Positions 1 through 64,000 of a stretch of 64,000 bases of DNA are shown here, in pieces. The translations under genes and the position numbers were made by a program. Position 1 is the stretch's first letter. Each line of letters starts with the position of its first letter. Under the pieces are notes generated by a model that saw only the letters and a list, made by a program, of their open reading frames with translations, was not told the origin of the DNA and made no database searches. Where the stretch lies: contig CAWBMV010000036.1 of the NCBI GenBank assembly GCA_963789955.1, positions 152,142-216,141 of the forward strand, written 5' to 3'. This stretch comes from an uncultured Candidatus Rokubacteria bacterium (GTDB taxonomy: Bacteria > Methylomirabilota > Methylomirabilia > Rokubacteriales > CSP1-6).

Positions 1-260
1 AGCGAGCGCGCCTTCGGGACGTCGATCTCGCTCGTGAGCGCCGAGCCGCCGAAGCGCCGCAGGTCGACCGGCACCACGATGTGCCGCGTGACGCCGAGGT
101 GTTTCGCGACGTCCGCGGCCTTCTCGATCTCGATGCGGTGACGCTGGCCGTAGTCGAAGGTCAGCGCATAGAGCGTGAAGCCCTGCGAGCGCGCGATGGC
201 GGCGGAGGTGCTGGAATCGAGGCCTCCGCTCAGAAGGACCACCGCCCGTCGCTCCACCAT
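1..260 (-). CDS. queC: 7-cyano-7-deazaguanine synthase QueC (5' part; runs off the window)
   Basis: Absent from the ORF track. Manual translation from ATG 260: MVERRAVVLLSGGLDSSTSAAIARSQGFTLYALTFDYGQRHRIE...RFGGSALTSEIDVP, with SGGLDS and FDYGQRH motifs; GAGGAG RBS upstream. Confidence 0.93.
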   Translation of the reverse strand, partial: MVERRAVVLLSGGLDSSTSAAIARSQGFTLYALTFDYGQRHRIEIEKAADVAKHLGVTRHIVVPVDLRRFGGSALTSEIDVPKARS

Positions 261-272
261 GGGCTCCTCGAT

Positions 273-1412
273 TCAGCTCCGCGTCGGCAGCTCGACGACC
301 CCGCTGCCGAGCACCGACAGCTCGCCGTCCTGATTGCGCGCTTCCTGCTCGATCTCGACCAGGTGCCGGCCGTTCTCGATGCGCTTCGTCTTGACCGTGC
401 CGTCGATCCGCAGGGTGTCGCCTTCGGGGTTGTGGCGGCGGATCTTGCAGTACGCGCCGCGGAGGAACCCGTCGTCGCCCATCCAGTTGGTCAGATGATG
501 TGTGAGCCACGAGCACCGCTCGGGGCCGTAATCGTAAGCCCCCGGCGCGCCGACCATGGTCGCGAACTCCTGCTCCCAGTGGACGCGCTCCGGGCAGTCG
601 GGAATGCCGAAGCGGTTCTTGATGCCCAGACCCGAATGACGATGCACCTGCTTCCAGGCGAGCTTGTTCGCCCGGATGTAGAGGCCGCCCCAGCCCTGCG
701 CATAGGCGATGAAGCCCGTCACGGTCATCGGCCCCTTCGCCATCGTCGGCAGCCGCTCGCCCTCGCGCACGTCGTCCCAGTACCGCGGGGTGCCGCCGCG
801 GATCTGCTCGTTCGCGTAGAGCCGGTAGACGTCGGCGAGCTCCTCGTCGGTGTAGCGCTTGGGAGGCTTCGCCTTCACCGCGGTGTACTTGGTCCCGGCT
901 TCGCGCGCCTGGTCACGATCGGTGCGAAAGCACCAGCTGTCGGCGGCGGCGACGAGGTCCCCGCGCTGGTTGTAGAAGTCGACGTGATAGACCTGCTGGA
1001 TCGAGCGGCCCGCGAACGTCGTCTGGTGCTCGATCAGCTCCTTGAGCCATGCCTCGGTCGTGATCGCGTCGTTGCGCCGCACCGGGTGGTGCCACGTCCA
1101 GTCCGCCCCGGCCCACATCGCGTGCACGCCCGGCAGCCCGCCGACATAGCCCGAGATGATCCGGCTCGTGGCAAAGAGAAAGCTCGGCGGCGCGACCACG
1201 CCACCCCAGCGTGTGCCGGCGGCGTACTCGGGATCGCACCAGAGCGGGTTGTCGTCGCCGATGCCGTGCGCGTAGTGGCGCAGGTTGTCGCGCGTGGCCT
1301 CGTGGCACCACGGCTCGAGCGTGTCCGTGATCTTGACGCCGATCCGGCGGCGCAGGTCATCGAGGCCCTGCTCGGTGATCTTCGGAAAAAGCGTCGTCGT
1401 CTCACGGGGCAT
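273..1412 (-). CDS. Double hot-dog (MaoC/FAS1-like) dehydratase
   Basis: 379 aa with two MaoC-like halves (RHYAHGIGDDNPLW...APPSF; YWDDVREGERLP...RVHWE). Confidence 0.85.
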   Translation of the reverse strand: MPRETTTLFPKITEQGLDDLRRRIGVKITDTLEPWCHEATRDNLRHYAHGIGDDNPLWCDPEYAAGTRWGGVVAPPSFLFATSRIISGYVGGLPGVHAMWAGADWTWHHPVRRNDAITTEAWLKELIEHQTTFAGRSIQQVYHVDFYNQRGDLVAAADSWCFRTDRDQAREAGTKYTAVKAKPPKRYTDEELADVYRLYANEQIRGGTPRYWDDVREGERLPTMAKGPMTVTGFIAYAQGWGGLYIRANKLAWKQVHRHSGLGIKNRFGIPDCPERVHWEQEFATMVGAPGAYDYGPERCSWLTHHLTNWMGDDGFLRGAYCKIRRHNPEGDTLRIDGTVKTKRIENGRHLVEIEQEARNQDGELSVLGSGVVELPTRS

Positions 1413-2969
1413 GCGTGGGCTCCACGGCGCTCGCCTCGGATTCGCGAAGCGCCTTGCGGTTGACCTTGCCGGCGGGCGTCTTGGGCAGCGCCGCCACGAA
1501 CGCGACGCGCCGCGGGTATTCGTGCTGGCTGAGCCGCGTGCGCGTGAAATCCTGCAGCTCGCGGGCGAACGCGTCGTCGCCGCCGCGCGCGCTCACGATG
1601 AACGCCTTGACCACCTGGCCGCGCAGCGCGTCGGCGACGCCGATCACCGCCGCCTCGCGCACGTCCGGATGCCGGAGCAGCACGTCCTCGATCTCGATCG
1701 CGCTCATGGTCCAGCCGGCCGAGATGATGACATCGTCGGCGCGCCCGGCGTGATAGAAGTAGCCATCGCCGTCCACGTGGCCTCGATCCTTCGTCGGAAA
1801 CCAGGCATCGCGTCGCCACACCTTGATCTCGCCGATCTGGTCCGGCGGGCAGGGACGTCCGTCGGCGTCCTGCACCTCGACGCGGACGCCGGGGACGGGC
1901 TTTCCGAGTGCGCCGGGCTTGACGGCGTAATCGGCGGCGCCCGGATAGTCGGCCAGGATCACACCGACCTCGGTCGTCCCGTACATGCTGCACACGCGCG
2001 TGCCGAACGTCGCCTCGACGAACGCGCGTGCTGGCGCTGTCCATCGGCTCGCCGGTGAACGACAGCTTGCGGATGCCGTAGCGATACGCGCCGGCCTGTC
2101 CGGAGCTCTTCAGCATGCGATAGTGCGTCGCCGCGGCCGCCACGTTGGTCACGTCGTACTCCTGCAGCGCGCGGAGCATCCGGACCGGATCGAACTTGCC
2201 GGCCATCGTCCCGGTGGTGACGCCGAGCGCCAGCGGCGCGAGCGTGCCGTGCCAGAGGCCGTGCCCCCACGCGGGCGAGGACGGGCAGAAGAAGCGATCG
2301 CCCGGCCGGATGCCCGTGCCGTAGAGTGCTGCGACCATGAGCGCGACGATCGCGCGCTGGGGATGGCGCACCGCAGCCGGCAGCTCCCGCGTCGTGCCCG
2401 ACGTGTACTGAAAGACCGCGAGGTCGTCGGCGGCGCTCCGCACCTCGTAGTGGGCCGGGAGCGCCGCCAGCGTGGACAGCGAACGCGTCGTCGGCCACCA
2501 CGACCTCGAGCCCGGCGATGGCGCGCGCGGTGTCGGCCTTCTCGGCGTTGGTCAGCAGGAGCCGCGGCGTGCAGTCTTCGACCCGCAGCCGGACACCGTC
2601 GGGCCCGAACAGGGTGAACAGCGGCACCGCGATGGCGCCGCGCTTGATGGCGCCGAACAGGGCGGCGTAGAAGGCCAGCGACGGCTCGAGCATGATCGCC
2701 ACGCGGTCGCCGGGGGCGACGCCGCGCGCCGCGAGCCAGTGGGCGAAGCGCGCGGACCACTCGGACAGATCACGAAACCCGAGCGTCTCGTCGCGCCCGT
2801 CGGCATGGGCGACGCGGACCGCGACGCGACCGGAGCCGGCGTGCCGGTCCAGGCACTCGACGGCGATGTTCAGCGACTCGCGGCCGCCGTCGAAGAGCGA
2901 CCACAGCGCCGCGGATTGGAAGTGCCGGTGGGCGTCGGCGTAGGCCGTGTAGTCCGTCAGTCGCATCAT
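1402..2969 (-). CDS. Acyl-CoA synthetase (AMP-forming), frameshifted
   Basis: Pieces in ORFs 1959-2969, 1034-2443 and 1402-1995 give YTSGTT, YGTTEVG, GRADDVIISAG and LPKTPAGK motifs; indels near 2450-2480 and 2030. Confidence 0.85.
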
Positions 2970-3001
2970 GGCTCCCGGGTCCCATTGTATAAGGACAGCG
3001 C

Positions 3002-4237
3002 ATGACCTCGGGTCGCGGCGGACTCTTGCTGGGCGGCGCCTTCGTGACCTTCGCCATCAGCGCCGCGCTGATGCATTCCTACGCCGTCTTCCTGGTCGCG
3101 TTCCTCGAGGAGTTCGGCTGGAGCCGCGCCGAGACGTCGCTGGCCTTCTCGGTCTCCGCGTTCGTGAGCGGTGCGAGCGCGCCCTTCGTCGGCGCGCTCG
3201 TCGACCGCCTCGGGCCTCGCCGGCTCGTGCTGCTCGGCGGGGGCGTGCTGGCGCTCGGGCTCCTGGGCAGCGCCTACGTCGTCGCGCTCTGGCAGCTGGT
3301 CGTGCTCTACGGCATCCTCATGACGCTCGGAGCCAACTGCCTTGGGCTCGTCGTGTTCGTGCCCATCCTCTCGCGCCGCTTCGTGAGCAATCGGGGCATG
3401 GCGATCTCGATCGTCCAGTCGGCGAACGGCTTCGCGCGCGCCGTGTCGGCGCCGCTCGCGCAGATCCTGATCTCGACGATCGGCTGGCGGCACGCGTATC
3501 TCGCGCAAGCGGCGCTGATGGGTGTGCTCGTCTGGCCACTCGCCGCCCTGTTCCGGCGTGATGAGCCGCCGGCGCCCGTCGCGCCGCCGAGCCCGTCGTT
3601 CCGGGGCGAGGGCGTCGGCGCGGGTCCTCCGGCGCGCCGCGACTGGACCCTGGCCGAAGCGATCGCCACGTCACACTTCTGGCTCCTGTTCACGGTGTAC
3701 CTCTGCACGGGCCTCGGGAGCTTCTTCGTCTCGCTGCACCAGCTCGCGTTCGCGGTCGATGCCGGGTTCGACAAGCTCTACGCCGCCAGCGTGCTCGGCC
3801 TGGGCGCCTTGTTGTCCGTCGGCGGCACGATCGTCACGGGGACGCTCTCGGATTACATCGGCCGTGAGGTCTCCGCCGTCCTCGCCTACGCGGTCTCGAT
3901 CGTCGGCGTGATCTGCGCGCTCTTCATCACGGGCCCTGGCGACGCCTGGCTGCTCTGGATCCACGCGTGCTTCTTTGGCCTCACCTGGGGCGCGCGCGGC
4001 CCGGCGATCACCGCCAAGACCGCCGATCTGTTCCCGGGGCGAAACCTGGGCACCATCCTGGGTGTCATCACGGTCGGCACCGGCATCGGCTCGGCCGTCG
4101 GCGCGTGGGGCGCCGGCTGGATCTTCGACGTCTCCGGCAGCTATCGGCTCGCGTTCCTGGCATCGATCGCGTCCTACCTGGTGGGCTGCGTGGCGTTCTG
4201 GGGGCTGCGCCGGCCGCCGACGCGGCAGGTGGTATAA
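3002..4237 (+). CDS. MFS transporter
   Basis: 411 aa with about 12 hydrophobic segments and GALVDRLGPRR motif A. Confidence 0.9.
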   Translation: MTSGRGGLLLGGAFVTFAISAALMHSYAVFLVAFLEEFGWSRAETSLAFSVSAFVSGASAPFVGALVDRLGPRRLVLLGGGVLALGLLGSAYVVALWQLVVLYGILMTLGANCLGLVVFVPILSRRFVSNRGMAISIVQSANGFARAVSAPLAQILISTIGWRHAYLAQAALMGVLVWPLAALFRRDEPPAPVAPPSPSFRGEGVGAGPPARRDWTLAEAIATSHFWLLFTVYLCTGLGSFFVSLHQLAFAVDAGFDKLYAASVLGLGALLSVGGTIVTGTLSDYIGREVSAVLAYAVSIVGVICALFITGPGDAWLLWIHACFFGLTWGARGPAITAKTADLFPGRNLGTILGVITVGTGIGSAVGAWGAGWIFDVSGSYRLAFLASIASYLVGCVAFWGLRRPPTRQVV

Positions 4238-4246
4238 CAGTCGGCG

Positions 4247-5371
4247 ATGGACTTCCACGCGTTCATGTACGTCACGATCGGGCGGCGCCGCGAGCTCGAG
4301 CGGGGTATGGCCGGCAAGGATCCCGTGCTCTACCAGCGCATGCTGGACGAGATCGGGGAGTATGCGCGCACGTGCGATTCGACCGGCTGGTCGGGCATCG
4401 GTATCCCCGAGCATCACCTGCAGATCGAGGGGTTCGAGCTCGGTCAAGATCCGGGCCTCATGGCGATGTTCCTCGGCACGCACGGCCCGCGCCTGCGCAT
4501 CAACCAGTTCGGCTACGTGCTGCCCACGCACAATCCGCTGCGCGTGGCCGAGCACGCGGCCACGCTCGACCATCTGCTCGGCGGCCGGCTCAACGTCGCG
4601 TTCGTGCGCGGCTATCAAGCGCGATGGTTCGAGAACTACGCCGCCGTGCCCGGCGCCAAGGCCACGGGGCCGTGGAACCGCAAGAGCGACGAGGACGCGC
4701 GCAACCGCGAGCTCTTCGAGGAGTGCGTGGCCATCATCAAGACCGCGTGGGCCAACGACACGTTCGCCTTCAAGGGCAAGTACTGGTCGTACCCACCGGA
4801 AGGCCAGCGCCAGCCGCATCCGCATCCGGTCTACCTGAAGTACGGCCGCGGCGTCGACGCCGACGGTACGATCCGCGAGGTCGGCATCGCGCCGCGCCCG
4901 TTGCAGAATCCGATTCCCGTCTACTCGGGCTTCACGCATAGCCTGCAAACCTCGCTCTACTGGGCGCGGGAAGGCGGCAAGCCCATCGTGATGGCCAGCG
5001 AGATGGACTTCTGCGAGATGCTCTGGAGCCGCTATCGTGAAGAAGCCGAGCGTCACGGCCGCGACGTGCCGCGCGGCGAAGAAGCGGCGTGGGGCGGCTA
5101 TCTCGTGCTCGCCGACACGAAGAGCGAGGCGGAGGCGTGGGCCGAGGACTGTCTCTGGATGTGGGACTCGTGGTCCGTGCCCTTCGGCCAGGACCGGCCG
5201 CCGCTCCTGATCGGCGACGCCGACACCGTCACGCGCATGATCGAGAACGCGGCGCGCCACGTGCCGTTCAACGAGATGTTCCTGCTGTTCGGCCAGGGCA
5301 TTCTCGAACGCGACCGCTGCGTGAAGACGCTCGAGCTGTTTGCCGAGAAGGTCATTCCCCGGTTCCGCTAG
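4247..5371 (+). CDS. LLM-class (luciferase-like) flavin-dependent oxidoreductase
   Basis: PEHH, HNPLRVAEHAATLDHLLGGRL and C-terminal LELFAEKVIPRF motifs. Confidence 0.9.
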   Translation: MDFHAFMYVTIGRRRELERGMAGKDPVLYQRMLDEIGEYARTCDSTGWSGIGIPEHHLQIEGFELGQDPGLMAMFLGTHGPRLRINQFGYVLPTHNPLRVAEHAATLDHLLGGRLNVAFVRGYQARWFENYAAVPGAKATGPWNRKSDEDARNRELFEECVAIIKTAWANDTFAFKGKYWSYPPEGQRQPHPHPVYLKYGRGVDADGTIREVGIAPRPLQNPIPVYSGFTHSLQTSLYWAREGGKPIVMASEMDFCEMLWSRYREEAERHGRDVPRGEEAAWGGYLVLADTKSEAEAWAEDCLWMWDSWSVPFGQDRPPLLIGDADTVTRMIENAARHVPFNEMFLLFGQGILERDRCVKTLELFAEKVIPRFR

Positions 5372-5398
5372 TGCGCTCGAGCCTACGCCGGTGATGTC

Positions 5399-5839
5399 TT
5401 GCGCGCCCTGCTGCTGACGCTGCACGTTCTCGGAGCGTGCGTGTGGACGGGCGGGCATCTGGTGCTCGCGGTCGCCGTGCTTCCGCGCGCGCTGGCTCGA
5501 CGCGATTCCCGCATCCTGCGCGGATTCGAGGAGCCCTTCGAGCGGATCGGAATTCCTGCGCTCGTCGTTCAGGTGCTGACCGGGCTCTGGCTCGCCGGTC
5601 AGTTCGTCCCGATAACCCGCTGGCTCGCGTTCGGCAGCGCGCTCGAAGTGCGTGTGGGCACGAAGCTGCTCTTGCTCGGACTCACCGTGGCGCTCGCGCT
5701 CCACGCTCGGCTGCGCGTGATCCCCCGTCTCGACGAGTCCGGCCTGGGGCTGCTCGCGACGCACATCGTGATCGTGACGGTTCTGGCGGTCGCCCTCGTC
5801 GTCGTCGGCGTCAGCTTTCAGACGGGCCGGCTCTTTTAG
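5399..5839 (+). CDS. CopD-like 4-TM membrane protein
   Basis: LHVLGACVWTGGH, FERIGIPAL..QVLTG and KL.LL...ALHARLR patterns; TTG start. Confidence 0.7.
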   Translation: MRALLLTLHVLGACVWTGGHLVLAVAVLPRALARRDSRILRGFEEPFERIGIPALVVQVLTGLWLAGQFVPITRWLAFGSALEVRVGTKLLLLGLTVALALHARLRVIPRLDESGLGLLATHIVIVTVLAVALVVVGVSFQTGRLF

Positions 5840-5870
5840 CGACGCGCGCCGGCGAACCCGCGGTCCCTCG

Positions 5871-6209
5871 CTATGCCCTGATCATCACGAGGATCATCTT
5901 GAATGGCGTGATTGCCTTGACCGCGTGTGGCTGACCGGCGGGCAGCCTGAGAAGTTGGCCCGCTGAAACGTCGTGGGCGAGGCCCGCGATGGAAATTTCC
6001 GCCTTTCCGTCGACTCCAAGGACCAGCGCGTCATACGGCGCGGTATGCTCGCTGAGCGCTTCGCCCGCGTCGAATGCGAACGCGGTCACGGTGCCGGCGG
6101 ACTTCTTGACGAGCGTACGGCTGACGACCGAGCCCGGCTGATACTCGACGAGCCCGAGCTGCGCGATCACTCCTTGGAGCTCGCCCGCATGTTTTGGATC
6201 GGCGGTCAC
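5871..6209 (-). CDS. Cupin-domain protein
   Basis: C-terminal 112 aa of ORF 5871-6749: FAFDAGEALSEHTAPYDA...LPAGQPHAVKA; GTG start with AGGAG upstream. Confidence 0.85.
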   Translation of the reverse strand: MTADPKHAGELQGVIAQLGLVEYQPGSVVSRTLVKKSAGTVTAFAFDAGEALSEHTAPYDALVLGVDGKAEISIAGLAHDVSAGQLLRLPAGQPHAVKAITPFKMILVMIRA

Positions 6210-6223
6210 GAAGCTCTCTCCTG

Positions 6224-6247
6224 GTACATCGCGTCCTCCTGGCTTGT
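6224..6247. repeat. 24-bp direct repeat, copy 1 (copy 2 at 7154-7177)
   Basis: gtacatcgcgtcctcctggcttgt versus gtacatcgcgccctcctggcttgt (1 mismatch); on the minus strand each copy is an RBS followed by ATG TAC. Confidence 0.8.
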
Positions 6248-6274
6248 CCCAGAATAGTCCCGGCGTTCCGGTGC

Positions 6275-7159
6275 TCAGCGCGAGAAAAAGTCTCGGAGAT
6301 TCGCGTAGGTCTCGTCGGGCGCCTGCTCGGCTGGATAGTGGCCGCAGGGCAGCGCGATGCAGCCGGCGAGATTGGTGACGTAGGTCGACCAGCCCTTCTC
6401 GTATCCGTAGAACTTGGCCGTGTGGCTCTGGCCGCCGACGATCACCAGCACGGGGCAGGCGATCTTGTTCCCCGCGTCGAGGTCTTTCTTGTCCATCTCG
6501 AAGTCGATCGTGGCGCCGGCGCGGTAGTCCTCGCAGACGCCGTGGATGTTCTCGGGCGTGCAGCAGCGCACGTATTCTCGGATGGCGTCTTCGGTGAAGC
6601 CGCCCTTGCCCAGCCCCTGGGAGCCGAGCTTGAGGCGGATGTAGTACTCCTCCTTGCCGGCCAGGAGACGCTCGGGGAAATCGTACGGCTGCGCCATGAA
6701 CGACCAGTGATAACTGTTGAGCGCCCATTCGCGCGTGACGTGCGTCCACACGTGATGGGTCGGCAGGATGTCGATCGCGCAGAGCTTCTGCACCGCCGCC
6801 GGATGGTCGAGCGTCATGCGATAGGCGGTGCGCGCGCCCCGATCGTGGCCGGCCACCATGAATCGCTCGAAGCGGAGCTCGCGCATGACGTCGACCTGGT
6901 CCTGCGCCATGCGTCTGAACGAGTAGTTGCTGTGGTCGGGTAACCCGCGGGGCTTGCCGCTGTCACCGTAGCCGCGCAGGTCGGTGGCGACCACGGTGAA
7001 GTCCTTGGCCAGGCGCGGAGCGACGAAGCGCCAGTGGTAGTACGTGAGCGGATTGCCGTGCAGGAGCAGCACCGGCGGGCCCGATCCGCCCACCACCCCA
7101 CGGATCGTCACTTGTGGATCGCTGGTCTGGATGTCGAAGCGGCGGAAGCCCTCGTACAT
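6275..7159 (-). CDS. Alpha/beta hydrolase, haloacetate (fluoroacetate) dehalogenase family
   Basis: Start MYEGFRRF after AGGAGG; LLHG, DLRGYGDS, GHDRGAR, YHWSF, CEDYRAG and CGHY motifs. Confidence 0.85.
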   Translation of the reverse strand: MYEGFRRFDIQTSDPQVTIRGVVGGSGPPVLLLHGNPLTYYHWRFVAPRLAKDFTVVATDLRGYGDSGKPRGLPDHSNYSFRRMAQDQVDVMRELRFERFMVAGHDRGARTAYRMTLDHPAAVQKLCAIDILPTHHVWTHVTREWALNSYHWSFMAQPYDFPERLLAGKEEYYIRLKLGSQGLGKGGFTEDAIREYVRCCTPENIHGVCEDYRAGATIDFEMDKKDLDAGNKIACPVLVIVGGQSHTAKFYGYEKGWSTYVTNLAGCIALPCGHYPAEQAPDETYANLRDFFSR

Positions 7160-7177
7160 CGCGCCCTCCTGGCTTGT
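7154..7177. repeat. 24-bp direct repeat, copy 2 (RBS/start of the dehalogenase)
   Basis: Matches 6224-6247 at 23 of 24 positions. Confidence 0.8.
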
Positions 7178-7237
7178 GCGAGAGTTTATCCTGCTCCCGG
7201 GTAGGGCAACAGACGGAGCACCGACAGGAGGGCACGA

Positions 7238-7873
7238 GTGGTGGGCTTTGAGATCAGGACGGCCGAGGAGTTCGCCGCGCGCGACCTGCAGAGCCTCTGG
7301 CCGGCTCGACGCGCCGCGCGCGGGAGGCCGGAGTTCCGGCGTGTCCTCCAGCTCTTCGTCGAGCGAGGCGGACCGGTTCTCATCGACGAGATGTCCCAGG
7401 CTCTCGTTGCTCTGGATGACGAGGACCTGATCCGTATCCAGGACGGGAAAATCGACGTCGCGTATCCCTTTACGGCGTCGCCCACTTCGTTTGCGGTACG
7501 GCTGCCCGATGGTCAGGAGAGGTTCGCCTGCTGCGCCGTGGACGCGCTCGGCATCGCGCCGATGATCGGGCAACCGGTCGAGATCCGCTCGCGCTGCCAT
7601 CATTGCGGGGCGCCGCTCGATCTGACGTCGACCCCGGAGGGGCCGCGACCTGAAGGGTCGGACGTGATGCTCTGGATCGGCCAGCGGGCCGACGATCGCT
7701 GCAAGATCGCCGATTCGCTCTGAACGACGATCAACTTCTTCCGGTCGGAAGAGCACCTGAGGGCGTGGCGAGCCGAGAATCCAGCCGCAGAAGGCGCCGG
7801 CACCACGCTCATCGAAGGCTTCAAGCTCGGCGCGCGAATCTTCGGCGGCCTGCTCACAGGAGAGCGCAGATGA
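7238..7873 (+). CDS. MerB-like organometallic lyase, predicted selenoprotein (Sec at TGA 7721-7723; 211 aa)
   Basis: [13 protein letters not shown] and SRCHHCG motifs. Reading through TGA gives [19 protein letters not shown]...GARIFGGLL, matching the MerB C-x-x-x-(H/N)FF region. SECIS follows; the stop overlaps the next ATG (ATGA). Confidence 0.85.
7735..7753 (+). promoter_or_regulatory. Bacterial SECIS element
   Basis: CT-T-CTTCCG-GT-CGGAAG-AG hairpin starting 11 nt after the UGA, with a bulged U and G-GU-C apex like E. coli fdhF. Confidence 0.8.
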
Positions 7874-8661
7874 CACCAGGAACCGAGGAGGTCAAGGTCG
7901 CGCGGGACGGTCGCGTCATGACGATTACCCTGGACAGACCGGGCGATCAGAACCGGCTGACGCGAGACGTGCTGCTGGCCTTGCAGGGAATCGTCGAGTG
8001 CCTCAGGGAGGACGACGAGACTCAGGCTGTCGTCATCGCCGGTGCCGGCGCCGAATTCTTCTCGATGGGGATCCTGAATCCGATCGTCCGGGCGAGCTAC
8101 ACGAAGGACCAGATCCTCGACATGGTCCGCACGGCGAATCGTCTCTACGACGCGCTCGAAGCCCTGCCACAGATCGTGATCGTGGCGTTCAACGGCGCCG
8201 CGCGCGCGGGCGCGGCCGAGCTCTCGCTCGCGTGCGATATCCGGCTGGCGGCGGCTCACGCGACGTGGGCGCTGCCCGAAGCGCTGTGGGGCGGGTTCCC
8301 GGGCGCCGGCGGCCCCGTCCGCCTGCCGGGTATCGTCGGCCGGGCGCGGGCGCTCGAGCTGATCTGCACCGGGCGCGAGATCGACGCCGCCGAGATGGAA
8401 CGGCTCGGGCTCGTGCTCGCGGTCTATCCCGCGGCGCGACTGCTTGCCGAGGCGCAGGCACTCGCCGCCCGCATCTCGGCCAGCGGCCCGATCGCGACGC
8501 GAGGCGCCAAGCGCATCATGAACGTCCGCAACACGGCCGGCTTCGGCGCGGCGCGGGAGCTGTCAGACGCGCTTCGTCACGCCCTGGAGTGGAGCAAAGA
8601 CATCGACGAGGGGATGATCGCGCACCGCGAGCATCGCGCGCCTCGCTTCACCGGACGCTGA
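7870..8661 (+). CDS. Enoyl-CoA hydratase/isomerase family protein
   Basis: [37 protein letters not shown] and R.PRFTGR motifs. Confidence 0.88.
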
Positions 8662-8671
8662 CCGCCCAGCG

Positions 8672-9873
8672 TCAGCCGACGGTGACCGGTTTGATCTCGC
8701 GAAGACGCGGCAGCACTTCGTTCGAGAAGAGGCGGATGCTCTTTTCCGACTCGGCGTGGGTCATGAAGCCGGAGCGGCCGACCAGGCTCAGGTGGCCGAA
8801 GCCGCCGACCTTGTCGTAGAAGTCCATGACCTGCTTGTAGACGCTGTCCGGGTTGCCCGCGAACAGGATGCCCTGCGCCATGGCCTGCTCGGCGCTCAGC
8901 GACGTGAGCCGCGCGGCGTTCTGACCCGCCGAGAGCACGCCTGCCGGCGGTCCCGCCTTCGGCGCCGTCCGATAGATCTGCGGCGCGGCCTCGGGCGGCG
9001 CGGTGCCGGGCAGGAAGCTCGAGTACTGCGGAGCCGACTTGAGGCTCGTGTGGAGGAACCAGAGGAGCTTGCTCGCCGACGCGGAGCCCCTCTTCGTCCG
9101 TGTCGCCGACGTAGACGAAGGCCGCGTAGGCGAAGTTGTCGGTCGTCACCTTCGGCAAGCCCAGCTCGGCGCGCGCCTTGCGATGCGCCGCGTAGGCCCG
9201 CTTCGTGCCCTCGGGCCCGCGCAGGACGAGGACGTGCACCAGGCCGCGCCGCCCGACCTCGGCCGCGGTCTCGGGATCCCCGGTGGCCGACCACATGCGG
9301 GGATGCGGCTGCTGCCACGGGCGGGGCCAGATGTTCACGTGACGGTGCGTGAAGTGCTTGCCCTCCCAGCTGAACGGGCCGTCGTGATGACTGAGCGCCT
9401 TCTTGATGAGGTCGATCGCCTCCCAGTAGCGCTCGATGTTGTTCACGGGGTTCGCGTTGTTCGACGCCATCTCGGTGCCGCCCGATTTGACGAAGCCGAT
9501 CTCGAGCCGGCCGCGCGAGATGACGTCCGCCGTCGCGTACTCCTCGGCGACCCGCACCGGGTCTTTTCGGAGCGATATCAAGGTGCCGAGGCTGAGGATC
9601 CGCACCTGACGTGTCTGGCGGGCGAGGATGCCGACCAGCAGCGGATTGGCGCCGAGGAGCGAGTTGATCCCGGCGTGGTGCTCCACCGCCAGAACGTTCA
9701 GGCCGAGGTCGTCGCACAGGAGAAACTCGTCGATGACCTCCTCGAACAGGTCGGCGGCCACCTTCGGATCGCAATAGCGATTGGGCAGGCTGGCGCGGAC
9801 GGAGTCGGTCGCGTTGATGCACTTCCTGAGGCACGAACGGGTACGGAACTTCGCACTGCCACCAAGCGTCCAT
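8672..9873 (-). CDS. LLM-class flavin-dependent oxidoreductase, frameshifted
   Basis: EHH, DPVRVAEEYATADVISRGRLEIG and SIRLFSNEVLPRL spread over three frames; indels near 9820 and 9075. Confidence 0.85.
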
Positions 9874-9897
9874 CGTGCTCTCTCCCCGAAAGCCGCG

Positions 9898-10668
9898 TCA
9901 GCGATTCAGGAACTTCACGACCGTGTCGACGAAGGCTCTGGCCTGCTCGATCTCGGGATGATGACCGGCGCGCTCGATCAGCTCGAAGCGCGAGCCGGGG
10001 ATCAGCTCGCTGTAGGCGCGCCCGTACGACGGCTTCACGATGCCGTCGCTGGCGCCCCACACGACGAGCGTCGGCACCGCGATGCGGCGCAGCCAGCGCT
10101 TGAGCTGCGGATTGTACATGTACGGATTCCAGCCGTAGAGACAGAGCGCGTCCCAGTTGCGGGCGCGGATGACGAGCTCGTCATCGGACAGGGCGTCGAG
10201 ATCGGGCGTCCACGTCGCGGGATCGTGCCAGCTCCGCCGCTGCACCTCCGGCGGCGCCGTGTTGAAGACGTCCAGAATGTCCTGCGTCTCGCGGTCGCTG
10301 ATCTTGATGCCGAAGGCGTCGACCAGCACGAGCCCGTCGAGCCGATGGCCGCACTTGACGGCGATCTCCGCGGCCAGCCATCCGCCGAACGAGAGCCCCA
10401 TCAACGTCACCTTCTCGTGAGGCAGCGCCTCGAGCACGTCCAGATAGAAGTGGACGAGGTCGTACACGGTCTCGAAGTCCGCCGGGCGCACCGACCGCCC
10501 GAAGCCCGGATGGGACGGAGCGATGATCTCGGCGTGATGGCCGAGCATGTCCAGAAACGGCGCCCGCGGCTCGACGGTCTGCGCTCCGTGCAGCAGCAGC
10601 ACGGGACGACCGGCGCCGCGTCGCAGCACTTCCAGCTCGATTCCCCCGACGACGAGCCCCGCTGACAT
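9898..10668 (-). CDS. Alpha/beta hydrolase
   Basis: LLLHG, HPGFG, GLSFGG nucleophile elbow and AGHHP; ATG after GGAGGAG. Confidence 0.88.
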   Translation of the reverse strand: MSAGLVVGGIELEVLRRGAGRPVLLLHGAQTVEPRAPFLDMLGHHAEIIAPSHPGFGRSVRPADFETVYDLVHFYLDVLEALPHEKVTLMGLSFGGWLAAEIAVKCGHRLDGLVLVDAFGIKISDRETQDILDVFNTAPPEVQRRSWHDPATWTPDLDALSDDELVIRARNWDALCLYGWNPYMYNPQLKRWLRRIAVPTLVVWGASDGIVKPSYGRAYSELIPGSRFELIERAGHHPEIEQARAFVDTVVKFLNR

Positions 10669-10718
10669 AGCTCCTCCGCGCTTCGAGCGCATAGGGTAGC
10701 ATGCGAGGGGGTGACGAC

Positions 10719-11448
10719 ATGGACATGGTCGTTCGCGTTCTCTTGCTCGGACTGGTCGTGATGGCGATCGGTGTGATCGGAGACGCGCGCGCCCAGACGC
10801 CGTCGCCGGCTCAGACGCCGACACCCGCCCCGATCGTCGGCAACATCTACTCGGTCACGTACATCGAGGTCATGCCGATCTCGAAGGCGGAGGCCGTCAC
10901 CCTGCTCCGTCGCTACCGCGAGACCGCGCAAAAGGAAGGCGGCAATCTGCGCTGCGAGGTCGTGCAGCGCATCGATCAGCCGCACCAGTTCGCGATCTTC
11001 GAGATCTGGAAGGACCAGGCGGCGTTCGAGGCTCACGGCAAGAGTCCCGAGCACCACCGAGACGCGCGAGAAGATCGCCTCGATCCGCAACGCGCCGACC
11101 GACGAGCGGGTGCACACCGCCCTATCGATCGGGCCGATCGACGCGCCCGCGGCGCGCGGCGGCATCTACGTCGCGACGCACGTGGACGTCATTCCCCCGC
11201 GCAAGGACGACGGCGTCGCCGCGCTCAAGCGGCTGGGCGAGGACAGCCGCCGGGATCACGACAATCTCCGCTTCGAGGTCGTCCAGCAGATCAGCCGGCC
11301 GAATCACTTCACGGTGATCGAGATCTGGCGCGACGCCAAGGCGGTCGAGACGCACTCGATGGCGGCGCCGACGCGCGAGTTCCGCGACAAGCTCGCGACG
11401 ATGACGGGTGCCTTGTACGACGAGCGGATGTATCGGGCGATCGACTGA
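10719..11448 (+). CDS. Exported protein with tandem ABM (antibiotic biosynthesis monooxygenase) domains, frameshifted
   Basis: Signal peptide ending ARA-Q, then two repeats of NLR.EVVQ.I..P..F...EIW.D..A.E.H; indel near 11045; exact start uncertain. Confidence 0.75.
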
Positions 11449-11491
11449 CACACAGGGGAGCCTCAAGGGTTTCCCCCGAGAGCTCGGGGTC

Positions 11492-12043
11492 ATGCTACGA
11501 GAAGTGATCAGGACCGAGCGCCTGGTCCTTCGACCGTGGTCGTTCGACGACGCCGGCGATGTTGTCCTTTACGCCAACGATGTGGAATGGAGTCGGTACC
11601 TGCGAATTGCGCAACCCTATTCGCTGGCGGATGCGCGAAAATTCATCGCCAGGCAGGTGTCGCTGAATCGTCACGAGTCCCCTTCGTGGGCCATCGAGCG
11701 TGAGGCCCGCGCCGTCGGCGGGATCAATCTGCGGCTGCTCTCCGACTTTCGGATCGGCGTGCTGGGGTACTCCATCGCCCGGGCATACGGGGGACGCGGC
11801 CTGGCCACCGAGGCCGCTCGCACCATCGTGGACGCGGCGTTCGAGGGTTACCCAACCCTCACACGCGTCAGGGCGTTGGTCGATGCGCGCAACCTCGCAT
11901 CCCTGCGAGTGCTCGAGAAGATCGCGATGAGACGTGAAGCCGTTCTGTCGTTGGGCCGCCTTGGCCCTGACGGGCTGGTGGACGAAGTCTGGTGTGCGAT
12001 ATCGCGCAGCGAGTGGGAAGCCGAACAGGCGACTGGTCGGTGA
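11492..12043 (+). CDS. GNAT (RimJ/RimL-type) N-acetyltransferase
   Basis: IRTERLVLRPW, LGYSI...GRGLATEA and NLASLRVLEK motifs. Confidence 0.85.
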   Translation: MLREVIRTERLVLRPWSFDDAGDVVLYANDVEWSRYLRIAQPYSLADARKFIARQVSLNRHESPSWAIEREARAVGGINLRLLSDFRIGVLGYSIARAYGGRGLATEAARTIVDAAFEGYPTLTRVRALVDARNLASLRVLEKIAMRREAVLSLGRLGPDGLVDEVWCAISRSEWEAEQATGR

Positions 12044-12064
12044 AGCGCCTGGTTTCACCCCCGT

Positions 12065-14414
12065 TCATCGAATCTCGATCCGACGCGCGCGCGCCTTCAC
12101 GACCACGATACGTTCATCGAGCGTCCACCCGGCCTCGCTTCGCTCGAGCGCCGGGCCGTCTAGCCTGGGGTATCGGCAGACCGTCTGCCGAAACGGAGCG
12201 AACAGGACCTCCCTGGCGGAGCCGGAGGATGTAGGTCGCCGGCGTCGCGCTCGCTTCGAAAGCAATCTCGTTGCCCTGACGACGGCAGCGTAGAGCCACC
12301 GTGCCGGCATCCCCTCGCAAGGTGAATACGGCTTCGCTCGTGACGAACGCCTCGATCGTGAGCGGATCGGCCGATCGCTCGCCCACGTGACTCCGCTCGG
12401 GACCGAGGACGACCAGGCTGTCGTCCCTGACATAGAGCGGTAGCTCCTCGAGCGGCACCTGACGCCGGATCGTCGTCGGCCCCTCGTGGACGGCGCCGGT
12501 CCACCAGTCGGTCCACTTCCCGCGCGGCAGGTACGTCGTGACCACGCCGTCCTCGCGAACGACCGGGGACACGAGCAGCTCGCGCCCGAGACAGTACTGC
12601 AGATCGAACGCATACCCGGCCGGATCGTCGGGAAACTCCATCACCATCGGCCGCATCAGCGGCACGCCGTCCTCCGACGCCTGCCAGCCGTAGCTCACCA
12701 GGTACGGCACGAGTCGGCTGCGCAGCCGGGCGTACTGACGGAAGATCCGCAGCGCCTCGTCCCCGTAGCGCCACGGCTCGCGCGGCGTCGCCCCATGAAA
12801 TCGGCTCAGCGCCGAGAAAAATCCGCACTGCGACCAGCGCACGAAGAGCTCCGGCGACGGATCGCCCCAGAAGCCACCCATGTCGTGGCTCCAGTACGCG
12901 AGGCCGCTCATCGACGCGGCGAGGCCGCCGCGCACGGTGTTGGCGAGATCGATGAACGTGCACTCCGGGTCGCCCGACCAGTGGCCCGGATAGCGCTGGA
13001 CACCCGGCGCGGCGCTCCGCGACCACGCCACGACGCGCTCGGCGCGCGCATGCGTCGCGTCGAAGACTTCCTTCTGGAACAGGAGCGGATACGGATTGTG
13101 CATCTCGGCGCCGGTGAGCCCGTTGGCGAAGACCGCGTCGGCGGGAATCTCCTCGGCGAAGTCCGGCTTGAACGAATCGGCGCCGAGCTCGAGCTGCTCG
13201 GTGAGCTTGCGGCGGTACCACTCCGCGGCCGCCGGGTTCGTGAAGTCGACGATCGCGCAGAGCCCCATGCCACGCTCGGTGCGCTGACTCCAGACGATCG
13301 GATGATAGACGCTGCCGTCGGGCCTCCGAAGGAAGTAGCCGTGTGTCGCGCCCTCGCGATAGAGAGCGCTCTGGAGCGACACGTAGGGATTGATCCACAG
13401 GCAATTGTGAAAGCCTTCCTTGTGAAGCTCGGCCATGAGCCGCTTGGGATCCGGCAGACGCGCCGAGTCCCACTCGAAGTCGCACCACATGTAGGCGCGC
13501 TGCCAGAATGAATCCAGGTTGAAGACGTCGCAGGGAATCCCCTCGGCGCGCAGGCGCCGGGCGACCTCGAGGACCGACGCCTCGGTGAACTGCACGAAAC
13601 AGGTCGAGGCCCAGAGGCCGAATGCCCACTCGGGGGGCACGGCCGGTCGCCCGGTCAGCCCGGTGTACGCGGTCACGATCTCCTTCGGTGTGCCGGCCAT
13701 CAGGTAGTAGTCGAGCTCCTCGCCCTCCGCCTGCACCGTATAGGCGCGGTTCGACAGGCTGCCCAGGTGAAAGCCGACGGCGGTCGGCACGTCCACGAAG
13801 AGCCCGTAACGGCGGCTGCCGACGACGACCGGAAGGTTCTTGTACGCGAGCTCGGAGCGCGCGCCGTACGGGTTCCGGTTCCAGATCCGCACGGTCCGAC
13901 CGACCAGGTCGAGCCGGCCGAACCGCTCGCCGCTGCCGTAGAAGTGATCCTCGGGATCGAGCAGCAATGTCTCGACCACGCCGCGAACGCGCCGGGCCGG
14001 GTCGTGCGGCAGGCTCTCGACCTCGAATCCGGGCCGCGGCCCGAATCGCTGGCCGGCGAAGTTGGCGTCGTCGCTTACCTGATGGGTCAGGAGCCGGCCG
14101 TCCGGCGTGCGGAACACCAGCTGCCACGGATCGAGCGTGGCCTCGACGACGAGATGGGTCATGCGCAACGTGACACGATTCGGGCCCTCATCGACGGACC
14201 ACGAACCCGGATCGGGCCGCCCGACGACGTAGCTGAAGCGCTTGGCCGGGGCCACCGGCCCGGCCGTCGTCCGGACGCGAACGATGCGCGGAGCGACGGC
14301 GCTCAGCGCCACGCGCGCGGCCGCGAGCAGTTCCGTCACGCACTGGAATTCGATGCCCGCAGGCGTCCGCTCCCAGCCGAGCGCCCTGATGATGCCGAGA
14401 TTGCGAGTCTCCAC
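12065..14414 (-). CDS. GH31 glycoside hydrolase (alpha-xylosidase YicI-like)
   Basis: FGLW, DVFNLDSFW, FKPDFAE (nucleophile), HWSGD, WSHDMGGF and PLMRPM motifs; the C-terminal tail shifts into the frame ending at 12065. Confidence 0.88.
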
Positions 14415-14420
14415 GTCGAT

Positions 14421-15245
14421 CTACCCCTTGACCGCCCCGAGGGTGAGGCCTTTGACCAGGTAGCGCTGCAGGGCGACCGTCATGACGATATTGGGAAGCA
14501 TCACCATCACCGCGGCCGCGCTCATCTCGCCGTAGAGCGGCCCGGCGTCGGTGTTGAGCCCGGCGATGACCACGGGCAACGTCTTGGCCTCGACGCCGCT
14601 CAGGATCAGCGCGAACAGGAACTCGTTCCAGGACACGAGAAACGCGAAGATCGCCGCGACGACGAGCCCGGGCGCGGCGATCGGAATCACGATCCGGATC
14701 AGCACGCCGAGACGCGAGCAGCCGTCGATCATCGCTGCCTCCTCCACGTCCAGCGGCACCTCGACGAAGAATCCGATCAGGAGCCAGATCGAGAACGGCA
14801 GCGCGAACGAGACATACGCCACCAGGAGGCCCGTGTACGTGTCGAGCAAGCCGAGCCGCTGCATCATCAAGTAGTACGGCACCACGAGCACCATGCGCGG
14901 CGCCATCCGCGTCACCAGGACGAGGAACCGCACCGCTTCCGAGCCGCGGAAGTGAAAGCGCGCGAAGCCATAGCCGACGAGCGTGCCGAGCACGAGGCTT
15001 CCGAGCGTGGTCCCGATCGCGATCACCAGGCTGTTCTTCAAGTACTGAAGGAACGGAATGTTGTTCAGCACGCGCGTGTAGTTGTCGAGGATCGGCGTGA
15101 AGAGCCACTGCGGCGGCCTGGCGTAGAGCGCGAGCTCGGTCTTGAAGGACGCGGTGGTGATCCAGTAGATCGGGAACAGCGTCCAGGCCAGGACGGGTAC
15201 CAGTGCCACACCGGTCAGGGTCGCGCGCAGCCGGGACGGCTTCAC
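14421..15245 (-). CDS. Carbohydrate ABC transporter permease (MalG-like)
   Basis: EEAAMIDGCS EAA loop and SWNEFLFA. Confidence 0.92.
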   Translation of the reverse strand: MKPSRLRATLTGVALVPVLAWTLFPIYWITTASFKTELALYARPPQWLFTPILDNYTRVLNNIPFLQYLKNSLVIAIGTTLGSLVLGTLVGYGFARFHFRGSEAVRFLVLVTRMAPRMVLVVPYYLMMQRLGLLDTYTGLLVAYVSFALPFSIWLLIGFFVEVPLDVEEAAMIDGCSRLGVLIRIVIPIAAPGLVVAAIFAFLVSWNEFLFALILSGVEAKTLPVVIAGLNTDAGPLYGEMSAAAVMVMLPNIVMTVALQRYLVKGLTLGAVKG

Positions 15246-15246
15246 G

Positions 15247-16116
15247 TCAGCTCCGCGCGCCCTGCGGTCTCAAGATCGCGCGCAGCAGGACGAAGCACAT
15301 CACCGCCACGATGATCAGGGTGACGATGCCGATCGCGTTGGCCTCGCCCATGTGGCCGAGGCCGAATGCTCGGTAGTTCAGCATCTGCATGGTCTGGGTG
15401 GCGGTGCCGGGCCCGCCGCCGGTGAGCACGAAGATGATGTCGAACTCGCGGAAGGCGTCCATCCCGCGGATGAGGACGGCCAGCAGCATGATGTAGGTGA
15501 GCAACGGCACCGTGATGTGCCGGAAGCTCTGCCAGGCGGACGCGCCGTCCACCGCGGCCGCCTCGAACAGCTCGGCCGGAAGCACCTCGAGGCCCGCGTA
15601 CATCACGAGGAACATGAACGGGATCGTGCGCCAGGCGTCGACGAGCGTGATCGACACGAGCGCCAGCCGCGGATCGCTGAGCCAGGGCAGGGGACTGAGC
15701 CCGACTGCGCCCAGGTAGTAGTTCAGCACGCCAAGCTCGGGATGGAAGATCACGCGCCACATCGTGGCGCCGACGACGGGCACGACGAAGAGCGGCAGCA
15801 GCAAGAGGACGCGGATCGGACGGAGAAACTTGAACGGCTGAGCGAAGAGCAGCGCGAGCCCGAGCCCGGCCAGGAACTCGACCAGCACGGCACCCGCGGT
15901 GAAGAAGGTGGTGACGACGACGGCGCGCGTGAATTCTGGATCGTCGGCGAAGCGCGTGTAGTTGGCGAGCCCGACGAATCGGATGTCGCGCGGGCGGATC
16001 AGCCACCAGTTGTAGAGGCTGATCCACGCTGAATAGGCGAGCGGGATCAGATCGATCGCGAACAGGAACACCAGGCCCGGAAGCAGGAACCAGCGTCCTG
16101 CCCTGCCGCCGGCCAT
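15247..16116 (-). CDS. Carbohydrate ABC transporter permease (MalF-like)
   Basis: FVGLANY, EAAAVDGAS..QSFRHITVP and LTGGGPG. Confidence 0.92.
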   Translation of the reverse strand: MAGGRAGRWFLLPGLVFLFAIDLIPLAYSAWISLYNWWLIRPRDIRFVGLANYTRFADDPEFTRAVVVTTFFTAGAVLVEFLAGLGLALLFAQPFKFLRPIRVLLLLPLFVVPVVGATMWRVIFHPELGVLNYYLGAVGLSPLPWLSDPRLALVSITLVDAWRTIPFMFLVMYAGLEVLPAELFEAAAVDGASAWQSFRHITVPLLTYIMLLAVLIRGMDAFREFDIIFVLTGGGPGTATQTMQMLNYRAFGLGHMGEANAIGIVTLIIVAVMCFVLLRAILRPQGARS

Positions 16117-16130
16117 CGCCGGGCGCGCCG

Positions 16131-17382
16131 CTATTTCCCGAGGATCCGGTTCGTCCCCGCGTCGATCTCCTTCAGCGCGGCCTCCAAGGTCAGCTCGCCG
16201 GCGGTCAGCCTGCCGGCCGTGACGCGGAGATTCTCCTGGATGTCCGCGTACTCTCGCAGCCGCGGCCGCTCCTTCGTGATTTGTAAGCTCACGAGCAGCG
16301 TATCGGCATACGGCAGCGCCGCCTTCGTGCTGGGGTCCTTGAGCACGGAGAAGCGCGGGCTGTGGATCGCGGAGGTGGCGCTCGGAAACGTCACCGCCGC
16401 CTGGCCGAACTCGCGCCCGGAGAGCCACGTGGCGAACTGCCAGGCCGCGTCCTGGTTCGCGCTGTTCTTGGCGATCCCGATCGTCCACACGCCGCGCATC
16501 GGCGTCTGCCGAACCGCTTTCGGCACCTGCGCGTACCCGAGCTTGCCGGCGACGCTCGAGCGCGTCTTGTCTTCCATCGGCTTGGCGCCCGACGCCCACT
16601 GGATCGCCATCGCGGCCTGGCCGAGCTGGATCGCCTTGTTTACGTCGGCGAAGTTGTAGCTCTTGACGTTGGGCGGCGTGTACTTCAAGAGCTCCAGAAA
16701 GACCTCGCCGCCCTTCTTGCCGGCCGCGCTGTTCAGGCTGCCCTTGCCGCCGTCGACCAGCTCGGCGCCGTACGACCACATCGCCAGCAGCATGTAGAGC
16801 GCGGTCTGGATGTCGCTGCTCGCGGTGATCGCGATGCCGTACTGCTGCTTGGCGGGATCGTGAAGAGCCTTGGCGTCGGCCAGGAGCTCGTCCCACGTGG
16901 TCGGCGGCTTCAGCCCTTTCTGGTCGAAGAGATCCTTGCGGTACACGAGGAGCTGCACGTTGGGATCGACCGGCACCGCGTACTGCGTGCCCTGGAACGC
17001 GCCCGACGCGACCGTCGTGGGCACGAAGTCGGCCATGTCCAGGGTCTTCATCCGCTCGTTGAGCGGCAGGAGAAACTCCGACAGCGGCGGAATCCACGGC
17101 TCGTCCATGAACAGGACGTCGTACCGGCCGCCCGTGCTCAGGGAGAGGAGCTGCTTCTTGTACAGGTCACCGAACGGCGCGGCGTCGACCACGACCTTGA
17201 TGCCGGTCTTCTTCTCGAACTCCGGCAGGTTCGCGCGCAGCACGTCTTCCTTGTAGCCGGCGAGCATCGAGAGCGTGATCGTCTTGCTCTGCGCCGACAC
17301 CGGCGCGTCGGCGACCGGCGCGACCGCCAGCAGGAGGACGAGCGCCGCCGCCAGACGTGCGAAGCTCGCGAGCGATCCTCAT
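16131..17382 (-). CDS. Sugar ABC transporter substrate-binding protein
   Basis: FEKKTGIKV, YRKDLF...PPTTWDEL and GQAAMAIQW; signal peptide LAAALVLLLAVA, with an apparent indel just after ATG 17382. Confidence 0.88.
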
Positions 17383-17517
17383 TATCGGCATCTCGGCCCC
17401 GCGTCGAGAATGGCGCGACGCTACGCCACGCTCCGGGGCTGTCAAGCGACCGAGGCGGGGGATGGGAGCACTTGGGGGATCGGCCCACTGACGGTAAGAT
17501 CCACCAGCGGTTCCACG

Positions 17518-19547
17518 ATGCCCAGCCACACACGACTCGAGTTCATCATCGAGGCGGTGCCGGCCCTGATCGGCTACGTTGACGTCGATGAACGCTACCG
17601 CTTCAACAACCTCGCCTACCAGGACTGGTTCGGGCGCCCCGTGGAGGAGTTCGTCGGACGCACCGTCCGCGACATCCTCGGTGACGTGGCGTACGCGGCC
17701 GTCGCACCGCACGTGCGGAGCGCGCTCGCCGGCCGTCTCGTCACCTTCGAGAGCGAGCTGACCTATCGTGATGGCAAGCCACGCTACGTGCGCGCCACCT
17801 ACGTGCCCGACGTGGGTGAGGACGGTCGGGTGCGCGGCTTCGTGGCCCACGTCAACGACATCACCGATCTCAAGCAGGCCGAGGTGGAGCGCGAGCAGCT
17901 ACGGCGACACGCCGACGAGCTGGCGCGCGTGTCTCGCCGGCTCACCGAGTCGCTCGACATCGGCGAGGTGGCGGAGCGGATCGCCGAGTGCATCCTGCCA
18001 CTGTTTCAAGCGCAGTCCTCGGTGGTCCGGCTGCTGCTCCCCGATGGCTCGCTCGCGTGTGTGGCCATCGCGGGCAAGTGGCTGGAGAACTTCAAGCCCG
18101 GCTACCTCCTGCCTCCCGGCGTTGGCCTCGTGGGACGCGCCGTCATCGAGAGGCGCGCCCTGTGGACGCGCGATATCCTCGACGAGCCGAGCGTCGTCCT
18201 CACCCCGGAGTTCCGGCGGGGTCTGGCGGGCGCGGGCCACCACGCGGTGCTCGCGGTGCCGCTGCAGGTCAAAGGCGAGATCATCGGCGCGGTCTCCACG
18301 GCGCACGCGGAGATCCGTACGTTCTCGCAGGCCGAGATCGACCTGCTCCAGGCCTTCGCCGACCAGGCGGCCCTGGCGATGCGCAACGTGCAGCTGTTCG
18401 CGAGAGAGCAGACCGCACGCGCCGAGGCAGAGGCGGCCAACCACGCCAAGGACCAGTTCCTCGCCCTGCTCGCGCACGAGCTGCGCAACCCGCTGGCGCC
18501 GATCGTCACCTCGGCCGCCCTGCTGCGCCGACCCGGGATCGCGGCGACCGTCGTCGAGCACGTCGGCCGGCATCGTGGAGCGGCAGGCGCGTAGCCTCGC
18601 CCGCCTCCTCGACGATCTCCTCGACGTCTCGCGCATCACCCGAGACCGGGTCGATCTGCGCTCGGATCGTGCTCTCGATCGCCGACGCCGTCGAGCGCGC
18701 ACTGGAGGCGACGCGTCCACTCGTCGACGAGCGGCGGCACGTCGTGTCGGTGACTCTGCCGGAGAGGCCGCTGTACGTCGAGGCCGACCCGGCGCGGCTC
18801 GAACAGATCATCGTCAACGTGTTGAACAACGCCGCCAAGTACACACCGCCCGACGGGCACATCAGCGTGGTCGTCGCCCAGGAGGGCGACGAGGTCGTCC
18901 TGCGGGTGAGCGACACGGGCATCGGGATCCCAGAGGACATGCTTTCGCGCATCTTCGACCTCTTCGTCCAGGGCGATCAATCGCTCGCGCACACGTCCGG
19001 CGGACTGGGCATCGGCCTGACGCTGGTCCACCGCCTCGTGAAGCTCCACCATGGGCGCGTCGAGGCGCACAGCGACGGGCCGGGGCGCGGGAGCCAGTTC
19101 ACGGTCGCGCTGCCGCTCAGCCGCCAGGCGTCCGCGCCGGCCGGTCCCGCGTCCGCCCCCGCACGCTGTCCGCCGGCTGACGTACTGCTGATCGAGGACA
19201 ACGACGACGCGCGACAGAGCCTGCGCGCGCTGCTCGAGCACGAGGGTCACCGGGTGGCCGAGACCGCCGACGGCACGAGCGGCCTGAACCGTGACGAGAC
19301 GATGCGGCCCGATATCGTCCTCATCGACATCGGCCTGCCCGGCCTGGACGGATACGAGGTGGCACGCTGCATCCGCGCCCGGCGCGGCACCGATCCGATC
19401 CTGGTCGCGATCACGGGGTACGGACAGATCGACGACCAGCGCCGCTCGCTCGAGGCCGGCTTCGACGCCCATCTCACCAAGCCGGTCTCCCCGGACCAGC
19501 TCACCGGCCTGCTCGGCACGCTCGCGCACAGTCGCGGGAGGCGCTGA
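17518..19547 (+). CDS. Hybrid sensor histidine kinase (PAS-GAF-HisKA-HATPase-REC), frameshifted
   Basis: FLALLAHELRNPLAP H-box, NNAAKYT, DTGIG, GGLGIGL and LIDIGLPGLDGYEVA; indels near 18560-18670. Confidence 0.9.
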
Positions 19548-19697
19548 ACCGCGCTCCGTCGCAGAACCAGGATCGAGTACCCGCGTTGGTGAAGGCGGGC
19601 AGGCCCGGCGCGACATCGACTTCCACGGGTCGAGCGCCGCCTCAACACAGCGGAGCCGAAGGCGAAAATCCTGTAGGATTGCCGGACGGGGGACGCC

Positions 19698-20856
19698 ATG
19701 CCACTGCGATTCGGAGTGTTCGACCACATCGAGCCGGTGCCGGGACAGCGACTCGATCAGATCTACCGCGAGCGGCTGGTGCAGATCGAGCGCCTCGACC
19801 GCGCCGGCTTCTACGCGTATCACCTGGCCGAGCACCACACGCCCGCGATCCACAGCCTGGCGCCCTCGCAAAACGTCTTCCTCGGCAGCGTCGCCCAGCG
19901 CACGACGCGCATGCGATTCGGGCCGTGCGTCTACGTGTTGCCGCTGCACCATCCGCTCCGGCTGATCGAAGAGATCAGCATGCTCGACAACTTGAGCGGG
20001 GGACGTCTGGAGATCGGCGTGGGGCGCGGCGGTGTGATGGAAGCGTTCTTCTGGGGCCAGGAAGCCGATCCCGAGACCAACTACGCGCGCTATCGGGAAA
20101 CCCTGGAGATCATTCGCGAAGGGCTCAGCCACGATCAGCTCAGCTATGCGGGCCACTTCCACAAGTTCGAGAACCTGCCGATGTACCTGCGGCCGCTGCA
20201 GAAGCCGTATCCGCCGCTCTGGTACATGCGCAACCCGGTGACGGCCGCGATGGAAGGGATGCACACGATCATCGTCGGCTCGATCGACGGGCTCGCGGTG
20301 GCGGTCCCGCGGTATCGCGCGGCGTGGGAAGAGCATCAGGGCTCGGGCACGCTCACGGCGCAGGGGCACGAGCCGATGATCGGCCTCGTGGTGCACCTGG
20401 TCGTCGCTGACACCGACGCCGACGCGTTACGGATCGCCGCGCCCGCGTGGGAGAAGTACCGCTGGAACCTCGCCGCGCCGCGCCGTCTCGAAGCGGAGAA
20501 GCGCGGGCTCACCCAGTTCATGCAGGCCAAGGACGGATCGTTCGGCTTCGTCGGCGAGCGCCCCAAGGGGCTGCCGACGCGCGAGATGCGCCGGGACATC
20601 GACGCCGAGCTCGAGCGGTTCGATCAGGTGAAGCAGGGCTCGCATCCCAACCGCATCGGCGGCGTGGCGCTGGCCGGCACGCCGCGCGCGGTGCTCGAGT
20701 ACATGGACGAGTACGTCGCGACCGGCGCGAACTACTTTGTGTGCTCGTTCCAGTGGGGCGACATCTCCCACGGCGGACGCGATGCGCTCGATCGAGCTCT
20801 TCGCGACCGAGGTGATGCCCCGCTACGTCTCGGCGGGATCGCCGGCGCCCGCCTAA
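19698..20856 (+). CDS. LLM-class flavin-dependent oxidoreductase
   Basis: AEHH and HPLRLIEEISMLDNLSGGRLEIG; the C-terminus SIELFATEVMPRY...TAA 20856 is in another frame (indel near 20775). Confidence 0.88.
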
Positions 20857-20903
20857 GGCGCCGACCGGCACTCCTCGAAGCCCAGCGCGATGCGAGTCCG
20901 GCG

Positions 20904-22836
20904 TTACGCGGAGCGCGCCGGGCTTCGCGGAATCCAGACGCGCATCGCTCCCGGCCCCCGGTTCGCCCACGCGTAGTACGGGATCGCCGTGAGCGCCGTG
21001 CGCCGGCGGGCCGCCGACGAGCCGCGACCGATCGGGCGATAAAGACGATCTTTCCACTGCGCGATGTCGACCGCCCACCCGGAGCCGCGGACGACCGTGA
21101 TGCCTTCGAGGCGACCGGAGACCCACGCCGATTCGAGCGGCGACGTGGTGTCGATCTCGAGGTCGGCGATCTTCGTCTCGGGATGATCGGCCTGCTCGAG
21201 GCAGTAGACGAGCGGGCCGCGCTCGATCGCCACGCAGCCGCGCGTCGACTCGATCCACGGATGCGCCTCGATGAGCCGCGGCTCCATCGGGAGCTCGAGC
21301 TCGATGACGTCGCCGCTCTGCCACGCGCGATCGATGCGCAGATAGCCGTTCGACCCCGGCAAGACCGGCTTGCCGTTGACGCGCGCCGTCGCCGCCGCGC
21401 ACCAGGCGGGCACCCTGAAGCTCAACGCCCGCGAAGTGGTCGGCGCTTGCTCGACGGAGAGCCGCACCCGTCCCTCCCACGGATAGGCGGTCTCCATCCG
21501 CACCACCATCGCCGGGCCCGTGCCGAGATCGGCCGTGATACGCGCCGGAGGCGTACTGGTGGATCTGCAGGCCCGCACCGTCGCGCGTGGCGATGTAGTG
21601 GCCGAACGTCGCAACCTGACGCATGACGTTCGGCGGGCAACACGCGACCAGGTGCCAGTCCTTGCGGATGCAGCCGCCCCGGCTCAAGTGCTCGGGCTCG
21701 CCGTTGTTGGCCAGCGGATTCACGTAGAAGTATCGATCACCGCCGAGCGAGACGCCGGAGAGCACGGCGTTGTAGAGCGTGCGCTCGATGAGATCGCCGA
21801 AGCGTGATTCGCCCGTGGCCAGCAGCATGCGCCAGCTCCACATGACACTGGCGATGGCGCCGCACGTCTCGCAGTAGGCGAGATCGTTCGGCAGCTCGTA
21901 CGGCTGCCCGAACGCTTCGCTCAGATGCCGGCCGCCGACACCGCCGGTGATGTAGAGCTTGGCAGTGACGAGATCGTGCCACTGGCGGTTCAGCGCGCTG
22001 AGCAGCGCCGCCTCGCCGGTCTCGAGGTACACGTCGGTGGCGCCGGTGGTCAGGTAGAGCGCGCGGACGGCGTGCCCCTCGACGGTCGTCGCCTCGCGGA
22101 CGGGCACGCGGTCCTGGTACGAGGCCGAGCTGTTGTAGCGGCCCGGACCGAGCCAGCCGCGCCCTCGGTGCTCGAGGAAGAACGCGGCCAGGTCGAGGTG
22201 GCGCCGCTCGCCGGTCTCGCGATAGAGCTCGACCAGCGCCATCTCGATCTCCGGGTGCCCGGGCGTGGCCACCTTCCGGCCCGGGCCGAAGAGCGAGTGC
22301 AGATAGTCCGCGAAGCGCTGGGCGATCGTCAGGAGCCGGTCGTCCCCGGTGGCTCGACGGAACGCGACGGCGGCCTGGATGAGATGGCCGGCGCAGTAGA
22401 GCTCGTGTCCGTGGGCGAAGTCGGTCCAGCGCTTGCCCGGCTCCGCCACGGTGTAGAACGAGTTGATGTAGCCGTCGGCGCCCTGCGCCGCGGCCACCAG
22501 GTCGATCGTCGCCTCGGTGGTCGACCGGAGCCACTCGCTCGGCGCGCGCCCGAGCTCCCAGCCCGCGGCCTCGAGCCACTTGTACACATCCGAGTCCATG
22601 AACACCGGGCCGCGGTAGCGGGCGGTCGAGCGTCCGGCGGCGATGCGGAGATTCTCGAGATTGCCGGCCGCTTCGAGCATGCGATAGCCGTGCGGCAGCG
22701 CCGCGTCGTGGTTGACCGCCTGGCGCCGGGCCCACACACCGTCCTCGATCGTCACCGCCTGCGCGTCGAGCGTCGTCAACGTCGCCGCGGGGCTCTTCGC
22801 TCCGTCGACCGGTCCTGCCGTTCGTCGCGTCGTCAT
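20904..22836 (-). CDS. GH127 beta-L-arabinofuranosidase family protein, frameshifted
   Basis: DSDVYKWLE, HELYCAGH, GHPEIE, GHAVR, YCETC, CCPPN, RGPLVYCLE and IPYYAWANRG motifs; indel near 21550. Confidence 0.9.
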
Positions 22837-22859
22837 GATCCGCAGAGTCTACCGCGACA

Positions 22860-22902
22860 TTGACAACGATTGCGCGAATCAACTAGGTTGTGACCGGTCA
22901 CA
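22860..22902 (+). promoter_or_regulatory. Sigma-70 promoter with overlapping LacI-type operator
   Basis: TTGACA (22860-22865), 18-nt spacer, TAGGTT (22884-22889); perfect palindrome TGTGACCGGTCACA (22889-22902). Confidence 0.7.
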
Positions 22903-22941
22903 CACCGGAGCTCACTGACGAAAAGCGCGGGAGGTCTTGCC

Positions 22942-23745
22942 ATGCGAGCACGCGGCCGGACAGTGTTGTTCGTCGCGTTGTCGATCGTTCTCGGTCTCTC
23001 GTCCCTCGCGCGCTCGGCGGCGGCGCAGAACGTCGACGAGATCATCAAGCGCGGCAAGGTCATCGTCGGCGTCAACACGACCACGCCCATCTTCGGGCTC
23101 GTTGGCACCGATGGCCAGCCCGAGGGCTACGACCCCGACGTGGCGCGGCTCGTCGGAAAATATCTGGGCGTGCCGGTCGAGTTCGTTCCGGTCACCGGCG
23201 CGAACCGCCTGCCGTTCCTTCTGACCAATCGGGTCGACATGGTGATCGCGCTGTTCGGGATCACGCCCGAGCGCGCGCAGCAGATCTGGTTCTCGATGCC
23301 GTACGCCACCGAGGCGGCGACCCTGGTGGCCCCAGCGAGCCGCGTGGTCAAAACGGTCGACGATCTGGCCGGGCTGCGCGTCGGCGTCCCGCGGGGCGCG
23401 ATGCAGGACCTGATCCTGACGCCGCAGGCGGCGGCCAAGAAGATCAACCTCATGCGCTTCGACGACGAGGCGACCGCGCTGCAGGCGCTGATCTCCGGTC
23501 AGATCGACGTCGTCGGCACGGGCCTTCTGGTCAATCGCACCTTGAACCGCAACGATCCCGGCAAGAACTACGAGGTCAAGATCGTGCTCCGCCCGCTCCA
23601 CTTCGGCATCGGCATCCGCCGCGGCCAGATCGACCTCTTGCAGTGGCTGAACACCTTCGTCTACACGATCAAAAACAACGGCGAGCTGGACGCGATCAGC
23701 CGGAAGTGGCGCCAACTGCCGCTGGAGGTGTTGCCGGTCTTCTGA
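22942..23745 (+). CDS. Polar amino-acid ABC transporter substrate-binding protein
   Basis: Signal peptide, GYDPDVA, ITPERAQQIWFSMPY and NGELDAISRKW. Confidence 0.9.
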   Translation: MRARGRTVLFVALSIVLGLSSLARSAAAQNVDEIIKRGKVIVGVNTTTPIFGLVGTDGQPEGYDPDVARLVGKYLGVPVEFVPVTGANRLPFLLTNRVDMVIALFGITPERAQQIWFSMPYATEAATLVAPASRVVKTVDDLAGLRVGVPRGAMQDLILTPQAAAKKINLMRFDDEATALQALISGQIDVVGTGLLVNRTLNRNDPGKNYEVKIVLRPLHFGIGIRRGQIDLLQWLNTFVYTIKNNGELDAISRKWRQLPLEVLPVF

Positions 23746-23763
23746 TCCGCGGGCCGGGAACCC

Positions 23764-24432
23764 GTGGACTACGTCTTCCAGTTCGGCGTCGTCTGGCGAG
23801 ACATCGACACGCTCCTGCTCGGCGCCTGGCTGACGATGCGGCTCTCGGCCCTGGCGATGGTGTTCGGGCTGATCGTCGGTGTCGCGGGCGCGCTGGCCAG
23901 AACCTCGCGCTACCGGGCGCTTCGTGCAGTGGGCCACGCCTACGTCGAGGCCATCCGCAACACACCGTTCCTGGTCCAGGTGCTGCTCGTGTACCTCGGC
24001 CTGCCATCGATCGGCATCCGCCTGAAGCCCGATCACGCGGCGCTCCTGGCCATGGTGATCAACCTCGGCGCCTATACGACTGAGATCGTGCGGGCCGGCA
24101 TCAAGGCCGTGTCCCCGGGTCAGATCCAGGCGGGGATCGCGCTGGGGCTGTCGCGATGGCAGCTCTTCCGCTTCGTGGTGTGCCTGCCGGCGCTTCGCGC
24201 CGTGTTTCCGGCGCTCGGGAGCCAGTTCATCCTCGTCATGCTCGCGTCGAGCGTCGTCTCGGTCATCTCGGCTGAGGAGCTGACGGCGGTGGCCGACACG
24301 ATCGTGGCGCGCAACTTCAGATCGTTCGAGGTCTATCTGATCGTCACCGGGCTCTACCTGGCCATGTGCCTGGCCTTTCAGGCGGCGTTCGCCGCGGTCC
24401 ATCGCGCGCTCTTCGCGCGCTGGGGCGCCTGA
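23764..24432 (+). CDS. Amino-acid ABC transporter permease (HisM/GlnP family)
   Basis: YVEAIRNTPFLVQ and GAYTTEIVRAGI. Confidence 0.92.
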   Translation: MDYVFQFGVVWRDIDTLLLGAWLTMRLSALAMVFGLIVGVAGALARTSRYRALRAVGHAYVEAIRNTPFLVQVLLVYLGLPSIGIRLKPDHAALLAMVINLGAYTTEIVRAGIKAVSPGQIQAGIALGLSRWQLFRFVVCLPALRAVFPALGSQFILVMLASSVVSVISAEELTAVADTIVARNFRSFEVYLIVTGLYLAMCLAFQAAFAAVHRALFARWGA

Positions 24433-24436
24433 TCCG

Positions 24437-25111
24437 ATGGTCCGCGAGTTCACCGTTCACGAGCTGTGGTTCCTGGTGCTCGCCGTGCGCTGGACTATCG
24501 CGCTGTCGGTCATCGCGTTCGTGGCCGGAAGCGCCGCCGGCCTCGTCGTCGCGCTCTCGCGCGTGTCCCGATCGCGCGTCCTGGCGGGCGCGGCGACGGC
24601 CTACATCAAGCTCGTCCAGGGCACGCCGCTGCTGATGCAGCTCTATCTGGTCTACTTCGGCGCCAGCCTCTTGCGCGTGACAAGCGACGCGTGGACCGCT
24701 GCGGCGCTGGGCCTGGCCCTCTACGCGAGCGCGTTCCTCGGCGAGATCTGGCGCGGCTGCATCCAGGCCGTCCCGCGGACGCAGTGGGAAGCGGCGCGGG
24801 CGCTGGGCCTCGGCTATCCCGCGCAGCTCCGCTTCGTCATCGCGCCCCAGGCGTCGCGGATCGCGCTGCCGCCGACGGTGGGCTTCCTGGTCCAGCTGGT
24901 GAAGGGAACCTCGCTGGCCTCGATCATCGGCTTCACCGAGCTCACGCGCGCCGCGGCGGTCGTGAACAACGCGACGTTTCGCCCGTTGATGGTCTACGCC
25001 GCCGTCGCCGGGCTCTACTTCGTCCTGTGCTGGCCGCTGTCCTTGCTGAGCGAGCGTCTCGAGCGGCGGCTCGAGCGCGCCGGGGCGACGACGGTCAGCT
25101 TCCAGATCTGA
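24437..25111 (+). CDS. Amino-acid ABC transporter permease
   Basis: QGTPLLMQL and AFLGEIWRGCIQAVPRTQWEAA. Confidence 0.92.
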   Translation: MVREFTVHELWFLVLAVRWTIALSVIAFVAGSAAGLVVALSRVSRSRVLAGAATAYIKLVQGTPLLMQLYLVYFGASLLRVTSDAWTAAALGLALYASAFLGEIWRGCIQAVPRTQWEAARALGLGYPAQLRFVIAPQASRIALPPTVGFLVQLVKGTSLASIIGFTELTRAAAVVNNATFRPLMVYAAVAGLYFVLCWPLSLLSERLERRLERAGATTVSFQI

Positions 25112-25123
25112 CGCGGCGCCCGC

Positions 25124-25891
25124 TCACACCCAGCCGCCGTCGACGATATAGCTCTGGCTCGTACACGCCGAGCTGTCGTCGGAGGCGAAGAAGAGCACGA
25201 CGCGCGCGACGTCTTCCGGCAAGAGCTTGCGCTTCAGGCACTGGCGGCGGAGCAATTCCTGCTCGGCCTCCGGAGTCAGCCAGAGCGTCACCTGCCGCTC
25301 GGTCATGATCCAGCCGGGCACGATCGCGTTCACGCGAATGTTCATGGGCCCGAAGTCGCGGGCGAGCGCTCGGGTCAGCCCGGCAACGGCGGCCTTCGCG
25401 CTCAGGTACGCCGGCATTCCGCCCTGGCCGACGAGCCATGACGTGGAGCCGAAGTTGATGATCGAGCCGCCGCCCGCGGCGGCCATGTCGGGCGCGACGG
25501 CCTGCGCCGCGAAAAAGTGGTGGCGCAGGTTCACCGCGAAGCGGTCGTCCCAGTACTCCGGGGTCACGCGCTCGATCGTGTGCCGTTCGTCGTGGGCTGC
25601 GTTGTTGACTAGTACGCGGATCGCCCCGAGCCGCGTCTTGACCTCGGCGATGGCCGCCTGGAGCGCCGGGATGTCCCGGACATCACACGGAACAAATGTC
25701 GGCGCAGGATGGCCGCGCTCTGCGATCGTCTTGACCAGCGTCTCGGACGCCGGCCGGTCGATGTCGACGAACGCGACCCGTGCGCGCTGCGCGCAGAGGT
25801 GCTCGACGATCGACGCGCCGATGCCGCTGCCGCCGCCGGTGACGAGCGCCACGCGAGCGTCGAGACTCGGGTACGAGGCGGTGTGGACCAT
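25124..25891 (-). CDS. SDR family NAD-dependent pentose dehydrogenase (Caulobacter XylB-like)
   Basis: YPSL..., TGGGSGIG, LVNNAAHDERH, VNLRHHFF, YLSAK, PGWIMTERQ..LWLTPE and VDGGW. Confidence 0.8.
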   Translation of the reverse strand: MVHTASYPSLDARVALVTGGGSGIGASIVEHLCAQRARVAFVDIDRPASETLVKTIAERGHPAPTFVPCDVRDIPALQAAIAEVKTRLGAIRVLVNNAAHDERHTIERVTPEYWDDRFAVNLRHHFFAAQAVAPDMAAAGGGSIINFGSTSWLVGQGGMPAYLSAKAAVAGLTRALARDFGPMNIRVNAIVPGWIMTERQVTLWLTPEAEQELLRRQCLKRKLLPEDVARVVLFFASDDSSACTSQSYIVDGGWV

Positions 25892-25906
25892 GAGACCCTC
25901 CAGGCC

Positions 25907-26788
25907 ATGGACCTTATCACTCTGCGCGCCGGCGGCGCGGGTCTCGTGCTGGCGCCCGCGGCCGGCGGCTCCGTGGCGCGCTACTGGGTCGAGCGCGGTC
26001 GCGCGTCGTGGGATCTACTCCGCCGGTGGACGACGCCGCAACCGGGCGACCCGTTCGAATCCGCCGCGTTCGCGCTCGTGCCCTACTCGAATCGGATCCG
26101 CGCGGGGCGCTTCTCGTTTCGTGGGCGCGACGTACGCCTAGCGCTGAATCGTCCGCCCGAGCGACATAGCATTCACGGTCTCGGGTGGCAGATGGCCTGG
26201 CGCCCACTCGATGTGCGTGAGCAGGAGGCGACCCTGCAATTCCGACATGACGCCGGCGCATGGCCGTGGGCCTTCAGCGCCACACAGCACTTCGAGCTCG
26301 AGCCCTCGCGCCTGACCGTCGCGCTGGCCTTGACCAACGAGAGCGACGCGGCGATGCCGGCCGGGCTCGGGTGGCATCCGTACTTTCCGCGAACCCCGCG
26401 CACGAAGCTCACGGCCGATGTTCAGGCGATGTGGCTGACCGACGACGAGGTGATGCCGACGACATTGGCGGCGCCCGGCGTGGCCGACCTTTCGCGCGGC
26501 GCGCTGGTCGACGCCGTCGCACTGGACAACTGCTTCGCCGGATGGCGACGGCGCGCCGTGATCGAGTGGCCCGAAGCCAACACGCGCGTCGTCATGACGT
26601 CGGAGGCACCGCTCGACTTCCTCGTCGTCTACACGCCACGCGGCCGGCCGTTCTTCTGCGCCGAGCCGGTGAGCCACATGACCGACGCGTTCAATCTCGC
26701 TGCGGCCGGACGGCCGGACGCGGGCGCGCGGACTCTGGAGCCGGGCGAAACACTACGAGCGGTCGTGACGCTCAAGGTGGAGCAGTAA
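25907..26788 (+). CDS. Aldose 1-epimerase family protein
   Basis: PYSNRI, IHGLGW, GWHPYF, LDNCF and FCAEPVSH. Confidence 0.88.
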   Translation: MDLITLRAGGAGLVLAPAAGGSVARYWVERGRASWDLLRRWTTPQPGDPFESAAFALVPYSNRIRAGRFSFRGRDVRLALNRPPERHSIHGLGWQMAWRPLDVREQEATLQFRHDAGAWPWAFSATQHFELEPSRLTVALALTNESDAAMPAGLGWHPYFPRTPRTKLTADVQAMWLTDDEVMPTTLAAPGVADLSRGALVDAVALDNCFAGWRRRAVIEWPEANTRVVMTSEAPLDFLVVYTPRGRPFFCAEPVSHMTDAFNLAAAGRPDAGARTLEPGETLRAVVTLKVEQ

Positions 26789-26829
26789 GCCAGGTCGAGG
26801 GCTGAGCCGGCCGCGCCGGCTCGCGAGCG

Positions 26830-27660
26830 CTAGAGGCGCCGAATCGCCGCGTCGGTCGCCGCATCCGCCGCGAAGAAGCATTCGATGCGAAGCTCGTGGA
26901 GCGTGATGTCGTAGGGCGTCCCGAGGCTCGCGAGCAACGTGAAGAAGCTAAAGCGCACGTCACCCTTCTTGAGCTCGATGGCCAGGAACGGCGCCGTCGA
27001 GGCGTCGAGGTCGAGCAGCTGCCACTGCTTGGGCACGTCGGGATAAGAGAGAAGCTCGTCGAGCAGCCGGCGCGTCTCGGCATCGCCGGTGCGCAGCAAA
27101 TCGCGGTGGAGCCACTGGATGAACGCAGCCGCGGTCGCTTCCCAGTTGACGATGTACGGCCGGAGCGCCTGCGGGTGATACGAGAGCCGCATCGCGTTCG
27201 GCGCGCCCAGCGCGGCGGTGGCCGTGGGATCCAGGAAGAGCCCCATCACCTTGCCCATCGCCTCGTTGGTCAACAGGATGTTCCAGTGGCGGTCGAGCAC
27301 CATCGCGGGAAACGGCTCTTGCTGGCGCAGCATGTAGCCGAGCGCGTGCTTCACCTGCGCCATCTCGGGCGCGTCCAGCCTCGTTTCGCGATAGACCGGC
27401 GCATAGCCCGCCGCCGTCAGGAGCTCGTTGCGACCGCGCAGCGGCACCTCGAGCACGCGGGACAGCAGCAGGACCATCTCGCGGCTTGGTTGAGTCCGGC
27501 CGGTCTCGAGAAAGCTCAGGTGCCGCGTCGAGATCTCGGCTTCGAGCGCCAGGCCGAGCTGGCTCATGCGGCGCCGTTCGCGCCACTGCTTCAGGAGCCG
27601 GCCGACGGTACTTGGGCGAGCGTTCCGAAGATGCTTGCGCGCGCTGCCCCCGGCACTCAC
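26830..27660 (-). CDS. XRE-family HTH regulator with MmyB-like ligand-binding domain
   Basis: GRLLKQWRERRRMSQLGLALEAEISTRHLSFLETGR, EPFPAMVLDRHWN and ELRIECFF; GTG 27660 chosen as start. Confidence 0.88.
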   Translation of the reverse strand: MSAGGSARKHLRNARPSTVGRLLKQWRERRRMSQLGLALEAEISTRHLSFLETGRTQPSREMVLLLSRVLEVPLRGRNELLTAAGYAPVYRETRLDAPEMAQVKHALGYMLRQQEPFPAMVLDRHWNILLTNEAMGKVMGLFLDPTATAALGAPNAMRLSYHPQALRPYIVNWEATAAAFIQWLHRDLLRTGDAETRRLLDELLSYPDVPKQWQLLDLDASTAPFLAIELKKGDVRFSFFTLLASLGTPYDITLHELRIECFFAADAATDAAIRRL

Positions 27661-27695
27661 ACGAGCCAATATACGTGGGCCGCCGCGGGGAGCCA

Positions 27696-27712
27696 ATTAC
27701 CTCCGAGGTAAT
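27696..27712. promoter_or_regulatory. Inverted-repeat operator ATTACC-N5-GGTAAT (copy 1)
   Basis: Perfect 6-bp arms upstream of the XRE regulator; same motif at 38570-38586. Confidence 0.65.
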
Positions 27713-27772
27713 GGCGTGGCCCTCAGTCTCGCGCGGTAGCGAAACCGGAAAAGGGCGAGACTCGGTGAAGAT

Positions 27773-27904
27773 TCACGATATGTCGTGAGGATTCGGCGGT
27801 CGATGGATCCGTGATGGCTATGGCCGTGGCACCCCGAAACGTCGGCCAAGTTGGGCCGAACTCGTCCGGATCCGCGCCTGAAGCGGCCGCGGCACTGATC
27901 TTGC
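27773..27904 (+). promoter_or_regulatory. Sigma-54 promoter with upstream palindromic enhancer (copy 1)
   Basis: TCACGATATGTCGTGA (27773-27788) and GGCACtgatcTTGC -24/-12 element (27891-27904). Confidence 0.8.
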
Positions 27905-27924
27905 CTCGCTGTTCATTGGCGCCC

Positions 27925-28584
27925 ATGAACGAGCCGACCGACGGCATCTACGACGAGTCCCGCTGGCCCCCCGCGCTCGCGATACTCGTCGTGCTCTGCC
28001 TGATGGCAGTGCTACCCCACCACGTCGAAGTGATGCCGGTGTGGGTGTCGCGCGTGGCGGCGCTCGCGATGCTCTTGCCGATGGCTGCCGTCGCGCTCAC
28101 GAAGGCGAGCACGCGATGGCGGCGCATCGAGCGGGCGATGATAATTCTTGTTGCGGTGGCGTATGTCGCTAACACAGGGGCGCAGCTGGCGGACATGATC
28201 GGCATCATCACGCTCCTCCCGCCGGGAAGTCGCTCCGTCTCGCTTCTCTCTTCATCGCTTGGGATCTGGGTCACCAACGTTCTGATGTTCTCCTTGCTCT
28301 ACTGGGAACTCGACCGGGGCGGCCCGCCCGCTCGAGCGAGCCACATGACGATAAGGCCGGATTGGCTATTCCCGCAGATCGCCGTCCCCGACGACGCGCC
28401 GCCTGACTGGCGGCCCTTGTTCCTCGACTATCTCTTTCTTGCGTACTGTACGGCGACGGCGTTCAGCCCCACTGATGTCTTGCCGCTCACGCGGCGAGCC
28501 AAGATGCTGATGATGCTCGAAAGCGCAATCTCGCTCTTGACGATCGTGATCGTCGCGGCCCGCGCGGTCAGTGTGCTCCCGTAG
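27925..28584 (+). CDS. DUF1345-type membrane protein
   Basis: WVTNVLMFSLLYWELDRGGP, DWRPLFLDYLFLAYCTATAFSPTDVLPL and IVAARAV. Confidence 0.8.
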   Translation: MNEPTDGIYDESRWPPALAILVVLCLMAVLPHHVEVMPVWVSRVAALAMLLPMAAVALTKASTRWRRIERAMIILVAVAYVANTGAQLADMIGIITLLPPGSRSVSLLSSSLGIWVTNVLMFSLLYWELDRGGPPARASHMTIRPDWLFPQIAVPDDAPPDWRPLFLDYLFLAYCTATAFSPTDVLPLTRRAKMLMMLESAISLLTIVIVAARAVSVLP

Positions 28585-28682
28585 TTCGTCGCTACGCACG
28601 GATCGAGCCAGCCGGCGATGATGACGGCTGCGGAGATGACCCCGCGCATTCTCGAGACCATCTCGCCTCGCGCCGAACCACG

Positions 28683-29039
28683 ATGGCGCAGTACCGCACG
28701 CACCTCGCGCTCGACCGGACGACGCTTGCGTGGATCCGGACCACTCTCACCATGGCGACCTTCGGGCTGGGAATGATCGGGTTCTTTCGCTCGCTCCGGC
28801 AGACTTCTCCGTCGGACGAGACGATTCGCCTGCACCGGGCGGCGATCCATTTCGGCGAAGCATTGGTTCTCATCGGACTCGTCGCGCTGCTGGGCATCGC
28901 CGTCGCTCATTGGCTCGCGCTGCGCCGGCTCCGGCGTGGGGAGACTCCTCCGCTATCGCTGTGGCCGCTCAGCATCACCATGGCGGCCTTTCTCGCCGTG
29001 CTCGGGCTGGCGATGCTATGGGGAGTCATCGGCCGCTGA
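28683..29039 (+). CDS. DUF202 (YidH-like) membrane protein
   Basis: RTHLALDRTTLAWIRT motif and three TM segments; the true start may lie further upstream. Confidence 0.8.
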   Translation: MAQYRTHLALDRTTLAWIRTTLTMATFGLGMIGFFRSLRQTSPSDETIRLHRAAIHFGEALVLIGLVALLGIAVAHWLALRRLRRGETPPLSLWPLSITMAAFLAVLGLAMLWGVIGR

Positions 29040-29057
29040 ACCGGATCCTCGGCGATT

Positions 29058-30665
29058 CTATGCGGGCCGCGCCGGCCGCGTGATTCCGAGCTTCTGCATC
29101 CGGGAGCGGAGCGTGTTGGGATGGAGGCCGAGCTTCTGGGCGGCGTTGCCCTTCCCGTGGATCCTCCAGCCACAGGCCTCCACCACGCGCAGGATGTGCG
29201 CGCGATCGAGCTCGTCCAGGCGCTCGGAGGGCGACGGCCCGGCCGTACGGCGGCCAGTGTCACCCAGCGTCTCGTCGAGACGCAACGTGGAGCCGGCCGA
29301 AAGGATGAGTGCGCGCTCGATGACGTTCTCGAGCTCCCGGATATTGCCCGGCCACGCGTAGGCCCTCAACGCGGCCATGGTACGGGCCGGGATCCGCTCG
29401 ATCTTCCGCCCGAACTGCGCCTGGCGGCGATTGATGCAGGCCCAGACGAGGAGCGGGATATCCTCACGCCGCTCCCGCAGTGGCGGCACCTGAATGGGGA
29501 AGACGCTCAGGCGATAGTAGAGATCCTCGCGGAAGCGGCCCTCGGCCATGGCGCGACCGAGGTCGCGGTTGGTCGCGGCCACGATCCGCGCATTCACCGT
29601 CCGGGTGCGGGTGGAGCCGACCCGTTCGAACTGGCCGTCCTGCAGCACCCCGAGAAGCTTGACCTGGACCTCCGGGGTCAGCTCGCCGATCTCGTCCAGG
29701 AACAGCGTGCCCCCATCGGCCAGCTCGAAGCGGCCTGCCTTGGGCCCTGTGGCCCCGGTGAAGGCGCCCTTCTCATGCCCGAACAGCTCCGTCTCGATCA
29801 GGGTCGGCGGCAGCGCCGCGCAGTTCACCTTCACGAAGGGCCCGCTGCGCCGGGCGCTGTGATCGTGGATGGCGTGGGCCAGGAGCTGCTTGCCGGTCCC
29901 CGTCTCCCCCAGGAGCAGCACCGCGCTGGAGGTGGGCGCCACCTGGGACACCTTCGCAAGCACATCGAGCATGGCCCGGCTCTCGCCGACGATCGCGTCG
30001 AAGCCCCGTTCATGGCGAATCTCAGTGCGCAGGTAGACGTTCTCGGCTTCGAGGCGGTCCTTGAGCGCGCGGATCTCCTCCAGTCGCACCTGGAGCTCTT
30101 CGCGCGTCCGCTCCAGCTCTCCAACGGTCTTGTGCAGCTCCGTCTCGACAGCGCTGGCGGTGGAGGGCGCTGGCCATGACTTGCCCGATCAGCCGCACGC
30201 AGTCGACGACCGAGTCCGGCCAATCCCGAGCATCGCGGAACGCGCCGGTCGCGAGCGCGCAGACCGGTTGCTCGCCGATTGTGATCGGGACGGTCAGATT
30301 CGACAGGAGGCCGATGCGGCGACAGTATTCCCTTTCCCGCGCCGCCTCGTCGGGGAGCTCGTCGGACGAGGTCGATGCGGATGGTCTGCCCACGGACGAG
30401 CTGCGCGTGGTACCAGGGTAGGGCCGCCTGTGGAACTTGCGTGAACAGCTCAACGCCGGGACGCGCCCATGAGGCGAGGGAAGTGAGCGTCTTCCCGTCG
30501 GGGGAGAACTCGAAGAGCGTGCTGCGATCGGTACCGAGGAGCTCGACCAGGAGGTGAAGTCCGCGCTCGATCTCGTCGCCGATCCTTTCTATCGGAAGGC
30601 CGGTGAAGCGAGTAGAGAGGTCGACTAGGAGCGCCTCGACCCTGCTGAGCTCGGCGGCAGTTCAT
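29058..30665 (-). CDS. Sigma-54-dependent activator (GAF-AAA+-HTH, FhlA-like), frameshifted
   Basis: [30 protein letters not shown] and a C-terminal HTH; the N-terminal GAF region is split over several frames. Confidence 0.88.
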
Positions 30666-30723
30666 GACCGTGGATAGTCTAGCGCATATTCGGAATCACG
30701 AAATGACGAGATTTCGGAAGACG

Positions 30724-30852
30724 TCACGACATGTCGTGAGCTTCAGCGGTCCATGGATCCGTGATCGCCAGGCCCCGGCCCCCTAACAGGCGGCCACGAT
30801 AGCCAGAACTCCTCTGATCCGGCCCGCGAAGTTGCCGCGGCACTCATCTTGC
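30724..30852 (+). promoter_or_regulatory. Sigma-54 promoter with upstream palindromic enhancer (copy 2)
   Basis: TCACGACATGTCGTGA perfect palindrome (30724-30739) and GGCACtcatcTTGC (30839-30852). Confidence 0.8.
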
Positions 30853-30924
30853 CAGTCTGTGGTGCGTGACGTACACGATCAGGATCATCGAAGGCTCGCC
30901 CCCGGCCCGACGGGATCGACGCCG

Positions 30925-31245
30925 GTGACCTTTCGTATCACGATCGACCAGGAATCGGGGATCCAGATCGTGCGCCTCGCGGGCTGGCTGGAGAGCGCGG
31001 ACGTCGCCGAGCTCGAGCGAGTCGTGGGCGAAACGTCCGGGTCGCTCCGTCTCGATCTCACGGAGCTCCGGTCGGCGGATCAGGTCGGGGTGCTGGTTCT
31101 CAGAGCGCTCCACGCGAGGGGTGTCTCGTTCGTCGGAGTCTCGCCATTCATCCGCCTGCTCCTGGGGATCGAGCCCTCCAGGCCGCCGCCGACCGGCGAC
31201 CCGAAACGGAGTACCGGAAGGGGCAAGCCCAAGGGGTCTAGCTGA
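30925..31245 (+). CDS. Small STAS-like domain protein
   Basis: VRLAGWL...LRLDLTELRSADQVGV..LRAL...GVSPFIRLLL. Confidence 0.7.
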   Translation: MTFRITIDQESGIQIVRLAGWLESADVAELERVVGETSGSLRLDLTELRSADQVGVLVLRALHARGVSFVGVSPFIRLLLGIEPSRPPPTGDPKRSTGRGKPKGSS

Positions 31246-31370
31246 CGGGCTCTTGCTCGACCGGAGGTAACGAGCCGCAACTCACCGACCTGAGGAGGAG
31301 AGATGCAATGAGTTACACGCGCAACCCATCGTTGAGGATTGCAGCGACTCACAACTAAAGGAGATGACAG

Positions 31371-33010
31371 ATGAAGAAGACCACGAGGAGGATAAGTCTC
31401 AGCCTGCTCGCGCTATTCGCTGCTGTCGCGATGGTGGCGGCCCCGGCTTACGCCCAGCAGAAAAAGCCCAACATCCTCGTGATCTGGGGCGACGATATAG
31501 GCCACGACAACATCAGCGCCTACAACCGGGGCATGCTGGACTACAACACGCCCAACATCGACCGCATCGCCACGGGAGGCGCGCTGTTCACCGATCACTA
31601 CGCGCAGCAGTCCTGTACCGCGGGCCGCGCCTCGTTCGCGCTGGGACAGAACCCGTTTCGCACCGGACTGCTGACCATCGGCATGCCGGGCTCGCCGCAT
31701 GGCGTGCGCCCGGAAGATCCCACCATCGCCGAGCTGCTGAAGAACTACGGCTATATCAACGGCCCAGTTCGGCAAGAACCATCTGGGCGACTTGAACAAG
31801 TACCTGCCCACGGTTCGCGGCTTCGACGAGTTCTACGGCAACCTCTACCACCTGAACGCCGAGGAGGAGCCGGAGAATCCGGACTATCCGAAGACATTTG
31901 ACGGCAAGGATTTCAGGGCAACGTTCGGCCCCCGCGGCGTGATGGACTGCGTGGCGACGAATACGGTCGACAATACCGTAGAGCCTCGCTGGGGCATGGT
32001 CGGTAAGCAGAAATGCAAAGACACCGGCCCTCTGACGATCGAACGCATGAAAACCATCGAGAAGGACATCACCGCCAGGGCCCTCGATTTCATGGATCGT
32101 GCGGTCAAAACGAACAAGGACGCAAACGGAGAGAAGCCCTTCTTCATGTGGTTCAACTCGACCCGCGGCCACGTCTGGGTTCATTTGAGCAAGGAGCAGG
32201 ACGGCAAGACCGGCAAGGGCATGTTCCCCGATGCCATGGACGAACTGGACTGGGAAACGGGCCAGCTGCTCGACAAGCTCGATGAGCTGGGCATTGCCGA
32301 CAACACCATCGTGCTCTGGTCCACCGACAACGGCACGGAAATCATGTCCACCCCGGAAATGGGCGGCATGCACGCGTTCCGTGGCGAGAAGGGCCTGACG
32401 AGCGAAGGCGGCTTCCGTGTGCCCCAACTCATGCGCTGGCCCGGGCATATCAAGCCGGGCACCATCGTCAATGACATCACGTCTCACGAGGACTGGATGC
32501 CGACCTTGCTGGCTGCAGCCAACGGCGGCAAGGACACCGGCATTCAGGAGGCCTTGAAGAAGGGCGGCTTCAAGGCCGACGGCAAGACCTTCAAGGCGCA
32601 TCTGGACGGCTACAACCAGCTGCCGCTGCTGACCGGCGAAGTTCCCAAGGGACAGGGTCCGCGCCAGGAGATCTTACTACTTCGATGCCGACGGCGATCT
32701 GAACGCCGTGCGCTGGGGCAAATGGAAGATCTCCTTTACCGATATGAGTGGAAATCTGACCACAGGCTGGAAGAAATCCCCGAGCTGGCCCATCATCACG
32801 AACCTTCGGCTCGATCCCTACGAGCGGTTCCAGGACCAGTCCGGAATGTATCTTCACTGGTTCGGCAAGCGCATGTTCCTGATGGCGCCGGCGCAACAAC
32901 TGGTGGCAAAAGAGCTGGCCACGCTCAAGGAGTTCCCGCCCGCGCGCGGCTCCAGCCTGAGCCTCGGCAAGCTCTTCGAGCAGATCCAGTACGCTCATCC
33001 GGGCCAGTAG
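31371..33010 (+). CDS. Arylsulfatase (Cys-type), frameshifted
   Basis: Signal peptide, KPNILVIWGDDIG, CTAGRA signature, GKNHLG, STDNG and HLDGYNQ; indels near 31760 and 32670. Confidence 0.9.
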
Positions 33011-33107
33011 GTTGCACTGAACTTTTCGGACATTGGATTCAGCGAGGGGCAGCAGCGGCATGCGGGATCTTTGACTAGGCGGCTTTGTTGAGCGAGAGGA
33101 GGATCCC

Positions 33108-34115
33108 ATGAGACTCGTTTCGTTTTCCCGGTCTGCGCGTGCGCTGATTCTCGCCGCTTCGCTGGCCTCTGGCGTGCCGGCGCTCGCGCAGACCGATCCG
33201 CTGCCCTCGTGGAACGACGGCCGCGACAAGCAAGCGATCGTCGCCTTCGTCGCGAAGGTCACGAAGCAAGGCTCGCCGGACTTTGTGCCGCTCGCCGAGC
33301 GCATCGCCACGTTCGACAACGACGGCACGCTCTACGCCGAGCAGCCGATGTATTTCCAACTGATCTTCGCGCTCGACCGGGTGAAGGCGCTCGCGCCGCA
33401 GCATCCGGAGTGGAAGGACAAGGAGCCGTTCGCCTCGCTGCTCAAGGGCGACGTGAAAGGCGCACTCGCCGGCGGGGAGAAGGCGATGGTCGAAATCGTC
33501 ATGGCCACGCACGCGGGCATGACCACCGAGGAGTTCGAGCAGATCGTGAAGGACTGGCTCGCGACGGCGAGGCATCCCAAGTTCAAGCGGCCCTACACCG
33601 ATCTGGTTTATCAGCCCATGGTCGAGCTGCTCGCCTACCTGCGCGCAAACGGATTCAAGACCATCATCGTCTCCGCCGGCGGCACCGAGTTCATGCGCCC
33701 GTGGACAGAAAAGGCCTACGGCATCCCGCCCGAACAGGTCTTCGGCAGCACCATCAAGACGAAGTACGAAATGCGCGACGGCAAGCCGGTGCTCATGCGC
33801 CTGCCGGAGATCGACTTCATCGACGACAAGGCCGGCAAGCCGGTTGGCATCAACAAGTACATCGGCCGCCGGCCCATCGCCGCCTTCGGCAATTCCGACG
33901 GCGACCAGCAGATGCTGGAGTGGACGCAAGGCGGCAGCGGCGCGCGGTTGATGATGCTCGTGCATCACGACGACGCGGTGCGCGAGTGGGCCTATGGCGC
34001 GGAATCGAAGATCGGCACCTTCAGCGACGCGCTGATGGCCGAGGCGAAGGAGAAGAAGTGGACGGTCATCAGCATGAAGAACGACTGGAAGAAGATCTTC
34101 GCGTTCGACCAGTAA
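33108..34115 (+). CDS. Exported HAD-family hydrolase (nonspecific acid phosphatase type)
   Basis: DPLPSWNDG, FDNDGTL, GNSDGDQQML and SMKNDW. Confidence 0.9.
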   Translation: MRLVSFSRSARALILAASLASGVPALAQTDPLPSWNDGRDKQAIVAFVAKVTKQGSPDFVPLAERIATFDNDGTLYAEQPMYFQLIFALDRVKALAPQHPEWKDKEPFASLLKGDVKGALAGGEKAMVEIVMATHAGMTTEEFEQIVKDWLATARHPKFKRPYTDLVYQPMVELLAYLRANGFKTIIVSAGGTEFMRPWTEKAYGIPPEQVFGSTIKTKYEMRDGKPVLMRLPEIDFIDDKAGKPVGINKYIGRRPIAAFGNSDGDQQMLEWTQGGSGARLMMLVHHDDAVREWAYGAESKIGTFSDALMAEAKEKKWTVISMKNDWKKIFAFDQ

Positions 34116-34172
34116 CGTGCGCGGATGAGGCAGCACCATGAAGTGTGCGAGCAGATGAAGGAGGAACTCATC

Positions 34173-35192
34173 ATGATCTGTACGCACTTCCAGAGACCCA
34201 CTAGCCAAACCGTGCCCGCCCTGGTTCTCTGGGCCCTCGTGGTCTTTTTTGCCGGCCCCGCCGCGGCGGCGGACGAAAGCGCGACGGAGCCGGCGAAGCA
34301 GTCGCAGACCCCCATCGGCACCTTCCACCTGATCGACCCGCACCTCGACTATCCCGCCGCGTGGCGAGTCGCGCAGGCCGCCGGAGCGCCCAGCACGACG
34401 GCGGCGGCTCCTGCGGCGCAATCGGAGGGCGGAGGTGCCTCGGCGAGCGAGTTGAACAAGCAGCTCAGCAACCCCGTGACCAGTCTCTGGTCGCTGACCT
34501 TCCAGTTCAACAACTACCGCCTGGCGAATGACCAGTGGAACAACAACCTGCAGTTCCAGCCGGTGCTCCCCGTTGGCCTCACGAAGGACGTGAACCTCAT
34601 CACGCGGCCGGTGATTCCCCTCTATGACATCGTCCCGCACGAGACGGCCCCCGGCCAGTTCGAGACGACCGCCGGGCTGGGCGACATGATCCTGCTGGAG
34701 ATGCTCTCGCCCGCGGAATCCGGGAAGTGGATTCTCGGCGCGGGCCCGAGCTTCATCTTCCCGACGGCGACCTCGAAGTTCACGGGGCAGGGCAAGTGGC
34801 AGGCCGGACCGGGTGTCGTGGTGGGTTATCTCACGGACAAGTACATCATCGGCGCGTTTCCCCAGCAGTGGTGGTCGTTCGCGGGCAGCTCCGATCGGCC
34901 GGACACGAGCCAGATGAACCTTCAGCCCATTGCCGCGCTGTTTTTCGGCGAGGGGTGGAGCGTCGGCTATTCCGGCAACATCCTGGCCAACTGGAAGGCA
35001 TCCTCTTCGGAGCGATGGACCGTGCCCATCGGCGTGGCGGTGGGCAAGGTGGTGAAGCTGGGGCCGCTTCCGGTTAAGATCCAGCTCGGGGGGCAGTACA
35101 TGCCGATCCACCCTCGGGATGGCCAGGAGTGGAACATCCAGCTCCAGCTGACCCCCGTCCTGCCGAAGCTCATCAAGGAGCCTCTTTTCTAG
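34173..35192 (+). CDS. Putative outer-membrane beta-barrel protein
   Basis: Signal peptide, KQLSNP, QFQPVLP, GLGD, FPTAT...GQGKWQAGP and amphipathic beta strands; AAGGAGG RBS. Confidence 0.7.
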   Translation: MICTHFQRPTSQTVPALVLWALVVFFAGPAAAADESATEPAKQSQTPIGTFHLIDPHLDYPAAWRVAQAAGAPSTTAAAPAAQSEGGGASASELNKQLSNPVTSLWSLTFQFNNYRLANDQWNNNLQFQPVLPVGLTKDVNLITRPVIPLYDIVPHETAPGQFETTAGLGDMILLEMLSPAESGKWILGAGPSFIFPTATSKFTGQGKWQAGPGVVVGYLTDKYIIGAFPQQWWSFAGSSDRPDTSQMNLQPIAALFFGEGWSVGYSGNILANWKASSSERWTVPIGVAVGKVVKLGPLPVKIQLGGQYMPIHPRDGQEWNIQLQLTPVLPKLIKEPLF

Positions 35193-35421
35193 AGACCGCG
35201 CGAGTTGAGCCCAGAAGCCCCGTGACAGCGGGTGAGCCCACCTCACGCCTGTCGTCGCGGCGCTCGGCGCGTTCGCGGCCGGCATGGTCGTGGGGCAGGC
35301 CATTCGCGGCGATGAAGGTGAAGGGTTGCGCGAGAAGCGCGCGCGAAAACCGGCATCGCCCGCATGAATCTGACTCGCGGAGTGACTTGTGCGCCGGGTG
35401 CGAGCGGCGGTACAAGGAGCC

Positions 35422-35949
35422 ATGACGACCATGACGGACGAGCAGAAGCGGATCCGCGGATACCTGGAAGCGCAGGGCGCCAAGCTGGCGCCGCCGGCGA
35501 TCGTCGACAAGGTGCGCGAGGCGATGGGCCGGCTGCGCGCGGCCGCGGTGGCCGTACCGGCCGCGCGGTTCGCGCAGGCGCCGGCGCCCGGCGAGTGGAG
35601 CGCCAACGAGGTGATGGCCCACGTGGTGGACGCCGGGCGCCACTTCGGCGATGGGATCATGCGCGCGCTCGACGGTCTGCCGCCGGGCGAGCGGCGCCAC
35701 GCCGAGGAGCGGCCGACGGCGCCGAGCCACACCGCCGCCGAGTGGCTCGCTATCCTCGACCGGGACCGCGAGCCGCTGTTCGATCGCGCGCTGCGCGCGA
35801 ACCCGACGGGACGGCTCGAGCAGTCGATCTCGCACGGCTTCTTCGGCTTGCTCAACTGGCGCGAGACACTCCTGTTCATTCGCGTCCACGACCTCGATCA
35901 CGCGGGCCAGCTCGAGAAGATCGCGGCGGCGCTGGGCTCCGGCACCTGA
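35422..35949 (+). CDS. DinB/YfiT-family protein
   Basis: GEWSANEVMAHV and H.FFG.LNWRE.LLF..VHDLDHAGQ. Confidence 0.8.
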   Translation: MTTMTDEQKRIRGYLEAQGAKLAPPAIVDKVREAMGRLRAAAVAVPAARFAQAPAPGEWSANEVMAHVVDAGRHFGDGIMRALDGLPPGERRHAEERPTAPSHTAAEWLAILDRDREPLFDRALRANPTGRLEQSISHGFFGLLNWRETLLFIRVHDLDHAGQLEKIAAALGSGT

Positions 35950-36981
35950 TGAAGGTCGCCATCTCGCTGCGCCTTGCCAACGACGACTGGGCGAAGGCGA
36001 GCGCCTGGGTGAGCGAGGCCGAGCGGCTCGGCGTCGACTGCGTGTGGTCGGCCGAGGCGTGGGGCCACGACGCGGTGACGCCGCTGGCGTTCCTCGCCGC
36101 GCGAACGAGCACGATCAAGCTCGGCTCGGGGATCATCCAGGCCGGCACCCGCACGCCGGCGCTGATCGCGATGACGGCGATGAGCCTCGCGTCGATGTCC
36201 GGCGGGCGATTTCGCCTGGGGCTCGGGGTGAGCGGTCCGCAGGTGATCGAAGGCTGGCACGGTATCCGGTTCGATCGTCCGGTCCAGCGCATGCGCGAGA
36301 CGGTCGAGATCGTCCGCCGCGCGGTCCGAGGCGAGCGCCTGGAGTACGCGGGATCGGTCTACACCTTGCCGCTGCCGGGCGGCGAGGGCAAGGCGCTCCG
36401 GTCCGCCGCGAAGCCTCAGCCGGTGATTCCGATTTACCTGGCGACCCTGTCGCCGAAGAGCCTGGCGATGACGGGCGAGATCGCCGACGGCTGGCTCGGC
36501 ACGTCGTTCATGCCCGACCACGCGCGCATCTTCTTCGACCACATCGCCGCGGGTGCCGCGCGCGCCGGGCGGACCCTGACGGCGCTCGACCTGCAGGCCG
36601 GCGGCGTGGTGGCGTTCGGGGACGACCTCGATCCCTTGATCGCGCCGCGCAAGCCCGGGCTCGCGTTCTCGCTGGGCGCGATGGGCTCGCGGCAGCACAA
36701 CTTCTACAACGACGCCTACAAGCGCGCCGGCTACGTCGACGCGGCGACCGAGGTGCAGCGGCTGTGGCTCGACGGCAAGCGCGAGGAGGCGGCGGCGCGC
36801 GTGCCCGACGAGCTCGTGCTGAAGACGAATCTCCTCGGCACCGAGAAGATGGTCCGCGAGCGGCTCGCGACCTACCGCGCCGCCGGCATCACGACGTTGA
36901 GGGTCGAGCCGGCCGCCGACGATCATCGACACGCGCGTGTCGACGCTCGGCCGGCTGATGGACCTCGTCCGCGAGCTCTGA
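35949..36981 (+). CDS. LLM-class (F420-dependent type) oxidoreductase
   Basis: WSAEAWGHDA, RTPALIAMTA, LGLGVSGPQVIEGWHG and GEIADGW; C-terminal indel near 36920. Confidence 0.88.
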
Positions 36982-37012
36982 GCGGCGTTAGCTCCTCGAC
37001 TCGTACCGAGCG

Positions 37013-38503
37013 CTACCTGACCGCGGCCGGTGCCGCGCTGGCCCACGCTCTCGGCTGAGCCAGCACCTCGGCGGCCTGCTTCTCGACCACCGTGCCCTTG
37101 AAGAAGTCCGGGTTCACCTCGCCCCAGAACCGCACCGCGTTCGCGAACATGAAGTCGCGGAAGTCGTCCTCGGTGATCAGCTCGTGCTCGACCAGCTCGT
37201 AGGCCTCGGGCACGACCTCGGTCATGTCGGGCACGTCGAAGTGGCCGATGTCCGAGCTGAAGATCGCGTTGAGGCGAGCGCCCATCGGGTTGGCCTTCTT
37301 GTTGAAGGCCCAGGCGTTGGTCGGATCGTCGGCCTCGCAGCCGAAGTAGAAGCGCGGCACGAACAGATCGCGGATGTCGCTCTTCGCGCCGATCTTGCAG
37401 CGGAAGTAGTCGTCGAGGTCCTCGATGCCGCCGGTCAGGGTCGAGTTGGAGTCGCCCTCGAGCCCCTCGCGCCGCCGTACCGCTTCCACCAGCGCCTCGC
37501 GCCCGTACTTCTGCGCGTAGCCGAGCAGCGCGAGGGCATCGAGGTTGCTCGGATTCGTCGACTCGATCGCCTTCCGGTTGCGCTTCTCCCAGTGGCCGAT
37601 CAGGTCGGCGTAGAGCATGCACGCCCAGCCCACGCCGCCCTCGAGGAAGGCGAAGTTCATGTCCGGGAACCGGCGCGTCACGCCGCCGAAGAAGATCGCC
37701 TTCGCCACCGCGTGGCCGGCGGACGCGAAGTGGCCGATGTGGTTGTAGCAGAAGTTCGACGGCGAATTGCGCAGGAGGATCGAGCGCGCGCCGTTGTGGA
37801 AGCTCGGCGCGATCTTGAGCTCGCGGCACTTGGCCCACACCGGATCGTAGTCGTAGTCGCTGTCGATTCCGATCACGTCGTACCAGTCGACGACCCTCGA
37901 CGCGTCCGGGTTCTCCTCGGCCAGCGCCGTCACCTTGCGCCGCATGAGCCCGCCGACCATCATCACCTTGTAGCCGAGCTGCTTCGAGGCGAACTCGAGC
38001 TCCTCGATCGCTTCCTCGGGCGTGTACATCGGGATGATCGCGGCGGGGATGACACGATCCTCGAGCCCGCGGAACTGATCGGCGGTGAACACGTTGTAGG
38101 CGCGGCAGATCGCCCGGCGCAGCCGGGTGTCCTGCATGCGGTGGAAGCCGAGCCCGGTCGTCGGATAGACGACGCAGAAGTCGAGGCCGAGATCGTCGAG
38201 CCGCTCGTACATCAGGCGCGGCAGCATCGCGGTGGCGCGGTCGAGCACGTTCTCGGACGGCGAGCCCCAGAACGCCTCCATGCCGACGCGCCGGCGGCGG
38301 CGCTCGGGCAGGGACATCCGGAGCGCGCTCGGCACCCGATCGGTGGCGGCGGCGAGCGCCTCGACGGCGGCGTCTCCGCCGATGCGCCGGAACTCGTCGC
38401 GCATGACCGGCCCGTATTCGAGCCAGTGACCGTCCGCATCGACGACCGGGTGATTCAGGCGAGAGCGGAGTTTCCGGGCCTCGGTCGATCCGTTGGTTCC
38501 CAT
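37013..38503 (-). CDS. Amidohydrolase-2 family protein
   Basis: VVDADGH, YDPVWAKC.EL...PSFH, FAFLEGG and FSSDIGHFD. Confidence 0.85.
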   Translation of the reverse strand: MGTNGSTEARKLRSRLNHPVVDADGHWLEYGPVMRDEFRRIGGDAAVEALAAATDRVPSALRMSLPERRRRRVGMEAFWGSPSENVLDRATAMLPRLMYERLDDLGLDFCVVYPTTGLGFHRMQDTRLRRAICRAYNVFTADQFRGLEDRVIPAAIIPMYTPEEAIEELEFASKQLGYKVMMVGGLMRRKVTALAEENPDASRVVDWYDVIGIDSDYDYDPVWAKCRELKIAPSFHNGARSILLRNSPSNFCYNHIGHFASAGHAVAKAIFFGGVTRRFPDMNFAFLEGGVGWACMLYADLIGHWEKRNRKAIESTNPSNLDALALLGYAQKYGREALVEAVRRREGLEGDSNSTLTGGIEDLDDYFRCKIGAKSDIRDLFVPRFYFGCEADDPTNAWAFNKKANPMGARLNAIFSSDIGHFDVPDMTEVVPEAYELVEHELITEDDFRDFMFANAVRFWGEVNPDFFKGTVVEKQAAEVLAQPRAWASAAPAAVR

Positions 38504-38569
38504 CGTCGCACCCCGCGGGAGCTTGATTTGGGGGAATCATACACAAGAGCCCGGCGCCGCGTCATCCGC

Positions 38570-38586
38570 ATTACCCGGCAGGTAAT
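38570..38586. promoter_or_regulatory. Inverted-repeat operator ATTACC-N5-GGTAAT (copy 2)
   Basis: ATTACCcggcaGGTAAT in the divergent gap between the amidohydrolase and dehydrogenase genes. Confidence 0.65.
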
Positions 38587-38632
38587 TGATCTTCCGCGCG
38601 GTCCGATGGAGGATGCGGCGGGAGGACGAGAG

Positions 38633-39604
38633 ATGCTGCAGGTGGCTTTCGCCGGAACGTTCTCGGCCACGCTCGAGCCCTCGGTGCGCGCGCGCCTGCA
38701 CACACCCTGCGACGTGATCGTCGGCGACGAGGTCGGGATCGTCCCGCGGCTGTCCGAGGTCGACGTGCTGGTCACGCTCGCGTTCAATCGCGAGATGGCC
38801 GCGGCCGCGAAGAGGCTCAAGCTGGTTCAGGTGCCCGGCGCCGGGCTCGATCGGATCGACCGCGCGGCGGTGCCCGCGACGGCGGCGCTCGCCAACGCCT
38901 ACGGCCATGAAGTCGGCATCGCCGAGTACGTGATCGGCGCGATGCTCGCGGCGACGCGCGGCTTCTGGCGGATCGACGCGTCGCTCCGGCGCGGAGCCTG
39001 GGAGAGCCAGTGGGGCGTGGGCACCGTAGCGCCGCCGCCGTGGCCGGAGCTGGCAGGAAAGACGCTCGGCATTCTCGGCTACGGCCGGATCGGGCAAGCT
39101 CTGGCTCGGCGTGCGCGAGCGTTCGACATGGAGGTCTGCGCGATCCGGCGCGACGTGACGAGCTCCCACGGCGACGGGCTCACGTTCCTCGGAGGGCCGG
39201 AGGCCCTCGACGACGTGCTGCGCCGGGCGGATTATCTGGCGGTGACCCTCTCGCTCAACGATCAGACGCGCGGCCTGCTCGGCGAGCGCGAGCTCGCGCT
39301 CCTGAAGCCGAACGCCGTGCTCGTCAACGTCGCCCGCGCCGAGATCGTCGACGAAGACGCGCTCTATCGTGCCCTGCTGGAGCGGCGCATCGCGGGCGCG
39401 GCCCTCGACGTGTGGTATCGATATCCGAAGGAGCCGGGACCGACCTTCCCGTCGCGGCGACCGTTCCACGAGCTTTCGAACGTGCTGATGACACCTCACG
39501 TCTCCGGCTGGACCGAGGGCATGCTGGAGGCACGCGCGAAGCTCATCGCCGAGAACATCGAGCGAACCGCACGCGGGGAGCCGCCGCTGAACCTGATTCG
39601 TTGA
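38633..39604 (+). CDS. D-isomer-specific 2-hydroxyacid dehydrogenase
   Basis: GILGYGRIG, LVNVARA, ALDVW and MTPHVSG. Confidence 0.9.
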   Translation: MLQVAFAGTFSATLEPSVRARLHTPCDVIVGDEVGIVPRLSEVDVLVTLAFNREMAAAAKRLKLVQVPGAGLDRIDRAAVPATAALANAYGHEVGIAEYVIGAMLAATRGFWRIDASLRRGAWESQWGVGTVAPPPWPELAGKTLGILGYGRIGQALARRARAFDMEVCAIRRDVTSSHGDGLTFLGGPEALDDVLRRADYLAVTLSLNDQTRGLLGERELALLKPNAVLVNVARAEIVDEDALYRALLERRIAGAALDVWYRYPKEPGPTFPSRRPFHELSNVLMTPHVSGWTEGMLEARAKLIAENIERTARGEPPLNLIR

Positions 39605-40897
39605 CCGACCGCCCGGCCCCCCGCGGAACACTGCCCTTCTTCTACGGCTGGATCGTCGTCGCCGCCGCGTTCGTCACGATGGCGATCGGCGTCAACGCGC
39701 GCACGGCGTTCTCGCTCTTGTTTCCTCCGATCCTCGACGAGTTCGGCTGGGAGCGGGGACTGACCGCCGGCGCCTTCTCGTTCGGCTTTCTCGTCTCGGC
39801 CTGCCTGAGCCCGCTCGTCGGCCGCCTGATGGATCGCCGGGGCCCGCGCTTCGTGATCGAGATGGGCGTGCTCGTCATGGGGTGCGGCCTGCTGCTCGCG
39901 CCGTTCGTGAGCCGGCCGTGGCATCTCTACGCGACGCTCGGCGTGCTGGTCGGGGGCGGCGGCAACTGCCTCGGGTACACCGGTCAGTCGCTCTATCTGC
40001 CGAACTGGTTCGTGCGCCGGCGCGGGCTCGCGATGAGCCTCGCCTTCTCGGGAGTCGGAATCGGCTCGATCGTCCTGCTGCCGTGGCTGCAAGCGCTGAT
40101 CGCCAGAGCGGGCTGGCGCGCCGCCTGCTGGGCGCTCGGCGTGCTGGTGCTTGGTGTCCTGGTGCCCCTCAACCTCGCGCTGAAGCGACGACCGGAGGAC
40201 CTCGGTCTCCAGCCTGACGGCGACATCGGCCCCGCACGGCCCGTCCGCCGCGCGCCGCACGAACGTCGTGGACGCGGCGTGGGCGGCCGTCGACTGGACG
40301 CTCGCGCGCGCGATTCGTACGAGCCGTTTCTGGTGGATCGCGCTTGGATATTTCTTCGGGCTGTTCGCCTGGTACGCGGTGCAGGTGCACCAGACGAAGT
40401 ATCTCGTCGAAGTCGGATTCAGCCCGGCGCACGCCGGCTGGGCGCTCGGGCTCGTGAGCCTGGTCGCCGTGCCCGGCCAGATCGCGCTCGGACACCTCTC
40501 CGACAGGATCGGGCGCGAGTGGGTGTGGACGGTCGGGAGTCTCGGATTCGTGCTCTGCTTCGTCGCGCTCCTCGCACTCCGGAGCGCGCCGACGGCGGCG
40601 CTGCTCTACCTGATGGTGATCGCGCAGGGATTTCTCGGCTACGGTCTGACCTCGGTGCTCGGCGCGATTCCTGCCGAGATCTTCGAAGGCCGTCACTACG
40701 GCGCCGTCTTCGGCACGCTCATGCTGGCGGCGATCACCGGCGGCGCCGCAGGGCCGTGGGTGGCGGGCGCTCTCTACGACTTCACGGGCAGCTACACGCC
40801 GGCTTTCTCGATCGCCATGGGCGGCTCCGTGCTGTCGGCGCTCGCCATCTGGCTCGCGGCGCCTCGCAAGGTCCGCGCGGTCGGCGCGCCGCGCTGA
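39601..40897 (+). CDS. MFS transporter, frameshifted
   Basis: FFYGWIVV and GRLMDRRGPR; second half in ORF 40268-40897; paralog of 3002-4237. Confidence 0.85.
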
Positions 40898-40902
40898 CTT
40901 CG

Positions 40903-41742
40903 CTACTGCGCGATCGTCTCGCCGGCGCTTCGCGCCTTGCTCTGCTCCCACCACGTGTGCCAGGCCCGGACCCCGGCGGCGCGCTCGCCCGCACCGTCGC
41001 TCGGATCGACGCAGACGCGATCGACCGACTGCTGGCCGACCGCGAGGAGTGCGCGCGTCGACCCGTAGCGGGCTGCGAACGAGTCGGCATCGAGCCCGCG
41101 CAGCAGCTCCGGAACGACCTGGCCCTTCGTGGGCGCCTGGCTGGCCAGCAGGCCGCCCGTCGCGGCGATGATGCTCCCGAGGAGCCGAGCCGTCGGATCC
41201 TTGCTCGTGAGGAGCCGTGGAAGCGGCTGGTCCCACCCGGCGCTCCGGGCGATGCTCGATTTCTTCGCGGATTCGGCGATCACGGCAGCGGCGAGTCGAC
41301 GCGTCATGAATGGTTCGCCCGGGTCGTCGAGCACCTTCGTCAGCGGCGGCAGTCCCTTGCGCGCAGCTTCGAGAGGCGACCCGGAGCGGTCCACGGATTT
41401 CGCCACCTTGGCCAGGCGCGCGAACGCCTTGCCGGCCTCGTCGGCATACTCCGACACCATCTGGACCTTTTGCTCGACGAGAGGCCCCTTCGACGGGGCC
41501 AGCTCGCGCAACCCGGCGGTGACCTCTGTCACGGACTCTTCGTAGTTGAAGACTCTTCCGATCGTGCGATCGGCGTACTCCTCGATCGCTTGCCACCGGC
41601 GCACACAATCCGGCGACGAGAATCCCTGGAGCAGGTGCTCGACGACGGCCGGCGCGCCGACCGGTTGCGCGCCAACCGGAGGGCCCAGCAAGGTGAGGGC
41701 GACGAGGGCTCCGCACAGCGGGCGGTGGAGCGCGCGCGCCAT
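40903..41742 (-). CDS. Exported hypothetical protein with HEAT-like helical repeats
   Basis: Signal peptide (ALVALTLLGPPVGA-Q); repeats such as LTKVLDD...RRLAAAVI, LLTSKDPTARLLG and LLRGLDADSFAARYG; W..WW near the C-terminus. Confidence 0.6.
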   Translation of the reverse strand: MARALHRPLCGALVALTLLGPPVGAQPVGAPAVVEHLLQGFSSPDCVRRWQAIEEYADRTIGRVFNYEESVTEVTAGLRELAPSKGPLVEQKVQMVSEYADEAGKAFARLAKVAKSVDRSGSPLEAARKGLPPLTKVLDDPGEPFMTRRLAAAVIAESAKKSSIARSAGWDQPLPRLLTSKDPTARLLGSIIAATGGLLASQAPTKGQVVPELLRGLDADSFAARYGSTRALLAVGQQSVDRVCVDPSDGAGERAAGVRAWHTWWEQSKARSAGETIAQ

Positions 41743-41800
41743 TCCCGGGATTGTACGACGGCGATCCGCCCGGTAGAGTCTCGACGCGGGAGGAGCACTC

Positions 41801-42624
41801 ATGACCGGCAAGGCGCTGGGAGCACTCATCGTGGCGGTGGTCGCCGTGATCGGCATCGGAGTCGGCGCGGCGAGCGCCGGCGTCGAGAAGCTGTACGTGC
41901 TCGACTGCGGGCAGAACATCGGCAAGGACCAGTCGCGCTGGTCGCCGGGTGTCAACGAGGGCAAGGCGATCGAGTTCTCGGACAACTGCTACCTGATCCG
42001 ACACGACAAGGGCCTGCTGCTCTGGGACACCGGGATCCCCGACTCGGTCGCGGCGATGCCCGACGGCATGGTCGTCGCCAACGGCGCGATCACGTACCGC
42101 CGCGCCAAGACCCTGGCGTCTCAGCTCGAACAGATCGGCGTCAAGCCGGACGACGTCACCTATCTCGCCCTATCGCATACCCATGGCGATCACGTCGGCA
42201 ACGTCGTGCTGTTCCCGACGTCGACCGTGCTGATCCAGGGCGCCGAATACGACTGGGCGATGGCCGGGCCCGCCAAGCCCGTCTTCGCGGCGACGCAAAA
42301 GATCGAGAAGCTCGCGGGCGATCGCGACGTCTTCGGCGACGGCACCGTGAAGATCATCTCGACGCCGGGGCACACGCCCGGCCACCAGTCGCTCCTGGTG
42401 CAGCTGCCGAAGACGGGATGGCTCCTGCTCTCGGGCGACGCCGTGCACTTCCAGGACAACTGGACCCACAAGCGGGTGCCGTCGATGAACTTCAACCGCG
42501 ATCAGACCCTGGCGTCCCTCCAGCGGATCGCGGCACTACTCGACGAGCGCAAGGCGCAGCTGTGGATCAACCACGACAAGCGCAGAGCGCCACGCTCCGC
42601 TACGCCCCCGCGTTCTACGAGTAG
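41801..42624 (+). CDS. N-acyl-homoserine lactonase family metallo-beta-lactamase (exported)
   Basis: Signal peptide, LLWDTG, SHTHGDH, TPGHTPGHQS, LSGDAVH and WINHD; the tail LRYAPAFYE is in another frame. Confidence 0.82.
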
Positions 42625-42687
42625 GACGGCTGACGACTCCTCAGCCCTAGAGGGTGCCCGCGTGAACAGCCGCCTGCCTCCAGCGGG

Positions 42688-43578
42688 TTATTTACCGGAG
42701 ACCTTCACGGCCGACAAACGTTCGATGACCGTCATGATGACGCTCGTGTCCTGCTCGCCGAGCCCCGCTGCCAGCGCCGCCTGCTGATAGCGCTGCGCCA
42801 CGTTCGAGAAGCTCACCGGCACGTGGAGCTCCTTGGCGATCGTGTTGAACGTGTCGAGGTCCTTGTTCATCAGCGCGACCTTGAAGCCCGGCTCGAAGTT
42901 GCGCGGGATGAGCGCCGTCGTGATGCGCTCGAGCGCCTTGCTGCCGCCGCTGCTGGCCTTGACCACCTGGTAGACCGTCATCGGGTCGAGGCCCGCCTTC
43001 ACGCCGAGGGCGAGGCCCTCCATCATGGCGCACGAGTTGACGGACGCGCACATGTTGTTGATCGCCTTCACCGTGTTGCCCGCGCCGACCGGGCCCACGT
43101 GGAAGATGTTGGGGCCGATCGCGCGCAGCACCGGCGTGGCGCGCTGCAGCGGCTCGGCTTCGCCGCCGACCATGATCGCCAGGGTCGCCGCGCGCGCGCC
43201 GCTGACGCCGCCGCTGACCGGCGCCTCGAGGAAGTGCACGCCGCGCGCCTTGGCCCGCGGCTCGATCTTGCGCGGCGTGGACGGGAGCACGCTGCTGAGA
43301 TCGATGAGGATCGTGCCGGGCTTGGCCCGATCGACGAGCCCGCCGGGCTCGAGATAGATCGCCTCGACGTCCGGCGAGGCCGGCAGCGAGGTGAAGACGA
43401 TCTCGGAGCTCTCGACGACCTCACGGGCCGAGCCGGCGCGCTTCGCGCCGGCCTGGATGAGATTCTCCATCGCCTTGGGGTTGGCGTCGAAGACCGTCAT
43501 CGGGAACGCCTTCAAGACGTTGGCTGCCATCGGGTTACCCATGTTTCCGACGCCGATGAAACCGACACTCACGGCCAT
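42688..43578 (-). CDS. NAD(P)-dependent beta-hydroxyacid dehydrogenase (3-hydroxyisobutyrate DH family)
   Basis: GFIGVGNMGNPMA, EAPVSGG, VKAINN and F...LMNKDL. Confidence 0.9.
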   Translation of the reverse strand: MAVSVGFIGVGNMGNPMAANVLKAFPMTVFDANPKAMENLIQAGAKRAGSAREVVESSEIVFTSLPASPDVEAIYLEPGGLVDRAKPGTILIDLSSVLPSTPRKIEPRAKARGVHFLEAPVSGGVSGARAATLAIMVGGEAEPLQRATPVLRAIGPNIFHVGPVGAGNTVKAINNMCASVNSCAMMEGLALGVKAGLDPMTVYQVVKASSGGSKALERITTALIPRNFEPGFKVALMNKDLDTFNTIAKELHVPVSFSNVAQRYQQAALAAGLGEQDTSVIMTVIERLSAVKVSGK

Positions 43579-43661
43579 TGGATCTCTCCTCTTTGTCTTG
43601 CTGCGCATCTCGGCCGGCGGGGCCCCAGCCCCGCGACGGCCTGCGGCGCGCGAGTCTTCGC

Positions 43662-44673
43662 TCAGCGAGTATTGACGATCTTGTCCCACATGTCGGCGTA
43701 CTGCTGCCGGTACGGGGGCCAGATCTTCTCCTCGGCAACCTTGCGGAACGAGGCCACGTCGGCCTGGTTCACCTTCATGCCCTTGGGCTCCAGGATCTCC
43801 TTCGCCTTCTGGAAATTGTCGACCGACTCGGTCAGCTCACGCACCTTCGTCTGGGCCTCGCGCCCGACGTCGAGCATGAGCTTCTGCTGCTCGGGTGACA
43901 GGCCGCGGAACAGGTCCAGGTTCATCACCAGCACGGTCGGACCGTAGTTGTGATACGTCATCGACGCGTACTTCGCGACCTCGTACGCCTTGAGCGCGTT
44001 GATGTTGACCACCGGCAGATCGGCGCCGTCGATGACGCCCTGCTGCGCCGCCGGAATGACCTCACCCCACGGCATCGGCACCGCGCTGGCGCCGAGACCG
44101 TTCACGGTGTCCGCGAACACGCGTCCCTGCTGGACGCGCATCTTGAGACCCTTGAGATCGGCCGGCGTGTTGATCGGCCGCTTGTTGTTCCAGAAGTGAC
44201 GGAAGCCGTAGTCGTAGAAGAAGAGGACCTTCAGCTTGTACTTCTTCTGGAAGGTCTCGTCGAGGTTCTTGCCGATCTCGCCGTTGAACATGGCGTAGGC
44301 GTGGTGGTAGTCACGGACGAGAAACGGCGTGAGGAACACGCACATCTCGGGGAAGACGGTGCACGCCGCGCCGGCCGGGCTGCCCATCGCGATGTTGCCG
44401 GACTTCACGGCGTCCATGATCTCGAGCTCTTTGGTGAGCAAGGTCCCGCCGTGGAACACGGCGTTGAGGCTCCCGTTCGAACGCTTGGTCAGCTCCTCGC
44501 ACATCCACTTGAAGGCGACGCCGCTCGACTCCGGCGGGGGCGGTGACGTGCGCCAGGTCCAGCTTCTTCGCCGCCGGCTTGGCCTGACCCACCGCCGGGC
44601 TCCCGCCGCCCGACAGCGCCACCGCCATCAGCATGACCGCCGTGATCGCACCGAGGAGTAGTCGTCCGCGCAT
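43662..44673 (-). CDS. dctP: TRAP transporter substrate-binding protein DctP, frameshifted
   Basis: YGFRHF, DLKGLKMRV and PMPWGEVIPAAQQGVIDG; the signal peptide is in ORF 44311-44673. Confidence 0.88.
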
Positions 44674-44741
44674 GAGCCACCCTCCTTGACCTAGTCGTCC
44701 TTGACTTCGAGGCGGGGCAACTTTACCATCCGCCGCGCCAC

Positions 44742-45273
44742 ATGCGCGGGCGATTGTCGTCGTGGATCGGAGCGATACCGCACGTCGTGATCACCGTGCT
44801 GATGGTCGTCGTCACCGTGGACATGCTCGTCGGCGTGTTCCTCCGCTACGTGATGACGTGGGTCTCCGCGACGTTCGACCTGCCATCGGTTCGCTTCTTC
44901 TGGGTCGAGGAAGTCGGCGAGTGGTCGCTCGCCTGGCTCAGCTTCATCGCCGCCGCGCTGGGAATCCGCCGCGGCATCCACTTCGCGGTCCACCTCGTCA
45001 TCAACGGCTTCCCGCTGCCCGCTTCGCCGGGCCGTGCTCGCGACGCAATGCCTGCTGATCGTCCTGTTCGGCGCGCTGCTCGCGATCTTCGGCTGGCAGG
45101 TGGCCGAGCTGAACAGCCAGTCGTTTTCTCCCGCGCTCGTGTTGAACCTCCGCTGGCTCTATCTCTCGTCCGTCGTCGGCGGCGTGCTCATGGTGGTCTA
45201 CGGCTGCATCACCCTGGGCGACGTCTTCAGCGGCCGCGGGCCGTGGGGAGAGCTCGTGAAGGGCTCGGAGTAG
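44742..45273 (+). CDS. dctQ: TRAP transporter small permease DctQ, frameshifted
   Basis: VFLRY, FWVEEV and GIRRGIHFAV; four TM segments; indel near 25 nt window around 45025. Confidence 0.82.
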
Positions 45274-45276
45274 CCG

Positions 45277-46560
45277 ATGGTCACCGCCGTCGTCGTGTCG
45301 TTCGTGCTCCTGGTCGCCCTGTCGACGCCGATCGTCTTCGCGCTCGGGCTCTCCGGCTTGCTCGGCCTCTATCTCGGAAACTTCTCGCTGCAGAAGATGC
45401 CCTCGGCGCTGGTCGCGGGCTCGCAGAGCTGGGTGTTGCTGGCGGTGCCGACGTTCGTGTTCGCGGGCGCCCTGATGGAGCGTTGCGGCATGTCCTACGC
45501 GCTCGTGAACCTCGCGCGCGGGCTGGTCGGGTGGGTGCGCGGCGGGCTCGGCATGTCGGTGGTTCTCGCCGAGTACTTCTTCTCGGGGATCTCGGGCTCC
45601 ACGATCGCCGACGTCTCGGCCATCGGCTCGATGCTGACGCCGCCGATGCTGCGCGCCGGCTACAAACCCGAGCACGCCGCCTCGCTGGTGGCGTCGGCCA
45701 CCGCGATGGGCATCCTGGTGCCGCCGGCCATCTTCATGATCGTGCTCGGTCAGATCATGGACACGTCGGTCGTCGCCATCTTCCTCGGCGGCTTCATTCC
45801 CGCGGCCGTCACCGCCGCGTGCCTCATGGCGGTCATCTTTGTGCAGGCGCATCGGCTCGGCTGGCCCAAGGACGAGCGGCCGACGTGGGCGAGCCTCTCC
45901 GAGGCGGGGCGCGCGTCGCTGGTGCCGCTCGTGGTCCCGGTGGTGATCGTCCTCGGGTTCTTCTTCGGCGTCTTCACCGCGACCGAAGCCGGCGCCCTGG
46001 TGGCGGCGTACGCGGTGGCCGCCGCGCTCCTCTACTACCGCAACGTGAGCCTGCGGGAGATGTGGACGCTTGCTCCACGAGACCGCGCTGCTCACCGGGA
46101 GCCGTGATCTTCCTGCTGGCGGTGGCGAGCATCTATCAGTTCCTGATGGGGATGCTGGGCGTGCCGGTGCTGCTCGGCGAGCTCTTGAAACCCCTCTACG
46201 GCACGCCGTGGCTCTTCCTGGTCGCGGTGTCGCGTGCTCGTGATGCTCTTCGGCATGGTGCTCGAGGGGTTGCCGGCGGCGGTGGTGCTCATTCCGGTCG
46301 TGTTCCCGATCTCCAAGCAGATCGGCATCCATCCCGTCCACTTCGCGACCGTGCTCACCGCCGCCGTCGGGATCGGCCTCTTCTTGCCGCCGATCGGCGT
46401 CGGGCTCCTCATGGCCCTGCGCTTCGCGGACATTTCCGTCGGCCGCCACTTCCGGGCGTACTGGCCGTACCTGCTCTCGCTGTTCATCGGCCTGCTCATC
46501 CTGATTCTGTTCCCCGAGCTGACGCTCTTCCTGCCCCGCCGCGCCGGCCTCGTTCGCTGA
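45277..46560 (+). CDS. dctM: TRAP transporter large permease DctM, frameshifted
   Basis: LLAVPTF, FSGISGS, LVPP, FTATEA and GIHPVHF...IGLFLPPIG. Confidence 0.88.
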
Positions 46561-46600
46561 GGGACGGCTCGGCTCGACGGCGACGAGAAAGAGGCGCGCG

Positions 46601-46873
46601 ATGCTCTACATGATCATCGAGAGCTTCAAGAACGGCGATCCGGTCCCGGTGTATCGGCGATTCCGCGACAAGGGACGGCAGGCTCCGGAGGCGTTGAAGT
46701 ACATCTCGAGCTGGGTCACGACGGACATGAGCCGGTGCTATCAGCTCATGGAGTGCGAGGATCGCCGGCTCCTCGACGAGTGGATCACCCGCTGGAACGA
46801 CGTGGCGGACATGGAGGTGATCCCGGTGATCACCTCGGCGCAGGCGGTGGAGCGGATCACCCCGCGCCTCTAG
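46601..46873 (+). CDS. DUF3303-family small protein
   Basis: MLYMIIESF...VYRRFRDKGR..PE.LKYISSW...RCYQLME. Confidence 0.8.
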   Translation: MLYMIIESFKNGDPVPVYRRFRDKGRQAPEALKYISSWVTTDMSRCYQLMECEDRRLLDEWITRWNDVADMEVIPVITSAQAVERITPRL

Positions 46874-46881
46874 CGCCGCCG

Positions 46882-47685
46882 TCACGCGGGCGACGCCAGC
46901 GGCTTCGTCGCTCGGAAGTAGAGAAACAGCGCGGCGTGATCGCGCCAGCCGCGCTGACTTGGATGCGCCTGGCAGTACTCCTCCGACGGCCGCGGCTCCT
47001 CGATGCGCTCGAGCACGTAGCCGGCACCGATCAGCGTGTTGACGTACTCGGACAAGGTGCGACCGAAGCACGGCACCGCGAACTCCGGCGCGTCCCGGGG
47101 CGCGTCGGTGAAGCGCCAGCGCTCGACCCAGCCAGCCGGATCGAAGTAGTTCCCGACCATCCACTTGATCTTGACCCCCTGCTCGTCGAGGAGCCACTGC
47201 GCGTCCTTCGTGAGGAAGCAGGGGTGCGTCATGCTGAACGCGAGCGTGCCGCCCGGCCGGAGCACGCGGAACGTCTCGCGCATGGCGAGATCGAATCGAG
47301 GCCCGTCCATCAGGGACATGAACGAGACGACCGCGTCGAAGCTCGCGTCGCCGAACGTCGCGAGATCGGTGTACGAGGCGTGCGAGAAATCGATCCCGAG
47401 GGGCTCGCGGCGCTCCTCGGCGCGCGCCAGCGCGATCATCCGCTCCGAGAGGTCGATACCGGTCATGCGGGCACCGCGCCGGGCGAGAATGCGCGTGTTG
47501 TAGCCCTCGCCGCAGCCGGCGTCGAGCACGCGTTTGCCGCGCACGTCGCCGACGAAGGCGAGAAACGCCGGATTGTTGAGCCATTCGCGGGCGACGTCGG
47601 CCCCGCGCCGCACTTGCTCTGCCCACGCGGCGGCGTTTTCGTCCCAGTAGCGCGCCACGTCCTCGAGGGAGAAGTCGTCTCTCAC
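46882..47685 (-). CDS. Class I SAM-dependent methyltransferase
   Basis: VLDAGCGEG, GIDLS and RVLRPGG..HPCF. Confidence 0.9.
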   Translation of the reverse strand: MRDDFSLEDVARYWDENAAAWAEQVRRGADVAREWLNNPAFLAFVGDVRGKRVLDAGCGEGYNTRILARRGARMTGIDLSERMIALARAEERREPLGIDFSHASYTDLATFGDASFDAVVSFMSLMDGPRFDLAMRETFRVLRPGGTLAFSMTHPCFLTKDAQWLLDEQGVKIKWMVGNYFDPAGWVERWRFTDAPRDAPEFAVPCFGRTLSEYVNTLIGAGYVLERIEEPRPSEEYCQAHPSQRGWRDHAALFLYFRATKPLASPA

Positions 47686-47788
47686 GCCACGAACATACGG
47701 TCGGCCCGAGCGAAGTCAAGCCAATGCCGGGCGACGGCGTCATGTGTTACGGTCGTTCTGCGGCAAATGAGCTGACGAGGAGCCCGAG

Positions 47789-48598
47789 ATGAAGGTCGCC
47801 GTCGTCCAGATGAACAGCGGGGAAGACAAGGCGCAGAACCTCTCGACCGCCGAGCGGTTGCTCGTCGAGTCCGCCGAGCGCGGCGCGGAGCTGGCGGTGC
47901 TGCCCGAGCTCTTCACCTATCTCGGCCGTCGTCGCGGGCATCGCGAGGTCGCCGACGCGGTTCCCGGCATGACCTCCGAGCTCCTCACGCGGATCGCGCG
48001 GCAGCGCCATCTGCACATCGTCGGCGGGAGCTTTCTGGAAACCGCGTCGGGCCACGAGCGGCTCTTCAACACGTGCCTGGCCATCGACGCCGACGGCTCG
48101 ATCGTCGCGCGCTACCGGAAGCTTCATCTCTTCGACGTGGACGTCGACGGACACCGCTATCGCGAGTCCGACACGATGTCGCCCGGCGAGGACGTCGTGC
48201 TCACGAAGCTCGGCGACGTGGCGATCGGGCTCACGATCTGCTACGACCTGCGGTTCCCCGAGCTCTATCGGCGTCTGGGCGCCGGCGGTGCCCGCATCAT
48301 CACGGCACCATCCGCGTTCACGTTCGAGACGGGCAAGGATCACTGGGACCTGCTCGTTCGCACCCGGGCTGTCGAGAATCAGGTCTTCGTGCTGGCGGCC
48401 GCGCAGGTCGGCTCGCATCCGCCCGGCCTGGCCTGCTACGGCAACGCGATGATCGTCGACCCGTGGGGTACCGTGCTCGCGCGCGCGCCGGAAGGCGAAG
48501 GCGTGGTCGTGGCCGATCTCGACTTCGACCACCAGGACCGCGTCCGCGCGAGCCTGCCGGCGCTGAACCACCGGCGGACGGAGATCCTCGGACTCTAG
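47789..48598 (+). CDS. Carbon-nitrogen hydrolase (Nit1-like)
   Basis: LPE, YRKLHLFD, ICYDLRFPE and RAVENQ (Glu-Lys-Cys triad). Confidence 0.9.
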   Translation: MKVAVVQMNSGEDKAQNLSTAERLLVESAERGAELAVLPELFTYLGRRRGHREVADAVPGMTSELLTRIARQRHLHIVGGSFLETASGHERLFNTCLAIDADGSIVARYRKLHLFDVDVDGHRYRESDTMSPGEDVVLTKLGDVAIGLTICYDLRFPELYRRLGAGGARIITAPSAFTFETGKDHWDLLVRTRAVENQVFVLAAAQVGSHPPGLACYGNAMIVDPWGTVLARAPEGEGVVVADLDFDHQDRVRASLPALNHRRTEILGL

Positions 48599-48601
48599 GC
48601 G

Positions 48602-49763
48602 CTACCGGGCCTGAAGCAGCTCGAGGAATGCCCGGGCCGTGTTGGCCCAGGTGAAGCGAGTCATATCCTGCGCCGCCCGCGCGCCGAGCACGGCCAGCCG
48701 CTCGCGATTCTGATACGCCCACTCGAGCTTCTCGACGACTTCCTCGAGCTCGGCGTCGTGCCACACCTTCGGCGCGTTGTCGCCGTCGCGTACCGTGGCC
48801 TGACGCAAGCGCCGCAGCGGCAGCGAATTCTCGTCGGTCAGCACGTCCTTGTGCCCGCTGCCGAACGTCGCGATCGCCGGCCGGCCGCAGGCCATGTACT
48901 CCATCATCACGAGGTTGGTGCCGCCCTCGCAGCGACTCGGGAACAACCCGACGTCGCTGTTGCGGTAGACACGGGCCATCGCCGCATTCGGGAGGGGCCC
49001 GAGGTGGATGGCGCGGGTGGCGTCCACCCCGTTCGCGGCCAGGACGCCTTCGATGAGCGTCCGGTACTCGACGGCTGCCGGCGGGCGCCTCGAAGTGAAT
49101 GTAGGGCGACGCGCGCATCGTGCGCACGCCCGCCGGCACCGGGTTGAACCAGGACGTCACGAGCAGCACGTCCTCGTGGCGCTCTTGCAGGACTTTGAAG
49201 GCCGCGATGGCCAGGTCCTGGCCTCGGCGCAGTGCGAACTTGCCGCCGGAGAACACGACGAAGCGGTCGCCGAAGAACTCGCGGCCGCCGGGGACGGGCC
49301 GGAAGATCGTGGGATCCACGCCTTGCACGATGGTCCGGACCTCGGAGAGGCCGTGTTGGCGCAGAATCTCGCTGCACCACGAGGAGCCGGTGGCCAGCAC
49401 GTCGTAGAGCGTTCGCGCGGTCTCGATGCTCGACGGCTGAAACGTCGTCTGCTCGAAGAATGCGTATCCCACGTTGCGGCGGCCACGCAGCCTCGGGCGC
49501 AGCGGGGCCAGATCGGGGCTCGGCACGCTCTGAAGCACCGGCGACTCGACGTCGGCGGCACGCCCGGCCTGGATCTCGGGGGGCGCCAGCAGGCCGCGTA
49601 GCGCCGCGAGCTCGAGCTCGTCGCCGACGAGGCCGGCCTCCAGGCGGTCGGTGACGAGGCACACGGGCGCCATCCGCGAGAGCTCGCGGGTGACGTATCG
49701 CCCGCAAACGCCCCAGCTATGGGTCGTTCCGAGCGGCAGGGCCAGGTACAGGATCTCCCCCAC
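48602..49763 (-). CDS. GT4 glycosyltransferase, frameshifted
   Basis: QGVDPTIF, SGGKF..RRGQD and FPSRCEGGTNLVMMEYMACG; indel near 49070. Confidence 0.82.
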
Positions 49764-49917
49764 GTGCGGTCCCCCTTGATCGAGTATGCAATGGGAGATC
49801 CGTAGAGCCGCTATTCGGCGCGATGCGCCCGCCGGCCGGCCCGGACGCCCTTCCCGCGGCCCGCTTGCCCGTTTCCGACCGCCGCGTTAAGGTCGGGCCC
49901 CGGAGGGGAGATCGGTC

Positions 49918-51556
49918 ATGGGGAGCACGGACGGCGGCATCTTCCAGAGGGGTCTCGGGCGCACCGGCGCGAACTTCGCGCCGCTGACTCCGCTCGGGTT
50001 CCTCCCGCGTTCGGCGTCGATCTACCCCGATCGCGTGGCGGTCGTCCACGGCGACCGGCGCATCACCTATCGCGAGTTCGACCTGCGCGCCCGGCGCCTG
50101 GCCTCGGCCCTCGCCCGGCGTGGCATCGGGCCGGGGGACACCGTGTCCGCCGTGCTCCCGAACGTGCCGGCGATGCTCGAGGCCCACTTCGGCGTGCCGA
50201 TGACCGGCGCCGTGCTCAACACGATCAACACGCGGCTCGACGCGCGGACGATCGGCTACATCCTGGAGCACGGCGAGGCGAAGGTGCTCCTGACCGACCG
50301 GGAGTACGCGGCAACGGTCGGCCCGGCGCTCGAAAAGCTCCGCGAGAAGCCCCTGGTGGTCGAGGTGGACGACGTGCTCTATCAGGGGCCGGGCGATCGG
50401 CTCGGCGAGATCGAGTACGAAGCGCTGCTCGCGACGGGCTCCGACGACTACACGTGGACTCCGCCCGGCGACGAGAGCGCCCCGATCACCCTCAACTACA
50501 CGTCGGGCACCACGGGCAACCCGAAGGGCGTGGTCTATCACCACCGCGGCGCGTTCCTGGAATCGGTCGGCAACGTCATGATGTGGCCGCTGCCGCCGGG
50601 CGCCGTCTATCTGTGGACCTTGCCGATGTTCCATTGCAACGGCTGGTGCTACACGTGGGCGGTGACGGCGATGGGCGGCACTCACGTGTGCTTGCGCCGC
50701 GTCGATCCGCCGCTCGTGTTCCAGCTGATCGCGCGCGAGCGCGTCAGCCACATGTGCGGCGCGCCGACCGTGCTCACCATGCTGATCCAAACGCCGCCCG
50801 CGGATCGAACACGGTTCGAGCAGGTGGTCGAGCTCGAGACCGGCGGCTCCTCACCGCCGGCCAAGGTGATCCGGGCGATGAGCGAGATGGGCTTCAACGT
50901 CACGCATCTCTACGGCCTCACCGAGGTGCACGGGCCCTCGACGCTCTGCGCACCGCAGGAGGCGTGGGCGAAGCTCGAGCTCGGCGAGCGGGCCGAGAAG
51001 CTGGCGAGGCAGGGCGTGCGCTATCCGACGCTCGACGGCCAGATGGTCGCGGACCCGAAGACGCTCCGGCCGGTGCCGTCGGACGGGCGCACGATCGGCG
51101 AGGTCGTGCTCCGGGGCAACACTGTCATGCTCGGCTATCTGAAAGACCGGGCGGCGACCGACGCCGCCTTCGAAGGCGGCTGGTTCCACACCGGCGACCT
51201 CGCCGTCCAGCATCCCGACGGCTACATGGAGATCAAGGACCGCGCGAAGGACATCATCATCTCCGGCGGCGAGAACATCTCGTCGATCGAGGTCGAGATC
51301 GCGCTGAATCGGCACCCGGCGGTCCTGATGTCCGCGGTGGTGGCGCGTCCCGACGAGAAGTGGGGCGAGACGCCGTGCGCGTTCGTGCAGCTGCGGCCGG
51401 ACGCCGCAGGCCACCGCCGAGGAGCTGATCGCTTTCTGCCGCGATAACTTGCCGCATTTCGCGATCCCGCGGACCGTCGTGTTCGGCGCGCTGCCGACCA
51501 CCTCGACCGGCAAAGTGCAGAAATACACGCTGCGTGAACGCGCGAGGACCCTGTGA
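49918..51556 (+). CDS. Acyl-CoA synthetase
   Basis: [23 protein letters not shown] and WFHTGDL; the tail [11 protein letters not shown] is in another frame (indel near 51410). Confidence 0.9.
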
Positions 51557-53133
51557 GCTCCGAATTCTTCCGTCCACCTCTCGACTATCCGCGGATTCCG
51601 TACGATCAGATGCTGACGCACGGCGCCGAGCGCTTCCCGGAGAACGTGGCGATCGTCTTCCGCGAGGTGAGCCTGACCTATCGCGAGCTCGAGGCGCTGA
51701 CCCATCGCTTCGCGCGGGCGCTCGCCGCGCTCGGCGTGGCGAAGGGCGACCGCGTCTGCGTGCTGTCGCCGAACTGCCCGGAGTACATCATCGCGTTCTA
51801 CGCGATCGCCCGGATCGGCGCGGTGGCGAGCCCGATGAATCCGTCCTATCGCGAGCGCGAGATCGAATACCAGCTGAACGACACCGAAGCGGTGGCCATC
51901 GTCGTGCACCACGGCCTGGTCCCGCTCGTCGACGCGGTACGCCCCCGCACGCCGCATCTCAAGCACGTCATCGCGGTCGGGCCCGGCCAGTCATCGCGGC
52001 CGTCCGCGCGGAGCTTCGACGAGCTGATCGCGAAGCAGCCGGCCACCCCGCCGGCGCCGGTGGCGATCCAGGAAGACGATCTGGTGGCGCTGCCCTACTC
52101 GAGCGGAACGACGGGGCTCCCGAAGGGCGTGATGATCAGCCACCGGAACCTCGTCACCAACAACATCCAGTTCGTCGCGTGCATCCGCATGCGCGAGAGC
52201 GACCGGCTGATGCTGTTCCTGCCCTTCTATCACATCTACGGCACGATGCTCATGGGCGCCGCGGTCTACACGGGGGCCACGTGCGTGCTGATGGAGCGGT
52301 TCGAGCCGGTGGAGTGCCTCGAGCTCGTGCAGCGCCACCGGGTCACGCTCTTCTTCGTCGTGCCGCCGGTGCTGCTCATGCTCTCGAACTGGCCGGAGCT
52401 CTCGAAGTATGACGTCTCGAGCCTGAGGACGACGATGGTGGGCGCGGCGCCGGTCGCGCCCGAGCTGGCCCGCCGCTTCAAGCAGCTGACCGGCGTGCCG
52501 GTGCTGCAGGGCTACGGCATGACCGAGGCCTCGCCGCTCACGCACGTGAATCCGGTCTACGACGAGAACCTCAACGTCGTCGATTCGGCCGGCCTGCTCG
52601 CCCACGACACCACGCACAAGGTGGTCGACATCGAGACGGGCGAGCGCGAGCTGCCGCCCGGCGAGGTCGGGGAGATCTGCATCCGCGGGCCGCAGATCAT
52701 GCGCGGCTACTGGAGAGCGCCCGAGGCGACGGCGGCGGCGCTGCGCGACGGCTGGTACTACAGCGGCGACATCGGCTACGTCGACGAGCGCGGGTACCTC
52801 TTCATCCGTGATCGCAAGAAGGAGATGATCAAGTTCAAGGGATTCGGGATCGCGCCGGCCGAGATCGAGGCGCTGCTGATCGAGCATCCGGCGATCGCCG
52901 ACGCGGCGGTGATCGGCAAGCCGCATCCCGAAGCGGGCGAGATCCCCAAGGCGTTCGTGGTCAAGAAGAAGGGGCAGGACCTCACGGCCAACGACGTCGT
53001 CGCATTCGTCAAGGGCCGGCTCGCGAACTACAAGATCCCGGGCGAGGTGGAGTTCGTCGACGCGATCCCGAAGACGCCGTCCGGCAAGATTCTCCGCCGG
53101 GTGCTGAAGGAGCAGGAGCTCGCCAAGGGCTGA
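51553..53133 (+). CDS. Long-chain/aryl acid--CoA ligase (4-coumarate-CoA ligase-like)
   Basis: [22 protein letters not shown] and [11 protein letters not shown]. Confidence 0.9.
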
Positions 53134-53143
53134 CCGGACTCGC

Positions 53144-53557
53144 TCAGTCCGGGCGCATCGTGTACGTCCAGCACTCTCCTTCGAGCACGACGGTGCCGTC
53201 CTGATTCTTGATGGTCGCGCGGAGCTGACAGACCGGCTTGTCGGGCTTCAGCGAAAGGACCTCGACCTCACCGGTCAGCGTGTCCCCGAGATAGGTCGGC
53301 GCCAGGTACTTCAGCGACTGGCTCATGAAGACGGTGCCGGGCCCCGGCAAATCCATGGCGACCAGCGCGTTGAGCATGCCGGCGGTGATCCCGCCCTGGG
53401 CGACCAGCCGGCCGAAGCGCGTGCGCTTGGCGAAGTCCGGGTCGAAGTGGAGCGGATTACGGTCGCCGGTGATCTCGGCGTAGAGCTCGACTTCCTTCGC
53501 GGTGATGGTCTGGGTGCGCTGCGCGCGCTGCCCGATCGAGAGACCGAGAGGGCCCAT
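53144..53557 (-). CDS. MaoC-family (R)-specific enoyl-CoA hydratase
   Basis: TGDRNPLHFD...TRFG...QGG and LPGPGT. Confidence 0.88.
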   Translation of the reverse strand: MGPLGLSIGQRAQRTQTITAKEVELYAEITGDRNPLHFDPDFAKRTRFGRLVAQGGITAGMLNALVAMDLPGPGTVFMSQSLKYLAPTYLGDTLTGEVEVLSLKPDKPVCQLRATIKNQDGTVVLEGECWTYTMRPD

Positions 53558-53611
53558 ACGATCGAGAGCATACTTGACTTGTCCGATGCCCGCACAGTAT
53601 CGAGACCGCAC

Positions 53612-54499
53612 ATGATGCGCCGATGGCTCGCGGCGGCGCTGCTCCTCGTCTCGTTGGCCCCTGCGTCTCCGAGCTGGGGGGCGCCGCCCTGTCAGGAGCA
53701 CGAGATCGGTCTCTCTGGGCCGGCGCCCGCGTCGCTCGAGCGCAGCGCGTCAACCGCCGAGCTCATCGATGCGACGGCGCGGGTCATCCGCGACAAGCTC
53801 GACCTGCCGTTCTCGCCGGCGTACAAGGCGTATGTCTGCGGAGACGAGGCGGCGTTCGCCGAGGCGCTGCTCAGGAACTTCGGCGTCCGGGGAGTCGGGG
53901 GCGACTGGGGCATCGTTCCCTCCGCGGCCGGCCTGGCCACGCGCGTCGGCGTCTTCCTGCGCGGCGACTACCTCGCCCGCGCGAGCTTCCGCCGCCGCGT
54001 GACGGTCATCGCCCACGAGCTGGCGCACCTCTCGCAACAAGACCTGGCCAGACACCGGGACGAGCGGCTGCCGGTGTGGATGCTCGAGGGCCACGCGGAC
54101 TGGGTCGCGTTCCAGGTGCTCGACCTGCTCGGTCTCCAGGCGTACACCGAGTCGCGCGAGGGCATCGTCCGCTCGGTCACCGGCGCGGTAACCCCGGTCG
54201 AGCATTTTCCCGATCTCGACACGCTCGCCGATCACGAGTCCTGGAATCGATCGGTGCGCAGCGTGCCGGCGACGTACGGGCAGGCGTTCCTGGCGGTCGA
54301 GTACCTGATCGAGCGCTCGAGCCGCGCGGCGCTCGTGAAGTTCATGAGCTCGTCCGTGGAGGCCGACGATCCGCGGGAGCGCTGGGCCGACGTCTTCTCG
54401 ATGCCCTATCGCGCGTTCGCGGCTGACTTTCGCGCCCACCTCAAGAGCCTGCGCCGGCCGGCAACGGGACTGACGGCCGAGCCGAAGCCGCAGCCGTGA
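53612..54499 (+). CDS. Exported gluzincin-type metallopeptidase-like protein
   Basis: Signal peptide; AHELAH...WMLEGHADW; TYGQAFLAV. Confidence 0.7.
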   Translation: MMRRWLAAALLLVSLAPASPSWGAPPCQEHEIGLSGPAPASLERSASTAELIDATARVIRDKLDLPFSPAYKAYVCGDEAAFAEALLRNFGVRGVGGDWGIVPSAAGLATRVGVFLRGDYLARASFRRRVTVIAHELAHLSQQDLARHRDERLPVWMLEGHADWVAFQVLDLLGLQAYTESREGIVRSVTGAVTPVEHFPDLDTLADHESWNRSVRSVPATYGQAFLAVEYLIERSSRAALVKFMSSSVEADDPRERWADVFSMPYRAFAADFRAHLKSLRRPATGLTAEPKPQP

Positions 54500-55395
54500 G
54501 GCGCTCGGCGCTCGCGCTGATCGTGCTCCTGGTCGGGCTGGTCGGGTGCTCGGCCCTCAGTGGTCCGTATCGCGAGTACGAGATCCGGTTCGAAGGTGGC
54601 GACCAGCCGGTGCTCGGCGCGAACCCGAGCGACGAAGAGCTCATCAACGTGACGGCCTGGCTGATCCGTCACAAGCTCGAGCTGCCGTTTCCGCCGACGA
54701 TCAAGGCGTACGTCTACGTCAACGAGGCCACCATGGTCGACGGACTCATCAAGGTGGCGGGCGACAACCACGACGAGGCGTGGGACAAGGGGCGGTACGC
54801 GGCCGGCGTCGCGGCGCGGAGCGGCCTGTTCCTGCGTGGGGACTACGTGGCGCGGATGCACCTGGTCGGGCGCGCCGGGCTCTTCGCCCACGAGCTGGCG
54901 CACGTGAGCCAGACCCAGCTGCGCGAGGGTGGCCGGGGGCGCGCGGCGCAGTGGATCCTCGAAGGCCACGCCGAATGGGTCAAGATCCGCGTGCTCGACC
55001 TGCTCCACTATCGCGCGTACACGGAGTCGCGCGATCTCGTCGTGCGCACGGTCGTGGGCTCGCCGACGCCGATCAAGCTGTTTCCCGACCTCCAGGAGCT
55101 CTCCCGGAACGCCAACTGGGTGGCGTCCACGAACAAGCTGGGCGCGCCCGCGACGTATTGCCAGGCGTTTCTGGCGGTGGACTGGCTCGTCGAGCGCTAC
55201 GGCCCTGCGAAGGTTACCGAATTTCTCGGGCGGTTCGCGCTCGACAGCCCGCCGCGCGAGAACTGGGCCAAGGTGTTTCCGATCTCCTACCGCCAGTTCG
55301 CCGAGGAGTTCCGCGTCCGGCTGGAGAATCTGGCCGGGTCTACGCCTTCGGCAGGAGAGGGCAACCTGGGGGCATCGCAGCCTTCTTGCGGTTGA
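54496..55395 (+). CDS. Lipoprotein gluzincin-type metallopeptidase-like protein (paralog of upstream gene)
   Basis: LVGC lipobox; AHELAH...WILEGHAEW; TYCQAFLAV; GTGA overlap with the upstream gene. Confidence 0.7.
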   Translation: MRRSALALIVLLVGLVGCSALSGPYREYEIRFEGGDQPVLGANPSDEELINVTAWLIRHKLELPFPPTIKAYVYVNEATMVDGLIKVAGDNHDEAWDKGRYAAGVAARSGLFLRGDYVARMHLVGRAGLFAHELAHVSQTQLREGGRGRAAQWILEGHAEWVKIRVLDLLHYRAYTESRDLVVRTVVGSPTPIKLFPDLQELSRNANWVASTNKLGAPATYCQAFLAVDWLVERYGPAKVTEFLGRFALDSPPRENWAKVFPISYRQFAEEFRVRLENLAGSTPSAGEGNLGASQPSCG

Positions 55396-56533
55396 GGATC
55401 GTCGCCGCGTACTTCTCGAGATAGTGCGTGATCGTCTCGACCCGGATCTTCACCGAGCCGGAGGGCTTGGTCGAGTCGAGATCCTGGAACGAGAAGAAGA
55501 GCGTGCCCGAGCGCTCGACGATCTGCTGCACGGGCGTGTAGGTCGGCTGATCCATGCCGCACTCGTAGGACGACATCCGGACGACGCAGGCGATCCACGG
55601 GATGCGCGCGGCAACCTTGGCGCCCCAGAGGATCTCGTTGGTGTTCGAGCTGTAGGACGACGGCCACACGTCGCGGATGTCGAACGCGGACTTGATGTGG
55701 CCGGCGCGGACGTCCTCGCCGAACGCCCAGTCCATCAGGTCGGCGTCGATCGGGAAGTACTGCATCCAGAGGATCGGGTAGCCGTAGGCCTGCAGGTCCA
55801 CCTCGATCTCGTGCCCGATCCCCGGATCCATGTGGTAGGGCCGGGCGATCACCATCAGACACGCGCGGTCCTCGCGCGCGCACCACTCGAGCACCTCGCG
55901 CGACTTCTTCCGGAGCCGATCGCTGAAGTCACGGAGCGCCTTGAAGCCGGCGTCAGCGGCCTTCGCGGTCTCCTCATAGGTGAGCCCGGGCAACGCCTCG
56001 CGCATCCCGTTGAAGAGCTGCTTGGGCACCAGCAGCGGCTCGTCGAGCGAGACGAACGGGGACACGTACTTGATCCCGGCTTCCGCGAAGGCGTCCTGCT
56101 CCTTGATGAATCCGGCCTTGATGTTCTCGGGTGCCGCCATCACGCGCGGGCAGGTGAGCGTCTTGGCCACGTGGCCGGAGAGGAACGACGGCAGGTTGTA
56201 GATCATCGGCGAGAGCAAGATGTCGAGCTTCTGCTTCTGGCCGAACACGAGCTCGCCGTAGTGGCCCGACATGCACTTCACCGGGTAGCAGCAATCGACG
56301 GTGCCCCGGCCCTTGCCGAACTGCCGGCCCTGCTCCTCGGAGGTGTCCGACGAGAAGACGACGTTGCGCGGATCCACGCCGAGCGAGGAGAGGAACCCCA
56401 TCCAGAACTGATGGGTGTTCCAGAGATTCAGGACCCGCGGAATGCCGATCCGGAGCTTATTCCGCGACGGATGGGGCGTTGACCCGGCGGAACGCGTCCT
56501 TCCGAACCATCTCGGCAACGTTAGGGTACTCAC
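55340..56533 (-). CDS. DUF2229/acyl-CoA dehydratase activase-related domain (probably the C-terminus of the upstream activase)
   Basis: KLRIGIPRVLN, DCCYPVK, TCPRV, RPYH.DPGIGHEI and SSYECGMD; lacks a convincing start of its own. Confidence 0.8.
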   Translation of the reverse strand: MSTLTLPRWFGRTRSAGSTPHPSRNKLRIGIPRVLNLWNTHQFWMGFLSSLGVDPRNVVFSSDTSEEQGRQFGKGRGTVDCCYPVKCMSGHYGELVFGQKQKLDILLSPMIYNLPSFLSGHVAKTLTCPRVMAAPENIKAGFIKEQDAFAEAGIKYVSPFVSLDEPLLVPKQLFNGMREALPGLTYEETAKAADAGFKALRDFSDRLRKKSREVLEWCAREDRACLMVIARPYHMDPGIGHEIEVDLQAYGYPILWMQYFPIDADLMDWAFGEDVRAGHIKSAFDIRDVWPSSYSSNTNEILWGAKVAARIPWIACVVRMSSYECGMDQPTYTPVQQIVERSGTLFFSFQDLDSTKPSGSVKIRVETITHYLEKYAATILNRKKAAMPPGCPLLPKA

Positions 56534-58631
56534 GCTTGACCTCCTCGAGCTTCGCCTTGACCACGCGCATCTCGTTGACGTCCTCGACCAGCCCCTTGGG
56601 GCACGAATTGCCGCTGATGACCCGCTCCCAGCCCGGCGCCAGCGGCAGCTTGCTCCACGCGCGGCCCTTGGCGTCGGGCAGCTGGACGTCGATGAACGTC
56701 CGTGTGCAGTTGATCGGGCACCACTTGCAGACGGTCTGCGCGGTGGTCGTGCTGGTGTAAGTCAGCGCGGCGATCGTGTCGAAGCCGCGGAAGTGCGACG
56801 GCTCGCCGCGCTTTTTCCAGTCGCCCGCGCAGAGCGCCGCGCCGATCGCGCCGGCCTCGCCGGAATACGGATGCAGCACCACCTCGGCGTCCGGCACCTT
56901 GCCGCGGATGAAGTCGACCTGCGCCTTGACCACGGCCATGTTGCGGTGCGTGCCGCCCTGGAGGATGAACTTGCGTCCGGCCGCGCGGAGGTTCTGGAGC
57001 TGGCCGGCGTAGATCCACACGTTGACCGGCAGCACGGCGGCGAGCGCGGCCATGATCTCCTCGGCCGACCAGCCCTTGCGCTGCTGGTTGACGATGTCCG
57101 ACTGCAGAAACACGCCGCAGCCCATCGTGAGGCTCGGCATCGCCTTGGCCTCGAAGGCACGGTCGGCGTAGGCCTCGAGCGGGATGTTGTAGCGCTCGGC
57201 CACGCCCTGCAGGAAGGCGCCGTTGCCCGACGAGCACTGCGAGTTCAGGCGAAAGTCGGCGACGGTGCCCTGGCGCAGGATCATGATCTTGACGTCGGTG
57301 CCCCCGACGTCGCAGATCACGTCGGCGTCGGGATAGAAATGAAGCGAGGCGGTCGCGTGGGCCACCGTCTCGACCACGCCCATGTCGGCGCCGAGCACGT
57401 CCTTCAGGAGATCCTTGCCGTACCCGGTGAGGGCGAGCGCGCCCACGTCGGTGTAGCCGGCCTCGCGCACCTGGCGGAACAGCGACTGGGCGTCCTCGAT
57501 CGGGTTGCCCTTGCTGAGCGCGTAGCAGGAGAACAAGAGCTCACGATCGTCGTTGAGGACGACCGCCTTCGCGGTGGTCGAGCCGAAGTCGCAGCCGAGC
57601 AGCACCGAGCCCACGTAGCGCGGGCTCGCGGTGTCACAGGTTCCGCCGGCGGCGGGCTTCACGTACTCGGTCACGAACGTGGCGAGATCGCCGGCGCCGG
57701 CGACCAGACCGCGGGCGCCGTCCTTGGCCTTCTGCTCGTGCTGCCCCGTCTCGACCCACCACGCGAGCTTCTCGCGGCCTTGATAGATCGCGACCTCGGG
57801 CTTTTCGGCGCCGCCGATCTCGACGCACCCCAGGCACGCGTAGTAGAGCGCCTCGACCGGCACCACGATGAGTGAGGCCGGCTCGCGGCCGCCCAGATCG
57901 AGCTTGCGCTGCGCCCAGAGCTTGGCGAGGTGATGCCGCCACGCTTCCTGCAACCCCTTGAAGAAGAGGTTGGGACCGCCGAGCAGGAGCACTTCGGGCG
58001 ACGGCGTGTTGCCCTTGGTCAACGTCGCGAGATTTTGGTAGACGACCGCCTCGAACAGGCTCGCGATGATCTCCTCGACGGGCACGCCGGTCTTCACCAG
58101 GGTGTTCGCGTCGGTCTCGGCGAAGATGCCGCACTTGCTCGAGACCTTGTGGAGACTCATGCCCTCGTAGGGCAGGGAGGCCAATTGCTCGCCGGACACC
58201 TGCAGCTTGCGCGCGGTCTTCTCGATGAAAGTCCCGGTGCCGCCGCTGCAGGCCGACTGCATGTAGACCTGCTTGGAGCGCCCGGTTCCGGTGGCGGTGA
58301 AGAAGATCGTCTTCATGTCCTCGCCACCGATCTCCGAGACGAACCGTACGTCCGGATGCTGCTTCTCGACGCACGCCGCGACGGCGACGACTTCCTGGAT
58401 GAGCTTGCCGCCAACGAGCGGCGAGATGAATCCGGCACCCGAGCCCGTGAAGAAGACGCGATCCGTGCCGACCGTCAGGCCGGCCTCGGCCTCCATCCGG
58501 CCGAGGAACTCGACGACCTTCTCGGCCTGGCGGGTGTTGTGTCGCTGATAGTCCTGCCACGTGACCTTGCCGTCGTGCGTAACGACCGCCTTGACGGTGG
58601 TGGAGCCGACGTCGACGCCGGCGAGCTTCAT
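56457..58631 (-). CDS. Tandem BadF/BadG/BcrA/BcrD (CoA-substrate activase) ATPase domains, PlsA/Ger-like
   Basis: GVDVGSTTVK...CSGGTGTFIEK...KCGIFAETD, then GCDFGSTTAK...QCSSGNGAFL...GCGVFLQSD; CKWCPINC...GNSCPKG linker. Confidence 0.88.
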   Translation of the reverse strand: MKLAGVDVGSTTVKAVVTHDGKVTWQDYQRHNTRQAEKVVEFLGRMEAEAGLTVGTDRVFFTGSGAGFISPLVGGKLIQEVVAVAACVEKQHPDVRFVSEIGGEDMKTIFFTATGTGRSKQVYMQSACSGGTGTFIEKTARKLQVSGEQLASLPYEGMSLHKVSSKCGIFAETDANTLVKTGVPVEEIIASLFEAVVYQNLATLTKGNTPSPEVLLLGGPNLFFKGLQEAWRHHLAKLWAQRKLDLGGREPASLIVVPVEALYYACLGCVEIGGAEKPEVAIYQGREKLAWWVETGQHEQKAKDGARGLVAGAGDLATFVTEYVKPAAGGTCDTASPRYVGSVLLGCDFGSTTAKAVVLNDDRELLFSCYALSKGNPIEDAQSLFRQVREAGYTDVGALALTGYGKDLLKDVLGADMGVVETVAHATASLHFYPDADVICDVGGTDVKIMILRQGTVADFRLNSQCSSGNGAFLQGVAERYNIPLEAYADRAFEAKAMPSLTMGCGVFLQSDIVNQQRKGWSAEEIMAALAAVLPVNVWIYAGQLQNLRAAGRKFILQGGTHRNMAVVKAQVDFIRGKVPDAEVVLHPYSGEAGAIGAALCAGDWKKRGEPSHFRGFDTIAALTYTSTTTAQTVCKWCPINCTRTFIDVQLPDAKGRAWSKLPLAPGWERVISGNSCPKGLVEDVNEMRVVKAKLEEVKREYPNVAEMVRKDAFRRVNAPSVAE

Positions 58632-58692
58632 GATGAAGCTGGGGGGGCCTGGACCCCCCCAGACCCCCCGATCGCGTTGCGCCCGAACGCCC

Positions 58693-60204
58693 TCATGACG
58701 TTCCCATCCGTTTCGCGACGTGGAGGACCGTCTTGGCCGCGGTGCCGGCGGCGGTGCCGTCGTGCGGGATCAGGTAGGTCGCCTTCCTCATCTCGGGATG
58801 CGCCTGCAGATAGGCGCGGACCTCGGCCTCGGTGAGCCCGGTGCGCTGCAGGGCCTCGTCGTACTCGCGCTGCGCGCGCTTCTTGGCCTCGGTGAGGATC
58901 ATCTGGCAGCGGGAGAGCGCGTGAACCTCGGCGTCGCCCTTGATCTCGAGCGGCGCGTAGAGGATCTCGGGATACTTGCCGATGACGCCGGCCATGGCGC
59001 CGATCGACATCGTGTTCGGCATGCACGAGTAGGGCGAGAGCTCGCAGATCATGTGCGTCTTCTTCTTGTGATACGACCAGAGCGTCTTGCCGACGAGCAT
59101 GTCACCTTCGCCGCCGTCGAGATTGCGGTGGAAGTACGGCGCGGCCAGCCGCCGCAGCTCGAACTGGCTCGGCGTCTCGTGCGGCAGGTTACCCATCGCG
59201 CGGCGCAGCCGGTTGACGGTCAGGCGGTAGATGCCCTGGGCCAGACGCCCCAGGCCGAGCTTCAGGCGCGCGTGCTTCTCGATGCCGCTGTAGTCCTCGA
59301 AGCGCTGCAGGCCCAGGCGCAGCAGGTAGTCCATCCAGATCGTGATGGCGGCCGGGTAGACCTCGGCGCCTTCGGATTCGAGCCAGCGGTGGATGTTGTA
59401 GTTGGGATCGCCCTCGACCGTCTGCAGATAGAACTCGCCGGTGATCTTGACCTTCGGCTTCACGCGCAGCCGGTCGACCTCGATCTCGGCGAACTTCTTT
59501 CGCACCTCGCGCATCGCGCGCGAGAAGTACGGTGTCGTGAGGTGCCAGAGCACCGACTTCTTCGGCGACAATGCCGGGCGCTTGCGGAAGACCTCGTAGA
59601 GATACTCGATGCTTTCCCTGACGACCGCCTCGGTCTGGCCCGGCAGCACCTCGTACGGGCGCACCTGATACTCGAGATCCTGCACGAGGTCGGTGCAGAA
59701 GATGCCCCACAGGCACCCGAGCGTCATCGGCAGGTTGAGATCGAGACCGTCACCCATGTTCTGGTCCAGGTTGTCCTGGGCCATCAAGAACATGCGGAAG
59801 CGCTCGAGCCCGGTGTTCCGGAGCGCGAGCTCGTAGCTTGCGTGATATTGCCCGAAGCGGCAGGCGCCGCAGGAGCCGGCGGTGAGGTAGACGTACTTCT
59901 TGTTGACCTCCTCGACGCCGATCTGCTTCGACTCCTTCTTGAGGAAGTTGACCAGGTTGCCGGTGGTGAAGCTGGTCGGGCAGCACTGGCCGATGTCGGC
60001 CGTCTCCCGTCCGGTCAGCAGATCCTCTTTCGTCGCGACCGGCAAGATCTGGGCGCGGTAGCCGCTGCCCTCGAGCACGGCCTGGAGGATCCGTTCGATG
60101 CGCCAGTGCAGACCCCCGAACAGAATCGTCGTGGAGTCGCGCTCGGCGCGGGTGAAGGGTCGGGGTGCATACGCCCGGTAATGATCAGTCGCTACGGTCG
60201 CCAT
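58693..60204 (-). CDS. 2-hydroxyacyl-CoA dehydratase (HGD-D)-like Fe-S protein, PlsR-like
   Basis: GQCCPTSFTTGNL, GSCGACRFGQY, KITGEFY, GGEG and PYSCMPN. Confidence 0.82.
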   Translation of the reverse strand: MATVATDHYRAYAPRPFTRAERDSTTILFGGLHWRIERILQAVLEGSGYRAQILPVATKEDLLTGRETADIGQCCPTSFTTGNLVNFLKKESKQIGVEEVNKKYVYLTAGSCGACRFGQYHASYELALRNTGLERFRMFLMAQDNLDQNMGDGLDLNLPMTLGCLWGIFCTDLVQDLEYQVRPYEVLPGQTEAVVRESIEYLYEVFRKRPALSPKKSVLWHLTTPYFSRAMREVRKKFAEIEVDRLRVKPKVKITGEFYLQTVEGDPNYNIHRWLESEGAEVYPAAITIWMDYLLRLGLQRFEDYSGIEKHARLKLGLGRLAQGIYRLTVNRLRRAMGNLPHETPSQFELRRLAAPYFHRNLDGGEGDMLVGKTLWSYHKKKTHMICELSPYSCMPNTMSIGAMAGVIGKYPEILYAPLEIKGDAEVHALSRCQMILTEAKKRAQREYDEALQRTGLTEAEVRAYLQAHPEMRKATYLIPHDGTAAGTAAKTVLHVAKRMGTS

Positions 60205-61005
60205 TCAGTCCTCCGTTGCGAAACGATCCAGCCAGCTTCCTAGCAATCCTACCGTTGCAAAGCCCGGTAGTCTGCGGATTGTGTCGTCGGCCTTACCGGC
60301 GGCGGCGCGCCCCCGTGGATCCGAGAAGAGGTAGCTCGCCATGAAGCGAAGCTCGCGCTGCGGCTGAACCCCGCTGCCCACGGGCGCCCAGAAGCGGTCG
60401 ACCAGGTAGCGGGTGACCCGGGCGCCCGCCGGCCGCCGCAACCGGATCTCGGCCTGATGATAGTAGAAGAAGAAGTGCCGCGACTCGTCGCGGGTGATGC
60501 GCTCGAGCAGCGCCGACAGCACCGGGTGCCCCGCCATCACCGCCAGGCGGCGGTAGCCGGTGAGCGTCGTCAGCTCGTTGATCGCGCCCCAGGTCATGTG
60601 GACGGCGCAGAAGTCGGGCCACGCCCTGGACAGGAGCGCGGTCACGCGGGTCTCCAGCCACTGGGCGGGGCTCTCGTGGCCGTGCGGCGTCGGTCGCGGG
60701 CCTACGGGATGGCCGGCGGCGGCCAGGAAGCGCTCGAGCGCCAGCCCGTGGAAGCTCTCTTCGTAGACCCAGCACGCCAGAAACCGCGCGACGTCGGGGT
60801 CGTCGATCGCGCGGGTCGCCAGGAGCGATCGGAGATAGACGATCGTGTGGCTCTCGATGTCCTGCATGTACTTCAGCGTACGGATCGCCTCGGCCGGCAG
60901 CGGGTGCCGCGGGACGTCCGCCCAGTCGATTCCGCGCAGATCCAGAGCGCCGGAACGCTCGAGATACGCGTCGATGTCGAACCCGGCCGTTCCAGTGGTG
61001 CTCAT
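60205..61005 (-). CDS. Ferritin-like diiron-carboxylate protein (acyl-ACP desaturase/AurF-like fold)
   Basis: DIESHT, WVYEESFHG, WGAINELTT and RDESRHF ligand motifs. Confidence 0.75.
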   Translation of the reverse strand: MSTTGTAGFDIDAYLERSGALDLRGIDWADVPRHPLPAEAIRTLKYMQDIESHTIVYLRSLLATRAIDDPDVARFLACWVYEESFHGLALERFLAAAGHPVGPRPTPHGHESPAQWLETRVTALLSRAWPDFCAVHMTWGAINELTTLTGYRRLAVMAGHPVLSALLERITRDESRHFFFYYHQAEIRLRRPAGARVTRYLVDRFWAPVGSGVQPQRELRFMASYLFSDPRGRAAAGKADDTIRRLPGFATVGLLGSWLDRFATED

Positions 61006-61059
61006 TGTCCCACCACCAGACACTACGTCCGGCCACTGCTGCCCGGATCGCGAGCGTGC

Positions 61060-61635
61060 TCACCCGGCCTTGTGGAGCTTCTGTCTCAAGCTCTCGACCT
61101 GCTGGTGAAAGGGCTGCCCGCCGCGATCGGTCATCGGTGTCTTGTCGGCCAGACCGGTGTGGAGCTCGACGAACAGCGGGCCCTCGTCGGTGAGCATCGA
61201 CGGGAGACGGCGCTTGAAGTCCTCGAAATCGCTGACGGCGTACGCCTTGCGATAGCCCGCGCCTTTCGCCATCTGCACGAAGTCGACGGTCAGACCGCCG
61301 GGAATATCCTGGGAACCGGAGGTGTGGTAGACGCCGTTCTTGAAGAGAAGATGAGTGAGATTGCGCGGCGCGGCGCCGGCGATCGTAGCCAGCGAGCCGA
61401 GCTGCATCAGGAGCGACCCGTCGCCGTCGAAGACGACCACCCGGCGGTCCGGCACCGAGAGCGCCAACCCGAGGCCGAGCGACGAGGCGCCGCCCATGAA
61501 GCCGACGCAGCCGATGGAGAGATCGTCAGGGGCGAGCGTGCGCCAGGCCGGAGACGTCGTCATCGTCGGCACGCAGATCGCGTTACCGCGCGCGGCGGCG
61601 ATCGCTTTGAGGATGTCTTCGGGCTTGATGGCCAT
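61060..61635 (-). CDS. TPP-dependent decarboxylase beta subunit (ComE/phosphonopyruvate decarboxylase-like)
   Basis: MGGASSLGLG and DGDGSLLMQLGSL...NG TPP-binding motif. Confidence 0.82.
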   Translation of the reverse strand: MAIKPEDILKAIAAARGNAICVPTMTTSPAWRTLAPDDLSIGCVGFMGGASSLGLGLALSVPDRRVVVFDGDGSLLMQLGSLATIAGAAPRNLTHLLFKNGVYHTSGSQDIPGGLTVDFVQMAKGAGYRKAYAVSDFEDFKRRLPSMLTDEGPLFVELHTGLADKTPMTDRGGQPFHQQVESLRQKLHKAG

Positions 61636-62172
61636 CTAGCTGGTCTCCAGACCGACGAGCACCGCCGTCGGGCCGCGCCGCTCGCGGCTCAGCCGATAGT
61701 ACTCGGGAATCAGGTGCACGTCGTTGGGACCTTCGAGGCGCGCGTGCGGGACGCTGAACGTGTCGAGCAGCGGCTCGGCGAAGCGCACCATCGAGTGCCG
61801 CGACTCTTTCGGATCGCGGTCGCGCTCGCGCTGCAGCAGGCCGATCATGTAGAACATCGGCACGCGCCCGTCCATTGCGACGCCGCGCAAGGTGTTCACG
61901 GACGCGTACAACCCGGCGTGCTGGATCATGAGCACGACCGGCTCGCCGCCGATCCAGAGGCCGGCGCCGATCGCGTTGGCCTCGTCTTCCGTCGCGCACG
62001 TGACCACGCGCAGCGCGCGCTCCTTGTCGAGCGCGGCGAGCACGGTCTTCTGATGCGTGTCGGGGACGCTGAGAATCCAGCCGAGAGGCTCACGCGTGCT
62101 GCCGCCGCGCGCTTCACGAAACGTGTCCTTGAGCGTGTCGATGATCAACGGGGCAGGAATCGATTCCGGCAT
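61636..62172 (-). CDS. TPP-dependent decarboxylase alpha subunit (ComD-like)
   Basis: SVPDT and EDEANAIGAGLWIGG...MIQHAG....N. Confidence 0.78.
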   Translation of the reverse strand: MPESIPAPLIIDTLKDTFREARGGSTREPLGWILSVPDTHQKTVLAALDKERALRVVTCATEDEANAIGAGLWIGGEPVVLMIQHAGLYASVNTLRGVAMDGRVPMFYMIGLLQRERDRDPKESRHSMVRFAEPLLDTFSVPHARLEGPNDVHLIPEYYRLSRERRGPTAVLVGLETS

Positions 62173-62234
62173 CCGGGCCTCCCGTGAGAAGATCGACTTA
62201 TCCTACGCTAATCAGCATGCAGAAAGGATCCCCG

Positions 62235-62909
62235 ATGTTCAAATCCCTCGCGGTCTCTTTCGCCCTCCTCCTGGCCGCCGTGGCCGTTGCCGGCGCCGCC
62301 GGCCCCGAGCTGAAGTCCGATGAACAGAAAACCCTCTACGCCCTGGGGCTCGTGATCAGCCAGAACCTCGCCAGCTTCAATCTGAACGCGTCCGATCTCG
62401 AATCGGTGCTGGCGGGCGTGAGCGACGGAGTCCTCAAGAAGGATTACAAAGTCGACGTGCAGACGTATGCGCCGAAGATCCAGCAGCTACAAACCGCGCG
62501 CGCGGGCGTAGCAGCGGCGAGCGAGAAGAAGGTGGGCCAGGCCTTCCTCGACAAGGCCGCAGCCGAGAAAGGTGCGACGCGGACGGCGTCGGGCCTCATC
62601 ATCACGACCTTGAAGCCGGGGACCGGACCGTCGCCGAAGGCGACCGACAAGGTGAAGGTCCACTATCACGGTACCCTCACCGACGGCACCGTGTTCGATA
62701 GCTCTGTCCAGCGCGGTGAGCCCATCGTCCTGCCGCTCAACAGCGTGATCAAGTGCTGGAGCGAGGGCGTGCAGCTCATGAAGGTCGGCGGCAAGAGCAA
62801 GCTCGTCTGCCCGTCGGATATCGCGTACGGTGACCAGGGCCGGCCGCCCGCGATCAAGCCCGGCGCCACGCTCGTCTTCGAGGTGGAGCTGCTCGAGATC
62901 GCCAAGTAG
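62235..62909 (+). CDS. FKBP-type peptidyl-prolyl isomerase (FkpA/Mip-like)
   Basis: Signal peptide, YALG, TASGL, VKVHYHGTLTDGTVFDSS and TLVFEVELL. Confidence 0.93.
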   Translation: MFKSLAVSFALLLAAVAVAGAAGPELKSDEQKTLYALGLVISQNLASFNLNASDLESVLAGVSDGVLKKDYKVDVQTYAPKIQQLQTARAGVAAASEKKVGQAFLDKAAAEKGATRTASGLIITTLKPGTGPSPKATDKVKVHYHGTLTDGTVFDSSVQRGEPIVLPLNSVIKCWSEGVQLMKVGGKSKLVCPSDIAYGDQGRPPAIKPGATLVFEVELLEIAK

Positions 62910-62935
62910 CAGCGTTCTCGCGGCACCCCGCGGCG

Positions 62936-63994
62936 TCAGGACTGCGCGATGCCGCCGCGGGGCGCTCCCGGCTCGATGGTGCCCCACAGCACGTCGAAGC
63001 CGGGCGGGAGCGCTCGGCTGTTCGGCATCGAGAGCCAGAGCCGGTAGAGCAATCGATCCTGGCCGGCCGACTCGTCGTCCTCGAAGGCCGTTCGCGCGTG
63101 GTACGTGACGTGGTTATTCAGCAGCTGGATGTCGCCCGGACGTAGCTCCATCTCGAAGCACAGCTCCTCGGCGACGTCAGCCAGGAGATTCAGCGCCTCG
63201 TCCTGCGCCGGCGTCATTCGCGGGATCTCGGTGATGCGCTGGGCCGCCTCGACGAACGTCCGCGAGTACTGGCTCGTGAATCGCCCGTCGCGAACGCCGA
63301 AGACCGGAAGCGCGTACCAGCGGCGGTCGCCGCCGCGCTCCTCACCCTCGCGAGTCCGGTAGTAATCCTGATGGAGGAGCGTGTGCAGATCGGGCCGGCG
63401 CTCCAGGATCGCGTTGTTGATCGCCACGGAGCTGACGATCTTGCTCACGCCGCCGGCCCGCGCTTGACGCACGCAGAGCAGGCCGACCACGTCCGCGCGA
63501 TCGGTGTGGAAGCGTAGCGGCCCGCTCGAGCGCGCCTTGTAGCGCGAGGTCACCGGCACGCCGTCCTTCTGCGCGACGCCGGGCTGATCGACGGCGCCGT
63601 ACACACGGAGCTCGTCGCGCACCTCGCCGATCAGCTCGCCGTGCGCGTTCTGGTAGCGCGCGACACCCAGATGGGTCCCGATGCCCCAGTAGAGCTGGCG
63701 AAGCTCGTCCTCGCTGTAGCGCGCGACAGGCAGGCCGCGCAGGAGCGCGAGCCCGCGGCCGTGCTCGAGCTCGTGGGCGATCGCGGCGAGCTCGGCGCCG
63801 AATCCGGGAAGCGGGAAGTCGGCGCGCGTGATGTCGCGCCAGGCCAGGCCGCGAGCTTTGACACGGCTCAGCGCCGCGTCGAGCTCCGCGATCGCGGCGG
63901 CGGAGATCGGACGGATCCAGTCGGTCGATTTCGCCAGGTCGCTTCCGTGCCAGGCGGCGGGTCCGGTGATCGGCCGCGCGGTGATCGTGCTCAT
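62936..63994 (-). CDS. TauD/TfdA-family Fe(II)/2-oxoglutarate dioxygenase
   Basis: FHTDRADVVGLLC, GDIQLLNNH...HARTAF and RLLYRLWL. Confidence 0.88.
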   Translation of the reverse strand: MSTITARPITGPAAWHGSDLAKSTDWIRPISAAAIAELDAALSRVKARGLAWRDITRADFPLPGFGAELAAIAHELEHGRGLALLRGLPVARYSEDELRQLYWGIGTHLGVARYQNAHGELIGEVRDELRVYGAVDQPGVAQKDGVPVTSRYKARSSGPLRFHTDRADVVGLLCVRQARAGGVSKIVSSVAINNAILERRPDLHTLLHQDYYRTREGEERGGDRRWYALPVFGVRDGRFTSQYSRTFVEAAQRITEIPRMTPAQDEALNLLADVAEELCFEMELRPGDIQLLNNHVTYHARTAFEDDESAGQDRLLYRLWLSMPNSRALPPGFDVLWGTIEPGAPRGGIAQS

Positions 63995-64000
63995 AGCCTA

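Follow-up and report, generated by a model that had tools for sequence, protein, structure and literature searches.

The window analysed here, a 64,000-nt stretch of DNA from an uncultured Candidatus Rokubacteria bacterium, carries a gene for a MerB-fold protein that, under translation table 11, stops at TGA 7721-7723 after 161 aa. Read-through of this UGA adds 49 sense codons and gives a protein of 211 aa, the stop of which (TGA 7871-7873) shares its first two bases with the ATG (7870-7872) of a crotonase-family gene; on re-reading the sequence, the 161-aa frame, the 49 further codons, the 211-aa product and the stop/ATG overlap of the original prediction all proved to be correctly placed (Table 1). 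Against the Pfam MerB profile (PF03243) the read-through protein scores 104.9 bits, for a cut-off of 27, and the profile is spanned from 1 to 126 of its 126 positions solely when the UGA is read through. A sigma-70 promoter was looked for at the MerB-like gene and none was found. The local surroundings are luciferase-like monooxygenases, alpha/beta hydrolases, an MFS transporter and an acyl-CoA synthetase.

Table 1. Features at the MerB-like locus, in window coordinates
Feature	Position	Strand	Remarks
Alpha/beta-hydrolase gene	6275..7165	-	Divergent; 72 bp upstream of the MerB-like gene; a neighbour only
Shine-Dalgarno-like AGGAGGG	7226..7232	+	5 nt 5' of GTG 7238; homologue starts coincide
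Gene for predicted MerB-fold selenoprotein, 211 aa	7238..7873	+	GTG start; in-frame UGA is codon 162; true stop 7871-7873
C98-C99-A-V-D102	7529..7543	+	C99 = MerB Cys96; D102 = MerB Asp99; extra C98 at MerB Trp95
C120-H-H-C123	7595..7606	+	C120 = MerB Cys117; CxxC not in E. coli MerB
UGA, predicted Sec162	7721..7723	+	Aligned to MerB Cys159
C-terminal part, 49 codons	7724..7870	+	No in-frame ATG/GTG/TTG; purifying selection
Putative bacterial SECIS, fdhF-like, 19 nt	7735..7753	+	GGUC apical loop 7743-7746, 19 nt from UGA
Crotonase/enoyl-CoA hydratase-family gene	7870..8661	+	Start overlaps the stop of the MerB-like gene (ATGA)

The acyl-CoA synthetase gene (1034-2969, minus strand) and a luciferase-like gene (8577-9873, minus strand) appear to be split over frames in the window and are intact in relatives; together with a frameshift in a further MerB-fold gene on contig C14, these splits hint at indel errors in the host assembly (G000). 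Positions 1-12112 of contig C2 of the same assembly are a near-duplicate of window positions 258-11426 (93-97% identical, 82% in one part) with the same TGA in the MerB-like gene; this is probably a co-binned strain, and it was not counted as a paralogue.

We compared codon 162 across homologues to see how the UGA is used. The codon was present in all 153 fetched loci that were aligned, and in the 131 distinct ones it is TGA in 115, TGC in 8 and TGT in 8, with no other codon represented. The TGA is followed by 43-54 codons in 112 of the 115 TGA loci. Among 32 close homologues, in which pairs are non-independent, dN/dS is 0.24 before the UGA and 0.21 after it, and pS, at 0.385 over the 100 codons that lead up to the UGA, drops to 0.001 in the 7 hairpin codons and returns to 0.401 after them. 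The equal dN/dS and the pattern of pS around the UGA indicate that the tail is coding, and the frozen synonymous sites in the hairpin codons indicate that the hairpin is selected as RNA. Thus, both things that the original prediction had proposed looking for, an alternation of Cys and TGA at residue 162 and conservation downstream of it, are found in these loci (16 Cys to 115 TGA). Out of 251 genomes in the phylum, 80 are matched at E<=1e-40, and in 76 of these the match contains an in-frame TGA, the position of which was verified in the fetched genomes only; the 76 include the unpublished G076 and G217, and the named close homologues belong to Candidatus Rokuibacteriota. The gene is covered by contigs from two runs, one of DNA and one of an RNA library; among the matches listed, none differs at 7721-7723 and none extends across the codon by 31 letters in both directions, so that neither the codon nor transcription is proven by them. 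Two further runs gave raw-read matches to the hairpin only, within other genes.

That the UGA is instead a true stop or an assembly error, leaving a truncated protein or a pseudogene, or that it is read as Cys or Trp, is very improbable and has been largely refuted by these comparisons. Database entries of 161-173 aa all take the UGA as a stop, and among the best 120 listed homologues 111 cover 74-76% of the query and end one residue before it (the others being 7 full-length proteins with Cys at 162, 1 with Ser and a shifted tail, and 1 with a gap); TGA is moreover the commonest true stop of the family, ending 88 of the 115 TGA loci. However, the remaining 27 end with TAG (15) or TAA (12), and neither codon ever stands at 162, while the TGA is common to 115 independently assembled loci, purifying selection is equal downstream, synonymous sites are frozen and the 49-codon tail offers no restart codon. 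Further points against this alternative are the absence of TGG at the site from every homologue and a tRNA-SeC(TCA) in the genome.

The hairpin itself begins exactly 11 nt 3' of the UGA. Its fold has an energy of -7.5 kcal/mol (z -1.5), equalled by 18 of 200 shuffles; this is not significant and speaks, if anything, for a true stop, and we rejected the energy alone as evidence. Even so, a GGUC loop on at least 4 pairs at the same distance follows only 111 of the 74,935 TGA codons of the genome that come after at least 30 open codons. The exact 12-nt core of the hairpin is present in 109 of the 115 TGA loci versus 0 of the 16 Cys loci, a thin control, as the same four residues occur in 1 Cys locus only, and a weaker test than that of the synonymous sites above; background codon use would be expected to give this core in about 3 of 100 FRSE peptides. 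The stem is nearly invariant, so that there is almost no covariation: two single substitutions still allow a G-U pair, and the stem is a different one in four distant TGA loci. The hairpin fits the bacterial SECIS consensus model given in PMC13188914 (a loop of 3-9 nt with a G, a stem of 4-16 bp, a spacing of 16-37 nt and an MFE <= -7.5), with an energy exactly at the threshold.

The host genome (87% complete, 5% contaminated) has selA, selB, selC and selD, the search for which had been suggested along with the original prediction. The tRNA-SeC(TCA), the product of selC, adjoins selA (592 bits, cut-off 268) and selB (359 bits, cut-off 242) on contig C1, and selD lies on contig C6 (304 bits, cut-off 125). 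In selD (C6:164400-165326), too, an in-frame TGA falls at the catalytic motif, with a hairpin that differs from that of the MerB-like gene; this provides an internal control for UGA recoding in this organism. Elsewhere on the same contig (C6:128189, minus strand), a DsbA/thioredoxin-like FSDYQ-U-PYC motif with a GGUC hairpin points to another likely hidden selenoprotein. We also considered the phylogenetic profile of selA across the 251 genomes and rejected it as support, since carriers and phylum are alike (88% and 86% with selA), most hosts of Cys forms also have selA, and the profile does not discriminate; at E<=1e-80 selA was not found in 9 of the 76 carriers, five of which are at least 89% complete. 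Consistent with the original view of the protein as a Sec enzyme, the sel genes, the conservation past the TGA, the restriction of codon 162 to TGA and Cys codons and the synonymous constraint on the hairpin lead us to conclude, on sequence comparison, that the ribosome almost certainly reads UGA162 as selenocysteine.

In phmmer alignments C99, D102, C120 and U162 fall on MerB Cys96, Asp99, Cys117 and Cys159, which agrees with the earlier placement of the UGA at the second catalytic Cys. C99, D102 and C120 are invariant in all 115 TGA loci and C123 is present in 104, while C98 is found in 112 of the 115 versus 0 of the 15 Cys loci in that alignment. The CCAVD motif had been equated as a whole with Cys96/Asp99; the motif and its Asp stand, but it is the second Cys, C99, that corresponds to Cys96, with C98 at the position of Trp95. 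An AlphaFold2 model with Cys in place of Sec (pLDDT 85, with loop 151-161 under 50) returned MerB structures only in Foldseek (E 7e-11, TM 0.64 to 3F0O), and in VIA it aligned over 187 residues to 5C17 (Z 18.3, rmsd 3.3), the next family being the copper chaperone NosL (Z 5.4). Of the MerB signature described in PMC8261052, Cys96, Asp99 and Cys117 are present and Cys159 is replaced by Sec. The protein falls below the NCBIfam MerB cut-offs (63.9 of 193 for NF009710, 51.9 of 200 for NF033555); since Bacillus MerB3 does so as well, the low score does not exclude lyase activity.

Further proteins of this fold with a TGA at an active-site position occur in the phylum. The 12-nt SECIS core is found four times in the host genome, and three of the four copies belong to MerB-fold genes, where they follow the TGA at a distance of 15 nt. 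On contig C14 (83770-84480, minus strand; L088) lies a second, distant MerB-fold gene with CGFEA for CAVDA and a TGA followed by the same core; a frameshift in the assembly parts its N-terminal segment from the TGA. From 18 loci with weak MerB-like matches (L211-L228) we recovered 17. Each of these carries a TGA where MerB has a catalytic Cys, in L226 the first one, and the same core recurs in 15 of them, in groups with CGFEA, CGLEA and CAWDA that are about 28-35% identical. Judged by these features, several predicted Sec-MerB families coexist in the phylum. Two distant Sec-MerB genes (L057 and L059, in genomes G057 and G049) lie in ArsR-MerB-MerF-like-MerT-like units and have a different SECIS, with a GUAC loop at the same distance; near them is a flavoprotein without the C-terminal Cys pair of MerA.

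Another way to view the gene is through its neighbours. The flanks of the 115 TGA loci extended over 1-14 kb, so that counts of neighbours are lower bounds: at least 30 loci have a MerT-like neighbour, at least 50 a LysW-like double zinc-ribbon protein and at least 32 a crotonase, and crotonase and MerT-like neighbours never occur together at one locus. With 22-33 bits, the MerT-like protein stays far below the cut-off of 150. Among the 16 Cys loci 10 have a MerT-, MerF-like or MerA neighbour, and for distant Cys relatives the setting is an ArsR-MerB-MerF/MerT-like unit, in one case an operon with a true MerA. The original caution that the substrate may not be organomercury is a fair one; the mercury-type neighbourhoods of the outer clade members (MerT-like, MerF, ArsR, sometimes MerA) favour a mercury or soft-metal ancestry. 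The double zinc-ribbon protein (96 aa in the example at L063:7873-8163) is found 3' of many Sec-MerB genes and mer-type operons in the phylum, and is possibly a metal carrier.

The absence of merA and merT noted for the window extends to the host genome, in which the search for MerA gave nothing over cut-off (the best matches are lipoamide dehydrogenase-like or lack the C-terminal Cys pair) and no MerT, nor the MerT-like, MerF-like, ArsR or zinc-ribbon neighbours of relatives, were found at 87% completeness. Across the 251 genomes, many of them incomplete MAGs, MerA is over cut-off in 8, including 2 of the 76 carriers; a MerT-like gene is present in 16 of the 76, and 59 have neither. It is common for a finished genome to have MerB and no MerA, a pattern so far without an explanation (PMC8261052).

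In a FastTree phylogeny (173 columns, with weak deep nodes and no true SaoL among the sequences), the crotonase-linked members form a clade of 33 tips with a support of 0.98, of which 32 are crotonase-linked. This clade is nested within MerT-linked Sec members, and the Cys forms occur at scattered points of the Sec clade. The crotonase-family protein of the window keeps both usual catalytic Glu residues and has FSMGILN at the oxyanion-hole motif, which is usually FSAGxD in this family. The clade bears on the strongest alternative, that the Sec enzyme has been reused for non-mercury chemistry (on another organometal or organometalloid, or in C-S or C-Se cleavage) in the surrounding catabolic cluster, with the crotonase translationally coupled to it and hence dependent for its expression on UGA read-through and so on selenium. 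We regard this combination as unlikely. The ATGA/GTGA overlap between the two genes is retained in 32 of 32 loci, MerA and MerT-like genes are absent from all 7 genomes with a crotonase-linked MerB-like gene, the C98 and CHHC motifs are new, and Haft and Gwadz (bioRxiv 10.1101/2022.07.06.499078) argue for a possibly wider range of substrates with Sec at this site. However, the crotonase has an orthologue (70-89% identical) in 42 genomes, from 15 genera, and this adjoins the MerB-like gene in 7 only, all of one genus; 24 of 30 fetched crotonase loci are without it, and the neighbours of other clade members are unrelated and shifting. A functional link between the two genes is thus unsupported beyond one genus, and the position 5' of the crotonase is most likely a genus-level relocation and not the sign of a shared pathway.

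Our preferred reading, to which we give a probability of roughly 60%, is that the protein is a Sec-containing organomercurial or soft-metal lyase that works like MerB but without MerA. SelB binds a GGUC hairpin just 3' of a UGA and delivers Sec-tRNA; here this would yield the 211-aa protein with Cys99, Asp102 and Sec162 at the three catalytic positions of MerB. In MerB, two soft ligands bind the metal and an Asp protonates the carbon. By analogy, Cys99 and the selenolate of Sec162 would be the metal ligands, for an organomercurial or some comparable soft organometal, and Asp102 would donate a proton to the leaving carbon, with the metal ion remaining bound. The family may have originated in mercury-type operons, the host lineage retaining the enzyme after the loss of its MerT-like and MerA partners, in which case the bound Hg(II) would have to be handed to thiols of the cell or to selenide, or else be kept on the protein, rather than going to MerA. 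Weighing against a MerB-like activity are the identity of 20-27%, the changed residues at the Trp95 and Cys160 positions, the poorly modelled loop 151-161 and the mostly absent mer partners, and turnover could suffer if the Hg-Se bond is very tight.

If turnover were slight, the protein might act as a stoichiometric soft-metal sink or chaperone, in which Cys98, Cys99 and Sec162 trap Hg(II), methylmercury, Cu or Ag and MerA is unneeded. The rarity of MerA among carriers, the extra Cys beside the site, the fold match to NosL and the strong binding of Hg by bio-selenols reported in PMC5039623 are all consistent with such a role. However, pure binding has no need of Asp102, the counterpart of the MerB proton donor, which is nonetheless invariant, and Cys revertants occur inside the clade; we therefore consider a sink improbable, more so than reuse for other chemistry.

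A wider proposition is that soil Rokubacteria hold a large hidden set of Sec-MerB proteins (this clade and at least three distant groups with the same SECIS) that split organomercurials and, in the absence of MerA, clear the Hg by selenium chemistry. We hold this to be doubtful, although, if true, it would mean an uncounted microbial sink for methylmercury and the first selenoprotein of mercury resistance, where Haft and Gwadz state that they found none (bioRxiv 10.1101/2022.07.06.499078); Sec members of the wider group adjoin MerT-like, MerF-like and ArsR genes. The merB survey of PMC8261052 selects on Cys159 in called proteins, a filter that would miss Sec-MerB genes whose called products end at residue 161; very few Rokubacteria appear in its table, as against the 76 of 251 genomes of the phylum with a strong match and an in-frame TGA. 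In the crotonase-linked genus, UGA read-through may couple a downstream catabolic gene to the supply of selenium. The clade also offers a natural Cys/Sec pair for probing the role of selenium at the MerB site, and a handle on MerB without MerA. Our literature search returned no paper on the Rokubacterial clade; Haft and Tolstoy 2025, Deng et al. 2026 (groundwater selenoproteomes, including Methylomirabilota) and the bioRxiv supplements may list it, and a term search of the deep-Sep paper (PMC12013277) gave no mention of MerB.

Three known systems allow the locus to be placed. The hairpin had been called fdhF-type, and it shares with the E. coli fdhF SECIS (RefSeq) the 11-nt spacer, two basal pairs, the GGUC apex and a U at the third position that is able to bulge; it differs in stem sequence and in an upper stem of 5 bp versus 4 bp in fdhF, and the best ViennaRNA fold does not include the predicted bulge. 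In the case of MerB (EC 4.99.1.2; PDB 3F0O, 3F2F and 1S6L, and MerB2 5C17), fold and length (211 versus 212 aa) agree and Cys96, Asp99 and Cys117 are kept. However, Cys159 is replaced by the predicted Sec162, Cys160 by T163 and Trp95 by C98, a CHHC motif is added, identity to solved MerB is 20-27%, and the host genome has no mer operon with MerA or MerT. Thus, the protein is not a canonical MerB.

The closest precedent is SaoL (NCBIfam NF040728), a MerB-like organometallic lyase selenoprotein of 52 anaerobe loci (bioRxiv 10.1101/2022.07.06.499078) that is also listed in two reviews. The original prediction had rightly pointed out that the class of Sec-containing MerB-like proteins is not new. 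Like the present protein, SaoL has the MerB fold, the equivalents of Cys99 and Asp102, a Sec that replaces Cys159 about 50 residues from the C-terminus, and records cut short in databases. Unlike SaoL, which has a CU motif, the present protein has L-U-T, with residue 161 commonly L, Y, H or F across the 115 loci; it scores 61 bits against the NF040728 cut-off of 140, is 20% identical to a clostridial SaoL-like protein, and comes from soil Rokubacteria in place of anaerobes, with mercury-type neighbours in outer clade members. The nine-gene SAO neighbourhood is replaced locally by crotonase, hydrolases and luciferase-like monooxygenases; genome-wide, SaoB and SaoC gave no match in searches whose controls contained no positive, and SaoP was not over cut-off. 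Lacking the CU motif, the score and the neighbourhood, the protein was rejected as a member of SaoL. The published SaoL substitution limits the surprise of finding Sec at the MerB site.
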